Assembly: GCA_020847715.1 (NCBI GenBank) | Contig: JADLBM010000007.1 | Span: 8,624-72,623, forward strand | Direction: 5' to 3' | DNA: 64,000 bases | DNA from: Candidatus Yanofskybacteria bacterium | GTDB taxonomy: Bacteria; Patescibacteriota; Minisyncoccia; 2-02-FULL-40-12; GWA2-44-9 | Shown here: piece after piece, positions 1 to 64,000 of the stretch | Layout of the letters: each line of letters begins with the position of its first letter | Numbering within the stretch: position 1 is the first letter of the stretch | The notes under the pieces: model-generated | Database searches by the model: none | What the model saw: the letters and a program-made list of their open reading frames with translations, nothing else | Told to the model about the DNA's origin: nothing | Position numbers and translations under genes: made by a program

Positions 1-113
1 GCACTCCGCTTCCCCGCCGGCACCGCCGCAAGCTGCGCTGTCACCGGCTCCGCCTCAAGGCGCTCTTCTGTCTCCGCAACAGGCGCCGGAGACTTCGCGA
101 AATTTAGTTTCAT
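1..113 (-). CDS. Partial CDS, N-terminus only (MKLNFAKSPAPVAETEERLEAEP...), unknown product; continues beyond window start
   Basis: Reverse-complement of 1-113 gives an ATG-initiated ORF running off the window edge; GC-rich third positions; no recognisable motif. Confidence 0.3.
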   Translation of the reverse strand, partial: MKLNFAKSPAPVAETEERLEAEPVTAQLAAVPAGKRS

Positions 114-305
114 CAATCGAGTCACACGCTATGACCCGCATACAAGCCGCCATGCTGGCAGCCCCCTCCGCGAGTGATAGCCGAGTATTACCCGTCAATC
201 ATACCACACCGGCGCAATTCATCCTGTTGATGAACCACCATTTGACCACGACACCCCTCTGCGCTACGCTTCACCCACATTCATAAAGATTAGTATCTCA
301 ATCGT

Positions 306-611
306 ATGCCCAGTAATACAACGTCCGGAGCTTTCCACTACACATACGTGCTCGAAAGCGCACGGGATGGTAAGCGCTATATTGGATATACAAGCAACCT
401 TACACGGCGTCTCGCCGAGCACGCCGCCGGATACTCTCGAGCAACCGCATCACGACTACCATTCTCGCTGGTCTACTTTGAGGGATGCCGGGATGCTGAA
501 GACGCTAGACGCCGAGAGCGCTACCTCAAAACAACACAAGGAAGACGTTTTCTTGGCCTACGACTCATAATACATAACACTCACCGAAAGGCGCTCAATG
601 CCGGACGTTGA
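306..611 (+). CDS. GIY-YIG nuclease superfamily protein (UPF0213/YhbQ-like)
   Basis: Translation has the GIY-YIG signature (FHYTYVLES...GKRYIGYTSNLTRRLAEH...E...R) in about 100 aa. Confidence 0.8.
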   Translation: MPSNTTSGAFHYTYVLESARDGKRYIGYTSNLTRRLAEHAAGYSRATASRLPFSLVYFEGCRDAEDARRRERYLKTTQGRRFLGLRLIIHNTHRKALNAGR

Positions 612-620
612 TATACTGGG

Positions 621-839
621 ATGCCAAAGAAATACCTCATGGTGCAAGAAGTGGCGCACCTCCTTGGAGTCACTCCCCTTACGATTCGCAACTGGGATGC
701 GAAGGGAAAGCTCACCGCGTACCGCCATCCGCTCAACAACTACCGGATGTATAAAGTCGAAGATGTCGAAGCTATCATCCGACGAATGGAAGTCTCCCGC
801 GAAAAACCGAAGGCGCGGAAAATAGATATTGTAGGCTAA
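621..839 (+). CDS. Small helix-turn-helix DNA-binding protein, excisionase/MerR-type HTH
   Basis: 72-aa protein; MVQEVAHLLGVTPLTIRNWDAKGKL matches the excisionase-family/MerR HTH pattern. Confidence 0.65.
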   Translation: MPKKYLMVQEVAHLLGVTPLTIRNWDAKGKLTAYRHPLNNYRMYKVEDVEAIIRRMEVSREKPKARKIDIVG

Positions 840-877
840 GAAAGAAAAAGCCCCTCACGTGCGTGAGGGGCGATACG

Positions 878-3745
878 TCAGACCGGCTTGGGGAGGAACT
901 TCCGCCAGTCGAACTGACGCGGATTTGCGAACCAGTCCCTGATTTGGTCGTACATCAGGGAGCGCACGAGGACGGGGCCGTCCTCGGGTCCACCGGTCGG
1001 GAGGCCGATGAACAGCACGCCCGTGTTGTTGGGCGGGAACCCACGCTCACCGTACAGGTCGGTGTGCGTGTTCGCGGGACCCATAGCGTAGATGGCGTAC
1101 GGGGTGATGATCTTGTTCTTGAAGTGCTTGTCACCGTACGTCTTCAGGGTGACGCGCCCCGTCGCATGGCCGAAGGAGTCGCCACGGGCGCGGTCGTTGT
1201 TGACCACGGCCGACAGCGGGTCCGACCAGCTCGAGAGACGCGCAGGAGACGCGAGGAACGTCAGTCCCCACTCATACCCACCAGGAGCGCAGACCGTGCC
1301 AAGCGCGAAGTACTCGTTGCTGTACAGCGGCGCGAGCACATAGCGATCGAGGAACGCCTGCTGGTCCTTCCAGTGGGAAAGCCCCGCCAGCCGAGCGCGG
1401 AGGTACTGTGCGTAGAAGACACCTTCTGTGAGCGTGTCTTCGACGGACGCCGCGAAGTGATTCCCGCAACCGATGTTGAGGATGCCGACGTCGCGCCCAT
1501 CGTACGGAATACCGCGAATCTCACTGAGACCGCGGATTGCCAGCTTGGAGCGCTGAGAGCGACGGAGCACCGAATCGAAGAAGTCCAGGTTGGGGTCGAT
1601 CAGCCGAGTGAACACTTCCAGCATTTGCGGCTGAACCCAGTCCAGACCTCGAATGAGGAACTGGCCGAGGTCGAACCGCGCGGCATCCACGGTGAGCTGC
1701 ATGACCGTGGCCGAGTCGCCCCGCTTCGCAGCGTTCCCGATTTCGTCGTGGCGCTTGCGCCACCACTTCTCGATCTGATCATACGACATCTCGCCCGGAT
1801 CGGGCTGCTTGTGTGTGTCGTAGTGATTCCCCTGCGTCGGGTCATCGTTGACCGTCAGGAGGTGAATCGGGAAATCGTTGCTGTCGAGGATGCCACCGCG
1901 GCGCATCATCATGACGACCGCCTCGGATACGCCGAGGTTGCGATGCGTGGTCGCGTCGAAGATGTGCTCACGAGAGCGGCTGCCCATGTGGATGTCCGTC
2001 ATCTCGACGGTCCAGATGTAGCGCGTCTCCGGATACGGGTAGTACCCGGGAATGACCGCCTTCGGCCGCTTTGCCTTCGGGAGGTGCTTCAGGTGGACGC
2101 TGTTGTCCAACTTCGCGATGGGGAACGAGTCTCCCGTCACGATGCCGTTGACGCGCTGGAGGACCAGTACGCCAGGGCAGAACTGCTCGGACTTCAGCAC
2201 CTTCGAGATGGGGTGCACCGCCTTCGTGGAGCCACGAAGCTCCCCGCGGAGGAACGCCTCGTCCACACAGATGGGAGCCACGTGCACTTCGGATGAGTCG
2301 CGCTGACCCATTGTGTAGTGATCGCGACCGACCATCCGGTGGTTCAGAGCGTACGGGTGGCAGATGACCGCAGTGTGCGGCACAGCTCCGCGGTACGCCT
2401 TCGCACCGAACTCGTCTACGAAGGACGAAAGGAGACCATCGGTGACCTTGATGTTACCCGGGATGTGAACCTCGATGGGATCGTAGTCGCCCACCTTGAC
2501 GTGGCTAGTCCCCTGCCCAATGACGCGGCAGTTGGGAATGACCTCTTCCAGCTTCTTCGCGAGCAGGGCGCGGAGTCGCAGACGGCGCCGCTCCAAATCC
2601 TGGTCACTGACGTTCGTGATGATGGTCATCGCAAGCTCTTCAGTGAGCTCGCGCAGGTCCTGTTCGTACTTCGCGATGTCGATGGCGGCCTGACGCCGAT
2701 CCGAAGCGCTCCTGCTGTTGAGCATGCTGTACGCCCGTGCCAACTCACGCTTCGTGAAGCTGATGTGGGCTTCGAGCTGCTTCCGCTCCAAGAGCGTGAT
2801 GTAGCGCACCTCGTAGTACGCCGCCGTGTTGATGAGCTCCTCCTCGACGTAGCCGAGGGGATAGAGCACGGGACCGCTGAACTCGGGAGACCCGTCAGGA
2901 CGGTGTGTGATCTTGTGCCACGCGTCCAGGAACCCCAGGAACTTCGCCTCGAGAGGCATGAAGATGACCTCGTCGAGCGGCTTACTCCTGAGGATGCGTC
3001 GCGCCTTCGCCTGATACGAGGCGGGCAGATGCTCGACCTTCACATGAAGGCCTGAGACCTGGGCGCGGTATGTCTTGATGGGACCAGCGGCCTTCTTGAG
3101 GTCCATGGACAGGCCGTTGGTAATCACGACGCACGCATCGCCTCGCTTCTCGGCATCCGACAACGCCCGCCGGACCGGATTGTCCTTGATCAGGCGGTTG
3201 TGCTTGATACCGATGAGGCCACCGTTGACGAACGCGACCGTCCAGTCCGCCCCTGCGGGCACGACGAACGGGTTCGCGAAGCTGGATTCAGGAAACTCGA
3301 AGAGCTCCGCGTCCGCGGCGAGATCCTCCGTGGACAGGCGCCCCATGCCGGCGATGAACTTCGCCGATGCGTGGGCATTCGTGACACCCGTCAGGAACTT
3401 CGCCTTCTTGGCGAACATGTCCTCGGGGATGTACGCGTAGTACTTCTTCCGGAACTCGTCCAACGGAATGTTGGTCCGAATCGCACGCTTGAGCGCATCG
3501 AGCGCCTGCGTGGTCCAGATGAGCTTCGGCAGTCGACCGATGAGACCCTGCTTCGAAAGGCGCAGGCCTCCGGTCAACTTCTCGACGAATTCGGTGCGGA
3601 GTGTCTGTAGGATCGACTCCAAGCCGCCCTTGCGCAGCAGCGCACCCGACTGGATGAGCTCGCGGCAACGGGACTCGAGGCCTTGGATCCTCCAGACGTC
3701 CTTCGCCGCCGAACCGTTTCGGTGTGACGTCTCGGCCTTTGCCAT
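878..3745 (-). CDS. Large hypothetical protein (955 aa) with calcineurin-like metallophosphoesterase motifs in the C-terminal half; N-terminal about 550 aa unassigned
   Basis: Single uninterrupted 955-aa ORF with diverse composition and GC-rich third positions; motifs TDIHMG...GNHYDTH and a second GCGNHF resemble DxH...GNH(D/E) of metallophosphatases; the overlapping + strand ORFs (863-2296, 2318-3055) are R/D/V/L-rich, typical antisense artefacts. Confidence 0.6.
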   Translation of the reverse strand: MAKAETSHRNGSAAKDVWRIQGLESRCRELIQSGALLRKGGLESILQTLRTEFVEKLTGGLRLSKQGLIGRLPKLIWTTQALDALKRAIRTNIPLDEFRKKYYAYIPEDMFAKKAKFLTGVTNAHASAKFIAGMGRLSTEDLAADAELFEFPESSFANPFVVPAGADWTVAFVNGGLIGIKHNRLIKDNPVRRALSDAEKRGDACVVITNGLSMDLKKAAGPIKTYRAQVSGLHVKVEHLPASYQAKARRILRSKPLDEVIFMPLEAKFLGFLDAWHKITHRPDGSPEFSGPVLYPLGYVEEELINTAAYYEVRYITLLERKQLEAHISFTKRELARAYSMLNSRSASDRRQAAIDIAKYEQDLRELTEELAMTIITNVSDQDLERRRLRLRALLAKKLEEVIPNCRVIGQGTSHVKVGDYDPIEVHIPGNIKVTDGLLSSFVDEFGAKAYRGAVPHTAVICHPYALNHRMVGRDHYTMGQRDSSEVHVAPICVDEAFLRGELRGSTKAVHPISKVLKSEQFCPGVLVLQRVNGIVTGDSFPIAKLDNSVHLKHLPKAKRPKAVIPGYYPYPETRYIWTVEMTDIHMGSRSREHIFDATTHRNLGVSEAVVMMMRRGGILDSNDFPIHLLTVNDDPTQGNHYDTHKQPDPGEMSYDQIEKWWRKRHDEIGNAAKRGDSATVMQLTVDAARFDLGQFLIRGLDWVQPQMLEVFTRLIDPNLDFFDSVLRRSQRSKLAIRGLSEIRGIPYDGRDVGILNIGCGNHFAASVEDTLTEGVFYAQYLRARLAGLSHWKDQQAFLDRYVLAPLYSNEYFALGTVCAPGGYEWGLTFLASPARLSSWSDPLSAVVNNDRARGDSFGHATGRVTLKTYGDKHFKNKIITPYAIYAMGPANTHTDLYGERGFPPNNTGVLFIGLPTGGPEDGPVLVRSLMYDQIRDWFANPRQFDWRKFLPKPV

Positions 3746-3860
3746 TGTGCTTCTCCTTCATTGTCAGAGAACAACGCCGAAACTATACCAATCTATTTCA
3801 CCCCGACAACTTGACGAAACATAAGAAAATGCGGGTGGCTTTCGCCACCCGCACCAAGCG

Positions 3861-5093
3861 CTATGCGGTCACCGCGACGGCCTTCACCGTCTTCGGCTTT
3901 TCGTCCATCACCGCACCCGACAACTGCTCCGTCTTCATCGCCAAGTTCTGGCCAATGAGACTGCCTCCGGCGTTGCCGACGATGTAGGGCGCTGCCTTCT
4001 CCGCCGTAATCGTCCCCTGTGCAAGGGAGTGCATGCACAGGTACCACACACCATTGGAGAACACCGAGGTCCACGCGAGGTACTGCGGACTGTTCCGCTG
4101 GCGGGCGCGGCTCACCATCGTGAAGCTCACTGCCTGCCACGCGGAAACCGCCAACAGAAGGAGTGCCGGCTTCCAACCAGCAAACCCGAAGACCAGCACA
4201 TGGACCACCAGAATGAACGCAAGCGCCTGCAGCTGCGCCACGGGCCATTGCACCTTGGCGCCGGCGGTCACATGTGCATCGAAGGTCGCCTTCAGCTTCT
4301 TCCCGAGATCCTGCCCGACATTCGCACCGATGAGCGAGCCGATGATGCTCCCCGTCGTAACGGGCAGGAACAACGCCCAATCGAATCGGTTGCTAATCAT
4401 GATGAACAGCTTCAGGAAGGCAACGCCGATTTGGAAGACGACTGCACCCGCGTGGAACCAGTAGTGATCGGTGCTTCGCGCGACGCGGAGAAGTGAGAAT
4501 GCGAAGCTTTCCACGACGGTCAGAAGAAGGAGTGCGGCAAGCAGGCCCCTGCCGAACGACGGCGCGCTCAGCATCATCTGCGCCCCAAGCGCGGCGCTTA
4601 GGAGCGCGACCGTCGGCCACAGTTTCATGAGCTGCGGCCGACCCTTCGCGCCCTCCGCAGACAGCCCCAGCGCGGACTCGATTCTGATCGAGAGCGTGTT
4701 CGCATGCAGCGTACCGAGAATGGTCGCAAACACGTATGGCGCCAAGAGCGCCGGCGGCAACTCGTTTCGCACCAGCAACCGTAGCGACCAGAAGAATGTG
4801 AAGCTCGCTGCCAGCGCCGCGAGCACGTGGTAGGCATTGCTATTGCGGTTCGCGGAACGCGACTGAAGGCCATACGCCGTGTTCTGGAGGTACGCCAGCC
4901 CCATCACAGTGATGGCTGTTAGCGGGAGCCACAGTGCGGGATGGAGCTGCACGAACTGAACTAGATGACCGTAGGTAGTCCGAAGCTCCTCGAAATGAGC
5001 CTTCGAGAACACGCCGAGCTGCGCCGCGACAACGCCGCCAATCAGCCACAGCGGATTGATGTTCCACAACCTCGCACCGAGACGAGTGAGCAT
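3861..5093 (-). CDS. Polytopic integral membrane protein (10-12 predicted TM segments), unknown function
   Basis: Long hydrophobic ORF; start placed at Met66 of the listed ORF (MLTRLGARLW...) because the upstream extension translates a noncoding tandem DNA repeat. Confidence 0.55.
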   Translation of the reverse strand: MLTRLGARLWNINPLWLIGGVVAAQLGVFSKAHFEELRTTYGHLVQFVQLHPALWLPLTAITVMGLAYLQNTAYGLQSRSANRNSNAYHVLAALAASFTFFWSLRLLVRNELPPALLAPYVFATILGTLHANTLSIRIESALGLSAEGAKGRPQLMKLWPTVALLSAALGAQMMLSAPSFGRGLLAALLLLTVVESFAFSLLRVARSTDHYWFHAGAVVFQIGVAFLKLFIMISNRFDWALFLPVTTGSIIGSLIGANVGQDLGKKLKATFDAHVTAGAKVQWPVAQLQALAFILVVHVLVFGFAGWKPALLLLAVSAWQAVSFTMVSRARQRNSPQYLAWTSVFSNGVWYLCMHSLAQGTITAEKAAPYIVGNAGGSLIGQNLAMKTEQLSGAVMDEKPKTVKAVAVTA

Positions 5094-5159
5094 GGAAGCT
5101 TCCTTTCTTGTAAATGACGCCGGAGGCACCCTAGCACATATGAGGCTCCATTCAAGCAC

Positions 5160-5263
5160 ATAGGTAATCCTACGGCCTGCTGGCCTCAGGATTGTTGCGC
5201 GACGGGGTCGATCGCAATAGGTAATCCTACGGCCTGCTGGCCTCAGGATTGTTGCGCGACGGG
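5160..5263. repeat. Two tandem copies of a 47-bp element (ATAGGTAATCCTACGGCCTGCTGGCCTCAGGATTGTTGCGCGACGGG) separated by 10 bp; each copy holds an inverted repeat AATCCT-N16-AGGATT
   Basis: Direct identical repeat read at 5160-5206 and 5217-5263, lying between an upstream terminator and the membrane-protein gene start. Confidence 0.85.
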
Positions 5264-5273
5264 TACGCGCAAC

Positions 5274-5302
5274 AAAAAGACCGCCCACGGATGTGGACGG
5301 TC
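5274..5302 (-). terminator. Rho-independent terminator for the minus-strand gene 5318-5611
   Basis: Minus strand reads GACCGTCCACATCCGTGGGCGGTC followed by TTTTT; separately, a TTGTTGCGC/GCGCAACAA stem-loop (not a T-tract terminator) lies downstream on the minus strand. Confidence 0.6.
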
Positions 5303-5317
5303 ATCGATTCAACCACC

Positions 5318-5611
5318 TCAGAGGACGCGCCAGCCCACGAGAAGTTTCGCCAGCTCGTGTACTTCCTGAGGCGAGAGACGCTGGCACTCGCAGAGACGAA
5401 CGGTCAGCTTGTCGTCGGGACACAACGAGACGATGTCACCGAACACCTCGTTTTTGAGCAAGAAAGGACTCGGCCTGCCAATCCATCGTCGTATGAAGTT
5501 GGCGAGCTCGTTCAGGTCTGCAACCCTCTTGATATCGTCCGCGACCAGACAGAGGTACTCGACCTGCTGGGGATGCGCCGCAATCGTCTTACACACCGAG
5601 ATCTTGGTCAT
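5318..5611 (-). CDS. Hypothetical small protein (97 aa, MTKISVCKTIAAHPQQVEYLCLVADD...)
   Basis: ORF with a GGAGGG Shine-Dalgarno 6 nt upstream of the internal ATG at 5611; the longer 124-aa version lacks an RBS. Confidence 0.5.
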   Translation of the reverse strand: MTKISVCKTIAAHPQQVEYLCLVADDIKRVADLNELANFIRRWIGRPSPFLLKNEVFGDIVSLCPDDKLTVRLCECQRLSPQEVHELAKLLVGWRVL

Positions 5612-5678
5612 TTCACCCTCCGCACAACGAACCGGCACCACGGTAGCAAGATTCGGGGCCCTGCGCAATCTTCCAGAA

Positions 5679-5709
5679 ATTGACTCATCCAAAGAACTAT
5701 GGTATATAA
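5679..5709 (+). promoter_or_regulatory. Sigma70-type promoter for the LemA-TPM operon (TTGACT-17-TATATAAT)
   Basis: TTGACT at 5679-5684, 17-nt spacer, TATATAAT at 5702-5709; AAGGAG RBS precedes the ATG at 5760. Confidence 0.6.
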
Positions 5710-5759
5710 TCCCCGCAGATCCTTTCCAAATCCAACCCCGTTTCTAAGGAGTGTCCGCA

Positions 5760-6356
5760 ATGAAGAAGTTTGCCGTCGGAATCGTGGCAGTGCTGGTGCT
5801 TGCCGTCCTGTACGGCATCAGCGTCAACAACACCATCATCGCGCACCAGCAGGATGCCGAGCAGAAGCTCGCCAATGTCGCCTCCGCGCTCCAGCGCCGA
5901 GCCGACCTGCTCCCGAACCTGGCGAGCATCGTGGCCCGCTACGCGACCCACGAACAGAGCACCTTCATCGAGACGGCCCGCGCTCGCGCCTCGGCCGCCG
6001 CATCCATCAAGCTGGACGCCGAGACGCTCAGCGACCCCGAGAAGCTGAGGAAGTTTCAGGCGGCACAGGGTGAGGTGTCTTCCTTCCTGTCGCGCCTGAT
6101 GGCGGTTCAGGAGCAGTACCCCAATCTGAAGGCCGATCGGCTGTTCATTGACCTGCAGGCGCAGGTGGAGGGCACCGAGAACCGCATCAAGGTCGAGCGG
6201 GACAACTACAACACGGCGGTCCGCAACTACAACAACATCGTCCTGATGTTCCCGTCGAGTCTGGTGGCGTCGTTCCGCAACTTCCAGAAGCTGCCCTACT
6301 TCCAGGCGGAAGAGGCTGCAACGAAGACGCCGGATCTGGGAGACCTCCTGAAGTGA
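5760..6356 (+). CDS. lemA: LemA family protein
   Basis: N-terminal TM then the conserved LemA region (QQDAEQKLANVASALQRRADLLPNL...YNNIVLMFPSSLVASFRNF). Confidence 0.85.
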   Translation: MKKFAVGIVAVLVLAVLYGISVNNTIIAHQQDAEQKLANVASALQRRADLLPNLASIVARYATHEQSTFIETARARASAAASIKLDAETLSDPEKLRKFQAAQGEVSSFLSRLMAVQEQYPNLKADRLFIDLQAQVEGTENRIKVERDNYNTAVRNYNNIVLMFPSSLVASFRNFQKLPYFQAEEAATKTPDLGDLLK

Positions 6357-7054
6357 GGCGCCTCCTCGCAGTCGTCGCATTCGCCGCGGCACTCACTGCC
6401 GCGGCGGAGGACCAGCTCCCCCGGCCTGCCGGGTACGTGACGGACACCGCCGGCCTCCTCTCGACCGCCGCAGTGACCCGCATCGACGAGCAACTCCGAG
6501 CGTTCGACGCACAGACATCAACGCAGGTGGTCGTCGTCACCGTCCTGAGCCTCAACGGTGAAGCGCCGGAGGCGTACGCAAATCGCCTGTTCCGCCAGTG
6601 GGGTGTCGGCCAGAAAGGCACCAACAACGGAGTGCTCCTGCTCATCACCAAAACCGACCGGAAGATCCGCATCGAGGTCGGGCGCGGGCTGGAAGGAGCA
6701 CTGCCTGACGCGACCGCCAAGGAAATCATCGACACAATCATTGCCCCACACCTCGCCAAGCGAGAGTTCGATGTCGGTGTGGGCGCTGGCGTGGACGCCA
6801 TCCTCGCTGCCGTGAAGGGTGAGTACACCCGCCCACCGTCGACCGGATGGCCAACATGGCTCATCGTGCTCATCATCGTCGTCGTGGTCCTCCTCATCCT
6901 CATCGTGCTCGCCGCAGGGAACAGCAGCGGAGGAGGCGGATACTACGCTTCCGGCGGAAGCGACTGGGGCGGGAGCAGTGGCGGCGGAGGCGGAGGTGGA
7001 TGGTCCGGCGGCGGAGGAGACTCCGGCGGCGGAGGAGCGAGCGGCGGATACTAA
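6353..7054 (+). CDS. TPM-domain (YgcG-like) protein with C-terminal TM and Gly-rich tail
   Basis: Signal peptide, then GYVTDTAGLLS...VVVVTV...GVLLLI...RIEVGRGLEG typical of TPM/DUF477; start overlaps the lemA stop; LemA-TPM pairing is a common operon. Confidence 0.8.
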   Translation: MRRLLAVVAFAAALTAAAEDQLPRPAGYVTDTAGLLSTAAVTRIDEQLRAFDAQTSTQVVVVTVLSLNGEAPEAYANRLFRQWGVGQKGTNNGVLLLITKTDRKIRIEVGRGLEGALPDATAKEIIDTIIAPHLAKREFDVGVGAGVDAILAAVKGEYTRPPSTGWPTWLIVLIIVVVVLLILIVLAAGNSSGGGGYYASGGSDWGGSSGGGGGGGWSGGGGDSGGGGASGGY

Positions 7055-7152
7055 TCTATCGCTCGACCCCATGGCGGGTTCTTCGTGAACCCGCCTTTTT
7101 TGTGCTCACAAATTGCCGATACCGAGATTTTATGCTAGAATGTAGTACTTTT

Positions 7153-7223
7153 GGGGGATTCGTTCAGTGGCAGGACGGCGGTCTCCAAAACCGCTAACGT
7201 GGGTTCGATTCCTACATCCCCCG
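7153..7223 (+). tRNA. tRNA-Trp (anticodon CCA)
   Basis: Cloverleaf read by hand: acceptor GGGGGAT/ATCCCCC, anticodon stem GCGGT/ACCGC with loop CTCCAAA, T-loop TTCGATT; preceded by promoter TTGCCG-17-TAGAAT (7111-7139). Confidence 0.9.
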
Positions 7224-7227
7224 CATC

Positions 7228-7262
7228 AAGAAAACAAGGCGCCATGTGGCGCCTTGTTTTCT
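7228..7262 (+). terminator. Rho-independent terminator after tRNA-Trp
   Basis: Perfect inverted repeat AAAACAAGGCGCC...GGCGCCTTGTTTT followed by CTTG. Confidence 0.7.
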
Positions 7263-7431
7263 TGCTTGTGAAGGAGTATGTAGGAATCGAACCGCCGGAG
7301 CGATGTTGCGTCAGTAGGCGCAACCGCGAGGCGGGGTCCCGAGTGCACGGCGAAGCGACGGCAAGCCGTGACACGAGGGCGATTCCCTTACAATCTTCGG
7401 CGAACCGTCGAGAGCGAAATTCCTGCACCCC

Positions 7432-8148
7432 ATGAAGGCAGCGCAAAAGAAATCAAAAAATGATGGCCATGTACTTGCGCTTAATAAGAACATCAAGGGA
7501 GTTCGAGCGCTCCTCGATATTGCCTCACGACCGAAAATTAGAGCAGTCGAAAAAAGAATTCTCCTGAGAAGCGCAATCGTCTTATTTGTGGCTTGCTGGG
7601 AAGCATTTGTTGAGGATTTAGCACGGACGGCTTTCAAATTCATGCAAAAAGAAGCTGGAGACTGTTCAAAAGTACCAGATTCAATCAAGAGAAGACTTTC
7701 GGAGCAATTACTCAAAATAAAAGACCCGATTTACCCCTGGTCCCTCGCGGAGGACGGTTGGAAAAATGTTCTTCAAAAGCACGGCGATACGGCAATCCAG
7801 GAATGGGTTGACGCGGTAAATACACCGAGTAGCCAGGCAGTCTCCCAACTTTTTGAAAAACTTATTGGACTCAGGAATATGCCAAACTTTTGGAGTTGGC
7901 GTGGCATGTCTGCGAATCAGGCGAAAGCAAGGCTCGCTGAATACATAAGGATTCGTGGAGAAATTGCGCACCGCGTCTCGGCAAATACCAGAGTAGCGAA
8001 AACCGTAATTTCTAGAACTTTTGTAATTGACCATGTTAACTTCATATTCCGCTTGGCCACACGCTCATGTAATGGTGTTCGGAAGCACCTAGTAAAATCG
8101 TTTGGTAAGGAGCCGTGGCCAAGCTATTCATACAGGGCAACCAAATGA
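7432..8148 (+). CDS. HEPN-motif protein (R-x4-H: IRIRGEIAHR), possible abortive-infection/toxin-like RNase; compositionally foreign
   Basis: 238-aa ORF that is clearly AT-rich (about 40-45% GC by eye versus over 60% in flanks); C-terminal RGEIAHR fits the HEPN Rx4-6H motif. Confidence 0.5.
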   Translation: MKAAQKKSKNDGHVLALNKNIKGVRALLDIASRPKIRAVEKRILLRSAIVLFVACWEAFVEDLARTAFKFMQKEAGDCSKVPDSIKRRLSEQLLKIKDPIYPWSLAEDGWKNVLQKHGDTAIQEWVDAVNTPSSQAVSQLFEKLIGLRNMPNFWSWRGMSANQAKARLAEYIRIRGEIAHRVSANTRVAKTVISRTFVIDHVNFIFRLATRSCNGVRKHLVKSFGKEPWPSYSYRATK

Positions 8149-8255
8149 TTTCATGCCCCACATGCCCCAGTCTGGTATCCGGTCCGCCACCCGGAAACCC
8201 TTATACTGCCCTGTAAAGGCGGGCGCTTAACCTCCCTCCCCCACAAAAACAAAGA

Positions 8256-8279
8256 CGGGGCCACCATGGTGGACCCGCC
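8256..8279 (-). terminator. Terminator hairpin (GGGGCCACCATGGTGGACCC) followed on the minus strand by a T-rich tract
   Basis: Near-perfect 20-nt palindrome; minus strand continues CTTTGTTTTTGTG. Confidence 0.5.
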
Positions 8280-8310
8280 GGCATCATCCATTGAGGAGTG
8301 ATGCCTCCGC

Positions 8311-8490
8311 ATACGATTACTTCTTCTTTTCGTTCTCGCTTCGGGCAATGAGGCCCCGCGTCTCGGCCTCGACACGCTGGAGGCGATCCTCCTCGCTTTC
8401 AAAGGTGAACATCGCGGAAATCGGGTTTCTTCCCGTTTCCCCGAAGTCACGCGCCCTCTCGTAACTGGTTACCTGCTCTTGAGCCGTCCT
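8311..8490 (-). CDS. Possible small protein (59 aa, MARTAQEQVTSYERARDFGETGRNPISAMFTFESEEDRLQRVEAETRGLIARSENEKKK)
   Basis: ORF below the 60-aa cut-off of the track; GGGGAAG Shine-Dalgarno 5 nt upstream of the ATG; terminator hairpin just downstream. The listed overlapping 99-aa ORF 8151-8450 is in another frame, is low-complexity and runs through the terminator. Confidence 0.35.
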
Positions 8491-8638
8491 CGCCATAACT
8501 TCCCCTACACGAAGTGCGCCACTTCTTCTCGTCGATGCTCCTGAACTGCTCTCTCTGCTGTGAATAGACCTACTGTACTCACTATTTTAAAATCTGTCAA
8601 TAATCCATGAGAAGGGGCTCTGTGGTATAGTTTTCGCC

Positions 8639-9208
8639 ATGAAGATTGGCCGTAAAATCTACGTCACCACCGCCGCCCAGTGGCGCGCGTGGCTCACTAA
8701 GAACCACGCGACCGCGCGTGAGGTGTGGCTCGTGTACTACAAGGTCGGAAGCGGGAAACCGCGCATCTCCTACAACGATGCCGTCGAGCAGGCGCTCTGC
8801 TTCGGCTGGATCGACAGCACCGCGAAATCCATCGACGCCCTCCGCTTCGCCCAGCGCTTCTCGCCACGCCAGGACCCCACGAACTGGTCGCAACACAACA
8901 TCGAGCGCATGCACCGCATGATTGCGTCCAAGCAGATGACCCCAGCGGGGTTGGCCGCATTCAAGCACCACACGCCACTCTCAAAAACGAAACGGCTCGT
9001 CCTCGCTCCCGATGTGAAAGCTGCGCTCACCCGAGACCCTGCGGTCTGGCGCGCATTCATGGCATTCCCCGCGTCCTACCGGCGCATCCGTATCGCCGCC
9101 ATCGAACACTATCGGGCACGCGGTGCTGCCGCGTTTACCAAGCGCCTCGCTCACTTCGTCAAAAGAACAAAGGCCGGAAAGCGCATCGGTTTCGGCCACG
9201 GAGAATAA
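8639..9208 (+). CDS. YdeI/OmpD-associated family protein (bacteriocin-protection, PF13376-like)
   Basis: WRAWLTKNHATAREVWLVYYK...ISYNDAVEQALCFGWIDS...FSPRQDPTNWSQHN matches the YdeI family pattern. Confidence 0.7.
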   Translation: MKIGRKIYVTTAAQWRAWLTKNHATAREVWLVYYKVGSGKPRISYNDAVEQALCFGWIDSTAKSIDALRFAQRFSPRQDPTNWSQHNIERMHRMIASKQMTPAGLAAFKHHTPLSKTKRLVLAPDVKAALTRDPAVWRAFMAFPASYRRIRIAAIEHYRARGAAAFTKRLAHFVKRTKAGKRIGFGHGE

Positions 9209-9209
9209 G

Positions 9210-9238
9210 AAACGACCCTGTGAGGGGCCGTTTCTGTA
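9210..9238. terminator. Bidirectional terminator between the YdeI-family gene and rpmG
   Basis: GAAACGACCCTGTGAGGGGCCGTTTC hairpin; T-rich on the minus-strand side. Confidence 0.55.
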
Positions 9239-9240
9239 TG

Positions 9241-9405
9241 CTAGCCAGTGAGCTTCGTTTCCTTGTGCGGCGTGCGCTTCTTGCACTTCGAGCAGAACTT
9301 CATATATTCGAGCTTCCGCTCCACCTTCTTTTTGTTCTTGGTGGTGTAGTAGTTCGCGCTCTTGCACTTCTGGCACTTCATGCGAAGGAGATTGTCTTGA
9401 GACAT
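9241..9405 (-). CDS. rpmG: 50S ribosomal protein L33
   Basis: Not in the ORF track (54 aa). Translation MSQDNLLRMKCQKCKSANYYTTKNKKKVERKLEYMKFCSKCKKRTPHKETKLTG has the L33 C-x2-C...C-x2-C zinc ribbon and conserved YTTTKNK / HKETK. Confidence 0.85.
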   Translation of the reverse strand: MSQDNLLRMKCQKCKSANYYTTKNKKKVERKLEYMKFCSKCKKRTPHKETKLTG

Positions 9406-9523
9406 AGAGGTAGATTAGCCCGCGTACTGTAGCACAAACCGTTCAATTTGTGAAGTCCTTCGTGCCTATGCACTCAGGACACTTTGCCAGCCACCCCCCT
9501 CAACCACGAGGGAGTGGCAACGT

Positions 9524-9596
9524 GAGCCGTTGGTCGGAATCGAACCGACGACCTACTCCTTACCATGGAGTTGCTCTACCATCTGAGCTACAACGG
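9524..9596 (-). tRNA. tRNA-Thr (anticodon GGT)
   Basis: Manual cloverleaf: GCCGTTG acceptor, anticodon loop ATGGTAA, T-loop TTCGATT, 73 nt. Confidence 0.9.
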
Positions 9597-9621
9597 CGCT
9601 GCGTACCAAATCAAGAACCGA

Positions 9622-9705
9622 GTGGGGGCGGTAGGATTCGAACCTACGTAGGCCAAAGGCCGACAGATTTACAGTCTGTTGTGATTGACCACTCCACCAC
9701 ACCCC
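9622..9705 (-). tRNA. tRNA-Tyr (anticodon GTA), class II with long variable arm
   Basis: Manual cloverleaf: GGGGGTG acceptor with a G-U pair, anticodon loop CTGTAAA, variable arm CGGCCTTTGGCC, T-loop TTCGAAT, 84 nt. Confidence 0.9.
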
Positions 9706-9751
9706 CATTTTCAACGCCCAATCTGCTCTCTACTCTGCCGAAACTGCCGGT

Positions 9752-9823
9752 GAGCCGGGGGTCGGGATTGAACCGACGACCTACTGTTTACAAAACAGTT
9801 GCTCTACCACTGAGCTACCCCGG
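9752..9823 (-). tRNA. tRNA-Thr (anticodon TGT)
   Basis: Manual cloverleaf: GCCGGGG acceptor, anticodon loop TTTGTAA, T-loop TTCAATC, 72 nt; promoter TTGATT-16-TATAAT upstream on the minus strand (about 9835-9865). Confidence 0.9.
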
Positions 9824-9876
9824 CCGGCGGATAGCCAGACTATTATACCTCAAAACACCCAGAAATCAAACGCCAC

Positions 9877-10524
9877 CTACTCTCCCTGCGCAACCGCGGC
9901 GGCGGCATCTTTGTCAGCTTGCTCCCGACGGCGACGAGCTCGCTCAAGTCGCTTGGCAAGCTGTTCATCGTCAGGAGTCAACTTGGCTGCCGCCTCCAAC
10001 GCCTCAACGGCATCGGGGTAGTTCTGCAATCGGAGGTACACCCGCGCGAGGTCGCTGTAGAGTTGGGCATCCTTTGGATTCTGAGCGATTGCCACGATGA
10101 GCCGCTGCTCCTCCTGTCGAAGCTGTTCGGGATCGTCCATATCAATCTCATCGGTGTCGGTCTCTTCCTTTGCCTTCTCCAATTCCTGCGCAATCTCAAT
10201 GCGCTCCTGCTGCTTGGCCGTCTCTTGATGCACGCGCCGTACGCTGCGGATAACCTTGTCGGACGCACGATCGAGCGCCGACATCAGCAGGCGCCCACGC
10301 CGGAGGAGCTTCTCGAACTCGACGAGCACCGTGTGCACGTACTGACGCCACGGAATCGTGCTGACCCGCTCCACAACCTCCGGTGCGAAGTCGTGGAAGA
10401 TGGTCGTACCGACCTCGTGCGCTTCGGGCGTTAGCTTGCGCAGGTACGGCATTTTCCGCCATACAATGACGGCCGCCCCGATGAAGGCGACGAAGGCAAG
10501 TGACAGCGGGATGATGAGAAACAC
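9877..10524 (-). CDS. Membrane-anchored hypothetical protein with acidic coiled-coil and TPR-like C-terminus
   Basis: N-terminal TM (MFLIIPLSLAFVAFIGAAVIV), charged helical region; starts 3 nt after the tsf stop, so probably co-transcribed. Confidence 0.55.
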   Translation of the reverse strand: MFLIIPLSLAFVAFIGAAVIVWRKMPYLRKLTPEAHEVGTTIFHDFAPEVVERVSTIPWRQYVHTVLVEFEKLLRRGRLLMSALDRASDKVIRSVRRVHQETAKQQERIEIAQELEKAKEETDTDEIDMDDPEQLRQEEQRLIVAIAQNPKDAQLYSDLARVYLRLQNYPDAVEALEAAAKLTPDDEQLAKRLERARRRREQADKDAAAAVAQGE

Positions 10525-10527
10525 GGC

Positions 10528-10980
10528 TTAGCCGATAACGAGCACCGAAACACCGGCGAGCTGAATATTCTCGCCGAGCTTGGCAATCGCCTGGTTGATG
10601 ACATCCTGTACCGAGAGCGACGGGTCTTTCACGAACGGCTGAGTAAGCATCTCCGCAGCATCCGTAGGACGCATCGCGCTAGCGTGCATTGCCAGATCGC
10701 GCGCGAGTGCTTTGAAGTCGTCGTTGCGCGCAACAAAATCGGTCTCACAGCCGAGCTGGACCATAGCGCCGATCTTCCCCGTGCTGTGTACATAGGAACC
10801 GATGGCGCCGTCCTTGACCTCGCGCTCGGACTTTTTCGCCGCGGCCGCGCCTGCCTGTGAACGCAGCACGTCGAGTGCGCGCTCTTTATCGCCTCCCGCC
10901 TCGTCGAGGGCTTTCTTGATCTTGTCGAATGAGAGTCCGGTCTCGTCGCGAAGCTCCTTGATCAGTTCAACAGTGCTCAT
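10528..10980 (-). CDS. tsf: Translation elongation factor Ts (short, about 150 aa form)
   Basis: MSTVELIKELRDETGLSFDKIKKALDEAGGD...; UBA-like N-terminus and EF-Ts core; ATG at 10980 preferred over the TTG at 10989. Confidence 0.85.
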   Translation of the reverse strand: MSTVELIKELRDETGLSFDKIKKALDEAGGDKERALDVLRSQAGAAAAKKSEREVKDGAIGSYVHSTGKIGAMVQLGCETDFVARNDDFKALARDLAMHASAMRPTDAAEMLTQPFVKDPSLSVQDVINQAIAKLGENIQLAGVSVLVIG

Positions 10981-10998
10981 AGATTCCAATATACACCA

Positions 10999-11697
10999 CT
11001 ACGCCGCCTGCGTCTGCAGATTGTCGCGGATAGCGCCGACGATGAGGTCGACGGACTTCTTGGAGCGGTCGTTCGCCGGAATGACCTGCAAGAGGCCTGC
11101 CGGATTGGCATCGGTATTCGCGATGGAAATAACCTTCACTCCCATCTTCACGGCTTCATGGATTGCGAGCGCTCCCTCCCGAACAGATGCCACGACAACC
11201 AAGTCCGGCATGCGAACAAGCTTCTTCAGCCCTTCGAAGTTGCGCTTCATCTCGATGAGCTCACGGCTCAGCTCAAGCTGCTCCTTCTTGGTGTACTTCT
11301 CCCAGCGTCCTGCGGCTTTGTCTTCCTCGAGCTGGATGAGTCGCTTCACGCGGGTGTTGATGACCTTGAAGTTCGTCAGCGTACCACCCAGCCAGCGATC
11401 CATGACATACGGCATATTCGCCGCATCAGCGAGTGCGCGCATGGATTCCTGCGACTGCTTGGTCGGAGCAACGAACAGCACCAAACCGCCCTCTTGCAGG
11501 GTCTTGTTGAGCGCATCAATGGCGGCACGAAGTGCCGTCTGGGTCTTCAGGAGGTCGATGAGGCAGATGCCGTCACGGACCGAGAACACGTACTGCCCCA
11601 TCTTGGGGTTGAATACGGTGCGCTTGCGGCCGAAGTGCATACCGGCCTGCAGCATATCTTCGTACGGAATCAACAAGTCCTTTTCGCTATCAGTCAT
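10999..11697 (-). CDS. rpsB: 30S ribosomal protein S2
   Basis: MLQAGMHFGRKRTVFNPKM...LVLFVAPTKQ...; canonical S2 sequence; upstream of tsf as usual. Confidence 0.95.
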   Translation of the reverse strand: MTDSEKDLLIPYEDMLQAGMHFGRKRTVFNPKMGQYVFSVRDGICLIDLLKTQTALRAAIDALNKTLQEGGLVLFVAPTKQSQESMRALADAANMPYVMDRWLGGTLTNFKVINTRVKRLIQLEEDKAAGRWEKYTKKEQLELSRELIEMKRNFEGLKKLVRMPDLVVVASVREGALAIHEAVKMGVKVISIANTDANPAGLLQVIPANDRSKKSVDLIVGAIRDNLQTQAA

Positions 11698-11840
11698 ATG
11701 GGTCGTGCTCGGTGCCGTGCACTATCTGGCGCGTCTCTGGTCCCAGGGGGCCCACACGCCGCACTACCGAACAAATCAATTATTACGCCGGAATAGCATA
11801 GCAAAAGAAGTGGGACTTGGCAATCCCCACGCCCCAACCG

Positions 11841-12818
11841 CTAATCCCGATCCTGAGACGGTTTTGTAGCGCATTCCAGCGGGTAGAGCTGGAATCGCTC
11901 GATATCGACGCTCCCACCGGACTGCGAGCTCACCCACCCGAGCGCAACACCGTAGATTCTGCGCTCCTTCACGGGAACCGTGCTCGTCGGGACACTCACC
12001 CGTACCCACGATTGGCCATCGGCCCGCATGTACATGTTCCCCGCGGGAGTCACATACCAATCGATGTCGACCATGCGGTCAGGCCACTGGAGCGGCTGGC
12101 CCAGCGGGAACACCTGTGTGTTCCCTACGTTGAGATTATCATGGTGGTACGCCGCCCCTCCAAAGACCGGATACGGCGGCGGAGTGACACCGATAGGATT
12201 CTGCCGTGCGGTCGCGCCGACTGTGAGATCCCGCGTCCATGTTCCATCGGCAGGCCATTGCGACGAATTGTACCCTCCAACCAGCATGACTGGCGCATTC
12301 GCGGAACACCCCGAACATGTGAAATACGGCTCAACCTTGAACAGATTTGCGCGCATACGCCCCGCGAATGCGGTTATTGGCTGAGCGAACCGCTTCATAA
12401 GCACCCGCTCGTAGGTGTGCTCCCCTGCAGGACCACCCGTTACCCGAAGCGCCCATGACCGCGAGAATGAGAACCAGTTGCGAGACGACGAGAGCGGAAC
12501 GAGGGAAAGATATTCGCCGTTGCGGATATCAGGCAACACCCCGCCCGCGGTCAAATCGGTGCCGTTCCGCCATCGTGCGCTCAGGAGCATCGGACACGAG
12601 AACGGCGCTCGGCAGACCTCTTCAGTCGAACAGAACATGCCGGAAGGACACGCCGCATCACTGGAGCACTGAATATCCACGAGAGCAGTGCTCGCGCTCC
12701 CCTGCGAGAAGCCAATGTCGTCATGCCTCCAGAGCACCGCGCCAAATACAACCGACACCAGCAGGAGGACACCTCCTGACCGGAGCGACCACAGGGCCAT
12801 CCAGCGCATGCGCTTCAT
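11841..12818 (-). CDS. Secreted hypothetical protein (signal peptide, Cys-rich N-terminal region)
   Basis: Start placed at [29 protein letters not shown] (signal/TM); no recognised domain. Confidence 0.5.
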
Positions 12819-12910
12819 ATGCCCCCAGTGTACCACACCGTCTGAGCCGGCCGCCCGCTCCCCTGTGGAATCTGGACAAAGAAGCCCCAAACTGCTATAC
12901 TGCAAGAACT

Positions 12911-13132
12911 ATGAAAGCCGATATCCACCCCGTCTATCACGACAAGGCAAAGATCTCCTGCGCATGCGGGAACAGCTTTACCGTGGGCAGCACCCAGGAA
13001 AAGCTCGATGTCAGCATCTGCTCCGCGTGCCACCCGTTCTACACCGGCACCGAAAAAATCGTCGACACCCGCGGTCGCGTTGACCGCTTCAAGAAGCGCC
13101 TCGCAAAGAGCGCTGGTACCCCGAAAAAGTAA
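12911..13132 (+). CDS. rpmE: 50S ribosomal protein L31
   Basis: [46 protein letters not shown]; the listed 225-aa ORF's N-terminal extension is antisense to the neighbouring gene. Confidence 0.9.
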
Positions 13133-13174
13133 CGGCACGAGCCGCCGCGAGGCGGCTTTTGCATTGTCTCCGTC

Positions 13175-14017
13175 ATGTCGGACAACCACAACGACAATCA
13201 GGTCCACGACTGGCGCTACTGGGCCGAAATGGGAAAGAAGCAGAAGGCCGCCGAAGGAGGCTCTACCGCCCCCGGCAATGAGGCCATCGTTGAAATCCGA
13301 CCCGGCGCCGGCGGTGATGAGGCGGCGCTGTTCGCCATGGAGTTGTACCAGATGTACTGCAAGTATGCGGCGCTCAAGGGATGGCGCACCTCGACCATCG
13401 ACTCCAATGAAACATCCCTCGGCGGATTGAAGTACATTTCATTCGAGATGTCCGGCGCCGGAGCCTACGACGCCATGAAGAACGAATCGGGCGTACACCG
13501 TGTCCAGCGCGTCCCCGACACTGAAAAATCCGGCCGCGTCCATACCAGCACCGTTACGGTCGCAGTCCTCAAGAAAGCAACCGAGCAGGAAGTAAACATC
13601 AACCCCAACGATATCGAGGTCACCTTCTCGCGCGCAGGCGGCCCGGGCGGCCAGAATGTGAACAAGGTGGAAACTGCCGTCCGCGTCCATCACAAGCCCA
13701 GCGGCATCGTGATTTCCGCACGCGAAGAGCGCTCCCAGCTGGCGAACCGCGAACGAGCCATGGAAGTGCTCCGCACCAAGCTCGCAGAGCTCCACCGCCT
13801 CGAGCAGACTGGCAATGTCACCGAAGAGCGGCGCAAGCAGGTTGGCACGGGCGACCGGAGTGAGAAGATTCGTACCTACAACTTCCCACAGGACCGTATC
13901 ACCGACCATCGTATCAAGGAGAGCTGGAGCAACATCCCGAAGATCCTCAACGGAGATTTCGACCGCATTGTGGTTGCCTTGCAGGAAGGCCTGAAGGATG
14001 GTAGTACGGCTGCATGA
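13175..14017 (+). CDS. prfA: Peptide chain release factor 1 (short N-terminus, 280 aa)
   Basis: GGQ motif ([12 protein letters not shown]) and RF1-type tripeptide region [18 protein letters not shown] (PxT, not SPF). Confidence 0.8.
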
Positions 14018-14529
14018 CCAGTCAGCCGCCGCTCCTCGATCCCATCGGCCCAGCACTTCCGGGTCCACTCTTCACTCCCCGCCCCGGATGGGGCGGCAAG
14101 CTTCGCATCTGGTTCTCGGAACACGCATACCTTCTCGTATTCCGCCTCGTCGTCGTGTGCGCCCTCGTCCTCATTGTGCGTTCGTTCTGGGTAGCGCGCA
14201 CCCCGCAGGAGGCGGAGCGTTCTCCAGTACCCCGCGCACCCGTGGAGAGCGTTTTCGTACTGACCGCCCAATCCGGTGACGGCATCACCACACTCGCTGC
14301 TCATGCCATCGACCTCCGTCTCGCCGCAGGACCGGCGGCGCTCCGCTTAGACGGCGCCCAGCATCTCTTCGCCGTCGACTCGCTTGCCCGCCTCGCTGGA
14401 TGGGCACCGCTCTCCGTTGGCCAAGAAGTCCGCTTCGAATCGTCCGACATCACCACCACTATCCTCCACGCACTCACCCTCCCTCCACACCAGCACGCCG
14501 CATGGGAGCGCGTACTCCGCACGCGTTGA
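14014..14529 (+). CDS. Hypothetical membrane-anchored protein
   Basis: ATGA overlap with the prfA stop (translational coupling); one TM ([16 protein letters not shown]); no domain recognised. Confidence 0.45.
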
Positions 14530-14577
14530 CGCTATTAAGTAGAAGTGGTACGTTCAGCCTCTCTCAGGAGGACGTAG

Positions 14578-14895
14578 ATGAAACGAGTCGCGCTTATTGC
14601 CAAGATTACCAGCGGCGATGCCGAGGCGGAGACACCTCTCCCGAACAAGGTGGAGGTCCTCTACTGCGGAGCATGCAACGGCCGCATTCGGCTGAGCAGC
14701 AGCCAGCGCCGCTTCTGCCCTACGTGCGGGACGAGCGATGACGGCGCACCGGTGAAGCTGGTCCTGTGTTGTGACGAATGCAAAAAGCCGCTCGCGGCCC
14801 TCAACGGAGGCGGATACCACTGCCTCTCCTGCAACTTCTCACCGTCCATGCAGGATCTCTGCTTCGAACACATCGAAAAGGTCACGTTCTCGTAG
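14578..14895 (+). CDS. Cys-rich zinc-ribbon protein (paired CxxC motifs)
   Basis: AGGAGG Shine-Dalgarno 7 nt upstream; CGAC...CPTC...CCDEC...CLSC pairs. Confidence 0.55.
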   Translation: MKRVALIAKITSGDAEAETPLPNKVEVLYCGACNGRIRLSSSQRRFCPTCGTSDDGAPVKLVLCCDECKKPLAALNGGGYHCLSCNFSPSMQDLCFEHIEKVTFS

Positions 14896-14904
14896 CAAGC
14901 AAGC

Positions 14905-14963
14905 CCACCTCGGTGGGCTCTTTTTATAGCAACAACCCCGCAGATGCGGGGTTGTTGGTTGAG
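14905..14963. terminator. Convergent terminator region (two hairpins)
   Basis: AGCCCACCTCGGTGGGCT + CTTTTTAT on the + strand; CAACAACCCCGC-AGAT-GCGGGGTTGTTG, a 12-bp perfect stem, adjacent to the rplY stop. Confidence 0.6.
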
Positions 14964-14971
14964 TACAGAGA

Positions 14972-15691
14972 CTACTCCTTCGCCTCGGCGGGAGCGGCTT
15001 CGGCTCCTTCCTCGCCCTCCTCGGTAGGCTTCTCTTCCTTCTTGATTTCCTCCACGGCCGACACATCGGTGGTGGGGGCAGCGAGTTCGGCTTCGAGTTC
15101 GGCTTCGGACTTCGGCTCCTGAACGGTTGCGACAATCTCATCGGCACCGCCGACGAGGACCGCATCGTTGACCTTCACATCACCGAGCGTAATCTGATCG
15201 CCAAAGCTCTTCAGCGAGCTGATGTCGACGGTAATCTCATGCGGAAGATTCTGCGGGAGCGCCTCTACTTCAAGCTCGTTCACATTACGAACGAAGATGC
15301 CCTTGAGTTCCTTGACTGCGGGGCTTTCACCAACGAACACGACCGGCACCATCGCCTTAATCTTCTCGGTGAGAGACACCTTGTAGAAGTCGGCATGGAG
15401 CGCGGAGCCGGAGAGCGCGTCGCGCGCGACATCCTTGATGATGGTCGGGTAGGACTTACCGCCGACATTCAGGTAGACCAGCGTGGATTCTCCCGCCTTG
15501 CGGAAAATACCGTCGAACTCCTTGAGCGGAACCTGAAGATTCATGGCTTCCTGCCCTTTTCCATACAGTACTGCCGGCATAACACCGGTGGAGCGAAGGT
15601 TGCGAACGGCGCTTCCCACGACTTCACGGGTCGTGGCTTCGAGCTCTAGTTTCGTTGCGGTTGTGTGCTTGGTCATAGGAGAAATAGTCAT
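14972..15691 (-). CDS. rplY: 50S ribosomal protein L25 / general stress protein Ctc, with Glu/Ala-rich C-terminal tail
   Basis: KLELEATTREVVGSAVRNLRSTGVMPAVLYGKG...; L25/Ctc family; alternative start at 15676. Confidence 0.85.
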   Translation of the reverse strand: MTISPMTKHTTATKLELEATTREVVGSAVRNLRSTGVMPAVLYGKGQEAMNLQVPLKEFDGIFRKAGESTLVYLNVGGKSYPTIIKDVARDALSGSALHADFYKVSLTEKIKAMVPVVFVGESPAVKELKGIFVRNVNELEVEALPQNLPHEITVDISSLKSFGDQITLGDVKVNDAVLVGGADEIVATVQEPKSEAELEAELAAPTTDVSAVEEIKKEEKPTEEGEEGAEAAPAEAKE

Positions 15692-15762
15692 GCCAGTGTA
15701 CCACGGAACCGAAAAAACGCAATACCCCGCCCGACACGCGGGCGGGGTAGCGTCAGACTAGC

Positions 15763-18700
15763 TTAGCGCTCGTCCTGAGAGCGGCGGAAGAACCACCACC
15801 AGATAAGAATCGCCAGCAGAATGAGAAGCAGAATCCACCACGGGAACGACACGCCGAAGAGCTGACCGATGGCCGCAACTTGGTTATTGCCGGAACCATC
15901 ATCAACGGCCGATGGCGTGGGAGTTGCCGATGCTGACGAGGTACCCCCAAGTTCATCGCCTGCCAGGCCGCCGAGCGTTGCATCGTTCACTCCACCGCCC
16001 TGGCCACCTCGGCCGCCACCGGTCGGAGGAACGGGGGTCGGAGTCGAGCCGCCGCCAGTCGAGCCGCTCTGGCCACCGGAAGGGGGCGGGGTTGTCGTCG
16101 GTGTCGGGGTCGGGCTGTAGATAATGCCGCCACCGCCTCCACCGCCACCATTATCAGAACCAAGTGATGTATTCGTCGGCGTAGGACTCGGCGAAGGCGA
16201 CCCCTCAATATCCCCATCATCACTGTGGTAGGTGTTGGTAATCGTGCAGGTTGCTTCGTCGCCCGATGAGAGCGAGACGCCGCCCTGCCAGCACGCCTCA
16301 TCATACGATGCGACATAGCTCGCAAGATTCGGCGACTCGGTGATGTCGTGATCACCGGCCGCAATCGTGTACCACTGGTTGTGGGTCACCAGCATGCTGT
16401 CGACGTAGAGCGAAAAGTCGGACGAGGCGAGCTCACCGAACGCGCCGTTCACAACAACCTTCCGAACGCGGAGGAGCGGAGAGACCTCCCCTTCGCCGTC
16501 ACACCATCCTGCGGACTCGTCATGAGATGCCGATGTCTGGAACGGAATGGTCGAACCGTATTCATCTCCCGACGGAACCGTCGCCTGTACCATCAGCTGC
16601 TCACCCGGATGTTCACCGGTCTCAATGTAGACCGACTCACCCGCCGGAACGATACCGTATCCGCTCTCGCCGGGACCCGAGCTGATGGTCCAGTCGAAGG
16701 CCAGCGGGAAATCGTTCGGATTGTAGATGCGCCAGCGCCAGGTCCCTTCCACATCGTTACTGCAGACCGAGCTCACTTCCAAGTACTGCGTCGGAATGAC
16801 CTCTGTGCTGTGGTTCCCAAAGTCTAAGCCGCTCACCGGCTGACCCTCCGGCACCACCGAATGACACCCCGGAGCCGCAGGGTAGGTCTGCACCCAGCCC
16901 TCCTGCTGCGCCTCGCAGACGAGCACCTCCTGCGTTGCGCTTGAGATATCAATGGAGTAGTTGCCGTAGCCATCTGTCGTGTCAGTACCAATGAAGCGGT
17001 AGAGCTTCACGGTCAGCGAGCCATAGTTGTCGCCATACCAGCTCGGGTTGACCGTATTGCTCGCCGCATCACCGTCGAAGATGCGGAAGTTCACAGTTCC
17101 TCCCGACGAAGTGAATGTACGCGCGTAGGCGTGGCTATCGGTGTATGCACCCCAATCGCCGAACTGCTGGGCAATCTGGAGCTCGAGGATGCCATCACCG
17201 TAGCCCGTGAAGCCGTCCATATGCGATGCCCACGTGTCTTCGGTCGAGTACTCGGTATCCACGAGGTTGAGCGGCGAACGGCGATTCTCCCAAGTGCCCG
17301 TCGCAACTGCGAGGTACTCGCCCGCAGGAAGCTCGGAGCTGTTGATGCCTGCGGGGTCAGATGACGGAACCGTCAATGTTTCAACATACTCGTAGGCGTT
17401 GATGGTCCAGTCCGCCAATCCGGCATCCTCCTCACCCTTCTGTCCGTCGCCGTTGTGGTCGCTGAACTTCTGGCCGGAAACCGTTGGCGACGGTGTCGGC
17501 ACCGGATCCGGACCGTCGTTCACGATGGTGAAGGTCTCCTGCGAGCTTTCCACCGCAACCGATGTGAGGCCGCTCATATTCGTCCATCCGTCCTGTTGAA
17601 CCTCATCCACCGTGTAGTTTCCCAACGGAACGCCCTCGAAGGTCGCGCACCCGTTCTCACCGCCGGTCGTACCGAGGTAGCCGGGGTAAATATCAACGGT
17701 AAGACTACCTTCGTTGTTCTGTGGGTATACATCGTTCAGCGTGAATGCCACCGCACTTCCCGTACCCGTGAACGGGATGGCGTAGGTGTGCCCGCTGAAG
17801 TAGGAACCCCAGTCGGGTGAAGCGCCGTTGACCTGCAGGTCAAGCAGCTCCGCTCCATAACTCTCATAGTTCTGTACCAGGTCGGTCCATGTCGTGTTCG
17901 GCGCGCGCACTGAGTACTTCGCATCCGCAGTGATGCCATCGTTCGCCCAGTAGGTGCCGTGCGCAACGAGCACATACGACTCGCCGCTCGTGAGCGCCGT
18001 CGAAGAGGAGACCGCAATCGGAGTGCCGCTTCCGCTGTACGCGGGCACGGTGACGGTTTCCAGTTTCTTGCCCAGTAGCATGACGCGCCATCCGGCCTGC
18101 GGGACTTCATCTTCATCCAACTTACATACATTCACGGTTGCCGCGATGGGGTCAGGACCGTCGTTCACGATGGTAAAGGTCTCCTGCGCATCGTCCACGG
18201 TCGCCTCGCCAAGACCGCTCACATTGACCCAGCCATCCTGCTGGATTTCGTCAACCGTGTAGCCGCCTCGAGGAACATTGTTGAACACCGCACATCCATT
18301 CTCGCCGCCGGTCGTGCCGAGGTGACCCTCATAGATATCAACGGTCAGCATCCCGCTATTGTCGCCGTAGGCACTATCGAGGATGCGGAAGTCTACCGGA
18401 CCACCGGCCGTCGTATACGCCTGCGCATAGCGGTGGTTCGTGTTAAAGATATCGCCCCAGTTGTGCACGGTCTGCCCACCTACCAGCAAGCTCAAGTATC
18501 CCGTCCACGGAGCGGCAAAGGTGTTGCCGTTCGCCCACGGCGCGTAGGCGCCAAGCGTGTTGCCGGTGTAGTATCCGGTCTCTCCCGCCTGCCGCTTCGA
18601 GAACGCCGCATCAGCGTCGGTCGCATTCGGATCGCTCGGGCGATACGAATAGGTGCCGTTCGCGATGAAGACATAACTCCCCGATGCGAGCGAGTCCGAC

Positions 18701-20631
18701 ACATGAACTGCACCATCGGCAGGCACGGTCACCGAGCCAACATGATTCCCCAACAGCATCACCTGCCAACCGGACTGCGGCTGCTGATGTTCGTTCAACT
18801 TACACACACTCACCGTCGAAGGCGGCGTCGGCTCGAAGTCGAACGTCGTGGTGTGCGTATTCAAGCCCGTCTTAATACCGACGACTACCTTGTCGAGGTT
18901 CTCAGTGTATCCGTCCGGATACGGCTCACCAACACGAATGCCAAGAAATGCTCCGGTCCCAAGAGTACGCACTGAGGGATAATCAGAGAGAATCTGACTC
19001 CACGTCTTTGGCGTTGAACCCGGCTGACCGGTTACTGGCCACGTCGGACCGGAATACCGCCAGAGAGCAGTTCCACCGTTGATGGCATCCCACTCCTGCC
19101 AGGTGTCTTGGGCGATAGCGCCATTGTCCGCAGGGAGGAATGTGAGGCGCCGCTGCCATGTATTCGCTCCCGTGAAATCTACATTGAATTGCAGGTAGCC
19201 GGAGCGGTTCGCGCTGCCGCCGTTGCCCGCGGAGGGGTTGTAGGTGCTGTATTTCAGCGACGTGATATCCGCGAGCATAACTCCGCCATACCTCGAAGTC
19301 GCCAGATTGCGGCGCTGCGAACTCGACACGCTGATTTGCACGCTCCCGTCGCCCAGCGGCGCGGTAGCGGGGCCGCTCACGAACGAACCCAGCGTATTGT
19401 CGGTAACATCGGTCTCATCGTTGTAGAGATACCACTTCCCTGAGTCCGTATAGGCGGCCCCCAAGTCTTCGGCACGCACCACGATAGTTTCGGAAGACTG
19501 GGTCGGCTGCGCGCTATACGTGTTCGTGATGATGCAGGTCTTATTATCGCCGACCGCCAACACGACATTCCCATTCTCATCACAGTCATTGGAGAATGTC
19601 GGCGTAAAACCGGCTACCGCATCCTCGCCCACCGTGTACGTTCCCGCGGACAACACAATCGGCGAGTTCTGTGGCACCGGAGATGCTGATGGCGATGCCA
19701 CCGAAGCGAGTGTCAGCTGGAAGTCCGCTGGAACAGCATTAGTTTCTCCCTCAACATGCTTAATAAGTGTGAGCGACGGCGCAAGGTCGTCGTTCGTGAT
19801 GGTGCACTCGTACACCTGGCCGTATTCCGCATCCGTGTTCAGCGAGCATCCCTGGTATTCAGCCCGATAGCCAGGCGTCTCGTCTTCAACGACTGCAAAA
19901 GTCGCAGTGCCGATAGTAAACTCTTGGAACTCTGCGGAGGTCGTCGCATGCACATCGGCCATATCCGGCTGGGAGATGGTAAACCCGAAGTCATCAGCCC
20001 CCTTCGTGCCGCCATTGTCGTTGATAACAACCTTTCGGACCTTCAGCTTCGGACTCGGGCAGTCCTTGTGAAGATCAACTTGCGCAGCATGGATCGTGGT
20101 CCCAGGATTCGGGTCAAAATTACTCAGCGGTCCTGAGCTGTACAGCCAAAAACCCGCGTGATCATCATTCGAGACATCGAGGCGAACTGCAGTAACCGTC
20201 CACCCATTACTTCCGCTCACATCAATCTTCTTGTCATCACTCTTGAAGTTGATGTCCACGATCGCATCAGAAAAATCGGACGCCTTCTCATAGGTCGCAT
20301 CTCCGCATGTCGGTAGCGGAGGAACAACGCAGCCATTGTTGTAGATTCCCTGGCCCTCAGCATCCCAATTACGCCCATTCTGGTCCCATGACCCAGGCGG
20401 AATAATGTCCTTACCACTCGCGTGGTTGTTATTATTGTGTCCTGAGCCAGACTCGACCGAACTCTCACTGACCGTCTGCTGTTGATATGAACCCCCGCCA
20501 GTATAGTGGCAGATCGTCACGGTGCCCACCGTAGTCGCCAACGCCGGCAACGGGACAAATGATGTCGCCACCATCGCGAAGATGGAGAGCGAGGCGACGA
20601 AACGGTTGATACGATGTGCGGTGCTTTTCAT
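15763..20631 (-). CDS. Giant secreted/cell-surface protein (1622 aa): signal peptide, repeated beta-rich modules, Gly/Pro/Thr-rich linker, C-terminal TM anchor
   Basis: Single 4.9-kb ORF; N-terminal signal (FAMVATSFVPLPALATT); modules VCKL(N/D)E..QaGW.VMLLG...LTVDIY.G.LGTTGGENGCA.F..VP.G.YTVDE.QQDGW.N.SGL...ETFTIVNDGPDP repeated; C-terminus FPWWILLLILLAILIWWWFFRR; the antisense ORFs listed inside it are rejected. Confidence 0.8.
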   Translation of the reverse strand: MKSTAHRINRFVASLSIFAMVATSFVPLPALATTVGTVTICHYTGGGSYQQQTVSESSVESGSGHNNNNHASGKDIIPPGSWDQNGRNWDAEGQGIYNNGCVVPPLPTCGDATYEKASDFSDAIVDINFKSDDKKIDVSGSNGWTVTAVRLDVSNDDHAGFWLYSSGPLSNFDPNPGTTIHAAQVDLHKDCPSPKLKVRKVVINDNGGTKGADDFGFTISQPDMADVHATTSAEFQEFTIGTATFAVVEDETPGYRAEYQGCSLNTDAEYGQVYECTITNDDLAPSLTLIKHVEGETNAVPADFQLTLASVASPSASPVPQNSPIVLSAGTYTVGEDAVAGFTPTFSNDCDENGNVVLAVGDNKTCIITNTYSAQPTQSSETIVVRAEDLGAAYTDSGKWYLYNDETDVTDNTLGSFVSGPATAPLGDGSVQISVSSSQRRNLATSRYGGVMLADITSLKYSTYNPSAGNGGSANRSGYLQFNVDFTGANTWQRRLTFLPADNGAIAQDTWQEWDAINGGTALWRYSGPTWPVTGQPGSTPKTWSQILSDYPSVRTLGTGAFLGIRVGEPYPDGYTENLDKVVVGIKTGLNTHTTTFDFEPTPPSTVSVCKLNEHQQPQSGWQVMLLGNHVGSVTVPADGAVHVSDSLASGSYVFIANGTYSYRPSDPNATDADAAFSKRQAGETGYYTGNTLGAYAPWANGNTFAAPWTGYLSLLVGGQTVHNWGDIFNTNHRYAQAYTTAGGPVDFRILDSAYGDNSGMLTVDIYEGHLGTTGGENGCAVFNNVPRGGYTVDEIQQDGWVNVSGLGEATVDDAQETFTIVNDGPDPIAATVNVCKLDEDEVPQAGWRVMLLGKKLETVTVPAYSGSGTPIAVSSSTALTSGESYVLVAHGTYWANDGITADAKYSVRAPNTTWTDLVQNYESYGAELLDLQVNGASPDWGSYFSGHTYAIPFTGTGSAVAFTLNDVYPQNNEGSLTVDIYPGYLGTTGGENGCATFEGVPLGNYTVDEVQQDGWTNMSGLTSVAVESSQETFTIVNDGPDPVPTPSPTVSGQKFSDHNGDGQKGEEDAGLADWTINAYEYVETLTVPSSDPAGINSSELPAGEYLAVATGTWENRRSPLNLVDTEYSTEDTWASHMDGFTGYGDGILELQIAQQFGDWGAYTDSHAYARTFTSSGGTVNFRIFDGDAASNTVNPSWYGDNYGSLTVKLYRFIGTDTTDGYGNYSIDISSATQEVLVCEAQQEGWVQTYPAAPGCHSVVPEGQPVSGLDFGNHSTEVIPTQYLEVSSVCSNDVEGTWRWRIYNPNDFPLAFDWTISSGPGESGYGIVPAGESVYIETGEHPGEQLMVQATVPSGDEYGSTIPFQTSASHDESAGWCDGEGEVSPLLRVRKVVVNGAFGELASSDFSLYVDSMLVTHNQWYTIAAGDHDITESPNLASYVASYDEACWQGGVSLSSGDEATCTITNTYHSDDGDIEGSPSPSPTPTNTSLGSDNGGGGGGGGIIYSPTPTPTTTPPPSGGQSGSTGGGSTPTPVPPTGGGRGGQGGGVNDATLGGLAGDELGGTSSASATPTPSAVDDGSGNNQVAAIGQLFGVSFPWWILLLILLAILIWWWFFRRSQDER

Positions 20632-20807
20632 GAAATGAAAAAGTTAATACAAAAAAGCCGTTGACTGTTTTTCCGCTCGCGCCGAGAGCGCAGGAAAACA
20701 GGCAACGACTTTCTTGGTTAGTACGAGACTACCAGTGAACACGGAAAACACGTCAGCGCGATTAGCTGACCCATGCTAGCACCACACGGGTGCGCGTCAA
20801 GTTTTCG

Positions 20808-21185
20808 CTATCCGAGGAGCAGTGCAACGAGCCCGCCGAAGATGACCGCGTCGAACTCCCACCCCATCTTCCCTCCATTGGAAAACCCAATCTTCCACTT
20901 CACTGCCTTGAAATACATCGCGCCGAGCATGATGACCGCAAGAAGGATGGCCGCCCAGTCGAAAAGCTGTCCGAGATAGACAAACGGACTCAGAATGAGC
21001 ACGAGACCACCGACAGTCTCGACGAATCCGTGTAGGAATCCGGCAAACTTGGGCCATCCGAGTGCGCCGGCGATACCTGAGGGATTCCGAAACTTCGGCC
21101 ACCCATGGACAACAAACACCACACCGAGCACGACACTGAGAATAACAGAGCCCCATCCGTTGTACGCCGAAAGAAAGTCGAACAT
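20808..21185 (-). CDS. DoxX family membrane protein
   Basis: Four-TM 125-aa protein with the DoxX pattern (VVFVVHGWPKF...LHGFVETVGGLVLIL). Confidence 0.75.
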   Translation of the reverse strand: MFDFLSAYNGWGSVILSVVLGVVFVVHGWPKFRNPSGIAGALGWPKFAGFLHGFVETVGGLVLILSPFVYLGQLFDWAAILLAVIMLGAMYFKAVKWKIGFSNGGKMGWEFDAVIFGGLVALLLG

Positions 21186-21194
21186 AGCGATTGG

Positions 21195-22061
21195 TTATGG
21201 ATGAATACGGTCCGCCATGAAGAGGCGGCATTTTGCCTCGACCACATCCCGCACGGCGTCGGCCGCCGGCCCAAGGTATTGATACGGGGTCGTCTGGTCG
21301 GGATGCTCGACCAGCTCCTTTTTGAGCTCGCGCTGGTATGCAACGCGAAGCTCGGTGTTGAAGTGCACATTCGTGATACCCGCACGGATAGCGTCAGCAA
21401 TAGGCGCGTCCGGAAGACCTGATGCACCGTGCAAGACGAGATAGGTATCGGGAACGGCCGCGGCGATAGCGGCGAGATGGTCGATATCGAGCTCTTCCTT
21501 TTGCTCGGTCACAATGCCGTGAATGTTCCCGAATACCGGTGCAAGCCGCTCAACACCGGTGCGGCGTACGAAATCGGCCGCCTGTTCCGGCTTTGTGTAG
21601 TCCTCGCGGCTCACCGCTACGCGCGTCTGGACTTCCGAACTCCCACGAAGATGCCCTAGCTCCGCCTCTATCATGTAGGAGCCGCGTTTCGTCTGGGCGT
21701 ACTGCCACACACGCTGAGTCTCGATGACATTCACCTCATAGGCAAGTCGCGAGCCATCGAACAGCACGGAATCGTATCCGGCGTCGATAGCCTCTTTGCA
21801 TGCCACGAAGGATTTGAAGTGGTCGGCGTTCAGGAACACGGGAAATCCGGAAGCTGCCCGTACCGCATGCACGAGCGCCACCGCCTCTCGCATACCCAGA
21901 AACCCCGCCTCCCCTTCGCTTGTGCCGACAATGACGCACGGAGCACCGGCATGCGTCGCGCCCTCAACAATGGCGCGGAGAACATCGGGCGTGGCGAAAT
22001 TGAAATGGCCAATGGCCCATCGCTCCGCCTTCGCCTGTGCGAAATAGTCTCGCAACATCAT
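21195..22061 (-). CDS. fba: Class II fructose-bisphosphate aldolase family protein
   Basis: WAIGHFNF...LNADH...VLHGASG...NVHFNTE, typical of class II FBA/tagatose-bisphosphate aldolase. Confidence 0.85.
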   Translation of the reverse strand: MMLRDYFAQAKAERWAIGHFNFATPDVLRAIVEGATHAGAPCVIVGTSEGEAGFLGMREAVALVHAVRAASGFPVFLNADHFKSFVACKEAIDAGYDSVLFDGSRLAYEVNVIETQRVWQYAQTKRGSYMIEAELGHLRGSSEVQTRVAVSREDYTKPEQAADFVRRTGVERLAPVFGNIHGIVTEQKEELDIDHLAAIAAAVPDTYLVLHGASGLPDAPIADAIRAGITNVHFNTELRVAYQRELKKELVEHPDQTTPYQYLGPAADAVRDVVEAKCRLFMADRIHP

Positions 22062-23350
22062 GACGTGTGGTTGTACCCGTTTCCCAAGATGATAAAGCCG
22101 TCCACGATGTGCTCATCGATGAGCTCCTGCATACGCTCCCGTCCCATGTATTCCACGAAAATCTTGTTCCAGAGCGCCTCCTGCTGGTGGTAGAGGTACT
22201 GCGAACGAGCCCCCTCACCGTGCACCAGTGACATCAGGAGGTCGATGAGGTCGAAGCTCACCAATTCCTTCTTGCCGCTGGCCGGATCAACAAACTCCTC
22301 GCCGATGAAATCAAGACCGGTCCACCACCCAAGGTCCAGCCCGCCGTGGTCGCGGCCGAGAATGCGTGACAGGCGACTCAAGTCGTCCTCCGCCCGCCAC
22401 CAGTGGTCGGCCTCGGGATTCACGTGAGGCTCGCTCAGTCGAGCATCTGTCGGGTCCTTCTTTGCCAGATACTGCTGAACGATGCGCCATGTCATCCGGC
22501 CATGGTTCGGCATCGGAGCGCTCGAAACATCTCCACGCAGAAGACTCTTGAAGATGGTCCCGAAGTCAGGATGGCCCATGTGCCGCCGGAACAAACTTGA
22601 GTAGAACGGCACCTCATGCAGGTAGTGCAGCATGAGCGTGAAGAGACGGAGCGTCGCACCCTTCCCTTCGATATCCGCCGGAATAACGAAGATGATGCCG
22701 AGCTCCTTGAGGTGCGAGACATTGTGGTACTTCTTTCGGAGAAACTTCTCGGCGACCTTCAGCCATTTCGTATCGAGCACTAAGTGATCCACTTCGCGCT
22801 CTTCGAAATCGTCCGGCGTCAGGTTACTGTATGCCTCCTCGAAGAACCGATGCATCCACTCGTCGGTCTGGGTGAATCGAAGTGACACCATTACCGACGC
22901 GAACCCTTCTCGGTCGATGAGGTCTTTTACGGTGGCGTAGCCGAAGTGCTCGAGGAGGTTTGTCGGCGGATGTTTCTCGAGGAGCGCGGCCATACGGTCC
23001 CGCTTTAGGAAGAGCCCCGGAGGCGGGACGAACACCTTTGCCACCGTGGCGCACAGCTTCGCGCACGCTTCTTCCGGCTTGGTAAGATCGGGACGGTCCA
23101 GCAACTCATAGAGGTGGCCGTCCAGATGCCCCAATCGCTCGATGAGTGCCGCACGAACCGCCTCGGCGCCATCTCGCCGCGTAACGCCAAGCCCTGCAAG
23201 CGTACGGTCGACGGTTACATCGATTTGCCGCGCGATGTCCTCAAAGACGCCTTCTTGCCCGGTAATCGCGTTCATCTTCTGCTCCACTGCGAGGAGCGTC
23301 TCCGGAGCGGCGCGCATCAATCGCGCAAGCTTATTGAAAGGGTCGCGCAT
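22058..23350 (-). CDS. Hypothetical protein (about 430 aa), unknown function; stop overlaps the fba start
   Basis: Long ORF with normal composition; start placed at MRDPFNKL; no motif recognised. Confidence 0.5.
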   Translation of the reverse strand: MRDPFNKLARLMRAAPETLLAVEQKMNAITGQEGVFEDIARQIDVTVDRTLAGLGVTRRDGAEAVRAALIERLGHLDGHLYELLDRPDLTKPEEACAKLCATVAKVFVPPPGLFLKRDRMAALLEKHPPTNLLEHFGYATVKDLIDREGFASVMVSLRFTQTDEWMHRFFEEAYSNLTPDDFEEREVDHLVLDTKWLKVAEKFLRKKYHNVSHLKELGIIFVIPADIEGKGATLRLFTLMLHYLHEVPFYSSLFRRHMGHPDFGTIFKSLLRGDVSSAPMPNHGRMTWRIVQQYLAKKDPTDARLSEPHVNPEADHWWRAEDDLSRLSRILGRDHGGLDLGWWTGLDFIGEEFVDPASGKKELVSFDLIDLLMSLVHGEGARSQYLYHQQEALWNKIFVEYMGRERMQELIDEHIVDGFIILGNGYNHTS

Positions 23351-23870
23351 AGTCCCCTCTAGTATACCGCTTCTGCGGTTGGGCGGTGTGCACAAAAGGC
23401 CGATTTTCGGGGGACTTGACAATATTATCACAAAATGCTATCCTACTCTTACCACGTTCGGGCCAGACTCTCTGCAAGTCCGTTGGCTAGAAGGCGTGGC
23501 TAAAAGTGTCTCCGCTAAGCAAGCGAGGCCGCAGTGCCTCACAGGAAGCATCTCGTACGAACGCGCGGTGCATTTCGTTAGCACGTGCGCTCGGATTCCC
23601 GAAAAGGGAACCACGCCCGCCATCGATCGTCAGCTGGAGGCCGCCCACAAAGCATTAAGCCCTCCTCGCTGAAACGGAGATGGAGCAACGGGCAAACCCA
23701 TGACTCCTTTCTCAAGGAGTCCGAAAGGGACGAAGACGTCATGCCGGTTCAACCGCAGACGCGTAAGCGGCACCGGAGAACAGCGATCCCGAGTAGATGA
23801 CGCCACAAACGAGGCGGGAATACTATTCCCAAATCATGTGGCGTCTTTCATTTTTGGGCATACCCTGGTA

Positions 23871-23900
23871 CTTGACTTAAAATAGGCATCATGGTATGAT
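23871..23900 (+). promoter_or_regulatory. Strong sigma70-like promoter (TTGACT-18-TATGAT) driving a noncoding transcript
   Basis: TTGACT 23871-23876, TATGAT 23895-23900; nearly identical in -10 context (GGTATG.TATGAT) to the promoter at 25326. Confidence 0.55.
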
Positions 23901-23906
23901 GCTCTC

Positions 23907-24040
23907 GTGGAGGTTCGGACTGGCTGGCGCCAGACCTGGCCCGTCCTGTCGAGGGATGTCTTAGCCCATCCTACCGACCAAAGGACTGCGTTCTGCGGGT
24001 CGGCAGCCCCAGGCCCGGACCTCCACACCCGCTCTTTTTT
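23907..24040 (+). ncRNA. Candidate structured small RNA (about 135 nt; identity unresolved)
   Basis: Predicted TSS opens with GUGGAGGUUCGG, which pairs with CCGGACCUCCAC at 24015-24026 closing a roughly 110-nt domain with internal hairpins; T6 tract at 24035-24040; no credible ORF across 23351-24278. Confidence 0.3.
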
Positions 24041-24232
24041 CATCATCTTCCCATCGTCCCCGGAGAGCGCCTCCGCGGACCCCCCGGCGTAGAGGAGTAC
24101 AACACCTCTACACTCCTCTGAGGACTGGAGCCGCGGCTGCCGACCGCGATTACGGAAGCGTTCCTCAGAGGACCTGTCCACACGGAGACCCGCGTGGAGC
24201 ATGTTCACCTCCTTCTACGGACGGTGCAGTAC

Positions 24233-24275
24233 GGACTGTTGCGAAAAGCCAGGATATCGCAACAGTCCTTTTTTA
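24233..24275 (+). terminator. Strong + strand intrinsic terminator
   Basis: 12-bp perfect stem GGACTGTTGCGA...TCGCAACAGTCC followed by TTTTTT; on the minus strand the hairpin is preceded, not followed, by the A/T run. Confidence 0.65.
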
Positions 24276-24278
24276 TAT

Positions 24279-25262
24279 TCAGAGTTGCGTACGCGTGACG
24301 GTGACCGGCGGCCACGGACCAATATCCCCCGCTTTCAGGATACCCGCCTTCGCGCCGTACTGCATGACAACCGCAGTCGCGTTCGCTGTACCGAACTGAA
24401 TTGCTTTTTCGATAGCACCGGAACGGATGAACTCCGCCAGAAATCCCGCATGGAAAGCGTCCCCCGCCCCTGTGCGCTCAACAACGGCACCCTCGGGGGT
24501 GCTTGCGGTATACCGAGCCGCTCCATCGGACACGGCGACCCCCTGTGCGCCTCGCGTCATGACGCAGATACCTCCGATGGTTGCGTCCAGCTTTGCGAAC
24601 AGATCGTCGGGCTTTTCATAGCTAATACCCGTGAGCTGGGCGGCCTCCTCCTGATTCATGCCGACAATATCAAACGACTTCCAAAGCGGCGCAAGCTTCT
24701 CGAGTCCCAGCGCAAGCTCCCCCGGCCCCGGATTGGTAGCGAGGTGGGCACCCGTGCGCTGGGCGAATGCAACGATACGCTCAAGCATATCAATGCTCCC
24801 CCCGAGAGAGTTCACATACAGCCATTTCGCAGAAAAACCATTCCACGGGATGCGGTCGGCATCCCAGTGCGCGCCTTCGCCGGTGTAGGAGAGGATGGTG
24901 CGCTCCCCACCATCTCCAACGAGAATGGCGGAGTAGGCGGTGATGTCATCGTTCCGAACCTGCATGTACTTCCCGTCCACGCCCTCGCGACGGAGCTCGT
25001 CGAGAATAGCGGAACCGTTCGCATCGCTCCCGATAACACCGATGCAGGCGGTGCGATACCCTTGCCGTGCAAACGTGACGGCCGCATTTGTGCCGCCGCC
25101 TCCCGATGCGAACACGATCTTCCGCACTTTCACTTTAGAACCGAAGGGAAGGCAGATGCCCTTCCCCGTCGGGAACTGCTCACCCCCAACAACGCGGAAC
25201 GCATCCGCGCTGAAGAGTACATCTTGGGTCGCCGACCCGATTGCAACGATATCGTAGTTCAT
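24279..25262 (-). CDS. pfkB-family carbohydrate kinase (ribokinase-like)
   Basis: AIGSATQD...SGGGGTNAAV...; C-terminal TGAGDAF anion-hole motif of pfkB kinases. Confidence 0.85.
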   Translation of the reverse strand: MNYDIVAIGSATQDVLFSADAFRVVGGEQFPTGKGICLPFGSKVKVRKIVFASGGGGTNAAVTFARQGYRTACIGVIGSDANGSAILDELRREGVDGKYMQVRNDDITAYSAILVGDGGERTILSYTGEGAHWDADRIPWNGFSAKWLYVNSLGGSIDMLERIVAFAQRTGAHLATNPGPGELALGLEKLAPLWKSFDIVGMNQEEAAQLTGISYEKPDDLFAKLDATIGGICVMTRGAQGVAVSDGAARYTASTPEGAVVERTGAGDAFHAGFLAEFIRSGAIEKAIQFGTANATAVVMQYGAKAGILKAGDIGPWPPVTVTRTQL

Positions 25263-25325
25263 TCCCTCCGCGTGTACCCGCAGTATACCACGACTCCCCT
25301 CCTCCGGAGACCTCCCCGAGGGCTA

Positions 25326-25354
25326 TTGACAGTATATTATTGGTATGCTATGAT
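25326..25354 (+). promoter_or_regulatory. Near-consensus sigma70 promoter TTGACA-17-TATGAT
   Basis: TTGACA 25326-25331, 17-nt spacer, TATGAT 25349-25354. Confidence 0.6.
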
Positions 25355-25360
25355 GTCTGT

Positions 25361-25829
25361 GCGTCGCTGGAGCTGAGTCTCCCGTCACGCGCGGCTCTTC
25401 GGGGCCACACAGGAAACGACCAGTGTTCGACCGGCAGTAGAAGCGCGCTAAGGAGGCGCAACGCCCTTGCACGAAACGAGGGACCCGGCGACCTGTCCGG
25501 TGTGCCACAGGGAACCCACGGTATCCTAGCAAAGTCGGCGATGACCCCACGCGTCGGCGTCGGGCGAGCCACTCGAAGGATGAAACGTGGAGGGTGGGAC
25601 CTTGAAAACCCAACGAATCATGTCACCACTCCTGTGGTGACGAGTTGCCTAACGGTAAGCTAGTAGGAGCCTCACTCCCAATGGAGTGTATTAAGATAAG
25701 GCTTGCGAACGCGCGTACCCAGAGGCAACCACGCCCCTCGAGCCCAACATCGACCGAAGGCTAGCGAGCTCCTTGAGAGCTGCGCCGCCGAACCGGAATC
25801 CCTTGGCCCACTCGAGGGGCCTTTTATTT
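25361..25829 (+). ncRNA. Candidate stable noncoding RNA, about 470 nt, possibly RNase P RNA (tentative)
   Basis: No credible ORF in a roughly 600-bp gap between convergent-orientation genes; strong promoter upstream and hairpin GGCCCACTCGAGGGGCC + TTTTATTTT at 25804-25829; many local hairpins (UUCG-capped GGCUCUUCGGGGCC, GUCACCAC-UCCU-GUGGUGAC). Loose resemblance to type-A RNase P elements: hairpin then AGGAAACGACC (cf AGGAAAGUCC); GGAUGAAACGUGGAGGGUG (cf GGGUGAAANGGUGCGG); CCUUGAG...GCCGAACCGGAAUC (cf CUUGAG...ACAGAACCCGGCUUAUC). Confidence 0.35.
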
Positions 25830-25871
25830 TCGGTATCCGTCCGAAAATATCCTGAGCCAGTAGGCGAAGGA

Positions 25872-26510
25872 TTACACCGCTGAAGCAAGCTCGGAGAGCG
25901 CCCGCGCAGGATCGGCCGCACGCACAACATAGCTCCCGCTCACGAGAATGGATGCGCCAGCCATCGCGCATGACGATGCGGTCTGCGGCGTGACGCCACC
26001 GTCGGCAATGATGGTGATATCGGGATGCGCCGCTTGAAACTGCCGCATGCGCTCAAGCGCCTCCGGCACGAACGCCCGCCCCTGCTGGCCGGGGTGTACC
26101 GTCATGAACTGCACAAGGTCCGCGCTCGCCGCAACGGCCTCGAGCCGCTCGAGTGGGGTTTCCGGATTTATAGATACTCCGAGCTTCTTTCCACACTCAT
26201 GTGCGTGCCCTGCAAGCTCTGGGAAGCTTTTTGTCGCTTCGATATGTACAAGGAATCGGTCTGCACGCGTCGAAGTGCACCAGTGTGCGCACGCGAGCTC
26301 TGGCCGGGACACCATAAGGTGCACATCAAACAGGATAGGCGTCTCCAGTCGCGCCAGCTCCTCGTATCCTTTGATGGTGCGGGTCGGCACGAAGATGCCG
26401 TCGCAGACATCGAGATGCGCGCGCGTCACCCCTGCCTGCTCGAAGATGCGCACCAGCCGAACGAGCTCGGCTTCGCTCTCAGTGAGAATGGCGGGGATGA
26501 TGTCGACCAC
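25872..26510 (-). CDS. rpe: Ribulose-phosphate 3-epimerase
   Basis: AHLDVCDGIFVPTRTIK...FDVHLMV...VHPGQQGRAFVPEAL...IADGGV. Confidence 0.85.
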   Translation of the reverse strand: MVDIIPAILTESEAELVRLVRIFEQAGVTRAHLDVCDGIFVPTRTIKGYEELARLETPILFDVHLMVSRPELACAHWCTSTRADRFLVHIEATKSFPELAGHAHECGKKLGVSINPETPLERLEAVAASADLVQFMTVHPGQQGRAFVPEALERMRQFQAAHPDITIIADGGVTPQTASSCAMAGASILVSGSYVVRAADPARALSELASAV

Positions 26511-26514
26511 AGAA

Positions 26515-26955
26515 TTATTGGCTATCGATTTTTCCGATGCGCCGAATGTGGCGTTCCTCGTTCGAGAAATCAGTGTCGAGCCAGAGCTTGAGCATTTCCT
26601 TGAACTCGTCGCCCACGAATGCTGCCCCGACGCTCAAGATGTTCGCGGCATTGTGTTCCCGCGACATCATGATGATATCCTTCGGCCCGCCGTAGTAGAC
26701 TGCGGCACGCACACCGCGTCGGCGATTGGCGACCATCGCCTCCCCCTGCCCCGTCGCCCCCAGCACAATGCCGCGGTTGTTCACGGGGTCCTGCGCGACC
26801 TTCTCGGCCGCAACTGCAACAAAATCGGTGTAGTCGTCGTTCGAATCAAGCACGGCATTCCCACAATCAACGAACTCGAGATGCCACTGGGTGAGCCACT
26901 CCTTGATGCGCTCTTTCAGCGCGTATCCCCGATGGTCGGTAGCGAGGTAAATCAT
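26515..26955 (-). CDS. rpiB: Ribose-5-phosphate isomerase B (RpiB/LacA/LacB family)
   Basis: MIYLATDHRGYALKE...VDCG...GIVLGATGQGEAMVANR... Confidence 0.85.
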   Translation of the reverse strand: MIYLATDHRGYALKERIKEWLTQWHLEFVDCGNAVLDSNDDYTDFVAVAAEKVAQDPVNNRGIVLGATGQGEAMVANRRRGVRAAVYYGGPKDIIMMSREHNAANILSVGAAFVGDEFKEMLKLWLDTDFSNEERHIRRIGKIDSQ

Positions 26956-26969
26956 ACGAATAGAGAGGA

Positions 26970-27884
26970 TTAGAGCCGGTTAATGTACTGCACCGCGGAG
27001 AGCGCCGCCGCAGCGCCTTGGCCGGCGGCGATAATAATCTGCTTGTGCGCGCTATGCGTGACATCGCCGGCGGCAAAAAGCCCTGCGACGCTGGTTGCGC
27101 CGTCGAGTCCTATGGCAATGTAGCCGAACGCATCCTTTGTGCACTCGGGCGGCACCATCTGCGAATTGGGTGTTTGCCCGATGTGCACGAATGCGCCATC
27201 CATGTCCACCGTGTGCTCCACGCCGGCAGCATCTTTGTACTTCACACCCTTTGCAAGCGCGCCGTCGCCGATGATTTCCGTGGTCATGGCACTGTAGAGG
27301 ACTTCAATCTTCGGGTTCGAGGTCACCTTTTCGATGAGTGATGCCTCGCCCTTGAACGCGGGGTTTTTGTTGATGACCGTCACATGGGAGGCGATGTCCG
27401 CAAGCATGAGCGCGCTCTCAAGCGCGGAGTTGCCACCGCCGATGGTCACTACGCGCTTCCCCGAAAACAGCGGACCGTCACAGACGGTGCAGTACGACAC
27501 GCCCTTCAGGCGATAGGTATCTTCACCCGGAACCCCCAGAAGCCGCGAGTGCGCGCCCGTCGCTACGAGGACCGCCTTCGCACGGTACGGAGCGCCATCG
27601 TCGGCGGTCACCGTGAACATGCCGTCTGCATCCTTCACGATGCCGGTCACGAGATACCCCTCCTTGATTTCAGGCTTGTAGCTCTCGATGTGCTCACGGA
27701 ACATCTGTGACAGTTCGATGCCTGTCGTGTGCTTGATGCCCAGCCAGTTCTCCACTTCACCGGAAAGCGCGACCTCTCCGCCTAAATCTTTTGCAATAAC
27801 AAGAAACTTCAGACCGCGCCGCGCCGCGTAGATGCCGGCCGATGCTCCCGCGGCGGAGCCGCCGATAATGATGAGGTCATACAT
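26970..27884 (-). CDS. trxB: Thioredoxin-disulfide reductase
   Basis: MYDLIIIGGSAAGASAGIYAARRGL..., redox-active CTVCDG, second Rossmann GGGNSALE. Confidence 0.9.
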   Translation of the reverse strand: MYDLIIIGGSAAGASAGIYAARRGLKFLVIAKDLGGEVALSGEVENWLGIKHTTGIELSQMFREHIESYKPEIKEGYLVTGIVKDADGMFTVTADDGAPYRAKAVLVATGAHSRLLGVPGEDTYRLKGVSYCTVCDGPLFSGKRVVTIGGGNSALESALMLADIASHVTVINKNPAFKGEASLIEKVTSNPKIEVLYSAMTTEIIGDGALAKGVKYKDAAGVEHTVDMDGAFVHIGQTPNSQMVPPECTKDAFGYIAIGLDGATSVAGLFAAGDVTHSAHKQIIIAAGQGAAAALSAVQYINRL

Positions 27885-27956
27885 ACGAACAAAGTATAGC
27901 AAACCGATGTAAAAAAGAACCCCCATCCGAAGATGGGGGTCAACCGTCGGAGTCGC

Positions 27957-28589
27957 TCAGAGGTCCTGAGGACGCACGACGAACGAGATGCCGAGCGAGG
28001 AGGAACTTCCACGACGCCACGCACCGTCCTGCAGGTACTTTCGGGACGCGGTCCCGACCGTGCCTCGCAGGAAGACGCTGCCACGGAGCGGAAGGTCGTG
28101 GCTCCACAGGAACGCCCATCCCTGCGTGTGGTTGGGCGCCTCCGCGTCGGTCGCCACTTCACCGCCGTAGCGGACGGAGAACTCGTCGCGATGCGGTCGG
28201 CGCGTGGCAGTCTTTCCGTATCGGGCGCAGAGCCCGATACCACCGTCGGCCCACCAGGTCTTCTTCGTCCAGACGGTCGCATCCGAGAGGATGCGATGCC
28301 CGCCGACGACCACGAAGAGGCTGGGGCCGATCCAGTGCCGCAGATCGGCGCTGACCGTCCACTGATGGCCACCCGGCGTCCCGACCTTGTCGAGCTCGGA
28401 GCGCTTCACGGCGGCCGAGAGGTCGAAGAGGCCGAGGGCCTTGCGTCCGCTGAGGCCGAACGCCGCCTGCGTGCCGTCCTGCCCCATGTTGTCCGTGGTC
28501 TGTACCGCGGACCCGACGGAGAACTCCGTCTGCGCGGCAACGGGCAGGGCCATCGCCAGCACCGAGACACCCAACACCAGAACGCGCAT
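27957..28589 (-). CDS. Secreted hypothetical protein with signal peptide
   Basis: AAGGAG RBS 6 nt upstream of the ATG at 28589; MRVLVLGVSVLAMALPVAAQ signal peptide; beta-strand-like alternating pattern; unknown function. Confidence 0.55.
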   Translation of the reverse strand: MRVLVLGVSVLAMALPVAAQTEFSVGSAVQTTDNMGQDGTQAAFGLSGRKALGLFDLSAAVKRSELDKVGTPGGHQWTVSADLRHWIGPSLFVVVGGHRILSDATVWTKKTWWADGGIGLCARYGKTATRRPHRDEFSVRYGGEVATDAEAPNHTQGWAFLWSHDLPLRGSVFLRGTVGTASRKYLQDGAWRRGSSSSLGISFVVRPQDL

Positions 28590-28638
28590 ATCACACTCCT
28601 TCGCCGCACAAGCGGCATGTGCTACACTAAAAAGGTCT

Positions 28639-29997
28639 ATGCTAAGTATACAACAATTCAGACGATTTGGCAAGCTTCTCCCGTGGGGGCTCCTCGCGGC
28701 GTCGTTACTCGTGCATTTCGCGTTCTTCGGCCGCCCGAACGCAACGGTGTTCGACGAGGTCCATTTTGGGAAGTTCATCAGCGCCTACTTCACACACCAA
28801 TACTACTTCGATATCCATCCCCCGCTCGGAAAGCTCATTCTTGCGGCGTGGGGGTGGCTCTGGGGGTTCCAGCCGGGATTCTCGTTCGCAAATATCGGCG
28901 ACGCCTATCCCGACCATCTCTACCTCGCACTCCGATTCCTTCCGACACTCGCGGGCGCCCTCCTGCCGCTCATCATCTACGGGCTTGCCCGTCAACTTCG
29001 CATGTCCCGCGGTGCAGCGCTGCTCGCCGGCATACTTGTTGCACTCGACAACGCCCTCCTCGTCCAATCACGCTTTATCCTCCTCGATTCGTTTCTCCTC
29101 CTGTTCGGCTTCACTGGGCTCTACTGCTACTTCCGCTGGCGCAGCGGCGGTACACGGTGGCTCCTCGCCGCGGCGGGCATCCTTGGTGGCGCCGCAGTAG
29201 GGATCAAGTGGACCGGCGCAACCTTCCTCGGCCTCATGGGCGCCCTTGAATTCATCCGACTCTGGCAGGAACACAACCGAGTCGCCGTGCGGCGGTTGTG
29301 GCCGCTCTTCCTCGCACTCGTCGTAGCACCACTCATCGTCTACATCGGCGCCTTCTTCATTCACTTCACACTCCTCACCCGCAGTGGAACGGGAGATGCA
29401 TTCATGAGCGCACGCTTCCAGCACGACCTCGTCGGAAGTCAGTTTGTCGCCGACACAACGCTCACCTCGCTCTCACCGCTCGAGAAAACACTCCAACTGA
29501 ACGCCGAGATGTACCGCTCGAACCAACGACTCACCGCATCGCATCCGTATGCGAGCCCGTGGTTCACGTGGCCGTTCATGGACCGGAGCATTTACTACTG
29601 GGTGAGCGGGCATGCACGCATCTACCTGCTGGGAAATCCTGCCGTCTGGTGGCTCTCCACCGTTGCCGTGCTCGTGATACTCTCGAACATCGTCCTCACC
29701 CGCCCGAAAAACACTCCCCGCGAGATGTTCATCCTGATAGGGGCATGGCTCGTAAACCTCCTGCCGTTCATCGGTATCACCCGCGTTATGTTCCTCTACC
29801 ACTACTTCCCCGCGCTCATCTGGGCAATCCTCATGACCGCGTATCTGGTAGACCGCTCACCTCATCGAACCCGCATCACGCTCGCCCTCACCGCTCTCGC
29901 GCTTGCGACCTTCGTCTACTTCGCGCCGCTCTCGTATGGCCTCCCCCTCTCCGACGGCGCTTACAACGCCCGTGTGTGGTTCAGTTCTTGGAGATAA
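28639..29997 (+). CDS. PMT-family (GT39-like) integral membrane glycosyltransferase, putative protein O-mannosyltransferase
   Basis: N-terminal loop DEVHFGKF...HPPLGKLI plus multiple TMs (ArnT/PMT fold); start at Met85 of the listed ORF (MLSIQQF), with AAAGG upstream. Confidence 0.7.
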   Translation: MLSIQQFRRFGKLLPWGLLAASLLVHFAFFGRPNATVFDEVHFGKFISAYFTHQYYFDIHPPLGKLILAAWGWLWGFQPGFSFANIGDAYPDHLYLALRFLPTLAGALLPLIIYGLARQLRMSRGAALLAGILVALDNALLVQSRFILLDSFLLLFGFTGLYCYFRWRSGGTRWLLAAAGILGGAAVGIKWTGATFLGLMGALEFIRLWQEHNRVAVRRLWPLFLALVVAPLIVYIGAFFIHFTLLTRSGTGDAFMSARFQHDLVGSQFVADTTLTSLSPLEKTLQLNAEMYRSNQRLTASHPYASPWFTWPFMDRSIYYWVSGHARIYLLGNPAVWWLSTVAVLVILSNIVLTRPKNTPREMFILIGAWLVNLLPFIGITRVMFLYHYFPALIWAILMTAYLVDRSPHRTRITLALTALALATFVYFAPLSYGLPLSDGAYNARVWFSSWR

Positions 29998-30028
29998 CAA
30001 AACGGCTCGATGGCCGTTTTGTGTTCCC

Positions 30029-30637
30029 TTACAGCGTTACCTGCCGCGCCTTCAGGTAGAGTTCCTCCGCCTTAGTCCAATTGAAGTTCTTCCAGAACGC
30101 CTCGATGTAGGCTTTCTTGTCGGAACCGAAGTCAATAAAGTAGGCGTGCTCATAGACGTCCAGCACGATGACGGGAAGGCACCCCCACACCCCGCCTTGG
30201 TTGTGCGCATCGGCGTTGTAGTGTTTCAGCGCTCCTGCTTTCGTGTCCCAACACAGCACACTCCACCCACGCGCCGCCATGGCACACTCTGAGAAGTACT
30301 TCAGCCCATTCTCGAGAGAACCCCATTTTTCGGCCAACGCCTTGGACAGTTCCGGCGCCGCATCAACGACTCCATCACCACCAAGGACATCGAAGTACCA
30401 TTCATGAAGATAGACTCCGTTGACAGCAAATGTCTCGGCATCCTTCAGGGCACGAAGCTCCGAATAGGTCGCATTTCCAGCAGCCGAGCCGGAAGCAGCA
30501 AGCTCCTGCAGCTTCTGCGAGATGTCGGTGGCCTTCGCCACATACCCTGCGTAGAGCTTGTCGTGGTGGATAGCCAGCGTCTTTGCGCTGATAGCGCCGA
30601 GCTTCTCGGCGTCGAACGGTAATGGCTTGGTATCCAT
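30029..30637 (-). CDS. sodA: Fe/Mn superoxide dismutase
   Basis: LAIHHDKLYAGYV...HEWYF...DVYEHAYFIDF. Confidence 0.9.
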   Translation of the reverse strand: MDTKPLPFDAEKLGAISAKTLAIHHDKLYAGYVAKATDISQKLQELAASGSAAGNATYSELRALKDAETFAVNGVYLHEWYFDVLGGDGVVDAAPELSKALAEKWGSLENGLKYFSECAMAARGWSVLCWDTKAGALKHYNADAHNQGGVWGCLPVIVLDVYEHAYFIDFGSDKKAYIEAFWKNFNWTKAEELYLKARQVTL

Positions 30638-30639
30638 AG

Positions 30640-30885
30640 TTAGGCGTTCCCAGTGATACCTGCGTACTCGTCGAGCTTGCGCTTGTCGAATCCGACGATA
30701 ATCTTGCCGTCGACATCGATGACCGGCACGCCGAGCTGACCGGACTTCGTGTACATTTCCTGCGCCTTCGCATGGTCACGAGAGACATCGATATCCGTAA
30801 ACGGAATGTTCTTCGATGTAAGATACTCCTTGGCCATTTTGCAGTAGCCACAGGTCGGGGTCGAATAGATGGTGATGTTCGCCAT
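30640..30885 (-). CDS. Glutaredoxin-like protein (NrdH/Grx family)
   Basis: MANITIYSTPTCGYCKMAKEYL...GVPVIDVDGK; CxxC thioredoxin fold. Confidence 0.75.
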   Translation of the reverse strand: MANITIYSTPTCGYCKMAKEYLTSKNIPFTDIDVSRDHAKAQEMYTKSGQLGVPVIDVDGKIIVGFDKRKLDEYAGITGNA

Positions 30886-30990
30886 ACAATAACGTTCATT
30901 CAATACTCCGCAATGATATCGTACCCTTCCGACAACGCAAAATTTGCCAAAACGTAAAAAATTCAGTATTATTGCACCTCAGAACATCCC

Positions 30991-32181
30991 ATGCGCCCCC
31001 GATTCACCGTCACCACAAAACACCGCGGAAGCCGCGCACGACTCGGCGTTCTTCGCACGCCGCACGGCACCGTACGAACACCTGCCTATGTCATCGTGGC
31101 GACCCATGCAGAGGTGCGCACCCTCACACCTGCGGACATCAAAAAGACAAAGACTCAATTGGTCATCGCGAACACGTACCACCTCTGGGAACAGCGCGAC
31201 GCCCACCGCATGCTCGGCGCACGAATTCCGATGATGACCGACTCCGGCGGATTCCAAGTGTTCTCGCTCGGCGCCGCAAAGGACCATCGCGTCGGCAAAG
31301 TACTGAAACGGGGCCACCGAACTACCGGAACGGGAAGCGACTACTCGACGGTCGCCATCACCGAGGATGGCGCGCACTTTTCGGTTGCCGGGAAACGGCG
31401 CTCGATTACCCCTGAATCCTCCATTGCAACACAGGAACGACTTGGCGCGGACATCATTTTCGTATTCGACGAATGTACATCACCACTGCATCCGATGCGG
31501 TACACCAAGAACTCCATGGACCGCACACACCGATGGGCGCTCCGCTCACTGAAGGCGCACACCCGCACCGACCAACTCCTCTACGGCATCGTGCAGGGTG
31601 GTCGTTTCAAGCGCCTCCGCGCTGCAAGCGCGAAGACGCTTGCAGCTCTGCCGTTCGGTGGCTACGGCATTGGAGGAAGTTTCGGCAAGGACGAGATGAC
31701 TGAAACGCTCGCATCGGTCATTCCTCATCTTCCTGACGACAAGCCTCGCCACCTTCTGGGCATCGGATCGGTATCCGATATTTTTGCTGCCGTCGAGGCG
31801 GGCGTGGACACCATGGACTGCGTCATCCCTACCCGCGAAGCACGCCATGCCCGCATCTACACCGATGACGGCATCGTCGACGTGCGCAAAATGGCATTCG
31901 CCGATGATCGTCGCCGCCTCCTAGTGTCGCGCGCGAGCATTGGTCGCCTCCATCGCCTCTTCCGTGCACGCGACCAGCGCGCTGGCCGACTCGCAACACT
32001 CCATAATGTGCGCTGGTTCAATCTCACCCTCGAACGCATACGAGCCGCCCTTGCGGACGGCTCGTATGGAACATTCAAGAGGAGTTTCCTTACTCGGTTT
32101 TCGCCTCCTCGGCGCGGTTCTTCGTCCGCTCGACGGAGAACACATACACATACAGGATCTCGAGGATCCCGAGCGTATTGA
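30991..32181 (+). CDS. tgt: Queuine tRNA-ribosyltransferase (tRNA-guanine transglycosylase) with atypical C-terminus lacking the CxCxxC zinc site
   Basis: Catalytic-region motifs MTDSGGFQVFSL, FVFDEC, LLGIGSVSDIF, GVDTMDCVIPTR present; the last about 100 aa have no Cys cluster and overlap a minus-strand small gene. Confidence 0.75.
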   Translation: MRPRFTVTTKHRGSRARLGVLRTPHGTVRTPAYVIVATHAEVRTLTPADIKKTKTQLVIANTYHLWEQRDAHRMLGARIPMMTDSGGFQVFSLGAAKDHRVGKVLKRGHRTTGTGSDYSTVAITEDGAHFSVAGKRRSITPESSIATQERLGADIIFVFDECTSPLHPMRYTKNSMDRTHRWALRSLKAHTRTDQLLYGIVQGGRFKRLRAASAKTLAALPFGGYGIGGSFGKDEMTETLASVIPHLPDDKPRHLLGIGSVSDIFAAVEAGVDTMDCVIPTREARHARIYTDDGIVDVRKMAFADDRRRLLVSRASIGRLHRLFRARDQRAGRLATLHNVRWFNLTLERIRAALADGSYGTFKRSFLTRFSPPRRGSSSARRRTHTHTGSRGSRAY

Positions 32182-32326
32182 TTACGAGCAGAACCACGAA
32201 CCACCACTTCTGCTCCTTCTGAGCCGCCCGCCACAGCGCGAGCCCTTTCCAGACCACGACCCACGCGAACAGCGCAAGATACCAAAGCTGGCGATCCAGC
32301 GGTATCTGTAAGATGTCGTTGAACAT
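32090..32326 (-). CDS. Small two-TM membrane protein (78 aa)
   Basis: MFNDILQIPLDRQLWYLALFAWVVVWKGLALWRAA...; start placed at an internal Met, since the upstream extension is Gly/Arg-rich. Confidence 0.4.
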   Translation of the reverse strand: MFNDILQIPLDRQLWYLALFAWVVVWKGLALWRAAQKEQKWWFVVLLVINTLGILEILYVYVFSVERTKNRAEEAKTE

Positions 32327-32349
32327 ACCCCGATTATACCACGAAAGGT

Positions 32350-32721
32350 TTAGGCATCCAAGAGCCCCTCGGATTCCAGCTCCGCAAGTACGCCCGCCGG
32401 AAGCGGCACCCGTTCGCGGACCGGAGACACCCCCGGATACCGCCACGCTGTGATAATGACCTTCCGATAATCGCTGAGCGGGCTTTTCGCGCGCTTTTTT
32501 TCTTCCCGCCACATCACCCACACCTCCCACGGCTTTGCTTTCGTCCCCGCCGTCTGCATAGCGGCAAGCGTTCCTTCGGCAACACCCTCTTCAACCCGCT
32601 CGGGGGCGCGAATAACCCGAAGCACGCGGCTTGGGGTCAATCCATAGAACCGCAACTTCCGCACCACGTGGTGCGTCCATCGGTATTTCTCATTATCGCG
32701 AGGTAATGCGAACTCGCCCAT
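32350..32721 (-). CDS. Hypothetical protein
   Basis: ORF; alternative start at 32763 would overlap the cobalamin adenosyltransferase gene. Confidence 0.4.
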   Translation of the reverse strand: MGEFALPRDNEKYRWTHHVVRKLRFYGLTPSRVLRVIRAPERVEEGVAEGTLAAMQTAGTKAKPWEVWVMWREEKKRAKSPLSDYRKVIITAWRYPGVSPVRERVPLPAGVLAELESEGLLDA

Positions 32722-32756
32722 GTCGCACCCTACTGTACCACAGCGATGGAGTCCAG

Positions 32757-33275
32757 CTACCACTCCATGCCCTCGCGCCCCTCCTGCCCCTGTTGATAGG
32801 GGTGCTTCACTTCGACAACCTCAGACACAATGTCCGCTACTTCAATGAATGCCTCCGGCGCATCGCGTCCGGTCAGGAGAAGGTCAACTCCCTCCGGCAC
32901 CGCACGGATGACTTCCATGACATCCGCTACGGATAGCAATCCAAGGTGCACAGCATTGTTCACCTCATCGAGGATGACCATATCCCACCCTCCGCTCATA
33001 ATCTCGCCGTAGGCGAACGCGAGCCCCTCGTGCGCCGCTCGGGCGTGCTCTTCCCGAGGTAGTGTATCTCCAAGAATACCCACGAACCCAAGCCCCGTCT
33101 TCACAATCTTAAATTGGGGACGCAGGAGCATCTGCGCGTCGTCTTCCCCCGAGCGCCACGGCCCCTTGATGAACTGAACCATGAGTACTCTGCGCCCATC
33201 CCCCACCGCACGGACGGCCTGACCGATGGCCGAAGTCGTTTTCCCTTTTCCGTTGCCGGTGATGAGGAGAATCAT
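32757..33275 (-). CDS. Cob(I)alamin/cob(I)yrinic acid a,c-diamide adenosyltransferase (CobA/CobO/BtuR family)
   Basis: P-loop ITGNGKGKTTSAIGQA and conserved MVILDEVN...LLLTGR of the CobA family. Confidence 0.8.
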   Translation of the reverse strand: MILLITGNGKGKTTSAIGQAVRAVGDGRRVLMVQFIKGPWRSGEDDAQMLLRPQFKIVKTGLGFVGILGDTLPREEHARAAHEGLAFAYGEIMSGGWDMVILDEVNNAVHLGLLSVADVMEVIRAVPEGVDLLLTGRDAPEAFIEVADIVSEVVEVKHPYQQGQEGREGMEW

Positions 33276-33280
33276 AGGCG

Positions 33281-33559
33281 CTAGAGGTCCATGTGGTCGA
33301 ACTTGTGACCCTTCATACGGAACAGGCGGTGCCAGAACCGCGGGTGGTCAATAACCAACTCAGTGACAACGGCGAACGGAACGATGACCACAACCGCGAT
33401 GAGCATTTCGTCCAGCACAAGCGCACGACCTGCGGCAACCTTGAAGACAACAAGGTTCTCGACAAGGTCGAGCAAAATACCGGCGACGATAAACTCAAGA
33501 ATACGAAGCTTCGTATTGATGTGCATGCAATCAGTGTAGCTCTTCATCTTGAAAAGCAA
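33281..33559 (-). CDS. Small hydrophobic hypothetical protein
   Basis: ORF with two hydrophobic segments; low support. Confidence 0.3.
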   Translation of the reverse strand: MLFKMKSYTDCMHINTKLRILEFIVAGILLDLVENLVVFKVAAGRALVLDEMLIAVVVIVPFAVVTELVIDHPRFWHRLFRMKGHKFDHMDL

Positions 33560-33568
33560 AGACCCCCG

Positions 33569-33592
33569 AGAGGGGGTCTTTGCGGTTGCAGG
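33569..33592. terminator. Terminator hairpin AAAGACCCCCGAGAGGGGGTCTTT
   Basis: Perfect inverted repeat just downstream of the RRM gene stop. Confidence 0.6.
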
Positions 33593-33601
33593 CAGGGCTA
33601 C

Positions 33602-33898
33602 TTAGTAGCCACCGCCGAAGCCACCACGGTCAGAGCGAGGAGCGCGCTGCTCCATCGGACGGGCTTCGTTGACCACGATTGCGCGGCCGCCGAAGTCCTT
33701 GCCGTTGAACATGTCAACAGCCTTCTGTGCATCCTCATCGGATGCCATGGTGACGAAACCGAACCCGCGAGAGCGACCAGTCATCTTGTCCATCATAACG
33801 ACGGCTTCAGAGACCTGGCCGGCCTGCGAGAACGTTTGCTGCAACTCTTCACCGGTAGTGCTGTAAGGCAGGTTACCGATATAAAGCTTGTTCGCCAT
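33602..33898 (-). CDS. RNA-binding protein with RRM domain and RGG/Gly-rich tail
   Basis: MANKLYIGNLPYSTTGEELQQTF...RGFGFVTM (RNP2 and RNP1 motifs). Confidence 0.85.
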   Translation of the reverse strand: MANKLYIGNLPYSTTGEELQQTFSQAGQVSEAVVMMDKMTGRSRGFGFVTMASDEDAQKAVDMFNGKDFGGRAIVVNEARPMEQRAPRSDRGGFGGGY

Positions 33899-34079
33899 TT
33901 CTTCTGCGTTTTGTGCGTCCTGGGCAACGATGTCGTTGAACGGGCCGGTACAAAACACGTATGTTGCGTGAGGGCGACCTCCCGTCGAGGCCCTTCGCAC
34001 GAGGCGACTGGCTGCCGAGATACCTACGCTGAATTGAAGTATAGCACGGTCAGCACAAAAAGGCAAGGGGTAGAAAAAA

Positions 34080-34106
34080 GGCCAGAAACGAAGTGTTTCT
34101 GGCCAA
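34080..34106 (-). terminator. Rho-independent terminator for gene 34123-34473
   Basis: GGCCAGAAACACTTCGTTTCTGGCC hairpin followed by TTTTTTC on the minus strand. Confidence 0.65.
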
Positions 34107-34122
34107 TCCAACGCCCTTCAGG

Positions 34123-34473
34123 CTAGAACCCCTGAGGAGGATCCAAGTAGCGCGGCTCATTCAACTCAACCCCACACAGCCTCTCCAGCCGGCTCGCCAG
34201 CGCATCACCAGCTTCGGAGAAAAGCCCGAGAACGAACATGGCATGGAAGTGTGCGTGCAGGCGAGCAAACTGGCTTTCCTCCGGATTGCCGTCCAATGCC
34301 CCCATAGTGGCATACTGCATCGCCCCGAGCTTCGCAGCCGCTTCAAGCGTCTCCGAAATGACGACCAGCTGGCGTTCCGCATCGCGAACATTGTGAGCGG
34401 TTCGGATGGCCGACAACGCCTGCGTAAGCTTCTGGTCCGTCACCCGGGCAACCTTTTCCGTAAAGTCCGCCAT
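34123..34473 (-). CDS. Hypothetical protein (116 aa)
   Basis: ORF with a clean terminator downstream; no motif recognised. Confidence 0.5.
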   Translation of the reverse strand: MADFTEKVARVTDQKLTQALSAIRTAHNVRDAERQLVVISETLEAAAKLGAMQYATMGALDGNPEESQFARLHAHFHAMFVLGLFSEAGDALASRLERLCGVELNEPRYLDPPQGF

Positions 34474-34526
34474 CGATCACCTCCGAAGCTCCTCTATACC
34501 ATACGGATGTGGTAAAATCAACCTGC

Positions 34527-35771
34527 ATGTCCCGCACTGTAATCAACGCAATCCACGCACGGGAGATTCTCGACTCGAGGGGGGTGCCGACACTTGAAGT
34601 GTCGGTCGTCTGCGAGGGCGGGAGTGGCACATTCGGCGTACCATCGGGTGCATCCACTGGTACTCACGAGGCCGTCGAACTGCGGGACGGCGACGCAAGT
34701 CGCTACGGCGGCATGGGAACCCTCAAGGCGGCAACCCATGTGAACGTAAATCTCGCCGGCGCACTCATCGGCATGGACGCGCGTGACCAACGCGCACTCG
34801 ACGAGCGCATGCTCGCCATGGATGGCACGCCGAACAAGGCAAAGCTCGGTGGCAACGCCATTGTAGGCATCTCCATCGCCGCCGCGAAGGCAGCCGCCGC
34901 CGCGCTCCAAGCACCGCTTGTCGACTACCTACACGCCCTCGCGCCGGACATCGCCCCATCTGCGACCGGCCGGCGCATGCCATTTCTCGGCATGAACCTC
35001 ATCAACGGCGGGAAGCACGCCGCGACCCGTCTTGCATTCCAAGAGTACAAGCTGGTACCACAGACCAACGACGTCACCGAGGCGCTCGACATCGGGACGC
35101 GCATCATGCACGCCCTCAAGAAGCGCCTCGTGCGGGACCACGGCGCCGTGCATGCGAATGTGGGCGACGAAGGCGGTTTTGCCCCCGACCTCGCGTCGGT
35201 GCGCGCGCCGCTCGCACTCCTCATGGAAACTGCCGCCGAACTCAACCTCGACCACCGCATCAAGCTCGCCATGGATGTCGCCGCGTCCTCGTTCTACGAT
35301 GCAGCGACCGATCGCTACACCTACGACGGCACAGAGCACACCGCAACAGAACTGGAAGAGGCCCTCCGCGGCATGCTCCGCGACTTCCCCTTTCTCTACA
35401 TCGAAGATCCGTTCCATGAGAACGCATTCGCCGATTTCGCACGGCTCAATGATGGCTCGACCGTCATCGTCGGCGATGACCTTACCGTCACGAATACAAC
35501 GTTCCTAAAGCAAGCCATCGAACAGAAGTCTATTTCCGGCGTTATTATTAAAGTAAACCAAGTTGGCACGCTCACGGAAACGCTCGACACCATGAAGCTC
35601 GCACGCGACAACAGCATCGAGTGCATCGTGAGCCACCGCTCGGGAGAAACGAATGACGATTTCATCGCAGACCTTGCGGTTGCGTTTGGGGTCTTCGCAG
35701 TGAAAGCCGGAGGCCCTCAGCGCGGCGAGCGCGTCGCAAAGTACAACCGATTCCTGAAATTGCTTGCATGA
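34527..35771 (+). CDS. eno: Enolase
   Basis: VINAIHAREILDSRGVPTLEV...; canonical enolase motifs (SHRSGETED-like IVSHRSGETND). Confidence 0.95.
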   Translation: MSRTVINAIHAREILDSRGVPTLEVSVVCEGGSGTFGVPSGASTGTHEAVELRDGDASRYGGMGTLKAATHVNVNLAGALIGMDARDQRALDERMLAMDGTPNKAKLGGNAIVGISIAAAKAAAAALQAPLVDYLHALAPDIAPSATGRRMPFLGMNLINGGKHAATRLAFQEYKLVPQTNDVTEALDIGTRIMHALKKRLVRDHGAVHANVGDEGGFAPDLASVRAPLALLMETAAELNLDHRIKLAMDVAASSFYDAATDRYTYDGTEHTATELEEALRGMLRDFPFLYIEDPFHENAFADFARLNDGSTVIVGDDLTVTNTTFLKQAIEQKSISGVIIKVNQVGTLTETLDTMKLARDNSIECIVSHRSGETNDDFIADLAVAFGVFAVKAGGPQRGERVAKYNRFLKLLA

Positions 35772-36085
35772 AGTGGCTCCTCCCGCTCAGCATCCTCATA
35801 CTCTTTGAGCTGATTGCTGATATTGTGGCGAAGAAGTGGTCGCTTGTTGGCGGCTCGCTCCTTGCGGCCGGTGCACTTGCGGCATACCTGGCGGCAAATA
35901 CATTCTGGCTGTTTGCACTTCACAACGGTTCCGGCTTGGGCCGTGGGGCCGTCATCTTTTCGGTCGTATCTGCACTCCTTGCAGTAGTGATTGGCGTCGG
36001 TATGTACAACGAATCCATTACTCGCATGCAGACCATCGGATTCGTCTTCGGCATCGCATCTCTCGTGCTCATCTTTTGGGAGTAG
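35768..36085 (+). CDS. Small four-TM membrane protein (SMR/EamA-like)
   Basis: 105 aa with four hydrophobic helices; start overlaps the eno stop. Confidence 0.5.
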   Translation: MKWLLPLSILILFELIADIVAKKWSLVGGSLLAAGALAAYLAANTFWLFALHNGSGLGRGAVIFSVVSALLAVVIGVGMYNESITRMQTIGFVFGIASLVLIFWE

Positions 36086-36103
36086 CGATGGTATAATCCT
36101 GCT

Positions 36104-36916
36104 ATGCCAACCCGAACACAGATCGTCTGCACTATCGGTCCCGCCTCGAAGGAACCCGCCGTACTCGATGCGCTCATCGCGCACGGGATGGATGTGGCAC
36201 GGCTGAACTTCAGCCACGGCACCCACGACGAGCACCGCGTACTCATCGAGAACATCCGCGCCGCTGCGCAGCGTGCCGGACGCGTCATCCCCATCATCCA
36301 AGACCTCTCCGGCCCTCGCGTGCAGACCGGTAGCGAGCATCACATGGACCCGAACGCGGTACAGGTTATCACAGAGAAAGACCTCACTGACCTCGACTTC
36401 GGTCTCTCGCAGTGGGTTGAGTATGTATGCCTTTCGTTCGTCGGCTCCGCGAAAGACGTAAACGACCTACGTGCCGAAATTGCCAAACGAAACGGTGGCG
36501 TTCCTGCCGAAAAAGGGTTGCCGAAGGTGATGGCCAAGGTCGAGCGAAAAGAAGCGCTCGAGAACATCGAAGAGATTATCACGGCAAGCGATGCCATTAT
36601 GCTCGGACGCGGCGACCTCGGACAGAACATTCCGCTCGAGCAGGTGCCGTTCGCTGAGGCGCTCGTCGTGCACCACTGTAAAGAGCATCGCACCCCCGTC
36701 ATTGTCGCGACTGAAATGCTCAAGAGCATGGTAGAGAATCCCGAGCCGACCCGCGCCGAGATTACCGACATTGCCTACGCCATTATTCTCGGCGCCGACG
36801 CGGTGATGCTCTCCGAAGAAACAGCCCGCGGGAAATACCCTGTCGAGGCCGTTACCTACATGGAACGCGTCTGCACAGAGGCCGAGAAGTACGAGCGCGA
36901 CGTGAACGCGCTCTAA
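36104..36916 (+). CDS. pyk: Pyruvate kinase-like protein, A (TIM-barrel) domain only (270 aa; no B lid or C-terminal domain)
   Basis: PK motifs TQIVCTIGPAS, QDLSGPRVQTG (cf LDTKGPEIRTG), KVERKEALENIEEI...IMLGRGDLG, MLSEETARGKYPVEAV; TATAAT immediately upstream of the ATG. Confidence 0.7.
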   Translation: MPTRTQIVCTIGPASKEPAVLDALIAHGMDVARLNFSHGTHDEHRVLIENIRAAAQRAGRVIPIIQDLSGPRVQTGSEHHMDPNAVQVITEKDLTDLDFGLSQWVEYVCLSFVGSAKDVNDLRAEIAKRNGGVPAEKGLPKVMAKVERKEALENIEEIITASDAIMLGRGDLGQNIPLEQVPFAEALVVHHCKEHRTPVIVATEMLKSMVENPEPTRAEITDIAYAIILGADAVMLSEETARGKYPVEAVTYMERVCTEAEKYERDVNAL

Positions 36917-36946
36917 GAAAAAGCCCCCGACAGGGTCGAAGGCATG

Positions 36947-37453
36947 TTACTCTGAGATGTCCGTCCGTTCATGGAGGCGCTTGATGCGCTCGTTCGTGCC
37001 GGTAGCGTCGGTACTGTACCGCCAGTCCCAGCTGATGGCTCGGAGCTGGCACAGTCCGCGGAGAACCGCGCGCCTTCCCACCCACTTCGCCGCCTGAACA
37101 TCGGCAGGATGCTCACAGGCAATCTCGTCGGCAAGCGTCGCGTACTGCCCCAGACCGCACGCTCGCTGAGGATGCGCAAGCTCATGAGCGAACATGCCTT
37201 CGAGCGCTTCGCGATCCATCTCCTCCAAGAGAATCGGGCTCACGATGATGGCAACAATGTTGTCTCGAACTCGCGTCCTCGTGTCCACGATGCCCCGTGC
37301 TCTCCACGCCGGTGCCACCGCAACAACGACGCGGTATTCCAGTCCGTATGACCGCGCCTGCGCCTGCACCCGCTCGGTGAGCGCGGTGTCGATGTGGTAC
37401 AGCTCGTTCACTCCGGCAAGCGCAAGTACGACTGCAAGCAGTGCGTGCCCCAT
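36947..37453 (-). CDS. Putative secreted zinc metallopeptidase (HExxH: FAHELAH)
   Basis: N-terminal hydrophobic signal/anchor, HELAH motif followed by GLG. Confidence 0.5.
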   Translation of the reverse strand: MGHALLAVVLALAGVNELYHIDTALTERVQAQARSYGLEYRVVVAVAPAWRARGIVDTRTRVRDNIVAIIVSPILLEEMDREALEGMFAHELAHPQRACGLGQYATLADEIACEHPADVQAAKWVGRRAVLRGLCQLRAISWDWRYSTDATGTNERIKRLHERTDISE

Positions 37454-37455
37454 GA

Positions 37456-38010
37456 TTACCTCCGGCGATGTAACCGCGGCAGGCGCTCATCGATGAGCCG
37501 GCGGCGAATCTCGGCAAGCGCCTGCGCTGCCATGTGGAGATGCATCCGATGATACGCAATCAGCGCCGCCTCCACCGCAGCCGGACCCGCATAGCGGGCG
37601 GCCTCATGGTCCACAGCGGACTCGCACGAGATGTACTCCTCCAAGCTTCCGAGGCTCTGACAGGTTACTCCGAGCCCCATGTGGGCAACCTCGTGTGCCA
37701 CAAGGCCACTGAGCGCGAGCTCGCTGAACGTCGAGGCCTCGAACTCTTCGCTGTAGATAGCCACCACGCCGACACCCTTGATGGGATCGGTCGCGAACAC
37801 GGGCGAGAAGCGTCCTTCGGGCTGCCGACAGCGTACGAGCCGCTCGGTGACGCCAGCCGTTGCGAAGTGCTTCGCGAAGAGTCGCTCGACACGATTGGCC
37901 GGATCGGACTCCTGAACAACACACGGAGGGCTCCAGAAGTACTGCGCGCCGGGTTTCATCGCTTCTGCCGGTGTGATCTGCAGGAGTAGGACGGCAATGA
38001 GTCCGAACAT
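37456..38010 (-). CDS. Putative secreted zinc metallopeptidase (HExxH: VAHEVAHM), paralog of the downstream gene
   Basis: Signal peptide; HEVAH + GLG; same architecture as 36947-37453. Confidence 0.5.
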   Translation of the reverse strand: MFGLIAVLLLQITPAEAMKPGAQYFWSPPCVVQESDPANRVERLFAKHFATAGVTERLVRCRQPEGRFSPVFATDPIKGVGVVAIYSEEFEASTFSELALSGLVAHEVAHMGLGVTCQSLGSLEEYISCESAVDHEAARYAGPAAVEAALIAYHRMHLHMAAQALAEIRRRLIDERLPRLHRRR

Positions 38011-38075
38011 GGCTCCTCCTTGTACGAGAGCTATCGCTGTGATATCTTACAAATAGAATCTTGTCAAGGAGCGCC

Positions 38076-38286
38076 CGTGACCAACGATCCGTCGATTCAG
38101 AATATCCTCAACCTCGTTCCGTTGCCTGCGCACTGCGTGCATCGATGTCAGTGCAGCTGCCACAACGATCCAAGCGCCCGCCACATCATGGCGTGTTGCA
38201 CCGGTTGCGGCCATGGCCACTCGCAGATTATGGAGGCGTTCATGGAAGCGCACCTCCACGCCTGCCACACGATTAGAAAATCGTAG
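38076..38286 (+). CDS. Cys/His-rich small protein (about 70 aa), GTG start
   Basis: AAGGAG 6 nt upstream of GTG; HCVHRCQCSCH...ACCTGCGHGH...HLHACH metal-binding-like clusters. Confidence 0.4.
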
Positions 38287-38399
38287 CTCCCCGCCCACGC
38301 TTGCCGTGGGCTTTTTTGTATGATATAAAATCACCGGTTCGTTTCACCAGAGTTTTCACCGACACACCTGCCGCACCCGCTAGAACAAAGGAGACACAC

Positions 38400-39038
38400 A
38401 TGAGCGCCAGCGAACGACTCGCCCAGGAAGACCGAATCCTGCGCGAGATCCGCCTGTCCCTCTCAACGTTCCGCACCATGCGGCAAGACAAACCCCACCG
38501 CAAGGGAGTTGTCTATGCCAGCGCACCGATCACATCGGGCTTTAGGCTCTATGAAGAAGCAAGGGCGCATGGATTCATCGATGCTGGCGAGTTTCGCCGA
38601 GCAATGAACCCCCTCTTCCGAGAGCGGGTATTTCTCCCGAACCTCGCCGAAGGAATTCGCTTCGGAGGCGAACTCCGTGAACTCGGCTGGCGCCAGGTCA
38701 TCGTGCCTGGCCAGTTCTTCGCAGAAGGATGGACTCAAGAGCACTACATGTCGCTCTGGCGCCAAGTCATCGTGCGCCACACGCGAACGGTCGCATTCGC
38801 GGACGACTGGGCGTGGTCGCTCGGGTGCTCCGAAGAGTTCATCATCGCTCTCCAGCACGAGAAGCAAGCGCTGACCCAAAACGGAAAGCTGCTTCCTTGG
38901 AAAGCCGGCCTGGACGCAATGCGTCCGGCAATGGACGCCATCGACGGCTACGGCTTCGACGTGAAGAAGCACTACGAGCTCTGGCGCCAAGCCACACTCA
39001 CGCTCGAAGCTCTCCAAGAAGAGCGAAAGATTTCCTGA
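38400..39038 (+). CDS. Hypothetical protein (212 aa)
   Basis: AAAGGAG RBS upstream of the ATG at 38400; no domain recognised. Confidence 0.55.
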   Translation: MSASERLAQEDRILREIRLSLSTFRTMRQDKPHRKGVVYASAPITSGFRLYEEARAHGFIDAGEFRRAMNPLFRERVFLPNLAEGIRFGGELRELGWRQVIVPGQFFAEGWTQEHYMSLWRQVIVRHTRTVAFADDWAWSLGCSEEFIIALQHEKQALTQNGKLLPWKAGLDAMRPAMDAIDGYGFDVKKHYELWRQATLTLEALQEERKIS

Positions 39039-39123
39039 GCATCCACCCCCGGACACTGTCCGGGGGTTTTCATGTACTGGAATCAAAAAGCCCCTCTGCG
39101 AATACAGGGGGCTGCCTCACTTT

Positions 39124-39444
39124 CTAATCGGGACACGGGAGCATGGCGATGATACCTTCAAGCGCCTCGCGATGCGTGACTGCTCGGTGTGCGCAGACAA
39201 GTCGCTCCGCCCCGACATGATGCACCAGCCGATCGCGCTCGGCGATGGCGAATGCACGGTAGACGATGGCGGTCTGCTCATCGGGGGCCAGCGTCATCTC
39301 CCGTGTCTGCCCAAAGATCTCGTAGAGGAGATGGAACTTGCCGATGGTACGACCCCACTGGCGCGTCATCTGGGGATTTCGAAGGAACGCATGCACCATC
39401 GCACAACAGGCGACCTCACTGAACACGACCTGTCGCTTCGTCAT
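39124..39444 (-). CDS. Hypothetical small protein
   Basis: ORF divergent from the secreted-protein gene; start uncertain. Confidence 0.3.
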   Translation of the reverse strand: MTKRQVVFSEVACCAMVHAFLRNPQMTRQWGRTIGKFHLLYEIFGQTREMTLAPDEQTAIVYRAFAIAERDRLVHHVGAERLVCAHRAVTHREALEGIIAMLPCPD

Positions 39445-39547
39445 CATGAGTCCTCCCTGCTCGAGAGCTAGGCGCATTTCAGCACAGCGGCTCGCCATTG
39501 TCCACCAGACGTCTTGTGATGCACGCATTGCCCCGTATACTACAGGT

Positions 39548-40624
39548 ATGAAAAAACTCTTCCTCATGGGGCTCATGCTCGGCATCGCCGGCATCGTGAC
39601 CATCGCGGCACGCCCTGCCGCAGCCGTTCCGCCTGCAACGGTCGATATCTTTGGCGCACCGCTCCATGACGGCGACCTCATCTCAGCAAACCAGAGCGCC
39701 GGAGACCCCGACATCTTCATTATCAAATTCAAAGGATTCACGGGCTACGCGACACCGGGCGCTGACTACGGCGACTACAACGGCTTCAAGCGCCTCTTCC
39801 TCAATCCCGCCATCTTCAGTATGTACGGCCACCTTGGCGGCTATGCTCGCGTCCGTCAGGTTACCGCCGCAGTCCGTGATTCATTTGTGACCTCCGGCAT
39901 TTTCCGCAACTGCGAGACGAACGATCAGACGGTATGGGCCACCGAAGTGACCGGCGAAGACAGCGGTGTCCTCCACCATGTCCAGATGACCGGCGAGCAG
40001 GCCACCGCAGAAGATGCACGATTCTTCGATAAGGTATTCTGCATCAACTCACGCGAGGATAACTACTACGCAAAGAGCATCACGCCGTACACCCGCATCG
40101 CCGACATTCCGCAGTACTTCCGCCGTGCATGCCAAGTCCGCCCCGCGTGCCTTGATACGAAGCCGTCGTGCAGCATTCCGGAACCCGTTGAAGGATGGTG
40201 CCCCGTCACCACACCAACTCCCCCTCCTGGCTGCTACTACCAGCAGGTGCAGTGTATACAGGCCCCCTGCAATCCAGTCCTCGTTTGCCCCACTCCAATC
40301 CCAACTCCGACGATTACCAGCGTCACCATTCCGACGCTCACCTCCTATCAGTCGTCGGCAACGGTAACCCTGTCGGGATACCTCCCGAATCCCTGCTATA
40401 CCCTCAACCCCGTAACGGTAACCCGCAGCGGACACGTATTCGACATCAGCCTCACAATGGTGAGCACGCTCGGCCCCACCGACGGAGCATGCATCCAAAC
40501 CATCAGCACCTTCACGACAGGAGCGGTGCTCGACCTCGCCTCCGCCCCCGTTGGCCAGAACGATGTACGCGTGAACGGTGTTCTCAAGGGTAGTATCTAC
40601 CGCCACGGCATCCCGACCTACTAG
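39548..40624 (+). CDS. Secreted Cys-rich protein with Pro/Thr-rich linker
   Basis: Signal peptide MKKLFLMGLMLGIAGIVTIAARPAAA; promoter TTGTGA-16-TATACT upstream; Pro/Thr-rich linker between two Cys-containing halves. Confidence 0.6.
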   Translation: MKKLFLMGLMLGIAGIVTIAARPAAAVPPATVDIFGAPLHDGDLISANQSAGDPDIFIIKFKGFTGYATPGADYGDYNGFKRLFLNPAIFSMYGHLGGYARVRQVTAAVRDSFVTSGIFRNCETNDQTVWATEVTGEDSGVLHHVQMTGEQATAEDARFFDKVFCINSREDNYYAKSITPYTRIADIPQYFRRACQVRPACLDTKPSCSIPEPVEGWCPVTTPTPPPGCYYQQVQCIQAPCNPVLVCPTPIPTPTITSVTIPTLTSYQSSATVTLSGYLPNPCYTLNPVTVTRSGHVFDISLTMVSTLGPTDGACIQTISTFTTGAVLDLASAPVGQNDVRVNGVLKGSIYRHGIPTY

Positions 40625-40627
40625 TAC

Positions 40628-40660
40628 CAAAAAACCGCTGCCCTTTGGGGCGGCGGTTTT
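40628..40660. terminator. Bidirectional terminator
   Basis: AAAAAACCGCTGCCC-TTTG-GGGCGGCGGTTTTTT. Confidence 0.7.
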
Positions 40661-40663
40661 TTG

Positions 40664-42514
40664 TTACTGCTGAGAGCCTTCGTCGATGGCCTTGCGACGA
40701 GCGCGGTCGCGGTCAACCTTCGTGAGGAACCGCTTTCGGAATCGAATATCCTTCGGGGTCACCTCGAGGAGTTCGTCATCTTCAATCCAGTCGAGTGCCT
40801 GCTCCAGCGACATGAGAATTGGCGGGGCGAGGATGGTAATGCCATCGCTCCCCTTTGAGCGCATGTTGGAGAGCGCCTTTCCTTTGGCGACATTAATCTC
40901 CATATCCTCGCGGCGCGCGTTCTGCCCAATAATGCGACCTTCGTAGACCTCAGTCCCAGGGCCGATAAAGGTCACCCCGCGACCCTGTGCGATATCAAGG
41001 CCAAACGCGACTGCGGTTCCCGACTCGGAAGCGATGAGCGCGCCCGTGCGCTCACGCGGCGGCAGATCCCAGAGCGGTTCATGCTTCAGGTAGATACTGT
41101 TGATGACCACCGTCCCCTTCGTTGCGGTCATCAGAATGCTTCGCAATCCGAGGAACGCGCGCGTCGGCATGTGCCACACGAGACGACTGTAGCCGTTGCC
41201 GTGGTTAATGAGGTCGGTCATCTGCGCCTTCCGCTTTCCGAACTCGGTCGTCACCGCTCCCACGTACTCTTCAGGAACATCCACCGTGACTTCTTCAATC
41301 GGCTCCGTTTTCTGTCCGCCGTCGTCGCGGAAAATAACTTCCGGCTTCGAAATTTCCATTTCAAAACCCTCACGGCGAAGTGTTTCAATGAATACCGAGA
41401 GGTGCAACTCGCCGCGACCGGCAAGAGCGTAGCGCCCGTCACCTGTCGGGGAAACACGGAATCCAATGTTGGTCTCCAGCTCGCGCTCGAGGCGCTCGCC
41501 AATCTGACGACCCGTCAGCAGCGTGCCTTCGCGCCCGACAAACGGTGATGTGTTCGGTCCGATAGTAATACGGAGTGTCGGCTCCTCAACGCGAATCGTC
41601 GGGAGCGCTTCGGGCACAGCGATGTCCGCAATCGTGTCACCGATATGGGCATCGGTCGCGCCGGTGACCGCAACGATATCCCCCGCCTCTGCCCGCTGCA
41701 CCTCGGAACGGCGGAGTCCGTCGTAGACGAATACCTTATCAATACGACCGGTCGCCTGCTTCCCGTCGGGATGCACGATAGCAACTGCGGCACCAGGAAC
41801 CGCCGCACCTCGAACGAGCTTTCCGATAGCATACCGACCCTGATAGTTGTCGCGGTCCAACGCCGCGACGAGCAGCTGCAGCGTACCGTTCACATCGCCC
41901 TGCGGCGCGGGAACATACGAGAGAATGGTATCAAATATAGGCCGCAAGTCGCCGGGAGCTTCCATTTCCTCCGATGTCGGAAGATGGTCCCACGCCTTCC
42001 CTTGGCGCCCGATAGCGTACATGACCGGAAACTCAAGGTGATGCTCCTCCTGCGCAAGCTGAAGGAAAAGATTCGTCGTCTCATCGATGGTGCGCTTGAT
42101 CTGCGCCCCCGGCTTGTCAATCTTGTTCACCAGCACGATGACCCGCAATCCAAGGTCGAGCGCCTTCTTGAGCACGAACTTCGTTTGCGGCATTGGGCCT
42201 TCCTGAGCGTCTACCAGAAGGATGGCGCCGTCGGCCATGTTGAGTGTGCGCTCCACCTCTCCGCCAAAGTCGGCGTGCCCTGGCGTGTCTACGATATTAA
42301 TCTTCGCCCCTTTGTAGTGAACCGCGGTGTTCTTCGCAAGAATGGTGATGCCACGCTCCCGCTCCTGATCATTGGAGTCCATGATGAGGTCTTGCCCCAA
42401 TTCCTGCGCTTTCTCATGGAATGTGCCCGATTGCTTCAGCAAAAAGTCCACAAGCGTGGTTTTGCCGTGGTCAACGTGAGCAATAATGGCGATATTCCGG
42501 ATATCTTGAGGCAT
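40664..42514 (-). CDS. typA: Translational GTPase TypA/BipA
   Basis: [19 protein letters not shown]...DTPGHADF...NKID; full-length BipA. Confidence 0.95.
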
Positions 42515-42601
42515 AGTCGTAGGGGAGAAACGTCAGCGCATTATATCAGAGATTACACTGTCGTGCAATGACATATTGACCTTTGATTATTTTATTGTAT
42601 T

Positions 42602-43012
42602 ATGTTGTCAGTTCTTCCCACGGAGGTGCCTACGCTCACTCGATTCTCTGCGCTCGTCCTCTCTCGACTCAGGGAGCTCACAAACACGGAGCTCACCGCG
42701 TGGGCGCTGCTTGTCTCCTGCCTTGTGAGCTTCCGCATTCCAGTCGCCGGCAGCGTCCTCGGATGCATCGTGGTCGGCTGGCTCCTCGGGCAGGCTCAGG
42801 TCAAGCCACCTGCCGCCATTCCGGCTCTCTGGGGCGCAGTCATCGGTGGAGCGCTCCCCCAGACCCTCACCCTCGGTATCACCGACCGGAAGTGGGGCAT
42901 GCTCCTCGCCATGATCATCCTGTCCGCATACGCCGGCGTCTTTCGCTGGCTCTCGACGCTCACCTACCACGAAGAGCTCGAGCGTCGCTCCTGTTCACGG
43001 AGGAACTCATGA
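42602..43012 (+). CDS. Hypothetical membrane protein
   Basis: ORF with three hydrophobic segments. Confidence 0.4.
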   Translation: MLSVLPTEVPTLTRFSALVLSRLRELTNTELTAWALLVSCLVSFRIPVAGSVLGCIVVGWLLGQAQVKPPAAIPALWGAVIGGALPQTLTLGITDRKWGMLLAMIILSAYAGVFRWLSTLTYHEELERRSCSRRNS

Positions 43013-43314
43013 AGAACGCAGCTCGCATCGTCGTCGGCGTAGGACTTGCGGTACTCGGAACGCAGGCCTTCAACTTCGTCGGAGCCCTCATCGCAGGGTT
43101 CATCCTCGGAGCGATCGCATCATTCCAGAACAATCGGAATGCGGCGCTCGTTCTACTGGGATCTGGCATCGCAGGAACCGCCGCGTTCCCGCCGGATTTC
43201 CTGACGCTCTTGTTTGGCCAGGGATTCGGGGTCGGGGTCGCCCTTCTGGGATTCACCATCTTCGCCGTCATCGCATTCATCGCCACAGAAACCATTCGGA
43301 GTCTCTGGCCATGA
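43009..43314 (+). CDS. Hypothetical small membrane protein
   Basis: ATGA overlap with the upstream gene; Gly-rich TM helices. Confidence 0.4.
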   Translation: MKNAARIVVGVGLAVLGTQAFNFVGALIAGFILGAIASFQNNRNAALVLLGSGIAGTAAFPPDFLTLLFGQGFGVGVALLGFTIFAVIAFIATETIRSLWP

Positions 43315-43320
43315 ACCCTC

Positions 43321-43352
43321 TGCGGGCTTCTTCGGAAGCCCGCGTTTTTGTA
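43321..43352 (+). terminator. Rho-independent terminator
   Basis: CTGCGGGCTTC-TTCG-GAAGCCCGCG followed by TTTTT. Confidence 0.7.
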
Positions 43353-43355
43353 TAC

Positions 43356-45005
43356 CTAGTCAGTGCGAATATGGGCGAGCGCCCATGCACGATCAACATC
43401 TATCTTCTTGCCTGGATTGAAGATGCCCTTCGGGTCGAACAGCTGTTTCACCTGCCGGAACAGGTCGTACATCTTCGGTCCAAACTGCTTCCGCACCCAT
43501 GGACCACGAATAAGCCCGTCATTATGCTCTGCGGTAATTGAGCCGTGGTACTCGAGCACCAAGTCGTACACCTTCTCCGAGAGCTCTTCGATAACCTCTT
43601 TTGTCCGCGGAGCGGCAAGGTCCATGAGCGGGATGATGTGGAAGTTCCCGTTCCCTGCATGGCCTTGGATTGTCAGTGTTAGTCGGTATGGCTCAAGGAG
43701 TGGGTAGAGTTTTCCCAGAAACTCCGACACGAGCTCGACAGGCACGACGATGTCGTCGATGAATGGCACAGTCCGCTTCCCCGTCGTGTGGTGTCGAATG
43801 ACATTGAACGCCTGCCGACGAATGGTCCAGTACTTATGACTCTCCTCGGGACCGCTGGTCATACGCGCCTTGAGGTTGCGGCTCTTCAGTGCAGCAAGCG
43901 CAGCTTCGGCGCGCTTCGCCACCTCGCTCTCCACATCACCGGCAAATTCGGCCATTAAGACCAGCTTCGGCAATCCGCCGGTGAGCGTCATCCACGCTTC
44001 GGGGAGGAACTGGAGCCCCAACGAGACAATGTTCGACGCTCCCATGATGCGCACGAAATCCGGCAGGAATCGAACCGTAAATGAGAGCGTCTTGTCGTCG
44101 AACGATTCAAGAGACTCTGGCTCGAACGCAAGCAGGTCCTCCACCACCGTCGCAAGATACGGCAGGTCGCGTAAGAATGCGATAACCATACGCCGGTACT
44201 GTGGCGGCCGGATAAGTCCAAGAGTCGCCTGCGTTACAACGCCCAATGTTCCCTGCGAGCCGACCATCAGCTTTGTGAGATCGAAGGTCGTTCCGTCCCA
44301 CACGCGCCAAAGGTTGTATCCCGACGCGTTCTTACTGACCCTCGGATGATAGCGCTCAAGAAACTCCCGATGCTCGGTAACCAATTTCCACATCGCGCGG
44401 TAGAGATCCCCCTCGAACCCGACGCGACTCATTTTGTACTGCACACCACCGAAATCGAGCGGCTCGAATATGTATTCATTCCCGTCGGCGAGCACTGCAC
44501 GACATTGCCGCACCCAATCAACCGCCTGCCCGTACCGGAGCGTTCGTTCCCCAGCGGAATTGTTGGCAACCATGCCGCCGAGCGTACAAAGGTCGCGAGA
44601 CGCGGGATACACAGGATACTGCAGACCGCGCGCGAGTGTGGCGCGTTCGAAATCCCGATAGTACATCCCCGGCTGCACAATTGCGCTCCCGTCGTGGCCT
44701 CGGACCGCTTCATCACGGTTCACATCGAGCAGCCGGTTCAGGTGCCGCGTCATATCAAGAATGACTGACTCGCCGACCGCTCCTCCCGACATATCAGTAC
44801 CGGCACCCCTCGCTACCAGCGACACGCCACGATGCTCCGTCGCATAGCGCACCAGCGCACCGATGTCCTCGACACTCGTGGGAGCAACAACGACCTGCGG
44901 GCGCACTTCGAAAATGCTCGCATCGTGGCTGAACGCAGCCCGCGTAGCATCGGTGTCATCCACATCACCGCAACGAAGCCCTCGGAGATCGTCGGCGAGA
45001 CTCAT
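43356..45005 (-). CDS. FAD-linked oxidase (GlcD / D-lactate dehydrogenase-like)
   Basis: FAD-binding PCMH-type N-terminal domain (VVAPTSVEDIGALVRYATEHRGVSLVARGAGTDMSGGAV) plus C-terminal oxidase domain. Confidence 0.8.
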   Translation of the reverse strand: MSLADDLRGLRCGDVDDTDATRAAFSHDASIFEVRPQVVVAPTSVEDIGALVRYATEHRGVSLVARGAGTDMSGGAVGESVILDMTRHLNRLLDVNRDEAVRGHDGSAIVQPGMYYRDFERATLARGLQYPVYPASRDLCTLGGMVANNSAGERTLRYGQAVDWVRQCRAVLADGNEYIFEPLDFGGVQYKMSRVGFEGDLYRAMWKLVTEHREFLERYHPRVSKNASGYNLWRVWDGTTFDLTKLMVGSQGTLGVVTQATLGLIRPPQYRRMVIAFLRDLPYLATVVEDLLAFEPESLESFDDKTLSFTVRFLPDFVRIMGASNIVSLGLQFLPEAWMTLTGGLPKLVLMAEFAGDVESEVAKRAEAALAALKSRNLKARMTSGPEESHKYWTIRRQAFNVIRHHTTGKRTVPFIDDIVVPVELVSEFLGKLYPLLEPYRLTLTIQGHAGNGNFHIIPLMDLAAPRTKEVIEELSEKVYDLVLEYHGSITAEHNDGLIRGPWVRKQFGPKMYDLFRQVKQLFDPKGIFNPGKKIDVDRAWALAHIRTD

Positions 45006-45025
45006 ACCGACATTGTATCATGCAC

Positions 45026-45793
45026 CTAGAAGAGGAGGCGCCAGAATGCCACCGCAGCGATGAGGCGATAGACGCCAAACAAAGTGAAATCGTGCGTCCT
45101 CACAAATCGAAGGAGCCAGCGAATCGCAATGACCGCAACAACCCACGACACAACGAAGCCGACCGCAAGCAAACCGAACTGACTCTGCGTGAAGAGACTC
45201 GCAGAGCTGATGAGCTCCAAGCCGGTCGCCGCCGCCATGGTGGGGAGTGCGAGAAGGAACGAGAATTCAATGATGGCCCGCCGCGACATTCCCAGCATGA
45301 GGCCTCCACAAATGGTCGCCGCCGCCCGAGAAACCCCAGGAATCATCGCGACGGATTGCGAAAGTCCGACCAATAGCGCCGTACGATATGGCATCGTCGA
45401 GAGGTCTTCGTGGGCATCTGCCGGCTCAGCATACCAGCGTTCGAACACGATAAGGAGAACGCCCCCAAGGCCAAGCGACCAGAGCGTAACCGCCGGAGCC
45501 GCAAGGAGGCGCTTCACGAACGGATACAATGTGAGTCCAAGAACTCCTGTCGGAATAAATGCCACAATGACACGACTCAGTAGCTTGCGGCTCCGAAGCA
45601 GTGACGCTCCATAGAGCGTGAGCACCGCGAGAATCGCTCCCAGCTGAATGGCGATATCGAATGTGCGGAGAAAGTCACCGCTCGGGAGATTGAGTAAGCG
45701 ACCGGCAACGACCAGATGCCCAGTCGATGAGATTGGCAGAAATTCGGTAACACCTTCGATGATGCCGAGAATAATTGCGTGGAAATAATTCAT
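45026..45793 (-). CDS. uppP: Undecaprenyl-diphosphatase
   Basis: MNYFHAIILGIIEGVTEFLPISSTGHLV... BacA/UppP signature. Confidence 0.9.
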   Translation of the reverse strand: MNYFHAIILGIIEGVTEFLPISSTGHLVVAGRLLNLPSGDFLRTFDIAIQLGAILAVLTLYGASLLRSRKLLSRVIVAFIPTGVLGLTLYPFVKRLLAAPAVTLWSLGLGGVLLIVFERWYAEPADAHEDLSTMPYRTALLVGLSQSVAMIPGVSRAAATICGGLMLGMSRRAIIEFSFLLALPTMAAATGLELISSASLFTQSQFGLLAVGFVVSWVVAVIAIRWLLRFVRTHDFTLFGVYRLIAAVAFWRLLF

Positions 45794-45802
45794 GACGAAA
45801 CG

Positions 45803-46429
45803 TTACGAGAACAACCCCCGCTGATCCGGTTCGCGCGGCGGAACTCCGAACGGAACCGTATATGCGGAAAACTCGTCAAACAGTATCCGCCCATGGACAA
45901 GGCGAGAGAATGCTTCGGCCTCCATCTTCGCCCCCACCAACCCGTGGTGCGGCTTCGGCTCAGCCGGTAGTCCAGTGTACTGCAAGATAGCATCGCAGGA
46001 GAGGTCGCTCCGCCCCGCACGCGTAGGAACTACCGCTCCGGAGGACTTCATGTGCATCCACCCCATCGAATGCAGGTCGAGAACCCGATTCCCAAAATGC
46101 CATGCGAGATTATAGCGATCAGCACTTGCCTGCAAAAAATCCCTGTCGAACGCGGTATTATGACCGCCGAGCGTACGATTCTCTGCATCCCGACACCATC
46201 CGATAAACTGCCCAATGACCTCCTCAAGGGTTGGCTTTGCAGAATCGGTCACCTGCTCAATAGTGAATCCGTTCACCGCAAGCGCCTGCGGCTGCACCTG
46301 CGCCCCCTCGAAGATGCGACATTCGCGATAGAACTGCCGCTCCGGTCGTCCGAAATCAACTGCACCAATGGATACGATGGCGTGCAGTGCAGGATCGGTT
46401 CCGGTTGTTTCAACATCAACGACGATCAT
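45803..46429 (-). CDS. DEDD-family 3'-5' exonuclease (DnaQ/epsilon-like)
   Basis: MIVVDVETTG (Exo I), GHNTAFDRDFL (Exo II), HHGLVGAKMEAEAF (Exo III). Confidence 0.8.
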   Translation of the reverse strand: MIVVDVETTGTDPALHAIVSIGAVDFGRPERQFYRECRIFEGAQVQPQALAVNGFTIEQVTDSAKPTLEEVIGQFIGWCRDAENRTLGGHNTAFDRDFLQASADRYNLAWHFGNRVLDLHSMGWMHMKSSGAVVPTRAGRSDLSCDAILQYTGLPAEPKPHHGLVGAKMEAEAFSRLVHGRILFDEFSAYTVPFGVPPREPDQRGLFS

Positions 46430-46488
46430 ACTCGAGGACGGCCGACCCGCGAGGATCGGCCGTCCGCGCTACCACGACAGATATACTC

Positions 46489-47043
46489 CTACTGCTGCTC
46501 GCCCATCTGAGGCTGCTGACCCATTCCATGATGCTGAGAACACGCATCACAGTTGCATCCCATCCCGTGGTCTGACATGCACTCCCGGCACTGCATATCG
46601 CCCTTTCGGCGATGCATCCACCACGCAGCAAGCGACCAACGACCGGCACCAGTAAATGCGAGCGCGAGTGCGGCGGCTGCAAAAACCAGATTCTGTCCCC
46701 ACCCGAAGATGAAGTGCAGCAATGCAGGCTGACCCATTGGATTCGGTCCCGTCACCGCATAGATAGCGACGAGCATGACGATACCGAGAAGCGCAGCAGC
46801 GATCCACAGGAACGCTCCAACGACCAAAAAGATACCGGCAACGAGCTCGGAACCCGTGGCGAGATACGCCCACAGAGGCCCAAATCCCCATCCACCAAAC
46901 ATCTCAACCGTCGCCGGAAGACTCTGAAGCTTCGCGGCTGCATGGCCGATGAAGAACGCGCCAAGCGCGAGGCGAAGCACGAGCAAGCCGACCGACTTAT
47001 TGTGACACCACCGATAGCACTTCCCGCCGATTCCGTGCAACAT
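46489..47043 (-). CDS. DoxX family membrane protein with C-terminal Cys/His-rich tail
   Basis: DoxX-like four-TM core plus CRECMSDHGMGCNCDACSQHHGMG tail. Confidence 0.7.
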   Translation of the reverse strand: MLHGIGGKCYRWCHNKSVGLLVLRLALGAFFIGHAAAKLQSLPATVEMFGGWGFGPLWAYLATGSELVAGIFLVVGAFLWIAAALLGIVMLVAIYAVTGPNPMGQPALLHFIFGWGQNLVFAAAALALAFTGAGRWSLAAWWMHRRKGDMQCRECMSDHGMGCNCDACSQHHGMGQQPQMGEQQ

Positions 47044-47280
47044 AGGAATGAAATAAAAGTAATACGATACTTACCGCGACCGTGGCTTTCGCACTGCATG
47101 GCCACGGAATACCGACACCTTCGAGTCGAGGCGTGCGGGCTTTCGCTTTGGCGTCGGAGGACGCCGTGCAGGCCGCACATCGCGACGCACAGTAGATAGA
47201 GTCGCCATACGGGCAGTATACCAGACCGTTTCCCCACAGCAACGCTGTAGCCGTCGTCATGACTGCGGTATACTGTACGC

Positions 47281-47748
47281 ATGAGGCTCTCCCGCCGCGC
47301 CGTTCTTGGTGTACTAGTCACCTGCGCCATCGTAGGCGGCGGGGCTGTCGCATGGTATCGGACCCGCCCGCCCGCATTCCCCCGGTATACCATCGATGCA
47401 GACGGGTCGGTCATCAAGCGACTCCCCATTCTGTCTTCTGAATCGCTTGCGCGTGTCCCAAGCCTACAGATGAAGGGGCTTATTTTCGGGATTCATCCAT
47501 TCCTTCTAGAAACAACGGCAACACACACGGAAAATGTGGAGCGCATCGTGTTCGTTGTCGAAAATGAACCATCCGATATCCGACGGGAATATGAGGAATA
47601 TTTTGCGGCAATTGGGTGGTCATATTCCCTTTCTCAGGATATGACACGACTCACCATACAAACAGCAGACGCATATACCGCTATCAGTATCGCCCCGCGG
47701 GAGTATGGCGGAAGCCTTATCGCCATCACTCGCAGTCAAATCCCCTAG
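47281..47748 (+). CDS. Hypothetical membrane-anchored protein
   Basis: ORF; N-terminal TM; TATACT immediately upstream of the ATG. Confidence 0.45.
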   Translation: MRLSRRAVLGVLVTCAIVGGGAVAWYRTRPPAFPRYTIDADGSVIKRLPILSSESLARVPSLQMKGLIFGIHPFLLETTATHTENVERIVFVVENEPSDIRREYEEYFAAIGWSYSLSQDMTRLTIQTADAYTAISIAPREYGGSLIAITRSQIP

Positions 47749-47753
47749 CCCGC

Positions 47754-49931
47754 ATGAAACGAATATTCTTCATCACTTTCATGGTATTCGGAGCTCAGTT
47801 CATCGGAGCTCACGCAGCCCATGCAATCACCTGCTCACTGAGCGTATCGCCGACCTCTGGACCATCCGGAACGCAGGCAACGGTCACATGGCGCGTCTCG
47901 GGAGAGGGAGCTGTAAACGGTCTCGCCGACTTCGGGAATGGCGACGGCGATCAGGGAGGAGGAAATCGGATCGTGACACGATCTGTAAGCACAACATATG
48001 TCGGCGCACCGGGAACTCAGTTCGATTTATCGCTGGACGGATACGATGATATAAATTCCTGCCATAAACCCAGCGGCAACAACTCAATTACGTTCAGAAT
48101 CGGTAGTGGCCCACCTCCTCCGAATGCCACGTGTTCAAACAATATAGATGATGACGGCGACGGATACACCGACTACCCCAACGATTGCGGCTGCACTGAC
48201 CCGAGCGACACCAGCGAGGCAAATGCAGGATGCAATAATGTGTCGTATTCCGACATCACGATTGAAACCTTTCCGGTTCAATCCCTCAAATGGCGACTCA
48301 CCTGTCCGGGTGGACCGTATACCTGTAATGGAAGGAATGGCACTGGAAACATGACCCCCGCCCAAATGAACGCAATCTGTCAGAACGGAGTATGCGCTGG
48401 CGCAGGAGATTATTTTATCCACTCAGGATGGGGCGGACCAAATCCGAACCCCGGCTATGACTGCGTCGGAAGCTCTGATCTCCGCCCATGGACGCGTTGG
48501 ACCGAACCTATCTACCTCTCTCTTGACTGCGTTCCAGTGGCCTCTAGTCCGCCACCTCCGCCTTCGAGCCCGCCTCCGCCGGCTGTGAATAATTCGATCT
48601 GTGTAAGTCACACCATCCCGAGCGCCATGACCACGGGGCAAACGGTGAACGCTTCGGTAACGTTCCAAAACACCGGCACAACGACATGGACACAACTTGC
48701 CCCTGCGAACTACGATGTTTCCCTCTGGCCGTGGCCCCCGACTGCCCCTTCACTCACGCCGCAAGCAAGCGATATTTCTGCAGCATCTGTTGCTCCCGGA
48801 CAGACAATGGTCATTCCGCTCACCCTGACCGCCCCCGCGACACCCGGCACCTACGCGGGACAGTACCGCCTCGTTGAACAAGGCGTTGAGTGGTTCGGCG
48901 CCGCGTGCGGAGCAGCGACGATTACCGTGGACCCACCACCCACGCTTTCAGCATCCCTCACCGCGACACCGAACTCCGGCACCGCACCCGTCAGCTCGAC
49001 ACTTCAGGCAACCGTAGGCGGCACCGCGACCGGCACCATGAACTACAGCTTCTGGTGGAACTGCTCCAGTGCGACGACGAGTGTTGCAGCGGCGTCTGTC
49101 GCATGCGGCGCCCTTCCAGCTCCCGCTCCCGGCACCTGTGCGGGGAATGCAAACGGATACAAGTGTGACGGCGTGAACACGAATCCGCGAGCAACAACCG
49201 CCCACACGTACACGAGCGGAACCTACAGTGGAAAGGTCATCGTCGAACGCAGCACCGCGGCCCCCGCAGAGGCTCGCACAACAATAACCGTCGCACCCGC
49301 GCCTCCCCCGGTCGCGGGAGGCGTACAGATGGTCGCCCCCAACTACTGTGGCGGAGCGGCTCCACGCCAAACCGTATCATGGACCTACGCTCCGGGTGCG
49401 GGAGCTCAGAGTGCGTACCGGGTACAAGTCGCCGCAGGTCCCGCGTTCAATTTTGCCGCACCAGCCTATGATTCGCTCAAGGTATCATCGACCGGAACGT
49501 CTCATCCCACGGACCCGCTCAGCTACAACGCAACCTACCGAGCACGCGTCATGGTGTGGGATGCAGCCGACAATCCAAGCATATGGTCTGCCCCATCCGC
49601 GACCATCTCGACCCCACCGGGACCGTACCCACTCATCGCCTTCACCGTCGATCCCGCTCCCCCCTTCGCCGGCGAGAACGCGCTCTTCACCGACACCACG
49701 AACTACGGCGCATTCTCCCCGCTAGTACGGCAATGGAATTTCGGCGATGGCACCATTGTCACCGAGAACCCCGGAACGGGAACGACCACCCATGCATATG
49801 TCGACCCAACGAATATCACCGCAACGCTTACGGTCTCAGGGAGTAGCATGAACCCAGGAGATACCTGCGCCGCATCTCAAGGGTTCTTGGTGAATAAGGG
49901 TATTCCCTCGTACAAGGAAGTTCGCCCGTGA
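47754..49931 (+). CDS. Large secreted protein (725 aa) with Pro-rich linker and Ig/PKD-like beta-rich repeats
   Basis: Signal peptide MKRIFFITFMVFGAQFIGAHAAHA; start placed at Met47 of the listed ORF, just after the upstream gene stop. Confidence 0.6.
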   Translation: MKRIFFITFMVFGAQFIGAHAAHAITCSLSVSPTSGPSGTQATVTWRVSGEGAVNGLADFGNGDGDQGGGNRIVTRSVSTTYVGAPGTQFDLSLDGYDDINSCHKPSGNNSITFRIGSGPPPPNATCSNNIDDDGDGYTDYPNDCGCTDPSDTSEANAGCNNVSYSDITIETFPVQSLKWRLTCPGGPYTCNGRNGTGNMTPAQMNAICQNGVCAGAGDYFIHSGWGGPNPNPGYDCVGSSDLRPWTRWTEPIYLSLDCVPVASSPPPPPSSPPPPAVNNSICVSHTIPSAMTTGQTVNASVTFQNTGTTTWTQLAPANYDVSLWPWPPTAPSLTPQASDISAASVAPGQTMVIPLTLTAPATPGTYAGQYRLVEQGVEWFGAACGAATITVDPPPTLSASLTATPNSGTAPVSSTLQATVGGTATGTMNYSFWWNCSSATTSVAAASVACGALPAPAPGTCAGNANGYKCDGVNTNPRATTAHTYTSGTYSGKVIVERSTAAPAEARTTITVAPAPPPVAGGVQMVAPNYCGGAAPRQTVSWTYAPGAGAQSAYRVQVAAGPAFNFAAPAYDSLKVSSTGTSHPTDPLSYNATYRARVMVWDAADNPSIWSAPSATISTPPGPYPLIAFTVDPAPPFAGENALFTDTTNYGAFSPLVRQWNFGDGTIVTENPGTGTTTHAYVDPTNITATLTVSGSSMNPGDTCAASQGFLVNKGIPSYKEVRP

Positions 49932-49944
49932 TGCACCCATACAA

Positions 49945-49972
49945 AAGCCCCGCATGTGCGGGGCTTTTGTAT
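49945..49972. terminator. Bidirectional terminator
   Basis: CAAAAGCCCCGCATGTGCGGGGCTTTTG perfect palindrome. Confidence 0.7.
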
Positions 49973-49982
49973 GGGTGAGCGA

Positions 49983-51131
49983 CTAATTCCCCGTCGCCCA
50001 CCGGAACAGCTCATGCGCAAGAGCTCCGAAGATCGCCAGACAGAATGCAGCACTCACGAACCACCCGATAACCGGAATGATGCCGATAAGGCTCAGGAGA
50101 ACAACCCCTCCTAATGCCGAGGCCCAGGTAAGGTGCAGCGCGGTTCGCTTCTGAACGACCATCATGAGCCATGCCCCGAAGAACATTCCGGCAAGAGCCT
50201 TCGTGAGAATCATCATCGCGGCATACGCAAGCAGTATGAGGGCACCCGGGAGAATGCCCACGAAGCTGAACAGAAGGAGAATCGCAACGATTGGGGTCAC
50301 GATGCCGTAGATAAGCCCCCGTCCCAGCGAACGCAGGAATGCGTCCTTTGCCTGCGCGAACAGCTCAAGCGACTGCCGTCGCCAACGCCACATAAGGAAC
50401 GCCGCCAGACCAAGCGTTGCGATGAGTCGCATCGCCGACAGAACGCCGATGATTGCCCATCCAATTCGTTTCGGAGCACGATCGTCGAATCGAACACCCT
50501 GCATGCGTTGGGTGTACTCGATTGATCCGGTAACCCGAGCACCATCAGCCATCTGCACCTCACGCGCTGAACGGTATGTGAGGTTTCCGGCAACCACCGC
50601 GGCTGAACCGAGCATAACGCTCTCATCGGCACGGGCGTAGACATTTCCGTTCACCGTTCCGTTGATGACAAGAACACCTCCAATCATCCGCACTGAACCA
50701 TCAACGATACCGTCAATCGTCACCTGGCCGCCGGCGACAACAAGATCGCCGCCGATACGGGATCCGGGAAGCAGATGAATCGTCCCGCCGGCGACGACAA
50801 GATCGCCGCTCACACGGTCATTGATCACAACCGAGCCGCCCGCTGCACGAACATCGCCCGAAACCGGACCAAGAAGTTGTATGTTCCCGCCAATCGCCGC
50901 AATATCGCCAAGTACCGCGCCCGTCACCGATACAGTTCCACCGACTGCTAACGCATCACCATCAACCGTACCACCGACCGTCGTCGTCCCTGCCGCGACG
51001 TACAGGCTCCCCAGTACTCGTTGCTGAACAGGAAGTGAATACTGCTGGCCCGAAGCCAGCGTTGCCGCCATTGCGCTCAGCGGAACCGCCGCGAACACGC
51101 CGACCGCGAGAATACTCAAAATGCGCTTCAT
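49983..51131 (-). CDS. Signal-peptide protein with bactofilin-like repeats and C-terminal multi-TM region
   Basis: Repeating GD..V.GG.V motifs over about 200 aa, followed by four or five TM helices. Confidence 0.55.
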   Translation of the reverse strand: MKRILSILAVGVFAAVPLSAMAATLASGQQYSLPVQQRVLGSLYVAAGTTTVGGTVDGDALAVGGTVSVTGAVLGDIAAIGGNIQLLGPVSGDVRAAGGSVVINDRVSGDLVVAGGTIHLLPGSRIGGDLVVAGGQVTIDGIVDGSVRMIGGVLVINGTVNGNVYARADESVMLGSAAVVAGNLTYRSAREVQMADGARVTGSIEYTQRMQGVRFDDRAPKRIGWAIIGVLSAMRLIATLGLAAFLMWRWRRQSLELFAQAKDAFLRSLGRGLIYGIVTPIVAILLLFSFVGILPGALILLAYAAMMILTKALAGMFFGAWLMMVVQKRTALHLTWASALGGVVLLSLIGIIPVIGWFVSAAFCLAIFGALAHELFRWATGN

Positions 51132-51208
51132 ACGTATAGTTCAATGAATACCCCTGTATTCTACCACCGCTTCGCTGAAGTCGATAGCTGTGGTATGGTG
51201 GGTGCGCA

Positions 51209-52183
51209 ATGCTTATTGATGACGTCACAATCAGGGTAGCGGCCGGAAACGGCGGAGACGGCTCCGTTGCTTTCAATAAGAACCTCATGGAACTTGGCCC
51301 AACCGGAGCATCCGGCGGGAACGGCGGAAGTGTGTTCTGCGAGGGGGTCGCCGATCTTGGCGCCCTCGCCCGATGGCGAAATTCCAAGGAGGCAATCGCG
51401 GAATCTGGTGAACCAGGGGGCATGCAGTACCGTGACGGACGCGACGGCAAGGACCTCACATTCCCCGTCCCCGTCGGAACGGTCGTTCACAATCTCGATA
51501 CGAAGGAAGATATCGAGATTGCCTCGATTGGACAGCGCGTCCTGCTCGCGCGAGGAGGCAAGGGTGGCCGTGGGAATTTTCACTTCCGCTCATCCATTAA
51601 CACATCTCCAAAGCGCGCCGAGTCCGGAACTCCGGGACAGTCATGGAGCATTCGGCTCGAGTTGAAGCTCACCGCCGACATCGGGCTCATCGGTATGCCG
51701 AATGCCGGAAAGTCCAGTCTCCTCAACGAGCTCACCCGCGCGCAACAGAAGGTCGCGAATTACCCATTCACAACCCTTGAGCCATCCCTCGGCGTGTACT
51801 ACGAGCTCGTTCTCGCGGATATTCCCGGCCTCATCGAAGGCGCGGCGTCCGGGAAGGGGCTTGGCATCAAGTTTCTCCGCCATGTCGAGCGTACGCGAAC
51901 ACTGTTCCATCTCGTATCCTGCGAGTCGGATGACCCAATCCGAGACTGGACCATCATCCGCAATGAGCTTGGTGCCTATAGCCCCGCAATGATTCAAAAG
52001 GACGAGAAAGTTCTCCTCACAAAAACAGACTTGAGCACTGCGGCGTCGGTAGCGCGGATTCTCGAGCGCTTTCGGGAAGCGGGCGTAGACGCGCTCCCAC
52101 TCAGCATCCACGACTCGGAGTCTATGGCGAAACTCGAGCAGCTCCTCCGTAGTCTCATCGCCGCAAAGAGCGCGGCGGCCTAG
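51209..52183 (+). CDS. obg: GTPase Obg (no extended C-terminal domain)
   Basis: Gly-rich Obg fold N-terminal, then GLIGMPNAGKSSLLN...DIPGLIEGA...TKTD. Confidence 0.9.
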   Translation: MLIDDVTIRVAAGNGGDGSVAFNKNLMELGPTGASGGNGGSVFCEGVADLGALARWRNSKEAIAESGEPGGMQYRDGRDGKDLTFPVPVGTVVHNLDTKEDIEIASIGQRVLLARGGKGGRGNFHFRSSINTSPKRAESGTPGQSWSIRLELKLTADIGLIGMPNAGKSSLLNELTRAQQKVANYPFTTLEPSLGVYYELVLADIPGLIEGAASGKGLGIKFLRHVERTRTLFHLVSCESDDPIRDWTIIRNELGAYSPAMIQKDEKVLLTKTDLSTAASVARILERFREAGVDALPLSIHDSESMAKLEQLLRSLIAAKSAAA

Positions 52184-52917
52184 CCGAGTATCCGCGCAGC
52201 AGCCTCACGGTACGCACAGTGCTCACACTCATCCGCCGCAAGCGGCGGCTCCTCAGCATCAAGGCACACCTTCATTGCCTTCAGAACACCCGGAATCCAT
52301 CCATCATCACCGGTATACGGGAGAATGCGCACGTCGAACTCAAGACGAGCATCGAACGCTTCTCGATCGGCGTTCCCGTTGCAGTATACGAAATACCCCG
52401 TCGATGAGACGGTGTGCCCATTCTGCCGGAGAAGCCACTGGTATACCTCCATCTGGCGCTTGTATGCCTCCTTCCACACACCATCGAGCGTGACCTCGTG
52501 CGGAGACGAGGTGGCTTTGTAATCCACCACAATAAGCTCACCCGCGGGATTCACCCAAATATCATCAACCCCGCCAGTCACCGTGAAGTTTGTCGTCGGG
52601 TCGACATACTGCACACCCCGTCGAAGGGAATCGCGCCACTCATCCATCCGTTCGTGCGCGAGCGGCACCGCGTCGATCCCGTAGGCCTTCATCAGCGGAT
52701 GCGGAGTACCGGCGGCACGATGGATATCGAACTCCCGCTTCAAGAGCGCGTCCACCGCATTATTCAATGTGAACGCCGGCATGGACGGACGGGAGATGCC
52801 GCACCGACGGTCCAAGTAGAAGCACCGTGGACACTGCACGTAGAGATCTATCTTCGAGCGACTAATCCGGAACGGTTTCTCTGAGGCCGGATCGTATTGA
52901 TTCCGCTTGAACACCAT
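52180..52917 (-). CDS. PD-(D/E)xK nuclease superfamily protein, Cas4/RecB-like with a Cys cluster
   Basis: N-terminal CPRCFY, core GELIVVDYK, C-terminal C..ECEHC; four Cys arranged as in Cas4 Fe-S nucleases. Confidence 0.55.
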   Translation of the reverse strand: MVFKRNQYDPASEKPFRISRSKIDLYVQCPRCFYLDRRCGISRPSMPAFTLNNAVDALLKREFDIHRAAGTPHPLMKAYGIDAVPLAHERMDEWRDSLRRGVQYVDPTTNFTVTGGVDDIWVNPAGELIVVDYKATSSPHEVTLDGVWKEAYKRQMEVYQWLLRQNGHTVSSTGYFVYCNGNADREAFDARLEFDVRILPYTGDDGWIPGVLKAMKVCLDAEEPPLAADECEHCAYREAAARILG

Positions 52918-52919
52918 GG

Positions 52920-53273
52920 TTATTTCGTCTTGCGAAAACGGACGGTGAAGACCGGCTCATACTCGACGTGATCTTCCTTGATCTGGATAGACTCACCTTT
53001 CATGATCGCGGTAAGCGCCACATCCGAGAGTAGCTGTGCGTCTTGCTTGATGGCGAATTTCAACTCCTCCATCCGTGCGAAGTTGGCCCCTGCCTGTTCG
53101 CGCACCGACGCCTCGTGCTTCTTTTTCTTCTCACGCAGCTTTTCTATCTGCTCCTTCAGTTGCTGGTAATCGTGTGACGACGCGAGTTCGGATTTATACT
53201 TGCTCGCGATGATGCGCGCCTGCTGACGCTTCTCCTGCAACCGACCGAATATCTCCTGAACGCTTTTGCTCAT
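52920..53273 (-). CDS. Hypothetical coiled-coil protein (117 aa)
   Basis: Charged helical ORF immediately upstream of the nuclease gene. Confidence 0.45.
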   Translation of the reverse strand: MSKSVQEIFGRLQEKRQQARIIASKYKSELASSHDYQQLKEQIEKLREKKKKHEASVREQAGANFARMEELKFAIKQDAQLLSDVALTAIMKGESIQIKEDHVEYEPVFTVRFRKTK

Positions 53274-53406
53274 GTGGTGGATACATTAAGGCTTGCAGGC
53301 CATCCTACCACAGGCAAAGAGAAGTTGAGAAGAGAGGGGGCTCCGACTGGGAGCGCCGAGAAACCGTCCGAGTCGGGGCATCGAGGCGGGAGGAGGCGAA
53401 GAAGGC

Positions 53407-54636
53407 TCACTCGTACCGAAGCGCATCGATAGGGTTCTTTCGTGCGGCCTGTCGTGCAGGATAGACTCCGAACACAAGACCAGTCAGCACGGATACAGTC
53501 ACTGCGATGAGGACCGCGGACAAGGGAAACTGGAGCGGCCACTCAAACTTCGCGATGTACGTCACGCCGAGGTAGGTCGCCACCGTGAAGAATGCCCCTG
53601 CCATGATACCGATAGCTCCCCCAATCGAGGTGAGAATCACGGACTCCACAAGAAATTGCCGGAGAATGTCCGCCTCGGTTGCCCCAAGGGCTTTCCGGAG
53701 GCCGATCTCTCTGGTGCGCTCCACAACCGACACCAGCATGATGTTCATAATGCCGATCCCTCCCACAACGAGGGAGATAGCGGCAATTGCCGCGAGAAAG
53801 ATAGTGAGGGCAGAGGTGACATTCTGGATAATCGAAAGCGCCTCTTCCATGGATGCGACCATGAAGTCATCTTTTGACGGATCGGTGATGCGGTGATTCT
53901 GTCGCAGGATAGAGGTAATCCGCGACTTTATGAAGCCAACATCGTATACCGGATCGATCTCAGCATGAATCTCTTGATAGTAATCGATACCCAGCAGCTG
54001 CTTCTGCCCCACAGTCAGCGGAAGAATGGCGCTCTCATCAAAACTGAAGATGCCGGCGCCCTTTGGTTGCAAGATGCCGATGACTCGAAAATTGAAGTCC
54101 TTCACACGGACACTCTTTCCAATGGGATCAACATTCCCGAAGAGATCATTCGCCAGCTCCTGTCCAAGAATAATGACCTTGTTGTACGCCTGGGAGTCGG
54201 CTTCGGTGTAATGGTGCCCGCGAGCGAGCTCGATGTTGAGCATGTCGAACACATTGGGTGGCATCGCGTGCCAGATAACCGATTTGCTTGTATTCCCGTA
54301 CGAAAATCTCGACTGTCCGCTCACGCGAGCTGCGACCGCTACAATCGACGGCTCCCGCTCCAGCGAATCAACATCGCGCTGGACAAGCGTTTTAATCACA
54401 ATTCCTTGTGCGATTGCCGGAGCTCCTTTGGTGGGCGCACCCGGATTGACGCTAATGAGGTTCGAGCCAAAACTCTGCACCTGATCGATGATGTAGCGTT
54501 CTGCGGACCTCCCGATGGACATAATCAAGATGACGGATGAAACGCCAATGATAATGCCGAGCATGGTGAGTGTCGTCCGGATCTTATTCTGCCGGAGTCC
54601 CCGAAGCGATGCGCGAATTGCGTCGTTGAATTGCAT
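53407..54636 (-). CDS. ABC transporter permease (MacB/FtsX family)
   Basis: N-terminal TM, large periplasmic MacB_PCD-like domain, C-terminal FtsX three-TM bundle. Confidence 0.9.
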   Translation of the reverse strand: MQFNDAIRASLRGLRQNKIRTTLTMLGIIIGVSSVILIMSIGRSAERYIIDQVQSFGSNLISVNPGAPTKGAPAIAQGIVIKTLVQRDVDSLEREPSIVAVAARVSGQSRFSYGNTSKSVIWHAMPPNVFDMLNIELARGHHYTEADSQAYNKVIILGQELANDLFGNVDPIGKSVRVKDFNFRVIGILQPKGAGIFSFDESAILPLTVGQKQLLGIDYYQEIHAEIDPVYDVGFIKSRITSILRQNHRITDPSKDDFMVASMEEALSIIQNVTSALTIFLAAIAAISLVVGGIGIMNIMLVSVVERTREIGLRKALGATEADILRQFLVESVILTSIGGAIGIMAGAFFTVATYLGVTYIAKFEWPLQFPLSAVLIAVTVSVLTGLVFGVYPARQAARKNPIDALRYE

Positions 54637-54638
54637 GG

Positions 54639-55352
54639 CTATTTGATGAGACCGTTGCCCCTCTTCCGATGCTCAACTGCAACATCGCGCTCCACACCGC
54701 CGTCTCGGAGCGCAATGATACGCTGCGCGTATTCCGCAGTATACGTTTCATGGGTGACGAGAATAATGGTTCGCCCCGCATCGTTGAGCCCCTGCAGAAT
54801 CTCCATAACCTGCCCGCCCGATTTTGAGTCCAGATTTCCGGTCGGCTCATCCGCAAAGATGATGCTCGGGTCATTCACGAGCGCGCGGGCAATAGCGACT
54901 CGCTGCTTCTGTCCTCCCGAGAGGTTACTCGACGGCACATCAATCTTCTCATCCAACCCCACCGCATGCACCGCCCGCTCGACAAGCTCGCGGCGGCGAA
55001 ACACCGGTACACCGGAATACATCAGCGGTAACTCAACATTCTCTGCGACCGTGGATCGACCGAGAAGGTTAAACGCCTGAAACACGAACCCCATCTCTTT
55101 GTTCCGCAAGTGCGCCAACTCAATATCGGTCAGTGTGGCCGTGTCGCGCCCCAGAAAGCGATAGGTCCCGCTCGTAGGACGATCAAGGAAGTCGAGAATG
55201 TGGAGGAGCGTTGACTTCCCGGAGCCGGACGGGCCCATAATAGCGACAAACTCCCCCTTCCCAATAGAAAATGAGACGTCAGCAAGCGCAACGGTCGAAA
55301 GCTCCTCGCCGTTCTCCCGATACACTTTCCCAAGATGCTCCAGATCGATCAT
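54639..55352 (-). CDS. ABC transporter ATP-binding protein (MacB/LolD-type)
   Basis: Walker A GPSGSGKST, signature LSGGQKQRVAIARAL, Walker B IIFADEPT; AGGAAGG RBS; start at MIDLEH. Confidence 0.9.
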   Translation of the reverse strand: MIDLEHLGKVYRENGEELSTVALADVSFSIGKGEFVAIMGPSGSGKSTLLHILDFLDRPTSGTYRFLGRDTATLTDIELAHLRNKEMGFVFQAFNLLGRSTVAENVELPLMYSGVPVFRRRELVERAVHAVGLDEKIDVPSSNLSGGQKQRVAIARALVNDPSIIFADEPTGNLDSKSGGQVMEILQGLNDAGRTIILVTHETYTAEYAQRIIALRDGGVERDVAVEHRKRGNGLIK

Positions 55353-55359
55353 GACCTTC

Positions 55360-56952
55360 CTAATTGCCGTTGCGTTTGATGCCAATGTTCTCGACCTGAT
55401 CGCCTTCTGAAAGCCCCGAAACAATCTCGACCATTCCATCCTGTCCTCGCAGCCCGAGAGTGACCGAAACTTCCGCAGCATCGTTGCCAATCAGCTTCTT
55501 CACAAATGCTCCCCGCTCATCTTCGAGAATCGTAAACTGCGGCAGCAAGAGAACCGCATCGCGCCGGGCTGATTCAATATCAAGATTCGCCGTCAACCCG
55601 CTCTTCAGCATCGCGTTCGGCTCATCGAGCAGGATTGTCACCTTGAAGTTCACGACGCCATCGATGACAGTCTCTGCGGGGTCGATGAATGTCACATGTG
55701 CGGCAAGCGTCTGTCCGGGGAGCGCATCGACGGTAAGACTGACCGGATTCCCGATCATCAAGCGTCCAATATCCACCTCGGGAACATTCGCCTCAATCTC
55801 AAGCTCTTGGTCCGAAATGACCGCAACAAGCGCCTGACCGGCAGTCGCCGTTTGCCCAACCTTCGCATCTTGCTTTGTAACAATCCCCGCCATCGGACTC
55901 CGGATGATGTTCTTCGCAATCTGGGCTTGTATCCGCTGAACTTGTGCCTCAGCAGAAAGGAGCGCCGCTCGCTGAACATCCACCTGTTCGGGAGTTGAGC
56001 CTGCTTTCGTAAGCGCCAGCTCACCCTCGACGCGCTCGACCGTAAGGAGGTTCGTCGTGATGAGCTGGTCCTGCGTGTTCACGGAGGTGAGCGCAGCAAC
56101 AACACTCGCACGACCCGTGTTTACGTTCGTCCGGTATGTCTGAAGGGTCGTGGAATCCACCTGAACGCTGTTATTGTCGAGAATGTTCTGCACAAGCGTG
56201 AGAAGATCCTTCGCCGTCTGAAGGTATCCTCGCGCATTATGAATAGCCTTCACGAGGGCCTCCGGAGATCCGCCGAGAGCGACGCCGCTCAGTTCTTGTT
56301 GCCAGCGATTCAAGGCAACCTCAACGCTCACCCGCTTTGACAGCGCATCGCGCTGGAGCTGATCGCACGCACACGTGAACGCGAGCTGGTACAACGGGGC
56401 AGCCTCGCTCCCGACGCTGAGAAGAATCTGCGCGGTCTGGATGCGCACGGCATTATCTGTCTTGGTGTAGGCATCGAGGAGCACATCGTATACGTTCGCA
56501 TATGCATTCTCGAGGTCTTGCTGGGCCTGCCGCAATTCGGACTCCTTGATTGTGACCTCCTCCGCTCGGCCACCTCCCGCGAGCTCCTGAAGCTTTGCCT
56601 GCTGAGCGAGCACATTCGCCTGCGCATCTCGAAGCTGGGCATTCAACTCGGCGTTATCAAGACTCGCCAAAATCTGCCCAGGAACAACCCGATCGCCAAC
56701 TTTCGCACCAGCCACGGCGATGCGTCCACCATTCTGGAATGCAAGCTGAACATCCTGCGTCGCCTTGACCCGACCCGTCACGGAAACGATCTGCCGGATG
56801 GATCCGCGAGTCACGGAAATAACGCGGTCCGCCCCGTTTCCCCCTCCGGACAACGCGGCAGCGATGACAATGAGAAGGATGATTGCACCCGCACCTGCGG
56901 CGATGCGCTTGCCACGGGAAAGACCGATGAAGAACGCGAGAATGTTTTTCAT
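55360..56952 (-). CDS. Efflux periplasmic adaptor (HlyD/MFP family)
   Basis: N-terminal TM, long coiled-coil, beta-barrel/lipoyl-like segments; first gene of the MFP-ATPase-permease operon. Confidence 0.85.
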   Translation of the reverse strand: MKNILAFFIGLSRGKRIAAGAGAIILLIVIAAALSGGGNGADRVISVTRGSIRQIVSVTGRVKATQDVQLAFQNGGRIAVAGAKVGDRVVPGQILASLDNAELNAQLRDAQANVLAQQAKLQELAGGGRAEEVTIKESELRQAQQDLENAYANVYDVLLDAYTKTDNAVRIQTAQILLSVGSEAAPLYQLAFTCACDQLQRDALSKRVSVEVALNRWQQELSGVALGGSPEALVKAIHNARGYLQTAKDLLTLVQNILDNNSVQVDSTTLQTYRTNVNTGRASVVAALTSVNTQDQLITTNLLTVERVEGELALTKAGSTPEQVDVQRAALLSAEAQVQRIQAQIAKNIIRSPMAGIVTKQDAKVGQTATAGQALVAVISDQELEIEANVPEVDIGRLMIGNPVSLTVDALPGQTLAAHVTFIDPAETVIDGVVNFKVTILLDEPNAMLKSGLTANLDIESARRDAVLLLPQFTILEDERGAFVKKLIGNDAAEVSVTLGLRGQDGMVEIVSGLSEGDQVENIGIKRNGN

Positions 56953-57040
56953 GGGAGTAGTGATATTCTACCACCGTACACCGCCCACGGGTAGCGTCAA
57001 TCAGTCTGGAAATACCGCATCCCGTGAGGTACGATGGGAC

Positions 57041-58372
57041 ATGCACAAAAAGCTCTGGGGTTACCTCTTTGGTTCCGTATTCCGTCGTGGAGCGACGTTT
57101 CTGACCGCCCTGACGTTCGCGAGTTACATACTCGGCCTGGTGCGCGACATGCTGTTTGCTCGGGCGCTGGGAGCCGGACGCCTCCTCGATGTGTACAACG
57201 CGGCATTCATTGTGCCGGACACACTCCTCAATGTCTTCGTCGCAGGCGCCCTTGCGGCGGCATTCGTGCCCGTGTTCACACACCTCCTCGCACACGAGCG
57301 CACCCATGATGCCCGCCAGCTCGCCGCAACAATGCTCGCCGGCGCGCCGAGCGCGATGCTCATCATCGGCATCGTTGCACTCATCTTCATGCCACAGATC
57401 GCCGGTATCGTTGCCCCCGGATTCTCGCCTGATGAAATGGCGCTCCTTGTCCGCATGAGCCGCCTCATGCTCCTCTCTCCCATTCTGTTCGCGCTTTCCA
57501 ATACACTCGGCGGCATTCTCGTGTCGCTCGAGCGTTTTATCGGATACGGCCTCTCTCCGGTGCTCTATAATCTCGGCATCATCGCGGGGGTGTTCCTCGT
57601 CCCCCTGTGGGGCCCGGTCGGCCTCGTCGTTGGCACGATAAGCGGAGCCGCCCTTCATCTCGCCTCCCGCTTGTTCGCCCTCTGGCGCTCCGGATTCAGG
57701 CCATCCGGCCCGATACGCCTCGGGAACCCCAACGTCCGACAGGTACTCAAGCTCATGATCCCCCGCATGGCAGGTCAGCCCATTGAGCAGCTCACCTTCT
57801 TCCTGTTCACAAACCTCGCCTCGTCGCTCGCTGTCGGATCCATCGCCATGATGAGTTTTGCTCGCAACTTCCAGTCCGTCCCTGTCGCGCTCTTTGGCAT
57901 CTCCTTCTCCACGGCGGTCTTCGCGTCGCTCTCGCGGACCGCGGCGCTGAACGACGACGTGGGATTCATGCGGGCGCTCAAAGGGGCCGCGCAGCCGCTC
58001 GCGGTCGTCTCGCTTCTGTCTGCGGCGTTCTACCTGTTCGCAGGCCGATTCGTCATTGATCTGTTCCTTGGCGGCGGACGATTCGGTCCCGAACAGGTCA
58101 CCGCAACCGCGCGACTCCTCGGCGTGTTCGCGTTCTCCATCCCCGCAGAAAGCTTCATTCACCTCTTCGTACGGGCATTCTACGCGCTCAAGGACACGTG
58201 GACCCCTATCTTCGTATCCGTCCCTGGACTCGCCCTCATCTGGGTCCTAGCACATGCATTGATGCCAGCATTCGGCCTCAACGCGCTCGGCCTGTCGTAT
58301 GTTATCTCCGTTTCACTCGAGGGCATCGTCCTCTTCTTCCTCCTCCGACGACGGCTCCGCGTAGCTCGATAA
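57041..58372 (+). CDS. murJ: Lipid II flippase MurJ (MviN)
   Basis: TFASYILGLVRDMLFARALGAG...DVYNAAFIVPD... MurJ signature; the 501-aa minus-strand ORF inside it is Glu/Arg/Cys-rich junk. Confidence 0.8.
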   Translation: MHKKLWGYLFGSVFRRGATFLTALTFASYILGLVRDMLFARALGAGRLLDVYNAAFIVPDTLLNVFVAGALAAAFVPVFTHLLAHERTHDARQLAATMLAGAPSAMLIIGIVALIFMPQIAGIVAPGFSPDEMALLVRMSRLMLLSPILFALSNTLGGILVSLERFIGYGLSPVLYNLGIIAGVFLVPLWGPVGLVVGTISGAALHLASRLFALWRSGFRPSGPIRLGNPNVRQVLKLMIPRMAGQPIEQLTFFLFTNLASSLAVGSIAMMSFARNFQSVPVALFGISFSTAVFASLSRTAALNDDVGFMRALKGAAQPLAVVSLLSAAFYLFAGRFVIDLFLGGGRFGPEQVTATARLLGVFAFSIPAESFIHLFVRAFYALKDTWTPIFVSVPGLALIWVLAHALMPAFGLNALGLSYVISVSLEGIVLFFLLRRRLRVAR

Positions 58373-58388
58373 GTGGAACATTGACGGC

Positions 58389-58417
58389 CCGTGTCGGAAA
58401 CTCCGACGGTTTTATTT
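58389..58417 (+). terminator. Rho-independent terminator after murJ
   Basis: CCGTGTCGGAAACTCCGACGG followed by TTTTATTTATT. Confidence 0.65.
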
Positions 58418-59230
58418 ATTCGGATAGACCACGATAATGGCTCGCCGTCCGGTCTTGATGTATTCTGCAGGGTCCACATCCGCAGGCCACGCATCACCAC
58501 CCTGCGGGACATCGTGCATCGCATTCAAGAACACCGCCGGAGCATAGGTGAGATTGCGTCCGTGGCGCGTTCCAACATCGTTCGTGATGATATCTCCATT
58601 CTCCGCAATACCTTTGACCACCAGCATGTGGTATGCAGGCCCCGGCTGCGTGTAGTACTTATTCTCCAGCAAGCGCCCCGCGAGTGGCACAATAACCGGC
58701 CGCCCTGCGCGTACATGCTCGGCAATACGCTCGGTGCCCACGCCATATTCCACATCGACGCGATGATAGCCGTACACCTCGCGGAGCATGATTCCGGTCT
58801 CAGCGGCAGTCGTGTGCTGATAGTAGCCGAACCGCTCCTGTTGCCATGCAACAAGACGGAGAATTTCTGACTCAACATCTTCCACAGAAAGAGTCGTGCC
58901 ACGCCAATACGCATCCACCAAGAGCGCACTCGTTTCCTCACAAGCCTCCTGCCACGGGAGCGACCAATCACCACGGGGAGCTTGCGCTGAAAAAGGCACC
59001 GCAAGATTAATGGCTTCCGGCGTCACAGAGACAGAGAGACGCGGGGATACGGATGGACGAACAGACACCGAAGGAGAAGTTGGCGTTGCCGTAAATCGAG
59101 GCTGCTCGCTGGGAACAGGCGGTTTTGCCAGCTCAATGAATGTGTCGCGAATAGCATTTCGCCACACCACAGCAACAATAAGTGCACTGAACGCAAGAGC
59201 GAGAATAACGTGAGAACGAAAAAACCTCAT
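58412..59230 (-). CDS. Secreted hypothetical protein, possibly C39-like peptidase fold
   Basis: Signal anchor, Pro/Ser-rich linker, Cys/His-containing C-terminal domain (QEACEETS...H); family call is weak. Confidence 0.45.
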   Translation of the reverse strand: MRFFRSHVILALAFSALIVAVVWRNAIRDTFIELAKPPVPSEQPRFTATPTSPSVSVRPSVSPRLSVSVTPEAINLAVPFSAQAPRGDWSLPWQEACEETSALLVDAYWRGTTLSVEDVESEILRLVAWQQERFGYYQHTTAAETGIMLREVYGYHRVDVEYGVGTERIAEHVRAGRPVIVPLAGRLLENKYYTQPGPAYHMLVVKGIAENGDIITNDVGTRHGRNLTYAPAVFLNAMHDVPQGGDAWPADVDPAEYIKTGRRAIIVVYPNK

Positions 59231-59257
59231 GAGCTTGCATAGTAGCACAAAAACAGG

Positions 59258-59275
59258 GGAAGAAAAAGCCCCGTC
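59258..59275 (-). terminator. Terminator hairpin CCCCGTCCTATGACGGGG + T-tract on the minus strand
   Basis: Immediately downstream of the 59276 gene stop. Confidence 0.6.
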
Positions 59276-59830
59276 CTATGACGGGGCGCCTTCAGAAACG
59301 CCGAAGAACAGCCCGAGTTCAGTGATCGCACGCGCAGCGTATTCGCTCCGCGTTTCCGTCCACAGCGTGTAGAGCTGCAACACATCAGCCGGCCGCATGG
59401 TCGCCAACACCGTACCGCACCGAGCCATGACATCCGAGAGCTTGGCGAATCGCTCCCCAAGCTCATTGAACGGATACGCCCCACAATACAGGTATGCGCG
59501 TTGCCCCACGTGCCGGTACAGCGTAAAACTCCCAGAGCTACGACGGGAACACTCAACCTGCCACCAGACGAAGCGAGTAAGTGCGTGGTCTCCCACCTCC
59601 CTGAGCATGCGCCCGCGCTCTGGCGAGCCGCTCGATACTCTCAGCGCTTCAACGAACCGCACCCCCAAGGGCAAATCCGTCCGAGCATCCTGCACCATCT
59701 GGCGAGCAAGGAGCGCCGTGAGGTAGAACTCCACGAGTGCCGAGACTCGGACGCGCTCCCGCCGCATGGCATCGGCGAGCGTTTCCCGGAAAAACTCGTC
59801 TGCCGAGTGACAACCGACCACAATGCTCAT
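59276..59830 (-). CDS. Hypothetical protein (about 184 aa)
   Basis: ORF; start placed at MSIVVGCHSAD. Confidence 0.45.
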   Translation of the reverse strand: MSIVVGCHSADEFFRETLADAMRRERVRVSALVEFYLTALLARQMVQDARTDLPLGVRFVEALRVSSGSPERGRMLREVGDHALTRFVWWQVECSRRSSGSFTLYRHVGQRAYLYCGAYPFNELGERFAKLSDVMARCGTVLATMRPADVLQLYTLWTETRSEYAARAITELGLFFGVSEGAPS

Positions 59831-59930
59831 CGCGCCCTCCCTTCGGAAAGAACGATGCTCACCAGTATACGCGCCAACCTTGCAGACACAAGATTGCCCA
59901 GTCGTCGGCCACGGTATAGGATATGGGCAT

Positions 59931-60452
59931 ATGGCACCACTCAATATCCATCCGTTGTTCGTGCACTTCCCCGTAGCGCTCCTGACGCTTGCCGCGCTCC
60001 TTGAGCTCGTCCGCTTCCAAAGACTCCTCCAGCGATCCTATCTGTTCTATACAAAAGCGTTCCTCGTCATCACGGGAACGATAACTGGATTCGCCGCGTT
60101 CCAGACGGGTGAACTCCTCGAGCATCTCTACGATGGCACCTCAACGGCGCGCGTGGTCGAACTCCACGCAACCCTTGCGAGCGCCACCCTCGCGCTCTTC
60201 GGGATACTCTCAGTCTTCTACATCACCCAGTGGCTTGAGCGAGAACAGCTTCTTCCACGGCTGCGCCACATGCAGCTCTTCCGCATGCTCCACGCGCTCG
60301 GCCAGCGCGTTACCGGAACAAGCTTCGCGTATCTCACCGGTGCCGCAGGACTCCTGCTCATCACGCTCACCGGCGCACTCGGCGGCATCATCGCATACGG
60401 ACCGGACATCGATCCGGTTGCGTCGTTCGTGTATCGTCTCCTCTTCCGCTAG
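59931..60452 (+). CDS. DUF2231-like membrane protein
   Basis: MAPLNIHPLFVHFPVALL... four-TM pattern of the DUF2231 family. Confidence 0.55.
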   Translation: MAPLNIHPLFVHFPVALLTLAALLELVRFQRLLQRSYLFYTKAFLVITGTITGFAAFQTGELLEHLYDGTSTARVVELHATLASATLALFGILSVFYITQWLEREQLLPRLRHMQLFRMLHALGQRVTGTSFAYLTGAAGLLLITLTGALGGIIAYGPDIDPVASFVYRLLFR

Positions 60453-60901
60453 GAGGCTTGCCCCGCGCGGCGATGCCACGCATCAAGGCCCCAGAACCGC
60501 CCGGCGCTCGACGCCGCGAAGAAAAGGAGAAGGACGATATAGATGATGTGCTGGTCTACGATGAACGCATTGGCGTTCGGATGCGGAAACTCGAGCGGAA
60601 CGAGGTAGTAGAGCGCCATCATCAATGCTCCCAGCGGAGCGCTGAAACGCACCAGTGCACCCAGCATCAGCGATAGTCCGATGAGCGTCAGTCCCCACTC
60701 GTTCAGGAGGTTTGTAACCGGAAGCACGCTCGGACTTGCGAACCAGTGGAAAAGCGCTGGGAACGTTTTCGCTCCTTGGAGGTATCCCGCCGCGGACCAC
60801 GCCGGATCCATCAACTTCACGACACCGGCATAGAAAAACATCCACCCGAGCGCGATACGAAGTATGGCGAGAAGCGGCTTCGAGATGCTTGATGGTATCA
60901 T
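60449..60901 (-). CDS. DoxX-like membrane protein
   Basis: LAILRIALGWMFFYAGVVKL... DoxX pattern. Confidence 0.6.
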   Translation of the reverse strand: MIPSSISKPLLAILRIALGWMFFYAGVVKLMDPAWSAAGYLQGAKTFPALFHWFASPSVLPVTNLLNEWGLTLIGLSLMLGALVRFSAPLGALMMALYYLVPLEFPHPNANAFIVDQHIIYIVLLLFFAASSAGRFWGLDAWHRRAGQAS

Positions 60902-60933
60902 ACCGTTAGTATACCACCGGAGAGCCCGCAGAC

Positions 60934-62028
60934 TTATGCACTGTCACGCTCTTGGAATCCGAAGGTGAGCGTAGCGGCTCCAATGAGAAGCGCCCCCCAC
61001 ACGAGCATACCGAGCAGATCCCCCGCAATGTCGGAGAGCCCGGCGTCACGCGTCATGACCTCACGGAGTGCGGTCGAGAAGAACGAGAGCGGAAGGAACT
61101 TCGCAACATGCTGGAGCCAATTCGGCATGCTTGAAATCGGAAAGAAGGTTCCGCCCAAGAACAGCATCGGGAATACAAGAAGGTTGGCAAGCGCCGGAAC
61201 CGACTCAACAGTCTTCGCGATACCCGACACAGTAAACCCAAGACCAAGGAACATCAGTGCGCCCAATACAACGCACAGCGCGACGAGTACATAGGAACCG
61301 ACAACGGTAGCGTTCAACAGTAGCACGCCCACCAGGATAAAGATCGAGGTCTGCACGACCGAAACTCCCAAGCGGGTAAGTGCGTTCGCCGCAACGAACT
61401 GGAACGGCCGCATCGGCGTCGCTGCAAGTCGGCGCAGCACACCCTTCTCCTTGTACTGTACAAAGAGGAATGCGACTGAGAACACGGACATCTGCATGAC
61501 CGACATCGCAATCAGCCCCGGCAGAAGAAAGTCGATGTACTTTAGGTCGCGAGACGCGACCTTCTCCTGACGAAGCGTGAAGAACGTCGGGGCCTGCGCG
61601 AGCGCGAGACTCGTTTTGTCGAGGTACTGATTGAGCATGGAGATCGTAGACTGTGCCTGCACGGGTTGCCCGTCATTCACATAGACCACCAACTCTCGGG
61701 GAGCCTGCGCAGCGCCATCGATGAGGTCGTCCGGCATAGCGACAACAACGGTCCGATCCCCTTCCTCCAGCGCAGCGCGCTCATCTGCGAGCGTCCCTTC
61801 ATGCACCTTAAACACCTTGAGCTCCTTGAGCTTTGCAATGAACTGCGCGGTTCCTGGCTGCGGCGCCGAAGCAACAATGCCGATATCATACGTCGGCGGC
61901 GTATCAAAACCGATCATCCCGAAGATGACCATAATGACCAACGGCATGAAGAGCGTGAAGAAGAGTGCCTGCTTGCTTCGCAGGAAGATGAGCGCGGATG
62001 ACGTAACGAGGGTTCGGAATGTATTCAT
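60934..62028 (-). CDS. ABC-2 type transporter permease
   Basis: Six TMs with large extracytoplasmic loop after TM1, ABC-2 signature region. Confidence 0.85.
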   Translation of the reverse strand: MNTFRTLVTSSALIFLRSKQALFFTLFMPLVIMVIFGMIGFDTPPTYDIGIVASAPQPGTAQFIAKLKELKVFKVHEGTLADERAALEEGDRTVVVAMPDDLIDGAAQAPRELVVYVNDGQPVQAQSTISMLNQYLDKTSLALAQAPTFFTLRQEKVASRDLKYIDFLLPGLIAMSVMQMSVFSVAFLFVQYKEKGVLRRLAATPMRPFQFVAANALTRLGVSVVQTSIFILVGVLLLNATVVGSYVLVALCVVLGALMFLGLGFTVSGIAKTVESVPALANLLVFPMLFLGGTFFPISSMPNWLQHVAKFLPLSFFSTALREVMTRDAGLSDIAGDLLGMLVWGALLIGAATLTFGFQERDSA

Positions 62029-62031
62029 AGA

Positions 62032-63093
62032 TTATTCGCGGAGCTGATGACCGGTAAGGTTCAGGAAAACATCCTCGAGCGACGGGCGCTTGAGAGTCAG
62101 CGAACCGATAGCAAATCCCTGCGTGCGTCCTGCACCGAAGAGATCGTCGAGCGTATGGCGAGGCTGGGCTGTCGCAACGAAGTGAGTGCCGTCCTCGTGG
62201 CGAACGGAGCGAACCTCGCGAAGACCCGCCAGCAGTGTCTCATCCACCTGCCGATCGCTCGTGAACTCGATAATCGCATCGCCCCCATGAGCGGCTAGAA
62301 GGTTCGCGGTCGTGTCGAGCGCCACAATGACACCGTGGTCCATAACCGCGATCCGGTCGCAAAGAACCTCGGCCTCGTCCATGTAGTGCGTTGTCAGAAC
62401 CACAGTCGTCCCGCGTGCATTCACCTGCCGCACTAAGTCCCACAGATTGCGGCGCGCCTGCGGGTCGAGTCCAGTGGTTGGTTCATCCAAAAAGAGAACG
62501 ACCGGCTCATTCACGAGTCCTACCGCGATGGAAAATCGCTGCTTCTGCCCACCGGACAGCTCATTCACTTTGCTCGTTGCCTTTTCCTGCAACTGCACAT
62601 CAGCAAGGAGAGCGTCCGGATCAACGGTGCGATCGTAAAACGAAGCGAACAATATCAGCGTCTCGCGAAGGGTAAGCCCGTCGAAGAAGGTGCTCGCCTG
62701 CGGCTGCACTCCGATACGATGCTTCACCGCATTGGCCTGCGTCGCAACGTTGAGTCCGTCAATGTGAATAGAGCCGGAGGTCGGATTACGGAGCCCCTCA
62801 ATCATCTCGAGTGTCGTGGTCTTGCCAGCTCCGTTCGGGCCGAGGATGCCAAACACCTCTCCGCGGCGGACGGTAAACGAAATGCCCGCCACCGCCGTGG
62901 TGGTGGCATAGCGCTTCACCAAGTCTGCGACTTCAATAACGTCTGCGCTTCCCATAGGGACAACCGAATGTCCGAATGCCGCCGCAAGATGCGCGGTCGT
63001 CCAGCCGGCATCAGCAAGCGCACGGGCAGCCTCGGCCATGGTCATGCCTGCGTTTGCCGCGTCAGAGAGATATTGTGCGAGCGGAGATTGCAT
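62032..63093 (-). CDS. ABC transporter ATP-binding protein (ABC-2 partner) with about 45-aa N-terminal extension
   Basis: Walker A GPNGAGKTT, signature LSGGQKQR, Walker B LFLDEPTTGLD. Confidence 0.9.
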   Translation of the reverse strand: MQSPLAQYLSDAANAGMTMAEAARALADAGWTTAHLAAAFGHSVVPMGSADVIEVADLVKRYATTTAVAGISFTVRRGEVFGILGPNGAGKTTTLEMIEGLRNPTSGSIHIDGLNVATQANAVKHRIGVQPQASTFFDGLTLRETLILFASFYDRTVDPDALLADVQLQEKATSKVNELSGGQKQRFSIAVGLVNEPVVLFLDEPTTGLDPQARRNLWDLVRQVNARGTTVVLTTHYMDEAEVLCDRIAVMDHGVIVALDTTANLLAAHGGDAIIEFTSDRQVDETLLAGLREVRSVRHEDGTHFVATAQPRHTLDDLFGAGRTQGFAIGSLTLKRPSLEDVFLNLTGHQLRE

Positions 63094-63144
63094 AGCGACA
63101 TATTATATAACACATTTGAGAAACATGCAATAAACCCCGCGAAC

Positions 63145-63384
63145 CTAGGAAATTCGCGGGGAAAACGACACCGAGGACACCACCTCTGCCCACTCAACCT
63201 CAGGGAGCCGCATCAGAGCCTCGCGCCACGCCACCGGATCGCCCTGCGCGACTCGGACAGCATACAGCCCTCGCACCCGATCGAACACCTGCGCCCACGC
63301 AACAAACGATGCCCCAAAATCCGCAAGAATACGCTCACCAACCCCGTGGTCGGTGGATCGCCGGAACAGCAGCAGTATCATCAC
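63145..63384 (-). CDS. Hypothetical small protein
   Basis: ORF only. Confidence 0.3.
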   Translation of the reverse strand: MMILLLFRRSTDHGVGERILADFGASFVAWAQVFDRVRGLYAVRVAQGDPVAWREALMRLPEVEWAEVVSSVSFSPRIS

Positions 63385-63390
63385 CCCTCC

Positions 63391-63606
63391 TCACGGCCGA
63401 TTGTGGCGCATATTATCAAGCGCCCATGAATATTCAATCACCAGCACAGGTATCCACTGCGGCTCGTCGTGAACGATGAACATGACAACACCAAACACGA
63501 GCGCCGCGGTATTAATGATGAAAAAAAGGATATCGAACAGCTCCTCGTGCCGAGAAGTTTCTTCGTTGTTCGTAATGTAGAGAAACCAGCGATGAAGTCG
63601 GCTCAT
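63391..63606 (-). CDS. Hypothetical small membrane protein
   Basis: ORF with one hydrophobic helix. Confidence 0.3.
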   Translation of the reverse strand: MSRLHRWFLYITNNEETSRHEELFDILFFIINTAALVFGVVMFIVHDEPQWIPVLVIEYSWALDNMRHNRP

Positions 63607-63819
63607 GCTGCGACCGTACTCCTCTCAGGGGACAATGCAACCTATCTTGCGTGCCCCGCACAGGGCTGGTACCGTTGGCGTAGCACACACGGAGGATATA
63701 TGCGCACCCCCACTACGCACCCCCCGGAACCTCGCTGCGGACACCCCATCGGCCTCTCGGGGTACATACGCCTCACCTGCTCGCTCCCAAAGAATCACAC
63801 CGGCGCACACCGCGCGTTC

Positions 63820-63846
63820 TAACTCCCCCCTTGGGGAGTTTTTCTA
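63820..63846 (+). terminator. Hairpin AACTCCCC-CCTT-GGGGAGTT + TTTTT
   Basis: Perfect 8-bp stem followed by a T-tract on the + strand; a second palindrome GGAGCCCCTGTAGGGGCTCC follows at 63859-63880. Confidence 0.5.
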
Positions 63847-63890
63847 TAACAGAACACACGGAGCCCCTGTAGGGGCTCCGTGGAGTGAGG

Positions 63891-64000
63891 CTATCGAGCT
63901 TTCTTGCGCGCCGCGAGCATCGCCCGCTTCGTCGCCAATCGCTTCTTGGTCTTCGGGGGATGTGCGCGCTTCCTGGTTGCCTTCCGCCCGATTGCGCCGT
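63891..64000 (-). CDS. Partial CDS (C-terminus) of a very basic small protein, ribosomal protein L34-like
   Basis: C-terminal ...KRAHPPKTKKRLATKRAMLAARKKAR resembles L34 (...[24 protein letters not shown]); start lies beyond the window. Confidence 0.4.
   Translation of the reverse strand, partial: GAIGRKATRKRAHPPKTKKRLATKRAMLAARKKAR

Follow-up and report, generated by a model that had tools for sequence, protein, structure and literature searches.

The first genes of the window, by which we mean the whole 64,000-nucleotide stretch of Candidatus Yanofskybacteria DNA that was analysed, raise the question of whether a small nuclease gene, a gene for a small DNA-binding protein and a very large gene convergent with it belong together as one mobile or anti-phage module, as the original prediction proposed. 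The coordinates and strands of all three open reading frames (ORFs) were confirmed: a GIY-YIG nuclease ORF of the YhbQ/COG2827-like single-domain type (306–611, + strand, 101 aa), a MerR/HTH_17-type DNA-binding protein (621–839, + strand, 72 aa) and, convergent with the latter beyond a G+C-rich terminator-like hairpin (850–871) that is kept in the relatives L006, L007 and L001, a 955-aa protein (878–3745, − strand). The locus is three things of different origin and not a single mobile or defence module, and the explanation that accounts best for the whole, which we consider probable, combines a vertical gene pair, an HTH protein serving as local regulator and a selfish GIY-YIG element.

The protein encoded at 306–611 matches PF01541 with an E-value of 8e-16 (58.5 bits against a cut-off of 22.6, model positions 2–74 of 78), well in keeping with the YhbQ-like GIY-YIG nuclease originally proposed. 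It has 334 homologues of about 100 aa and, among the 120 matches listed, those named by source all come from Patescibacteria (Yanofsky-, Nealson- and Levyibacteria). Strain comparison identifies the ORF plus 9 nt as a mini-element (306–620, + strand), a strain-specific insertion of about 315 bp (about 312–315 nt in general) that is missing, with clean junctions, from L006, L007 and L001; the suspicion that this gene is mobile is thus borne out by its precise strain-specific insertion. The right flank (621–5206) is 99.94% identical to L006. Window positions 1–319 are 91% identical to the same strain, a lower figure that could reflect an assembly chimera at a repeat; the divergence of the flanks (91% left, 99.94% right) is also compatible with the co-conversion that a homing endonuclease gene would cause, but the mismatches lie in clusters more than 110 nt away from the junction. 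It should be noted that the precise presence/absence at the HTH start codon is seen in a single pair of empty and filled sites.

A direct repeat, ATG(CC), stands on either side of the element (306–310 and 621–625), and the element is bounded by a 20-nt inverted repeat, detected as a BLAST self-match, whose arms form a terminal helix (P1) with 17 of 20 positions complementary. The 5′ arm (CCCAGTAATACAACGTCCGG, 309–328, + strand) lies inside codons 2–8 of the ORF and the 3′ arm (CCGGACGTTGATATACTGGG, 601–620, + strand) spans its stop codon, TGA 609–611. The same termini occur in L011–L015 and in 116 metagenome stretches (69 distinct). An ATG stands directly upstream of the element in 63 of the 69 copies and (N)ATG directly downstream in 67, a real ORF opening at 66 of these 67, and the host N-termini are of at least 64 distinct kinds, at least 64 unrelated genes downstream having their ATG 0–1 nt past the end of the conserved sequence. 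As the upstream ATG is also the start codon of the element's own ORF, the ATG 'duplication' is partly trivial; it is backed by off-register copies with other repeats (TGGA in L138, ATGA in L066, L098 and L089, TTGA in L129). Head-to-tail tandem arrays are present in L092, L124 and L129, the ORF is broken and the ends intact in 17 of the 69 copies, and, as repeats tend to do, many of the copies sit on very short contigs.

Two long-range helices were found with RNAalifold: P1, joining the ends, and an internal helix, P2. In the 13 helix pairs outside the search pattern 97.6% of cells are paired, 10 of these pairs show double changes, and the double-change cells number 48 against 5.4 ± 2.1 in shuffles (0/500) and at most 9 in slid registers. 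The compensatory changes connect codons at the N-terminal end of the ORF with those at its C-terminal end, and codons in its middle with the tail. The window copy itself folds with paired ends in the MFE and centroid structures alike (z −3.35). Rfam covariance models run over window positions 200–900 gave only weak chance matches, on the terminator hairpin. The compensatory changes that maintain the terminal and the internal helix indicate that a single strand in folded form (mRNA or ssDNA, the covariation fitting either equally well) is part of the mechanism; in particular, the covariation of P2 is not explained by terminal repeats read as duplex DNA. We propose a recent insertion of a selfish GIY-YIG element precisely onto the start codon of the HTH gene. 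Its nuclease ORF would then use the leader and ATG that had belonged to the host gene, and the host gene would acquire a new ATG 9–10 nt past the element's stop codon. The folded strand would take part in mobility, by a mechanism that we infer.

An ordinary YhbQ-like housekeeping gene in an operon, with an inverted repeat arising by coincidence, might look similar at a single locus, given that YhbQ-type single-domain GIY-YIG proteins are widespread, that CPR genes are tightly packed and that the upstream ATG is necessarily the start of the ORF. This explanation has to contend with precise presence/absence beside a flank that is 99.9% identical, with ends that abut so many unrelated start codons, with the tandem arrays, the copies on short contigs and the 17 copies in which intact ends outlive the ORF, and with compensatory changes across codons, which count against it because protein constraint cannot produce such pairing. 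The strain comparison, the 64 host sites and the covariation led us to reject it as exceedingly improbable. The element resembles the T4 Seg proteins and YhbQ/COG2827 in its GIY-YIG domain and in being a small selfish gene that settles between genes, leaving these intact, with presence/absence among strains, and differs from them in its 20-nt inverted repeat, its 3–4-nt direct repeat, its insertion at the start codons of many unrelated genes, its tandem arrays and its two covarying helices. In Seg proteins and I-TevI DNA is bound by a domain of its own, which is missing here: the GIY-YIG ORF, at about 100 aa, comprises the catalytic domain only. With IS elements and MITEs it shares terminal inverted repeats, short direct repeats, many unrelated sites and decayed copies with intact ends; unlike these it encodes a GIY-YIG nuclease, is only about 312 nt long and is coding throughout. 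Its protein belongs to none of the known transposase classes (DDE, HUH, serine/tyrosine recombinase), having the GIY-YIG domain only; we know of no IS family that uses a GIY-YIG nuclease as transposase, and no description of a start-codon-targeting GIY-YIG unit was found in the searchable literature.

The product of the host gene (621–839) had been called an excisionase/MerR-type HTH protein. The second half of that label stands, with 39.2 bits to Pfam MerR (cut-off 28.2) and 31 bits to HTH_17 (cut-off 27), and the first does not, since the NCBIfam 'excisionase' model gives 25.6 against a cut-off of 28.8; the scores for BldC and MADS1 also fall below their NCBIfam cut-offs. PHROG excisionase-type families do match the protein, and in PADLOC it matches mad1 (E 5.6e-10), a match that reflects the generic HTH_17 fold; no other MADS genes are present at the locus. 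Set beside excisionases and BldC-like members of the MerR/HTH_17 group, which it resembles in its Pfam scores, the 72-aa protein has neither an effector domain nor an integrase partner. It lies next to the large gene and its membrane-protein neighbour (see below) in 16 of 43 loci, with 53–93% identity across Paceibacteria, and is probably a local transcription factor rather than an excisionase.

The 955-aa protein has no match in Pfam, NCBIfam or PADLOC, so that the earlier remark that its N-terminal region of about 550 aa fits no family was correct; 18 other family members likewise lack a Pfam/NCBIfam metallophosphoesterase (MPE) match at E ≤ 0.01–0.1, and the family profile has no sequence match among PDB chains. 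AlphaFold2 (AF2) models were made of the full-length protein (pLDDT 86.5) and of residues 140–565 (pLDDT 85). According to these models the N-terminal region is a helical domain followed by a second, degenerate MPE fold, a result new with respect to the original prediction. The all-helical domain (residues 16–120, 3386–3700 on the − strand, from DSSP of the AF2 model) is the variable part of the family, being replaced or extended in relatives, and the family profile core begins at about position 145. There follows the first MPE fold, MPE-N (residues ~160–545, 2111–3268, − strand), recovered by fold search without canonical metal-binding motifs and interrupted by a helical hairpin of about 100 aa (residues 299–402, 2540–2851, − strand). 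The second, MPE-C (residues ~576–955, 881–2020, − strand), modelled as part of the full-length protein, gave the four-layer alpha/beta sandwich of the MPE fold in fold searches and carries a helical insertion at about residues 643–732. The best structural neighbours of both halves are DP1, the polymerase B-subunits and Mre11, the comparison with PolD DP1/B-subunits aligning the PDE fold alone (211–244 of 440 residues), and HHalign detected no sequence relation between the two halves. No ATPase domain and no recognisable capping or OB domain was identified in the protein.

Fold and invariant motifs agree that the C-terminal half is MPE-like, as first proposed. In all of 38 homologues D584, H586, D634, D635, N762, H763 and H874 are invariant, which supplies motif I (D584-x-H586), motif II (D634-D635, lacking the Gly), motif III (N762-H763) and motif IV (H874); motif V is incomplete, with one His only (H894, in 29 of 38). 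The three motifs originally quoted are all present (TDIHMG at 583–588, GNHYDTH at 639–645 and GCGNHF at 760–765), and of these GNHYDTH is not conserved as a metal motif: its GNH (639–641) is poorly kept, N640 in 23 and H641 in 21 of the 38 homologues, and was rejected as the true motif III in favour of N762-H763. In MPE-N, by the same alignment, N174 replaces the Asp of DxH and GNH is absent; N189, R192, K278, E301 and D495 are invariant and R193, K217, K218, R470 and R474 nearly so. MPE-N is, on its sequence, probably a pseudo-enzyme.

The family is conserved, lineage-restricted and linked to a membrane-protein gene. Full-length homologues (n = 41) range in identity from 94% down to 32%, 197 representatives with the same architecture occur among 1.84 billion proteins, and all but one of the 44 genome loci are titled CPR/Patescibacteria or plain 'bacterium'; distant relatives carry winged-HTH domains at the N-terminal position. 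The gene is single-copy, is kept in all related strains, follows lineage in its identity (from 94 to 30%) and lies in core synteny, among genes for ribosomal proteins, EF-Ts, EF-P, YceG, IMPDH (in only 6 of 43 loci) and MraZ, and the description of all three genes as unlike the housekeeping remainder is for this reason only partly right. At the left edge the window holds the start of a membrane/TPR protein of about 820 aa (1–113, − strand, ATG 113–111; aligned to L006 4782–7244). Beyond this edge, as read from strains with 99.07–99.94% identical right flanks and from a 94%-identical relative, come the TPR membrane protein, YceG, L10 and L12, in that order in L006. Where a look for an integrase or att sites upstream had been advised, core genes were found; of the two findings named in advance as refuting the module, ordinary core neighbours are therefore present, while profile searches assign the large protein itself to no family.

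The constant partner of the 955-aa gene is the membrane-protein gene, outside the region first singled out, and not the GIY-YIG gene. It encodes a multi-pass protein of about 410 aa (3861–5093, − strand), with its true start at M66 of a 475-aa ORF (3861–5288), and is separated from the 955-aa gene by a terminator-like hairpin (3855–3828) followed by a promoter-like site (3809–3782), both on the − strand within 3782–3855 and recognised by consensus matches only. It adjoins the large gene in 32 of 43 loci, in all four orientations, ahead of the HTH gene (16) and core genes (at most 13), and the homologues beside the large gene in L001, L002 and L004 are 89, 58 and 29% identical. Like TauE/SafE (TSUP) proteins the partner is multi-pass with an internal two-fold repeat (duplication E 8e-7), and 6 of 21 members match PF01925, if weakly (E ≤ 0.1, best 7e-7). 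It differs from them in that the window's own protein has no PF01925 match, in being longer, at about 400 aa, than typical TauE proteins, and in a twice-repeated SRxxxRN motif of its own.

That GIY-YIG nuclease, HTH protein and large MPE protein form one mobile element or anti-phage module has in its favour the nuclease and DNA-binding flavour of the genes, the mad1 and PHROG excisionase matches of the HTH protein and its recurrence by the large gene, and a separate HEPN insertion 3.5 kb away. Yet the GIY-YIG gene is missing from near-identical strains and from all 42 other large-gene loci, three of which carry unrelated GIY-YIG copies elsewhere. The defence-system search suggested for the locus, made with PADLOC-DB v2, returned the generic mad1 match and nothing for the large, membrane or GIY-YIG proteins. 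Within about 10 kb, L001, L002, L004, L006, L008 and L009 are free of integrase genes; in a seventh relative, L010 (36% identical and with other surroundings), a phage integrase is encoded about 1 kb upstream. No att sites were found, and GC (0.62 against 0.59 for the window) is of ordinary composition. An integrative element or prophage remnant was rejected on the integrase result in six of seven relatives, the invariable presence of the large gene, its ordinary GC and the sub-threshold excisionase score, and the single module as a whole is very unlikely.

The reading that we prefer for the large protein and its membrane partner is a vertically inherited, Paceibacteria-specific gene pair. In the cytoplasmic 955-aa protein MPE-C, which keeps a two-metal site, would be an active metal-dependent phosphodiesterase, and MPE-N, rich in invariant Arg/Lys, may bind the phosphorylated substrate, the whole amounting to an Mre11-type dimer fused into one chain and left with a single active site. 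With its partner it could serve as a housekeeping nuclease or phosphodiesterase at the membrane that processes DNA ends or salvages nucleotides. The substrates of MPE enzymes include DNA and RNA as well as cyclic nucleotides, lipid A precursors, phosphoproteins and sulfur compounds, and a nucleic acid or nucleotide-derived substrate is our preferred guess, one that we place well short of an even chance. The protein might instead be a small-molecule phosphodiesterase or phosphatase (for cyclic or dinucleotides, nucleotide-sugars, lipid precursors or a sulfo/phospho-ester) whose compound is moved by the TauE-like partner, without a nucleic-acid role. The transporter-like character of the partner (its best TauE/SafE match and internal duplication) and the IMPDH neighbours in several genomes speak for this, but the nearest folds of both halves, the size of the protein with its extra helical domain and coiled hairpin, the winged-HTH domains of distant relatives and the scarcity of the IMPDH linkage speak against it, and we regard it as rather unlikely.

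The large protein is no close counterpart of DP1 or Mre11/SbcD: it matches no Pfam/NCBIfam MPE model or PDB chain in sequence, one of its MPE folds is degenerate with a 100-aa helical hairpin, its partner is a membrane protein and its family is restricted to Paceibacteria. No Rad50/SbcC neighbour occurs in the 43 loci and no Mre11/SbcD model matches; no DP2-like gene lies nearby, as there would be for PolD DP1, and the host is bacterial. The B-subunits of eukaryotic Pol alpha, delta and epsilon are examples of inactivated MPE folds, from which the large protein differs in being bacterial, in lacking a polymerase context and, as modelled, in the fusion of its degenerate domain to an apparently active MPE.

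Tentatively, and at somewhat less than even confidence, we would go further and see in the GIY-YIG unit a new class of minimal mobile CPR element that targets start codons, is recognised or processed through its own folded strand (ends paired in P1, internal helix P2) and commandeers the start of translation of the host gene while leaving that gene expressed, and in the tandem-MPE/membrane pair an uncharacterised housekeeping machine of Paceibacteria. For annotation, the locus should not carry the label of defence island or prophage remnant. The large protein represents a conserved family that sequence-profile searches miss; its bearers are bacteria with minimal genomes, where a 955-aa gene is costly and so is probably important, and the locking of a fused active/inactive MPE pair to a membrane protein leads to the hypothesis of a nuclease or phosphodiesterase that depends on metal and whose catalytic residues can be named. 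The mini-element makes it possible to test how a target is found by a nuclease that has no DNA-binding domain, and it carries a covariation-supported nucleic-acid structure overlapping coding sequence. It would account for the abundance of small 'GIY-YIG nuclease family' ORFs among CPR genomes and for part of the breaks in their assemblies, and it offers a natural case of a selfish gene that settles on start codons while the host gene is not silenced.

The original prediction treated the first three ORFs of the window as one possible mobile or defence module, and its description of the genes themselves is confirmed. They encode a 101-aa GIY-YIG domain protein (306–611, + strand; PF01541, E 8e-16), a 72-aa HTH protein (621–839, + strand) that lies above the Pfam cut-offs for MerR and HTH_17 and under the NCBIfam cut-offs for excisionase, BldC and MADS1, and, convergent with the HTH gene, a 955-aa protein (the large protein; 878–3745, − strand) in which all of the quoted motifs are found. 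As a whole, the single module is not supported: the large gene lies among core genes, and clustering of all ORFs of 43 loci indicated no linkage of the GIY-YIG gene to it. The locus is instead of interest for two separate things, an uncharacterised Paceibacteria-specific pair consisting of a tandem metallophosphoesterase (MPE) and a membrane protein, and a GIY-YIG mini-element that targets start codons.

Core genes surround the large gene in the seven genomes looked up, including those for ribosomal proteins S2, S16, L10, L12, L31 and L33 as well as EF-Ts, EF-P, RF-1, YceG, IMPDH, FtsZ/FtsA and MraZ. The region past the left edge of the window, read from the near-identical strains L006 and L007, holds ordinary genes (an ~820-aa membrane/TPR protein, then YceG, L10 and L12) with no integrase among them. 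In the ORF clustering the only strongly recurrent neighbour was a ~400-aa membrane protein (32 of 43 loci), which may lie upstream or downstream of the large gene and on either strand; in the window this membrane partner is encoded at 3861–5093 (− strand), just beyond the interval originally singled out. It carries an internal duplication (E 8e-7), and weak similarity to TauE/SafE was detected in 6 of 21 members of its family, the window's own copy being without a match. The HTH gene is the second commonest neighbour (16/43 loci, 53–93% identity) and always sits at the edge of the large-gene/membrane-gene pair. This recurrence makes the large protein and the membrane protein, frequently joined by the HTH protein, the conserved unit, whose behaviour is that of vertically inherited housekeeping genes and not of an island.

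Several other features of these neighbourhoods were recorded. Each half of the duplication in the membrane partner has one copy of a motif (residues ~66–89, Q-N-x6-S-R-x3-R-N-x3-Y-H, and ~323–347, S-F-x3-S-R-A-x2-R-N), the second of which matches phrog_33664, a 118-aa phage family of unknown function (E 1.6e-8). The relative L008 (17213–18574) has genes for bAvd and a reverse transcriptase (RVT_1), which diversity-generating retroelements typically contain, within a few kb of the large gene; the relative L004 (16322–16687) has only a bAvd-like gene. Between the membrane gene and LemA the window (5293–5692) differs from its 94%-identical relative L001 (7832–8447), in which two small ORFs (105 and 98 aa) are called. 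Directly 3′ of tRNA-Trp (7153–7224) there is a ~1.4-kb insertion (7226–8634) of low GC (0.47) that holds a HEPN RiboL-PSP gene (7432–8148; PF18735, E 3.6e-17) and is missing from L001, in which the flanks are contiguous; it could represent a small island associated with the tRNA gene, one that perhaps holds a defence or toxin gene.

The large protein belongs to a narrowly distributed family. It has no match in Pfam, NCBIfam or PADLOC, its family profile matched no PDB sequence, and a weak PHROG match (E 1.7e-3, on the coiled hairpin) was taken as spurious. A word-indexed search returned 41 full-length homologues (94 to 32% identity); CPR/Parcubacteria metagenome bins are the source of every one, and a precomputed Pfam domain is attached to none. 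An exhaustive HMM search over 1.84 billion cluster representatives yielded no more than 197 relatives, almost all sharing the same architecture, in which the conserved core begins near residue 145. Scanning one genome per species with a single peptide pattern gave 44 loci, which is for that reason a lower bound; 43 of these are titled CPR/Patescibacteria (among them Yanofsky-, Giovannoni-, Lloyd-, Azam-, Sungii- and Tagabacteria and ‘Paceibacterota’) or plain ‘bacterium’, the sole exception being a 3.3-kb contig binned as Methanosarcinales.

An AlphaFold2 model built from a 38-sequence alignment was confident (pLDDT 86.5, pTM 0.86). As full-length fold matches could hide the N-terminal part, residues 140–565 were also modelled apart (pLDDT 85). 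The two models divide the protein into a helical domain (residues 16–120), an N-terminal MPE domain (MPE-N, ~160–545) with an inserted helical hairpin (299–402) and a C-terminal MPE domain (MPE-C, ~576–955) with a helical insertion. Full-length structure matches together with motif order point to an MPE fold for MPE-C: D584-x-H586, D634-D635, N762-H763 and H874 are invariant in the 38 sequences and come after strand ends in the canonical order, and H894, at the motif V position, is kept in 29 of 38. The segment GNHYDTH, previously read as motif III, was rejected because its residues vary among the homologues. MPE-N is without DxH and GNH, and its invariant residues are N174, N189, R192, K278, E301 and D495, with R193, K217, K218, E302, R470, R474 and H511 nearly so. 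HHalign did not relate the sequences of the two halves to each other, so either any duplication is ancient or two MPE folds were fused independently, and gave no signal between the N-terminal helical domain and the winged-HTH regions of distant relatives. Foldseek against viral models recovered single-domain phage MPEs only, with no tandem analogue.

The large protein's fold, the conservation of its motifs, its restriction to one lineage and its gene linkage are established. MPE-C would be an active two-metal phosphodiesterase and MPE-N a pseudo-enzyme that binds the substrate, something phosphorylated. We prefer nucleic acid or nucleotides as the substrate class, because DP1 and Mre11 rank first among the structural neighbours of each half, winged-HTH domains are present in distant relatives, conserved Arg and Lys are abundant in MPE-N and CPR bacteria depend on nucleotide salvage. 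Action on a small molecule, to which the transporter-like look of the membrane partner points, is nearly as likely.

Alignment of the window with L006, L007 and L001 showed that the GIY-YIG gene lies in a clean ~315-bp insertion (306–620) placed exactly at the HTH start codon, with ATGCC at both junctions; the empty site in L006 is TCTCAACCCTATGCCAAAGAAA. The ends form a 20-nt inverted repeat (309–328 vs 601–620, 17 of 20 positions matching). Homologues of ~100 aa are abundant (334 matches), every source-named one among the 120 listed being from Patescibacteria, and copies with 65–70% protein identity have the same termini, in which compensatory differences occur. A pattern comprising the outer 14 nt of each terminal arm found 116 metagenome stretches and gave no match in the viral contigs scanned. 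Among 69 distinct copies, 63 have ATG immediately 5′ of the element and 67 have (N)ATG immediately after its last G, this downstream ATG starting an ORF of at least 60 aa, or one that leaves the contig, in 66 of 67; 64 different host N-termini follow. The ORF is intact in 52 of the 69, the remainder being decayed yet with their ends kept. Head-to-tail tandem arrays occur at three loci (L092 4085–4423, L124 1889–2232 and L129 254–576). Just (T)ATG or TTGA separates the copies in an array, as if each new copy went in at the start codon of one already there. In copies that are out of register, other flanking bases are duplicated (TGGA in L138, ATGA in L066, L098 and L089, TTGA in L129), which argues that a short target duplication is real.

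The left flank (window 1–319) is only 90.9% identical to L006 (4575–4894), compared with 99.94% over 4.6 kb of right flank (99.07% in L007). Two of the mismatches lie 3 and 5 nt ahead of the ATG; the others are concentrated where the TPR-protein gene begins, and most of all the mismatches are >110 nt away from the junction. Possible causes are co-conversion, a chimera of strains formed at a repeat, or a gene start that is hypervariable and evolves fast.

RNAalifold on 57 copies predicted a terminal helix (P1) joining the two ends and a second helix (P2) pairing mid-ORF GCCAAACGCC with GGCGTTTGGC, the latter adjoining the 3′ arm. The window copy has its ends paired in the predicted fold (z −3.35), and no Rfam family matches the element. 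At the 13 P1/P2 pairs outside the fixed bases of the search pattern 97.6% of cells are paired, with double compensatory changes at 10 pairs; 48 double-change cells were observed, compared with 5.4 ± 2.1 in shuffles (0/500) and ≤9 in slid registers. As the arms lie in N-terminal and C-terminal codons, protein constraints cannot account for this covariation.

The element is a mobile unit that recurs, is associated with start codons and has a conserved structure in its folded strand. It was considered as a group I or group II intron and rejected, being too small and matching no Rfam intron model, and its boundaries (exon ending in G, no GUGYG) are unlike those of either class. No account of such an element came up in the literature searched, where GIY-YIG elements were looked for in connection with inverted repeats, insertion at start codons or CPR bacteria. 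P1 and P2 might act in ssDNA, as the substrate of a structure-specific nuclease without a DNA-binding domain, or in mRNA, where they could restrict translation of the nuclease, place the host leader beside the host ATG or serve as a processing site; G-U (14) and A-C (8) cells are too few to tell which strand. On insertion the leader and ATG of the host gene would serve the element's own ORF and the host gene would acquire a new ATG 9–10 nt past the stop codon of the element, making coupled re-initiation possible. The host leaders that precede the element are rich in A and T (position −1 is T in 51 of 69), and a Shine-Dalgarno-like purine motif is present in only 2 of 69 (20 nt before the ATG, L060–L139). 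Translation initiation of these CPR genes may be independent of Shine-Dalgarno pairing, a point relevant to re-initiation at the downstream gene.

Follow-up and report, generated by a model that had tools for sequence, protein, structure and literature searches.

A small family of terminator-adjacent palindromic hairpins, tandemly duplicated upstream of a membrane-protein gene of Candidatus Yanofskybacteria

The tandem repeat at positions 5160–5263 of the window, a 64-kb stretch of a Candidatus Yanofskybacteria genome analysed here over its full length, is real and conserved, and we assign it to a small and new family of palindromic hairpins next to terminators, the kind of element itself being ordinary. 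From the genomes compared, the family appears to be specific to this lineage. The reading that we favour, with a probability of roughly 45%, is that of a low-copy, REP-like intergenic hairpin family next to 3' ends, tandemly duplicated at this locus and possibly acting as a barrier to read-through. The two 47-bp copies are best read as a tandem duplication, with a period of 57 bp, of a two-hairpin unit of about 57 nt.

The copies (5160–5206 and 5217–5263, without assigned strand) were 100% identical, with a start-to-start distance of 57. Each held the sequence AATCCT-AC-GGCC-TGCT-GGCC-TC-AGGATT (5166–5193 and 5223–5250), a 28-nt imperfect palindrome whose outer and inner stems, of 6 and 4 bp, are separated by a 2 x 2 internal loop and capped by a tetraloop. 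A third stem, the 10-bp perfect inverted repeat TTGTTGCGCG (5249–5258)/CGCGCAACAA (5266–5275), reused the 3' end of the second copy. The original prediction had described two identical 47-bp copies 57 bp apart, an AATCCT-N16-AGGATT inverted repeat in each of them, and a third stem sharing the repeat end, and it was accurate on all of these points. Searched with up to three mismatches, the 28-mer occurred exactly twice in the 64 kb, as did the pattern AATCCT-N10-22-AGGATT; two occurrences of either were reached in 0 of 100 dinucleotide shuffles. Within the 57-bp period, 47 bp were identical and 10 bp had diverged. The 10-bp stretch that separates the copies is a copy of neither flank, so a recent and perfect tandem duplication of 57 bp does not account for the arrangement.

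The genes on either side of the repeat are both encoded on the minus strand. The upstream one is a small ORF (5318–5692, minus) listed with 124 aa; its likely start is ATG 5611, which gives 97 aa, the length also called in the Logan contig L006. It ends in an intrinsic terminator (5279–5302, minus; 10 pairs, 7 of them GC; tail TTTTTGTTGC; T-run 5273–5278), so the upstream-gene terminator assumed at the outset is indeed present, running on the minus strand from 5302 to 5279 and into TTTTTG. A terminator of equivalent structure and different sequence was found in L003, L007, L010, L011, L015, L017, L019, and L020. The downstream neighbour of the repeat module is the gene of a polytopic membrane protein (3861–5093, minus; 410 aa; Shine-Dalgarno sequence at 5099–5106), followed by an ORF of 955 aa. 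The membrane protein had 42 homologues in Paceibacteria-type MAGs, two of which carry a precomputed TauE/SafE (PF01925) match, and the closest protein match, annotated as hypothetical, came from a MAG of Candidatus Yanofskybacteria. No Pfam or NCBIfam family was found for the small ORF, the membrane protein, or the 955-aa ORF. The cluster of small ORF, terminator, membrane protein, and ~950-aa protein is kept in relatives at about 60–72% identity, together with a reverse-oriented MerR/HTH_17 (BldC-like) gene wherever the contig extends far enough.

A promoter of the membrane-protein gene was predicted at 5128–5155 (minus), with the -35 hexamer TTGAAT (5150–5155), a 16-nt spacer, and an extended -10 TGC-TAGGGT (TGCTAGGGT; 5128–5136, minus) downstream of both repeat copies. 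Its hexamers were invariant between the window and the Candidatus Yanofskybacteria sister genome SJ643 (L003) and the spacer carried five substitutions, a combination that is a classical signature of the promoter predicted here. A -10-like TAnnGT, usually with the TGn extension, was present ~32–39 nt before the start in most orthologues of the membrane-protein gene, and TGnTAnnGT was also found 20–40 nt upstream of other starts in this genome; a -10-like motif of this kind precedes the 955-aa ORF, the small ORF (TGCTACCGT at 5640–5648), and rpmG in the window. Both copies would accordingly be situated in the gap between the terminator and the predicted promoter, upstream of the latter. With that promoter downstream of both copies, the 5' UTR of the membrane-protein gene probably does not include the repeats, and the leader position given to them originally is not supported.

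Each unit forms two adjacent hairpins on the minus strand, designated alpha and beta. Hairpin alpha-1 (5249–5275, minus) is composed of UUGUUGCGCG, the loop UACCCGU, and CGCGCAACAA, with arms of 10 nt that are 100% complementary; its 5' arm continues the U-tract of the upstream terminator. The unit that contains it had a minimum free energy of -31.2 kcal/mol (z -6.0). Hairpin beta-1, the promoter-distal one (5223–5250, minus), reads AAUCCU-G.U-A·G-GGCC-AGCA-GGCC...AGGAUU and scored 55.7 bits with R2, a covariance model of beta only whose seed was the six beta sequences treated below. In the second unit, alpha-2 (5195–5217, minus; UUGCG-(AU bulge)-CGAC/CCC/GUCG-CGCAA) was derived from the minimum-free-energy structure, its 5' arm being the unique, non-repeated 10-bp spacer, and the promoter-proximal beta-2 (5166–5193, minus) was derived from that structure and R2. 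Folding z-scores were lower on the minus than on the plus strand, both for the 227-nt gap (-5.1 vs. -3.2) and for the single units (-6.0 and -4.4 vs. -1.7 and -3.2). The U-tail of beta on the sense strand is weak (UUACCUAUU), so beta is no canonical terminator; the sense-strand tails read UUACCUAU, UACACCGC, and UUCACAAA. A scan for intrinsic terminators, defined by a GC-rich hairpin with an immediate U-tract, called only 5302–5279 and neither alpha nor beta.

The orthologous locus of SJ643, where the membrane protein is 89% and the small ORF 51% identical to those of the window, also carries two units. Over the 119 nt that extend from the T-run through the second unit, the two genomes differ at 7 positions. 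Four of the seven differences give the inner stem of beta-2 the form GCGC/GCGC instead of GGCC/GGCC, which amounts to two compensatory pairs; the two beta copies of SJ643 thus differ in the inner stem (GGCC vs. GCGC) with pairing kept. Another is a C-to-U change in alpha-2, where the pair is kept as a G-U pair that is standard on the minus strand only. The remaining differences fall one in a loop and one in a bulge, and no paired position is broken. The divergence between the window and SJ643 is mosaic: at 4-fold degenerate sites it was highest in the small ORF (55%), followed by the membrane-protein gene (46%), the N-terminal part of the 955-aa ORF (22%), and LemA and TPM (15–17%). Even against the lowest background (15%), the probability of 7 or fewer differences in 119 nt is at most 0.0014, and in a sliding identity profile the module forms a peak of 92–97% between flanks of 83% and 55%. 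The low divergence relative to 4-fold sites and the identity peak indicate that the module is constrained.

In nine more distant orthologous loci (about 60–72% protein identity), the gap was 88–142 nt long and contained the terminator, a short promoter region, and the Shine-Dalgarno sequence. The covariance models detected no unit in any distant orthologous locus that keeps the cluster. In the related genomes compared, two units are kept in SJ643 and none in the distant orthologues. The MerR-like gene is kept in the repeat-less loci L007, L011, and L013, whose contigs reach that far. In L007 the same gap holds a tRNA-Trp gene, and in L018 the upstream gene is different and the gap longer. Two possible remnants, in L016 (UCCUGACGAGGAUUACCU) and L018 (UAGAGUUACCU), received no support from the models.

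A third, diverged alpha-beta unit was found at 25827–25872 (plus). It scored 22.9 bits (E ~2e-5 over the 64-kb window) with R1, a covariance model of the four units with which the window was searched with filters off, and 40.7 bits with R2. The stem of its alpha hairpin (UUUUCGG/UAUCCGU/CCGAAAA) is entirely different from that of locus 1 and still paired, with a loop that is nearly UACCCGU; its beta (25849–25872) reads AUCCU-GA-GCC-AGUA-GGC-GA-AGGAU. The unit is located directly behind the terminator 25805–25830 (GGCCC-ACTCGAG-GGGCC-TTTTATTTT), and its beta overlaps the stop codon of rpe (25872–26510, minus) by 1 nt at 25872. As this next gene is convergent, the unit has no downstream promoter. 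The fourth beta (9455–9480, minus; GUCCU-GA-GUGC-AUAG-GCAC-GA-AGGAC), a seed member of R2 with 49.5 bits, lies between tRNA-Thr(ggt) with an 11-bp hairpin (9490–9518) that has no T-run and the promoter TTCACA-17-TACAGT of rpmG (L33). With R1 and filters off it reached 11.4 bits (E 0.14), and its SJ643 counterpart reached 15.9 bits. This SJ643 orthologue (5771–5796) carries a U-A to C-G change, and the tRNA-Thr locus of SJ643 has an extra, degenerate tandem copy.

Four beta hairpins at three loci were thus present in 64 kb. R2 gave its own members 40.7–56.8 bits and detected no additional copy, either in the window or at the other loci, the covariance searches having covered 72 kb of ~1-Mb genomes. 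Of the weak model matches, the one at 36885 proved to be an isolated hairpin, the one at 37860 coding sequence, and the one at 7110 of L011 an ordinary terminator. The test by which many copies would have pointed to a dispersed repeat rather than to a dedicated site told in part against a dedicated site: diverged betas occur at two unrelated loci, one of which has no downstream promoter. The 47-mer itself is not a many-copy sequence in the 64 kb. Beyond the window, the strict 28-mer pattern AATCCTNNGGCCNNNNGGCCNNAGGATT, which would miss diverged copies, matched among 185,579 species genomes only the SJ643 orthologous locus and three generic bidirectional terminators. The latter are genuine bidirectional terminators of the AAUCCU...AGGAUU shape in unrelated genomes of other phyla. 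A looser pattern gave one chance coding match each in JGI metagenomes and in IMG/VR, and blastn against phages and plasmids gave no match. A dispersed identical repeat was rejected on the outcome of these searches.

Across the loci, the inner stem and one outer pair of beta covary. In the six distinct betas, a small sample aligned in a hand-made register with N placeholders in one row, all 53 of 53 cells were paired (100%) and three pairs were changed on both sides (8 cells). The covariation score was reached by none of 500 shuffles, and slid controls were 31–43% paired. Compensatory substitutions across independent copies, the mark of a structured RNA or ssDNA motif, were therefore found, and the hairpins of the original prediction are real and evolutionarily maintained. 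The sequence UCCUGAG...CG(U/A)AGGA and an A-rich tetraloop are conserved across the beta loci. Unpaired positions are conserved as well, in the alpha loop UAYCCGU (two loci), in the beta internal loop, and, within locus 1, in the tail ACCUAU. The orientation of the hairpins was that of the co-directional flanking genes at the 5.2-kb and 9.5-kb loci, a rule for which two of the three loci are informative. The sign of the GC skew is uniform over the stretch that holds the unit loci, whereas the loci face both ways, so their orientation does not track replication.

The number of units varied between assemblies. The Logan contig L006, which encodes an identical membrane protein, had a single unit at the membrane-gene locus, exactly the form expected from recombination between the two 47-mers, and in L005 a repeat copy reads directly into the promoter-side flank. 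The junction sequences at the repeat locus are CCTAT/TGCGATCGAC and CCTAT/GTGCTTG. The one-unit form in L006 and L005 is either a real 57-bp deletion or a collapse in k-mer assembly. The single unit of L006 and the extra degenerate copy at the tRNA-Thr locus of SJ643 suggest that copy number is labile. The repeat locus is also an assembly warning, because it breaks or collapses in k-mer assemblies.

These observations are consistent with a REP-like family of 3'-end-associated hairpins, in which each beta combines a conserved 5–6-bp outer stem UCCU/AGGA, a conserved internal loop of G.U or G·A plus A·G, and a covarying inner stem of 3–4 bp. Alpha contributes a GC-clamped stem that takes its 5' arm from the terminator U-tract in unit 1 or from the spacer in unit 2. 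The members occupy intergenic gaps, immediately after the terminator or 3' hairpin that ends a transcription unit. In transcripts that pass the first terminator, the hairpins would fold and form a barrier, giving a second chance for pausing or termination and blocking 3' exonucleases; the promoter of the membrane-protein gene would thereby be insulated and the upstream RNA protected. Duplication and the one-unit variant would reflect the slippage or unequal-recombination dynamics usual for such repeats. That the hairpins act at the RNA level and serve insulation or stabilisation is what we infer from their fold and position. The occurrence of the loci in both orientations under a uniform GC skew favours single-stranded action of the sense strand, most simply as read-through RNA; the strand argument from G-U pairs concerns two positions only.

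Several considerations weigh against this reading. A pure hairpin barrier fails to explain the conserved unpaired positions, and these nucleotides suggest a sequence-specific partner. The module stands behind a strong, canonical terminator, so that few transcripts may ever extend into it. The compensatory changes, in turn, could stem from templated quasi-palindrome mutation without functional selection.

REP and BIME elements of Enterobacteria and Pseudomonas are the closest known counterpart. They share with the present units the ~28-nt imperfect palindrome with an internal mismatch, the extragenic position just 3' of genes or terminators, the tandem clusters, and the strain-variable copy number. 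REP hairpins on the transcribed strand can stabilise upstream mRNA or attenuate read-through. The size and location typical of such palindromes (20–40 nt, extragenic) were found here too, save where one copy reaches by 1 nt into the rpe stop codon (25872). REP/BIME families comprise tens to hundreds of dispersed copies per genome; in the sequence searched here, copy density was very low, with three loci in 64 kb and, for the strict 28-mer, a match to SJ643 at the orthologous locus only. The present unit further differs in combining two hairpins, the first of which draws on the terminator U-tract for its stem; no RAYT gene is known for the family, and its host is a CPR bacterium with a streamlined genome of ~1 Mb. 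Instead of the GTAG of the REP 5' foot, the present hairpins have GUAG only in the beta copies of locus 1, inside the 3' arm (CCGUAGGAUU), and CGAAGGA at the other loci.

The same likeness would suit a selfish or mobile palindromic repeat without host function, either of REP/BIME type or a PATE-type element derived from IS200/IS605, which we consider unlikely. A RAYT/TnpA-like HUH enzyme would recognise the imperfect hairpin in ssDNA and insert it beside terminator hairpins. The palindromes are indeed imperfect, conserved at the base of the stem and variable at its tip; they are extragenic, located behind terminators, tandemly clustered, and lineage-restricted, and their copy number differs between strains and species. 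Since the distant orthologous gaps are only 88–142 nt long and lack the module, its presence looks like an insertion. However, orthologous copies have diverged less than 4-fold sites, and all changes at paired positions are compensated. The alpha stems of loci 1 and 2 form pairs in both cases although they are wholly different, suggesting selection on structure over a long time instead of recent copying. The copies are few (four betas per 64 kb, with the strict 28-mer pattern in only the SJ643 orthologous locus), the loci occur in both orientations relative to GC skew, and no transposase-like Pfam match was obtained among the 13 neighbouring proteins scanned.

We are more doubtful still of a double-stranded target, in which the palindromes, with centres near -58 and -115 from the predicted transcription start, would be sites of a dimeric regulator or nucleoid protein that activates or represses the membrane-gene promoter. 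The dyad symmetry, the near-perfect conservation of outer half-sites and flanks with their unpaired positions, and the small MerR/BldC-like HTH gene within the conserved cluster would suit such sites, as would the end of beta-2 10 bp upstream of the predicted -35 and the direct contact of beta with the -35 TTCACA at the rpmG locus. Yet these two distances (10 and 0 bp) are unequal, and the 57-bp spacing corresponds to 5.4 helical turns. The inner stem changes in ways that keep base pairs, as in GGCC vs. GCGC in SJ643 and across loci, which is the behaviour of a hairpin and not of a contacted half-site or free spacer. At 25.8 kb a copy stands without any downstream promoter, in front of convergent rpe. 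A local operator would be conserved with its promoter and regulator and keep a fixed position relative to -35 and -10, but the sites are missing from nine loci, where the orthologous cluster promoters, the MerR-like gene included, do without them. With distant orthologues free of the repeat and one copy promoterless, the duplicated operator for a dimeric regulator suggested at first finds no support.

The conserved unpaired nucleotides could also be taken to mean that beta (UCCU-GA-stem-ARNA loop-stem-GA-AGGA, its internal loop being of the tandem G·A type and including a box-D-like CUGA) and the conserved 7-nt alpha loop UAYCCGU are the recognition site of a putative RNA-binding or RNA-processing protein of this CPR lineage. 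The site would mark the 3' ends of transcription units, among them a tRNA operon and a possible ncRNA of ~470 nt. The element would then be a new factor-dependent signal for 3'-end processing or termination and not a passive REP-like hairpin. We find this improbable and place it below the operator.

Lower again in probability is a terminator acting on the opposite strand, in which the antisense beta and the U-rich complement of an alpha arm (AGGAUU-GUUG; AGGAU-AUUUUCGG) would form a bidirectional pair with the sense terminator. At 25.8 kb the reverse complement of beta plus UAUUUU starts at the rpe stop and is the sole terminator-like structure for rpe; terminators with a TTGTTG tail occur in the window, and the matches of the 28-mer pattern in unrelated genomes have the same shape. 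Such a terminator is unneeded at the 5.2-kb and 9.5-kb loci, because both neighbours there are co-directional. On the opposite strand the internal loop loses its G-U pair and the fold is weaker, and the terminator scan called beta on neither strand. Fail-safe, tandem, and bidirectional terminators resemble the present arrangement in that GC-rich hairpins are stacked after a canonical terminator and before the next promoter or a convergent gene. In contrast to them, beta is not followed by a proper sense-strand U-tract, conservation extends to the internal loop and the loops, where terminators do not require it, and the same specific sequence recurs at several loci.

Very improbable, finally, is a cis-regulatory leader RNA of the membrane-protein gene (a tandem riboswitch like guanidine-II, an attenuator, or a type III antitoxin-like repeat): two near-identical hairpins with strong minus-strand folding do precede a transporter-like gene, and overlapping alternative stems (alpha/beta; GUAGG-AUUA-CCUAU) are possible, but the predicted promoter is downstream of both copies, all more distant orthologues lack the module, the same hairpin stands behind the 25.8-kb terminator and behind the tRNA operon, one unit suffices in a near-identical strain assembly, the loops AGCA/AACA are not ACGR, and no Rfam match above noise was obtained at E ≤10. 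Guanidine-II (mini-ykkC) riboswitches are alike in having two near-identical, short, GC-rich tandem hairpins before a membrane-protein gene. Their tetraloops are ACGR, whereas those found here are AGCA/AACA/AGUA/AUAG/AUAA, and they belong to the 5' UTR, whereas the present hairpins are upstream of the predicted promoter, far from the Shine-Dalgarno sequence, with copies also where no downstream gene follows. In view of the predicted promoter position, the absence in orthologues, and the copies elsewhere, a dedicated riboregulator or attenuator of the membrane-protein gene is thus not supported. The promoterless copy, the absence from orthologues, and the promoter position weaken the operator and leader explanations most.

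Other known elements were considered by comparison. The original statement that the repeat is no CRISPR repeat, tRNA, or known riboswitch was borne out. A CRISPR array has at least three repeats with unique spacers, whereas two copies with a 10-bp spacer were present and no further copies nearby. With cmscan at E ≤10, the region 5040–5340 gave only two noise matches (mir-957 and Hrs13), and no Rfam family at the gathering threshold. Stem-loop arrays of TIGR-Tas systems are frequent in CPR bacteria; they have most often 5–15 units with variable dual spacers of 8–12 nt, flanked by box C/D motifs, beside a gene for Nop-domain Tas (PMC12045711). The present repeat resembles them as a set of tandem palindromic-stem units in a Patescibacteria genome that CRISPR-type tools do not detect, but its two units are identical over 47 nt, with identical "spacers". 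The neighbouring proteins scanned gave no Nop, HNH, or RuvC match, and TIGR-Tas as well as IS110 bridge RNA were rejected on the absence of Nop and DEDD proteins among those scanned and on the identical "spacers" of the two units.

Several further identities were rejected. Likeness to the 3' end of 16S rRNA (helix 45 plus GGAUCACCU) was no better in local alignment than that of shuffles (p 0.05–0.3). A remnant of tRNA-Trp, suggested by the tRNA-Trp in the gap of L007, showed no similarity in blastn-short. For a dif, ori, or ter site, there is no GC-skew switch and the centre of the palindrome is GC-rich. An ORF that begins at GTG 5288 remains in frame across both copies (57 bp being 19 codons) and could suggest an N-terminal extension of the coding sequence; against this, the ORF of SJ643 starts at an ATG and a 1-nt indel breaks the frame. 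For a promoter inside the unit, with TAGGAT as -10, no acceptable -35 or TGn was found.

CPR/Patescibacteria genomes are small and densely packed, and to our knowledge almost nothing is known of their non-coding elements. The repeat reveals no new regulator of the membrane-protein gene. What was an isolated oddity is now a defined family with a covariance model applicable to metatranscriptomes and to complete CPR genomes. Should the family mark or strengthen the 3' ends of transcripts, it would offer a first handle on how adjacent transcription units are kept apart in these uncultured organisms; if it is a mere REP-like hitch-hiker, its copy-number variant would still be a marker for strain typing.

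Paceibacteria-type CPR genomes keep a gene cluster consisting of a small ORF (87–124 aa), a polytopic membrane protein (~400 aa), and a large protein (~950 aa). It occupies positions 620–5692 (−/+ strands) of the window and has counterparts at loci L005, L007, L010, L011, and L015–L020. None of the three proteins was assigned to a family in Pfam or NCBIfam, and two distant homologues of the membrane protein matched TauE/SafE. Putative metallophosphoesterase-like motifs (DIH..., GNH) were spotted by eye in the sequence of the 955-aa protein. Each cluster gene had its own terminator and its own TGnTAnnGT promoter. A MerR/BldC-like HTH gene (72 aa) was located on the opposite strand to the cluster and was present where contigs extended far enough. 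This MerR-like gene is adjoined in the window by a free-standing ORF with a GIY-YIG nuclease domain (306–600, +; Pfam E = 8e-16), and a GIY-YIG ORF was also detected near the cluster in L007. At two distant orthologous loci, L019 (~1160–1185) and L020 (~410–435), the loop of the small-ORF terminator hairpin contained a perfect DnaA-box-like TTATCCACA.

Comparison of window positions 3861–7230 with positions 1242–4915 of L003, the sister Yanofskybacteria genome SJ643, revealed strongly mosaic divergence. The small ORF (5318–5692, −) shared 51% protein identity, and 46% of the 4-fold sites differed in the membrane gene (3861–5093, −). The adjacent LemA, TPM, and tRNA-Trp region showed 15–17% 4-fold-site difference and 90–100% nucleotide identity. 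This pattern suggests that the segment spanning the small ORF and the membrane gene has recombined or evolved fast, and that the repeat module, two 47-bp copies at 5160–5206 and 5217–5263, is a conserved island flanked by these two diverged genes. An ORF starting from GTG 5288 (5094–5288, −) ran in-frame across both copies (57 bp = 19 codons) and on into the membrane gene, with the peptide RRATILRPAGRRITY occurring twice. It was rejected as not conserved because L003 carries a 1-nt indel and its ORF begins at ATG.

The position and orientation of tRNA-Trp relative to the cluster varied between loci. In L007 (2821–2892), it sits exactly in the terminator-promoter gap that carries the repeats in the window; in L010 (2447–2518) and L011 (2461–2532), its place is upstream of the small ORF. 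The window (7153–7224) and L003 have it 2 kb off, behind LemA and TPM. The interval between tRNA-Trp and the tRNA-Thr/Tyr/Thr cluster was 2.3 kb in the window (7225–9523) vs. 0.9 kb in L003 (4910–5845). The longer interval includes a HEPN RiboL-PSP gene (7432–8148) and an OmdA-domain gene (8639–9208), and the extra DNA looks like a strain-specific insertion beside tRNA genes. At the tRNA-Thr/rpmG locus of L003 (5725–5803, −), the beta hairpin, the AATCCT...AGGATT imperfect palindrome of the repeats, occurs twice in tandem; the second copy is degenerate, with the 3′ half intact and GUAGGAUGAG in place of the 5′ arm. This locus shows the same local duplication tendency as the membrane-gene locus.

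Positions 25326–25830 (+) may represent an unannotated ncRNA. A near-consensus sigma-70 promoter (TTGACA-17-TATGAT with TG; 11/12 matches) is followed by ~470 nt lacking a convincing ORF and closed by an intrinsic terminator (25805–25830, +). The candidate transcript had a fold z of −2.5, and an Rfam search (E ≤ 1) gave no match except one noise hit.

Another direct-repeat pair that also has 57-bp spacing (50728–50817; 33 nt, 88% identical) has no sequence relation to the 47-bp repeats. It falls within a 382-aa ORF (49983–51131, −) and is probably a 19-aa coding repeat.

Follow-up and report, generated by a model that had tools for sequence, protein, structure and literature searches.

HEPN_RiboL-PSP (PF18735; "Ribo L-PSP-HEPN" in PMC3710099) is a family of all-helical, sporadically distributed bacterial proteins with an R-x4-H motif, most of which are single-domain and ~220–240 aa in length. 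Its naming features are an endoRNase L-PSP fusion and an operon with ParB, neither of which is required for membership of PF18735, and as far as PMC3710099 and our literature searches show none of its members has been studied experimentally. Anantharaman et al. 2013 (PMC3710099) place AbiD/AbiF among the distant relatives of RiboL-PSP. The AbiD/AbiD1/AbiF proteins (Abi_2, PF07751; lactococcal and clostridial) are encoded by stand-alone HEPN genes which lack a protein antitoxin and are carried in variable or mobile DNA, and control at the level of expression or RNA has been documented for them (PMC2661086; PMC12373285). The abiD1 gene is poorly translated, and a phage protein activates its translation (PMC2661086); AbiF-Cd is toxic (PMC12373285). 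HEPN toxins also occur in HEPN-MNT pairs (HepT-MntA, type II/VII, e.g. SO_3166/SO_3165). Among the systems which target tRNA genes, tyrosine integrases use sites such as the T-loop sublocation of mycobacteriophage Ms6 attP/attB (PMC1762012).

We analysed a 64,000-nt stretch of DNA ("the window") from a metagenome-assembled genome (MAG), in which a gene with a HEPN motif lies downstream of tRNA-Trp. The source is an ultra-small groundwater bacterium, Candidatus Yanofskybacteria (CPR). A lone, foreign-looking gene for a putative RNA-cutting toxin in a swap-prone pocket after a tRNA is ordinary for defence genes, but this pocket opens with a folded DNA or RNA module, not described before, which follows many tRNA genes of these bacteria. 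The features of the locus are as follows, in window coordinates.

7113–7141 (+): promoter-like site 5' of tRNA-Trp (TTGCCG, 17-nt spacer, TG-TAGAAT), found by consensus scan and kept in the sister genome L023
7153–7224 (+): tRNA-Trp, anticodon CCA (ARAGORN; Rfam RF00005, 60.1 bits)
7226–8634 (no strand): 1,409-bp segment missing from the sister Yanofskybacteria genome L023 (blastn and the L023 junction sequence)
7227–7264 (+): 18-bp hairpin, perfectly paired and flanked by an A-tract (5') and a T-tract (3'); it is a bidirectional intrinsic terminator which closes the tRNA-Trp unit (repeat search, fold)
7278–7404 (+): tRNA-trailing structured module, a three-way junction labelled E (inverted copy, fold, covariation, covariance model)
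7409–8210 (no strand): swappable cargo segment; homology with the related genome L112 ends at ~7408 and resumes at ~8210–8240
7432–8148 (+): stand-alone HEPN-superfamily protein of the RiboL-PSP family, 238 aa (profile match, motif)
8131–8215 (no strand): imperfect inverted repeat (arms of 22 nt, 73% complementary) which covers the HEPN stop codon and lies where the cargo ends distally (repeat search)
8256–8277 (−): terminator of the 59-aa ORF, a GC-rich palindrome then TCTTTGTTTTTGT on the minus strand, 100% conserved in L112
8317–8496 (−): 59-aa orphan ORF with host-like codon usage (GC3 0.73), belonging to the pocket's shared frame and not to the HEPN cargo
8565–8613 (both strands): AT-rich (GC 0.44) divergent promoter region with sites for the 59-aa ORF at 8600–8572 and 8613–8584 (−) and for an OmdA/YdeI gene at 8565–8593 (+), from the consensus scan

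A solo HEPN_RiboL-PSP gene of foreign composition

The 238-aa protein matched PF18735 with 63.3 bits (gathering cut-off 28.4; E = 3.6e−17) over profile positions 4–182 of 191, and the same domain was precomputed on 5 of 5 close homologues. It is a single-domain protein, with PF18735 and PF18737 the only families returned by a Pfam scan at E ≤ 1. Near its C-terminus the stretch IRIRGEIAHR supplies an R-x4-H motif, formed by R175 (codon 7954–7956) and H180 (codon 7969–7971). R175, G176, E177, I178 and H180 were invariant in an alignment of homologues (6/6), as were W56, E57, E61 and D62 in a W56-E57...E61-D62 block of the N-terminal helix. The protein has the all-alpha, up-and-down helical bundle fold, and its reading frame is intact and of full family length, with every invariant residue kept and neither frameshifts nor stop codons. 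The family profile found no sequence match in the PDB, and Foldseek against the PDB returned nothing significant; NCBIfam and the PADLOC-DB v2 protein models (E ≤ 1) matched neither this protein nor the 59-aa ORF, and the latter also had no match in Pfam. The preliminary description, made from the sequence alone, had proposed the HEPN motif and had listed PF18735 among the families to be searched; both proposals were borne out, and by these measures the gene belongs to the RiboL-PSP family within the HEPN superfamily.

The protein resembles its family in its full-length match above the cut-off, its R-x4-H motif, its helical fold, its single domain and its length, as well as in its bacterial host and sporadic occurrence. 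It differs in that the endoRNase L-PSP fusion and the ParB operon are missing, both here and in 22 homologous loci, and in that it sits in a CPR genome, a group otherwise unsampled by our genome scan. The longer PF18735 members which we examined carried either no second Pfam domain or Sigma70_r4, and neither ParB nor L-PSP was among the 25 most frequent families listed for the 137 neighbours at the 22 loci. Like AbiD/AbiD1/AbiF, the gene stands alone without a protein antitoxin in variable DNA. Unlike them, the protein has no Abi_2 profile match even at E ≤ 1, the locus has no abiF RNA motif, and the gene is not borne on a phage or plasmid. AbiD/AbiF proteins are roughly 300–350 aa in length, whereas the window protein is ~240 aa. 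It is also unlike HEPN-MNT toxins, being ~100 aa longer than minimal HEPN toxins, and the sequence identity is 6–8%.

The gene had been described as clearly AT-rich and as the sharpest compositional discontinuity in the window, and recomputed windowed GC and codon usage agreed (45% versus ~59% GC). Its GC was 0.451 and its GC3 0.437, against 0.592 ± 0.023 and 0.673 ± 0.068 in a reference set of the 46 non-overlapping ORFs of ≥ 150 aa in the window (z = −6.2 and −3.5, respectively), and it had the lowest GC, the lowest GC3 and the largest codon-usage distance of the window ORFs. In a 300-nt profile GC was 0.44–0.49 across 7400–8100, with 0.60–0.67 to the left and 0.60–0.64 to the right, and the minimum among 700-nt bins of the window was 7001–8400. 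The discontinuity is narrower than the segment 7226–8634, whose AT-rich portions are the HEPN ORF and the promoter spacer 8497–8634 (GC 0.44), whereas 7226–7431 (GC 0.59), 8149–8316 (GC 0.60) and the 59-aa ORF are host-like.

The closest homologue of the protein is only 45% identical, and the exact protein was found in one MAG only, with a contig look-up by exact protein giving no record. Homologues occur sporadically in at least 7 phyla, none of them belonging to the CPR, and their GC was below that of their surroundings in 21 of 22 loci. With tblastn we found no member of the family in 50,697 phage records, and on plasmids only 5 megaplasmid matches at ~30–35% identity. The gene is a horizontally acquired insert of foreign composition.

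No partner was found for it. Clustering of the 137 neighbours over 22 homologous loci gave no conserved partner gene, and batch Pfam and PADLOC scans of the same neighbours gave no partner but a heterogeneous set of families. No ORF for an MNT nucleotidyltransferase was found in 7226–8634 or near the homologues at the 22 loci. An Rfam scan of 6500–10500 at E ≤ 1 returned only tRNAs and chance matches, with no abiF RNA motif or other ncRNA; the abiF motif was likewise not found at 13 homologous loci (Rfam gathering threshold), and the upstream regions of 21 homologues shared no conserved sequence. The gene had been noted as lacking an obvious MNT or antitoxin partner, and this holds at the window locus and at the 22 others: it is a solo gene with no conserved protein or RNA partner. 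Defence or mobile-element genes made up a minority of the neighbours of homologues in other genomes, so guilt by association gives a defence role no support.

An exchangeable pocket downstream of tRNA-Trp

Comparison with two relatives showed that the site is variable, as had been suggested from the position of the gene by the tRNA. By blastn, window 5626–7225 corresponds to L023 9268–10866 (92.5% identity) and window 8635–9602 to L023 10863–11882 (80%); at this empty site the L023 tRNA-Trp abuts the ATG of the OmdA/YdeI gene. L112, a closer relative than L023 which was independently assembled from a different data set, is 98.5% and 92.7% identical to the window on the two flanks of the pocket and keeps the module and the 59-aa gene. 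In place of the cargo it has 439 nt with a Lar-like anti-restriction gene on the opposite strand and no HEPN gene. Three alleles of the pocket are therefore present among close relatives: empty (L023), Lar-like (L112) and HEPN (window). The surrounding genes are those for the tRNA, ribosomal protein L33, EF-Ts and S2. Across the HEPN family, 3 of 4 flanking tRNAs lie ≤ 209 nt from the gene (P ~ 3e−4), and some homologues adjoin tRNAs and a CCA-adding enzyme.

The idea of a classic integration hotspot at tRNA-Trp fared less well. The insert does begin at the tRNA 3' end and the site has an empty counterpart in L023; however, 7226–8634 contains no genes other than HEPN and the 59-aa ORF, neither of which has integrase domains, and no distal direct repeat accompanies the cargo. 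A tRNA-Trp 3'-end remnant at the distal edge of the cargo was not significant in 8149–8316 or 8497–8640 (74 to 296 of 300 shuffles scored as high), and the sole remnant found, 7372–7393, delimits the 170-nt module instead. The HEPN cargo thus has no att-type repeat at its border, and with neither integrase nor such a repeat classic integration is unsupported for the HEPN segment itself. The inverted repeat at 8131–8215 may be a weak terminator or a boundary mark; reading it as an integron attC site would rest on a single RYYYAAC match.

The gene is indeed downstream of tRNA-Trp but does not immediately follow it as had been described, being 207 nt away across a gap filled by the hairpin and the structured module. 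The hairpin folds with −29.7 kcal/mol (z = −8.75). It is also the first part of the tRNA-trailing unit. The site at 7113–7141, 5' of the tRNA, is the sole plus-strand promoter-like site upstream of the HEPN gene; the consensus scan, whose signals may not be those of this host, gave no others on that strand in 7141–8565. Neither a promoter nor a Shine-Dalgarno sequence was found for the HEPN gene.

The convergent 59-aa ORF, with the ribosome-binding site and terminator attributed to it, proved real: an AGGGGA stretch resembles a Shine-Dalgarno sequence, the promoter-like site 8600–8572 agrees with the consensus at 10 of 12 positions, and the palindrome at 8256–8277 is followed by a T-run. Its 3' intergenic stretch is identical to that of L112 at 77 of 77 positions. 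The sole homologue of its protein, P0275, is 93% identical and lies on L112 beside the Lar-like allele; the two genes differ by 7 synonymous and 4 non-synonymous codons. No copy was found by tblastn near the other HEPN homologues (22 loci) or in 435 kb of module-bearing contigs. Its inclusion in a foreign islet was consequently not upheld, given its host-like codons, its presence in the HEPN-less L112 and its absence beside every other homologue. Nor does the islet hold as one unit, since its first ~170 nt, overlooked in the preliminary description, are a tRNA-trailing module which recurs frequently behind tRNAs of these bacteria and is independent of the HEPN gene.

The structured module behind tRNA genes

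The closing stem of the module is formed by an inverted copy of the tRNA-Trp T-arm (7278–7293, 16/16 exact) which pairs with a degenerate same-sense copy of the tRNA 3' end (7372–7393), and it encloses arm 1 (7294–7332) and arm 2 (~7337–7378). The fold has −65.4 kcal/mol (z = −5.35). A metagenome search gave 86 copies, located behind tRNAs of 18 or more specificities and in 62 cases 27–88 nt 3' of a same-strand tRNA; the window copy matched a covariance model at 87.8 bits. In arm 1, 99% of cells were paired and 100 were double-change cells compared with 26.5 in shuffles (0/500 shuffles as high); there was some strand asymmetry (12 G-U vs 4 A-C), and sequence was strongly conserved along with structure. 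The RNAalifold consensus of the MAFFT alignment contained arm 1 alone; since the two sub-classes differ in the register of arm 2 and of the closing stem, these parts were judged by folding copies one by one, not by covariation. The repeat-bounded unit is ~155–171 nt (core 125 nt) and non-coding, with a direct repeat from the T-loop to the tRNA 3' end of 17–21 nt, up to 57 nt in L023. Units vary in presence between sister genomes and can stack in exact tandem. Rfam 15 gave no match for the window copy at E ≤ 1 or, tRNAs apart, for 8 other copies at E ≤ 0.1; no published description was found, and no copy was found on viral contigs.

Some other readings of the element were considered. Neither ARAGORN nor Rfam found a further, minus-strand tRNA gene at 7262–7345. 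The stretch 7278–7293 is not an att remnant of tRNA-Thr or tRNA-Tyr (cluster 9524–9824), since its match to tRNA-Trp is exact, whereas those to the other tRNAs have 3 mismatches. Group I tRNA introns (PMC13011429) are anticodon-loop introns and do not fit. A specific link between the module and HEPN genes was also rejected, as 0 of 86 module contigs had a HEPN gene nearby and the L112 module lies beside the Lar-like gene. At one other HEPN locus (L014) a tRNA, a structured leader and a HEPN gene are similarly laid out; its leader is not detectably homologous to the module, and the arrangement is analogous only.

Like the att sites of tyrosine integrases in tRNA genes, the module repeat runs from the T-loop to the tRNA 3' end, as attL/attR would, and the module is present or absent between sister genomes and occurs in tandem. 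It is unlike them in being a short unit that encodes nothing, with an integrase adjacent in only 3 of 104 cases, and in having an extra inverted T-arm copy and a covarying three-way junction; the HEPN cargo lies outside the module repeat and has no att-type scar. Integron attC and the CTX-phage attP(+) are folded single-strand recombination sites. The module is similar to these in that its inverted and direct target-like copies, ~90 nt apart, can fold into a duplex target copy, that its pairing is conserved while sequence varies, and that there is some strand asymmetry; however, the module is not known to have an integron integrase or a XerCD/dif context, and the sequence of arm 1 is itself strongly conserved. 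The likeness is a resemblance and no more.

Our tentative reading, which we hold as a possibility short of an even chance, is that the core and unit (7226–7404) represent a kind of element not described before and confined to CPR/Patescibacteria, an RNA with a three-way junction or a folded single-stranded DNA found at the 3' ends of tRNAs of nearly every specificity. It might be either a target-templated miniature mobile element which targets tRNA ends or a cis-acting tRNA-trailer RNA. Each unit has the T-arm/3' end of its own tRNA in both inverted and direct orientation and would thus recreate a tRNA-like end.

Predicted function and control of the HEPN protein

On balance, the gene probably encodes a stand-alone HEPN RiboL-PSP ribonuclease, carried as ~0.8 kb of single-gene cargo in a variable, insulated pocket after tRNA-Trp and acting as an abortive-infection-type toxin. 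RNase activity, toxicity, a defence role and the mode of control are all matters which we infer. The predicted activity is that of a metal-independent endoribonuclease dependent on R175 and H180, with the protein dimerising, as HEPN domains generally do, so that these residues would make up a composite active site. It would be a single-gene toxin requiring neither a protein nor an RNA antitoxin. The pocket would be insulated transcriptionally on the left by the tRNA-Trp terminator hairpin and the module and on the right by the terminator of the 59-aa gene. Control could then be achieved by very low expression, since the gene lacks a promoter and Shine-Dalgarno sequence of its own and would be transcribed only by read-through of the tRNA-Trp terminator; in addition, the extra helices may keep the protein auto-inhibited until an infection signal arrives, as in solo AbiD/AbiF-type HEPN genes. 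Several findings count against this reading: PADLOC and NCBIfam lack a matching model, the phage records contain no member of the family and plasmids only 5, and defence or mobile-element genes are a minority among the neighbours of homologues.

It is unlikely that the gene is instead a non-functional or neutral passenger, recently transferred, unexpressed, in the process of being lost and with no role in the cell. Its occurrence in one MAG makes a recent, do-nothing passenger conceivable, and the missing expression signals and the fast turnover of the pocket among relatives are in keeping with this, as is the thought that in streamlined CPR genomes the empty allele may be the norm. The undamaged, full-length frame with all its invariant residues and a profile match spanning the whole domain argue otherwise.

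We regard as improbable a non-toxic, housekeeping-type role in RNA processing or nucleotide binding, e.g. in tRNA or rRNA maturation. Such a role would explain the position beside tRNA and ribosomal genes, it would suit the homologues next to tRNAs and a CCA-adding enzyme, and some HEPN domains are non-catalytic binding modules (general superfamily knowledge; PMC3710099). However, the gene is missing from two close relatives (L023 and L112), the family is sporadic across phyla and of foreign composition almost everywhere, and the R-x4-H catalytic motif is invariant.

The prospect of an RNA antitoxin of the type III-like kind (cf. AbiF-Cd/RCd22), residing in the structured module or the leader 7278–7431, is slim. 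A highly structured, RNA-like element does lie directly 5' of the gene on the same strand, relatives of the family use an adjacent ncRNA (PMC12373285), and L014 has a comparable layout. Against this, the module occurs without a HEPN gene in the 86 other contigs and beside the Lar-like gene in L112, the L014 leader is not detectably homologous, neither shared sequence nor the abiF motif was found upstream of 21 homologues, and type III-style tandem repeats were not found.

That the gene is the toxin of a two-gene toxin-antitoxin pair, with the convergent ORF 8317–8496 as antitoxin, is very improbable and has been largely refuted. In its favour, this small, acidic ORF lies next to the HEPN gene, comes with a promoter-like site and a terminator of its own and evolves as a genuine coding sequence does, but it is retained at 93% identity in L112 where there is no HEPN gene, its GC3 is 0.73 (host-like) compared with 0.44, tblastn finds it neither beside homologues nor in the module contigs, the family has no conserved neighbour, and a convergent orientation is atypical of type II pairs. 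A metagenome-assembly chimera is hardly credible. The source is a MAG and the HEPN segment is known from a single assembly, but the independent L112 assembly has both pocket flanks, module and 59-aa gene included, two precise joins 0.8 kb apart within unique sequence would be needed, and the ORF is intact.

If the module is mobile, its pseudo-tRNA ends would seed pockets which capture and exchange small cargo, such as the HEPN toxin and the Lar-like gene. Confirmation of the element would add a new class of structured RNA or DNA, one associated with tRNA 3' ends, in a major uncultured radiation; it would also be relevant to the origin of insertion hotspots at tRNA genes and to the processing of tRNA transcripts where the RNA-processing machinery is minimal. 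For the HEPN_RiboL-PSP family, known by computation alone, the locus is a clean natural experiment. The three alleles at one site in near-identical genomes show that streamlined CPR genomes, too, keep small pockets for the exchange of conflict genes and that the family travels as a single gene with no partner; self-control must then be intrinsic or be exerted through expression.

A HEPN-family gene of foreign composition

The AT-rich gene downstream of tRNA-Trp (hereafter the HEPN gene) encodes a protein which is IT405_00565 at NCBI, on a 94-kb contig of a MAG annotated as Candidatus Yanofskybacteria (CPR/Patescibacteria). The features surrounding it are:

7153-7224, tRNA-Trp(CCA)
7432-8148, + strand, HEPN ORF, 238 aa
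8317-8496, convergent 59-aa ORF; AGGGGA as SD-like sequence, a promoter-like site and, on the strand of the ORF, a terminator made up of a hairpin and a T-run

Both the upstream tRNA gene and the convergent ORF with its own SD-like sequence and terminator, as reported in the preliminary description, were found. Recomputation of windowed GC and codon usage reproduced the compositional dip that it had noted: the HEPN ORF has a GC of 0.451 and a GC3 of 0.437, against means of 0.592 ± 0.023 and 0.673 ± 0.068 in 46 non-overlapping long ORFs of the window, and no other window ORF is as low in GC or as distant in codon usage. The dip is also visible in the sliding profile. The claim can be refined, as the only AT-rich parts of the pocket (the variable segment from tRNA-Trp to the OmdA/YdeI gene, 7226-8634) are the HEPN ORF and the promoter spacer at 8497-8634, while the 206 nt gap between tRNA and ORF, the 168 nt 3' of the ORF and the 59-aa ORF (GC3 0.73) are host-like. 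Elsewhere in the window, GC falls to 0.54-0.58 around 4900-5900.

The HEPN-type motif proposed for the C-terminus, IRIRGEIAHR, is present and contains R175 and H180. The HEPN identity was confirmed by a Pfam match to PF18735 (HEPN_RiboL-PSP; E 3.6e-17; score 63.3 bits, gathering threshold 28.4 bits; profile positions 4-182 of 191), with a second, weak match to the related family HEPN_MAE_28990; there was no PADLOC or NCBIfam match. Only five homologues came from a word-indexed search. All contain PF18735, the closest has 45% identity, and their alignment shows W56, E57, E61, D62 and R175-G-E-I-x-H180 to be invariant. Clusters recovered by exhaustive profile searching numbered 1,498 at E ≤ 1e-3 and 336 at ≤ 1e-30; almost all have a single domain and a length of 220-240 aa. 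Seven longer members were scanned: two carried a C-terminal sigma-70 region 4 helix-turn-helix and the rest no second Pfam domain. This fusion, seen in the profile-search matches P0100 and P0110, hints that DNA binding or autoregulation may occur in some lineages. An AlphaFold model built from a six-sequence alignment was all-helical (pLDDT 80.6); Foldseek against the PDB gave no significant match, the PDB held no sequence-related solved structure, and a literature search found no experimental work on the HEPN_RiboL-PSP family.

Homologues were examined in 22 loci of species-representative genomes, which belong to Lentisphaerae, Betaproteobacteria, Acidobacteriota, Omnitrophica, Planctomycetota, Actinomycetota and other groups, but not to CPR. 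In 21 of these loci the homologue had a lower GC than its own locus. When the neighbouring ORFs were clustered all against all, none proved to be conserved. The 137 neighbours scanned with Pfam and PADLOC were a housekeeping mix plus a small number of IS21, Mrr, HicB, methylase and SNF2 genes, any one family accounting for at most three. This agrees with the reported lack of an obvious antitoxin partner, none being found near the HEPN gene either. The homologue flanks contained no conserved nucleotide sequence and no Rfam abiF motif, and by tblastn the family was found on five megaplasmids and on no phage.

Four tRNA genes occur in the ± 6-kb flanks of the homologues, and three of these are only 64-209 nt from the HEPN homologue (P ~ 3e-4 under uniform placement):

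L014, 5603-5890, homologue adjacent to tRNA-Ser
L013, 5841-5980, homologue adjacent to tRNA-Ile-UAU
L017, 1582-2558, homologue adjacent to tRNA-Leu

The idea of a tRNA hotspot, previously raised for this gene alone, therefore generalises to the HEPN_RiboL-PSP family. The other neighbours of these tRNA-adjacent homologues are ordinary (Ogt, CCA-adding enzyme, IspF and one DDE transposase). At a further homologue locus, L015, an int-alpA RNA (RF02996, 58 bits) lies at 1358-1424, about 4.5 kb upstream of the homologue. This motif is associated with integrases and AlpA, and suggests a mobile-element context at that locus.

Alleles of the tRNA-Trp site

We compared the site with that of L023, a contig from another Yanofskybacteria MAG in which the TPM-domain gene directly upstream has a 92%-identical orthologue. 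Gene order is kept in L023 (LemA, TPM, tRNA-Trp, OmdA/YdeI, L33, tRNA-Thr/Tyr/Thr and onward), and blastn aligned window 5626-7225 at 92.5% and 8635 onward at 80%, with no counterpart of 7226-8634 between tRNA-Trp and OmdA/YdeI. The sole L023 similarity to that segment is a short inverted match inside the tRNA cluster. The tRNA-Trp 3' end (...CCCCCGCA) runs directly into the OmdA/YdeI ATG, the start codon lying 2 nt past the tRNA end (L023 10860-10870) with no room for a promoter or SD, so OmdA/YdeI would have to be co-transcribed with tRNA-Trp; 3' processing of the tRNA would then leave a nearly leaderless mRNA. Upstream of LemA/TPM, the two contigs also share a block (window ~621-5286, L023 3966-8622, 88% identical), for which the L023 annotation has an HTH_17/MerR (excisionase-like) gene of 72 aa and, after it, two proteins of 955 and 410 aa without a Pfam domain. 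At the end of the TPM-domain protein is a low-complexity, Gly-rich tail (GGGGYY.../GGSGGGG; window 6900-7054), encoded by short imperfect direct repeats and probably flexible or membrane-proximal.

The sole homologue of the 59-aa ORF, 93% identical, is on an independent contig, L112, which is 98.5% identical to the window over 6407-7386 and 92.7% over 8240-8707. Homology in the alignments is lost at ~7408 and returns at ~8210-8240, and between these shared flanks L112 has 439 unrelated bases, containing a 90-aa Cys-rich ORF on the opposite strand followed by its own terminator. The 90-aa protein matched Lar_restr_allev just below the cut-off (E 8.6e-6, 26.3 bits against 28.6). The gene is a Lar-family restriction-alleviation-like zinc-ribbon gene (L112 421-907, reversed relative to the window), co-oriented with the 59-aa ORF. 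As the 59-aa ORF is retained beside the Lar-like gene, it is part of the shared frame of the pocket and not HEPN cargo.

Close relatives thus hold three alleles at this site: empty, Lar-like and HEPN. The suggestion that the gene was inserted next to tRNA-Trp therefore holds. No further remnant of the tRNA-Trp 3' end was found at the cargo edges, and no integrase in the pocket. Homologous recombination via the shared flanks is the simplest possibility for cargo exchange, and the unequal flank divergence (98.5% against 92.7%) would fit a mosaic history.

A tRNA-trailing module at the proximal edge

The preliminary description treated everything next to the tRNA as a single islet; the insertion stands, but the proximal 170 nt of the pocket are a separate, recurrent tRNA-trailing module which it overlooked. 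Its parts and copies are:

7227-7264, perfect 18-bp hairpin with A- and T-tracts directly after tRNA-Trp (-29.7 kcal/mol, z = -8.75)
7278-7293, after the hairpin, exact 16-nt inverted copy of the tRNA-Trp T-arm
Module copies (~155-171 nt): window 7226-7404; L023 11884-12111; other contigs L026-L111

The order is terminator hairpin, inverted T-arm copy, covarying two-hairpin core and direct copy of the tRNA 3' end, the core consisting of CGGAGCGAUG-hairpin-CCGCGAG plus a variable arm with a GACG-type loop. In L023, the homologue of window 7280-7386 lies inverted between tRNA-Tyr and tRNA-Thr, where the spacer is 218 nt, against 24 nt in the window; on both sides of the L023 core is a perfect direct repeat of 57 nt, made up of the hairpin and the final 17 nt of tRNA-Tyr. 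The module is at tRNA-Trp in the window and not in L023, and at tRNA-Tyr in L023 and not in the window.

Metagenome contigs contain 86 exact matches to a 23-base core pattern, and many of them derive from groundwater filtrates (0.1 um). In 62 of the copies a same-strand tRNA ends 27-88 nt upstream, with at least 18 tRNA specificities represented. About half of the copies have a distal 17-21-nt exact direct repeat of their own tRNA's 3' end, starting from the T-loop, and also a proximal 10-16-nt inverted copy (mismatched-tRNA controls: median longest match 5 nt); in the remainder these copies are shorter and degenerate, and are based on the acceptor end. In L092 (4290-4760) tRNA-Leu is followed by two exact units of 156 nt; each closes with a restored 18-nt tRNA end, and the tRNA gene's own terminator comes after both. 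Exact tandem copies were also seen in L069, L066, L044 and L108 (period 156-171 nt). Tandem units each start at a tRNA-like 3' end and recreate it, which suggests duplicative insertion at such ends, or slippage.

Both sister copies share a three-way junction fold (window strand -65.4 kcal/mol, z = -5.35), and 56 of 79 distinct copies closed the junction when folded alone. Arm 1 was 99% paired over the 79 copies, and its pattern-free positions covary (CG 50 / GC 20 / AU 7; CG 51 / UA 24; GC 40 / CG 20 / AU 14), with 100 double-change cells against 26.5 in shuffles (0/500 as high), a signal lost when the partner was slid. G-U pairs outnumbered A-C mismatches in arm 1 (12 against 4), a mild indication that the tRNA strand is the one that folds. 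The tRNA-Trp 3' end, hairpin and inverted T-arm copy also form a long imperfect palindrome centred on the hairpin loop (7202-7293), in which pairing is perfect for the T-arm (16 nt) and for the hairpin (18 bp), with the acceptor strand in an internal loop. As RNA, such a fold would be in competition with tRNA folding and with the module closing stem.

A covariance model detected a single copy in the 64-kb window but no copy in ~230 kb of non-CPR loci, the pattern was not found on viral contigs, and Rfam 15 contained no match. Distal genes are mostly housekeeping, an integrase adjoining in 3 of 104 cases. No RiboL-PSP HEPN, Lar-like protein or 59-aa ORF homologue is encoded on the 86 module contigs, so module and HEPN gene are independent of each other. 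At L014 a layout like that of the window, with a structured leader ahead of the ATG (tRNA-Ser, hairpin, inverted T-arm copy, hairpins, sense copy, HEPN ATG), has no detectable homology to the window module and is therefore treated as analogous. A repeat from T-loop to 3' end is the att-site signature of tRNA-targeting integrases, for example that of Ms6 (PMC1762012); the module differs from such sites in its tiny unit, extra inverted copy and covarying fold. Candidate roles for the module are a miniature mobile element, a folded single-strand recombination site and a tRNA-trailer RNA.

Proposed action and control of the HEPN gene

Family membership, conserved catalytic-type residues, foreign origin and solo status are all shown for the HEPN gene, and the core interpretation of a HEPN-family gene inserted at a tRNA without an antitoxin was right. 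By analogy with the HEPN superfamily in general (PMC3710099), the protein would be a dimeric, metal-independent RNase toxin, and no partner accounts for its control. In function, the nearest precedents are AbiD/AbiF genes, which are likewise solo: the mRNA of abiD1 is present in small amounts and translated inefficiently before activation by a phage protein (PMC2661086), while the toxic AbiF-Cd is neutralised by an ncRNA encoded next to it (PMC12373285). A structured start region of the AbiD1 type is not supported here, as the translation-initiation region is unstructured (z = 0.0). The HEPN gene has no promoter-like site or SD of its own and sits behind a very strong terminator and the structured module, so we prefer the idea that control would be kept by very low read-through expression, possibly with auto-inhibition by the ~100 extra residues of the protein.

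The HEPN gene is a further member of a known, uncharacterised family, at a hotspot of typical kind. The value of the finding is raised by the natural experiment of three alleles at one site and by an undescribed tRNA-trailing module at the proximal edge of the pocket.
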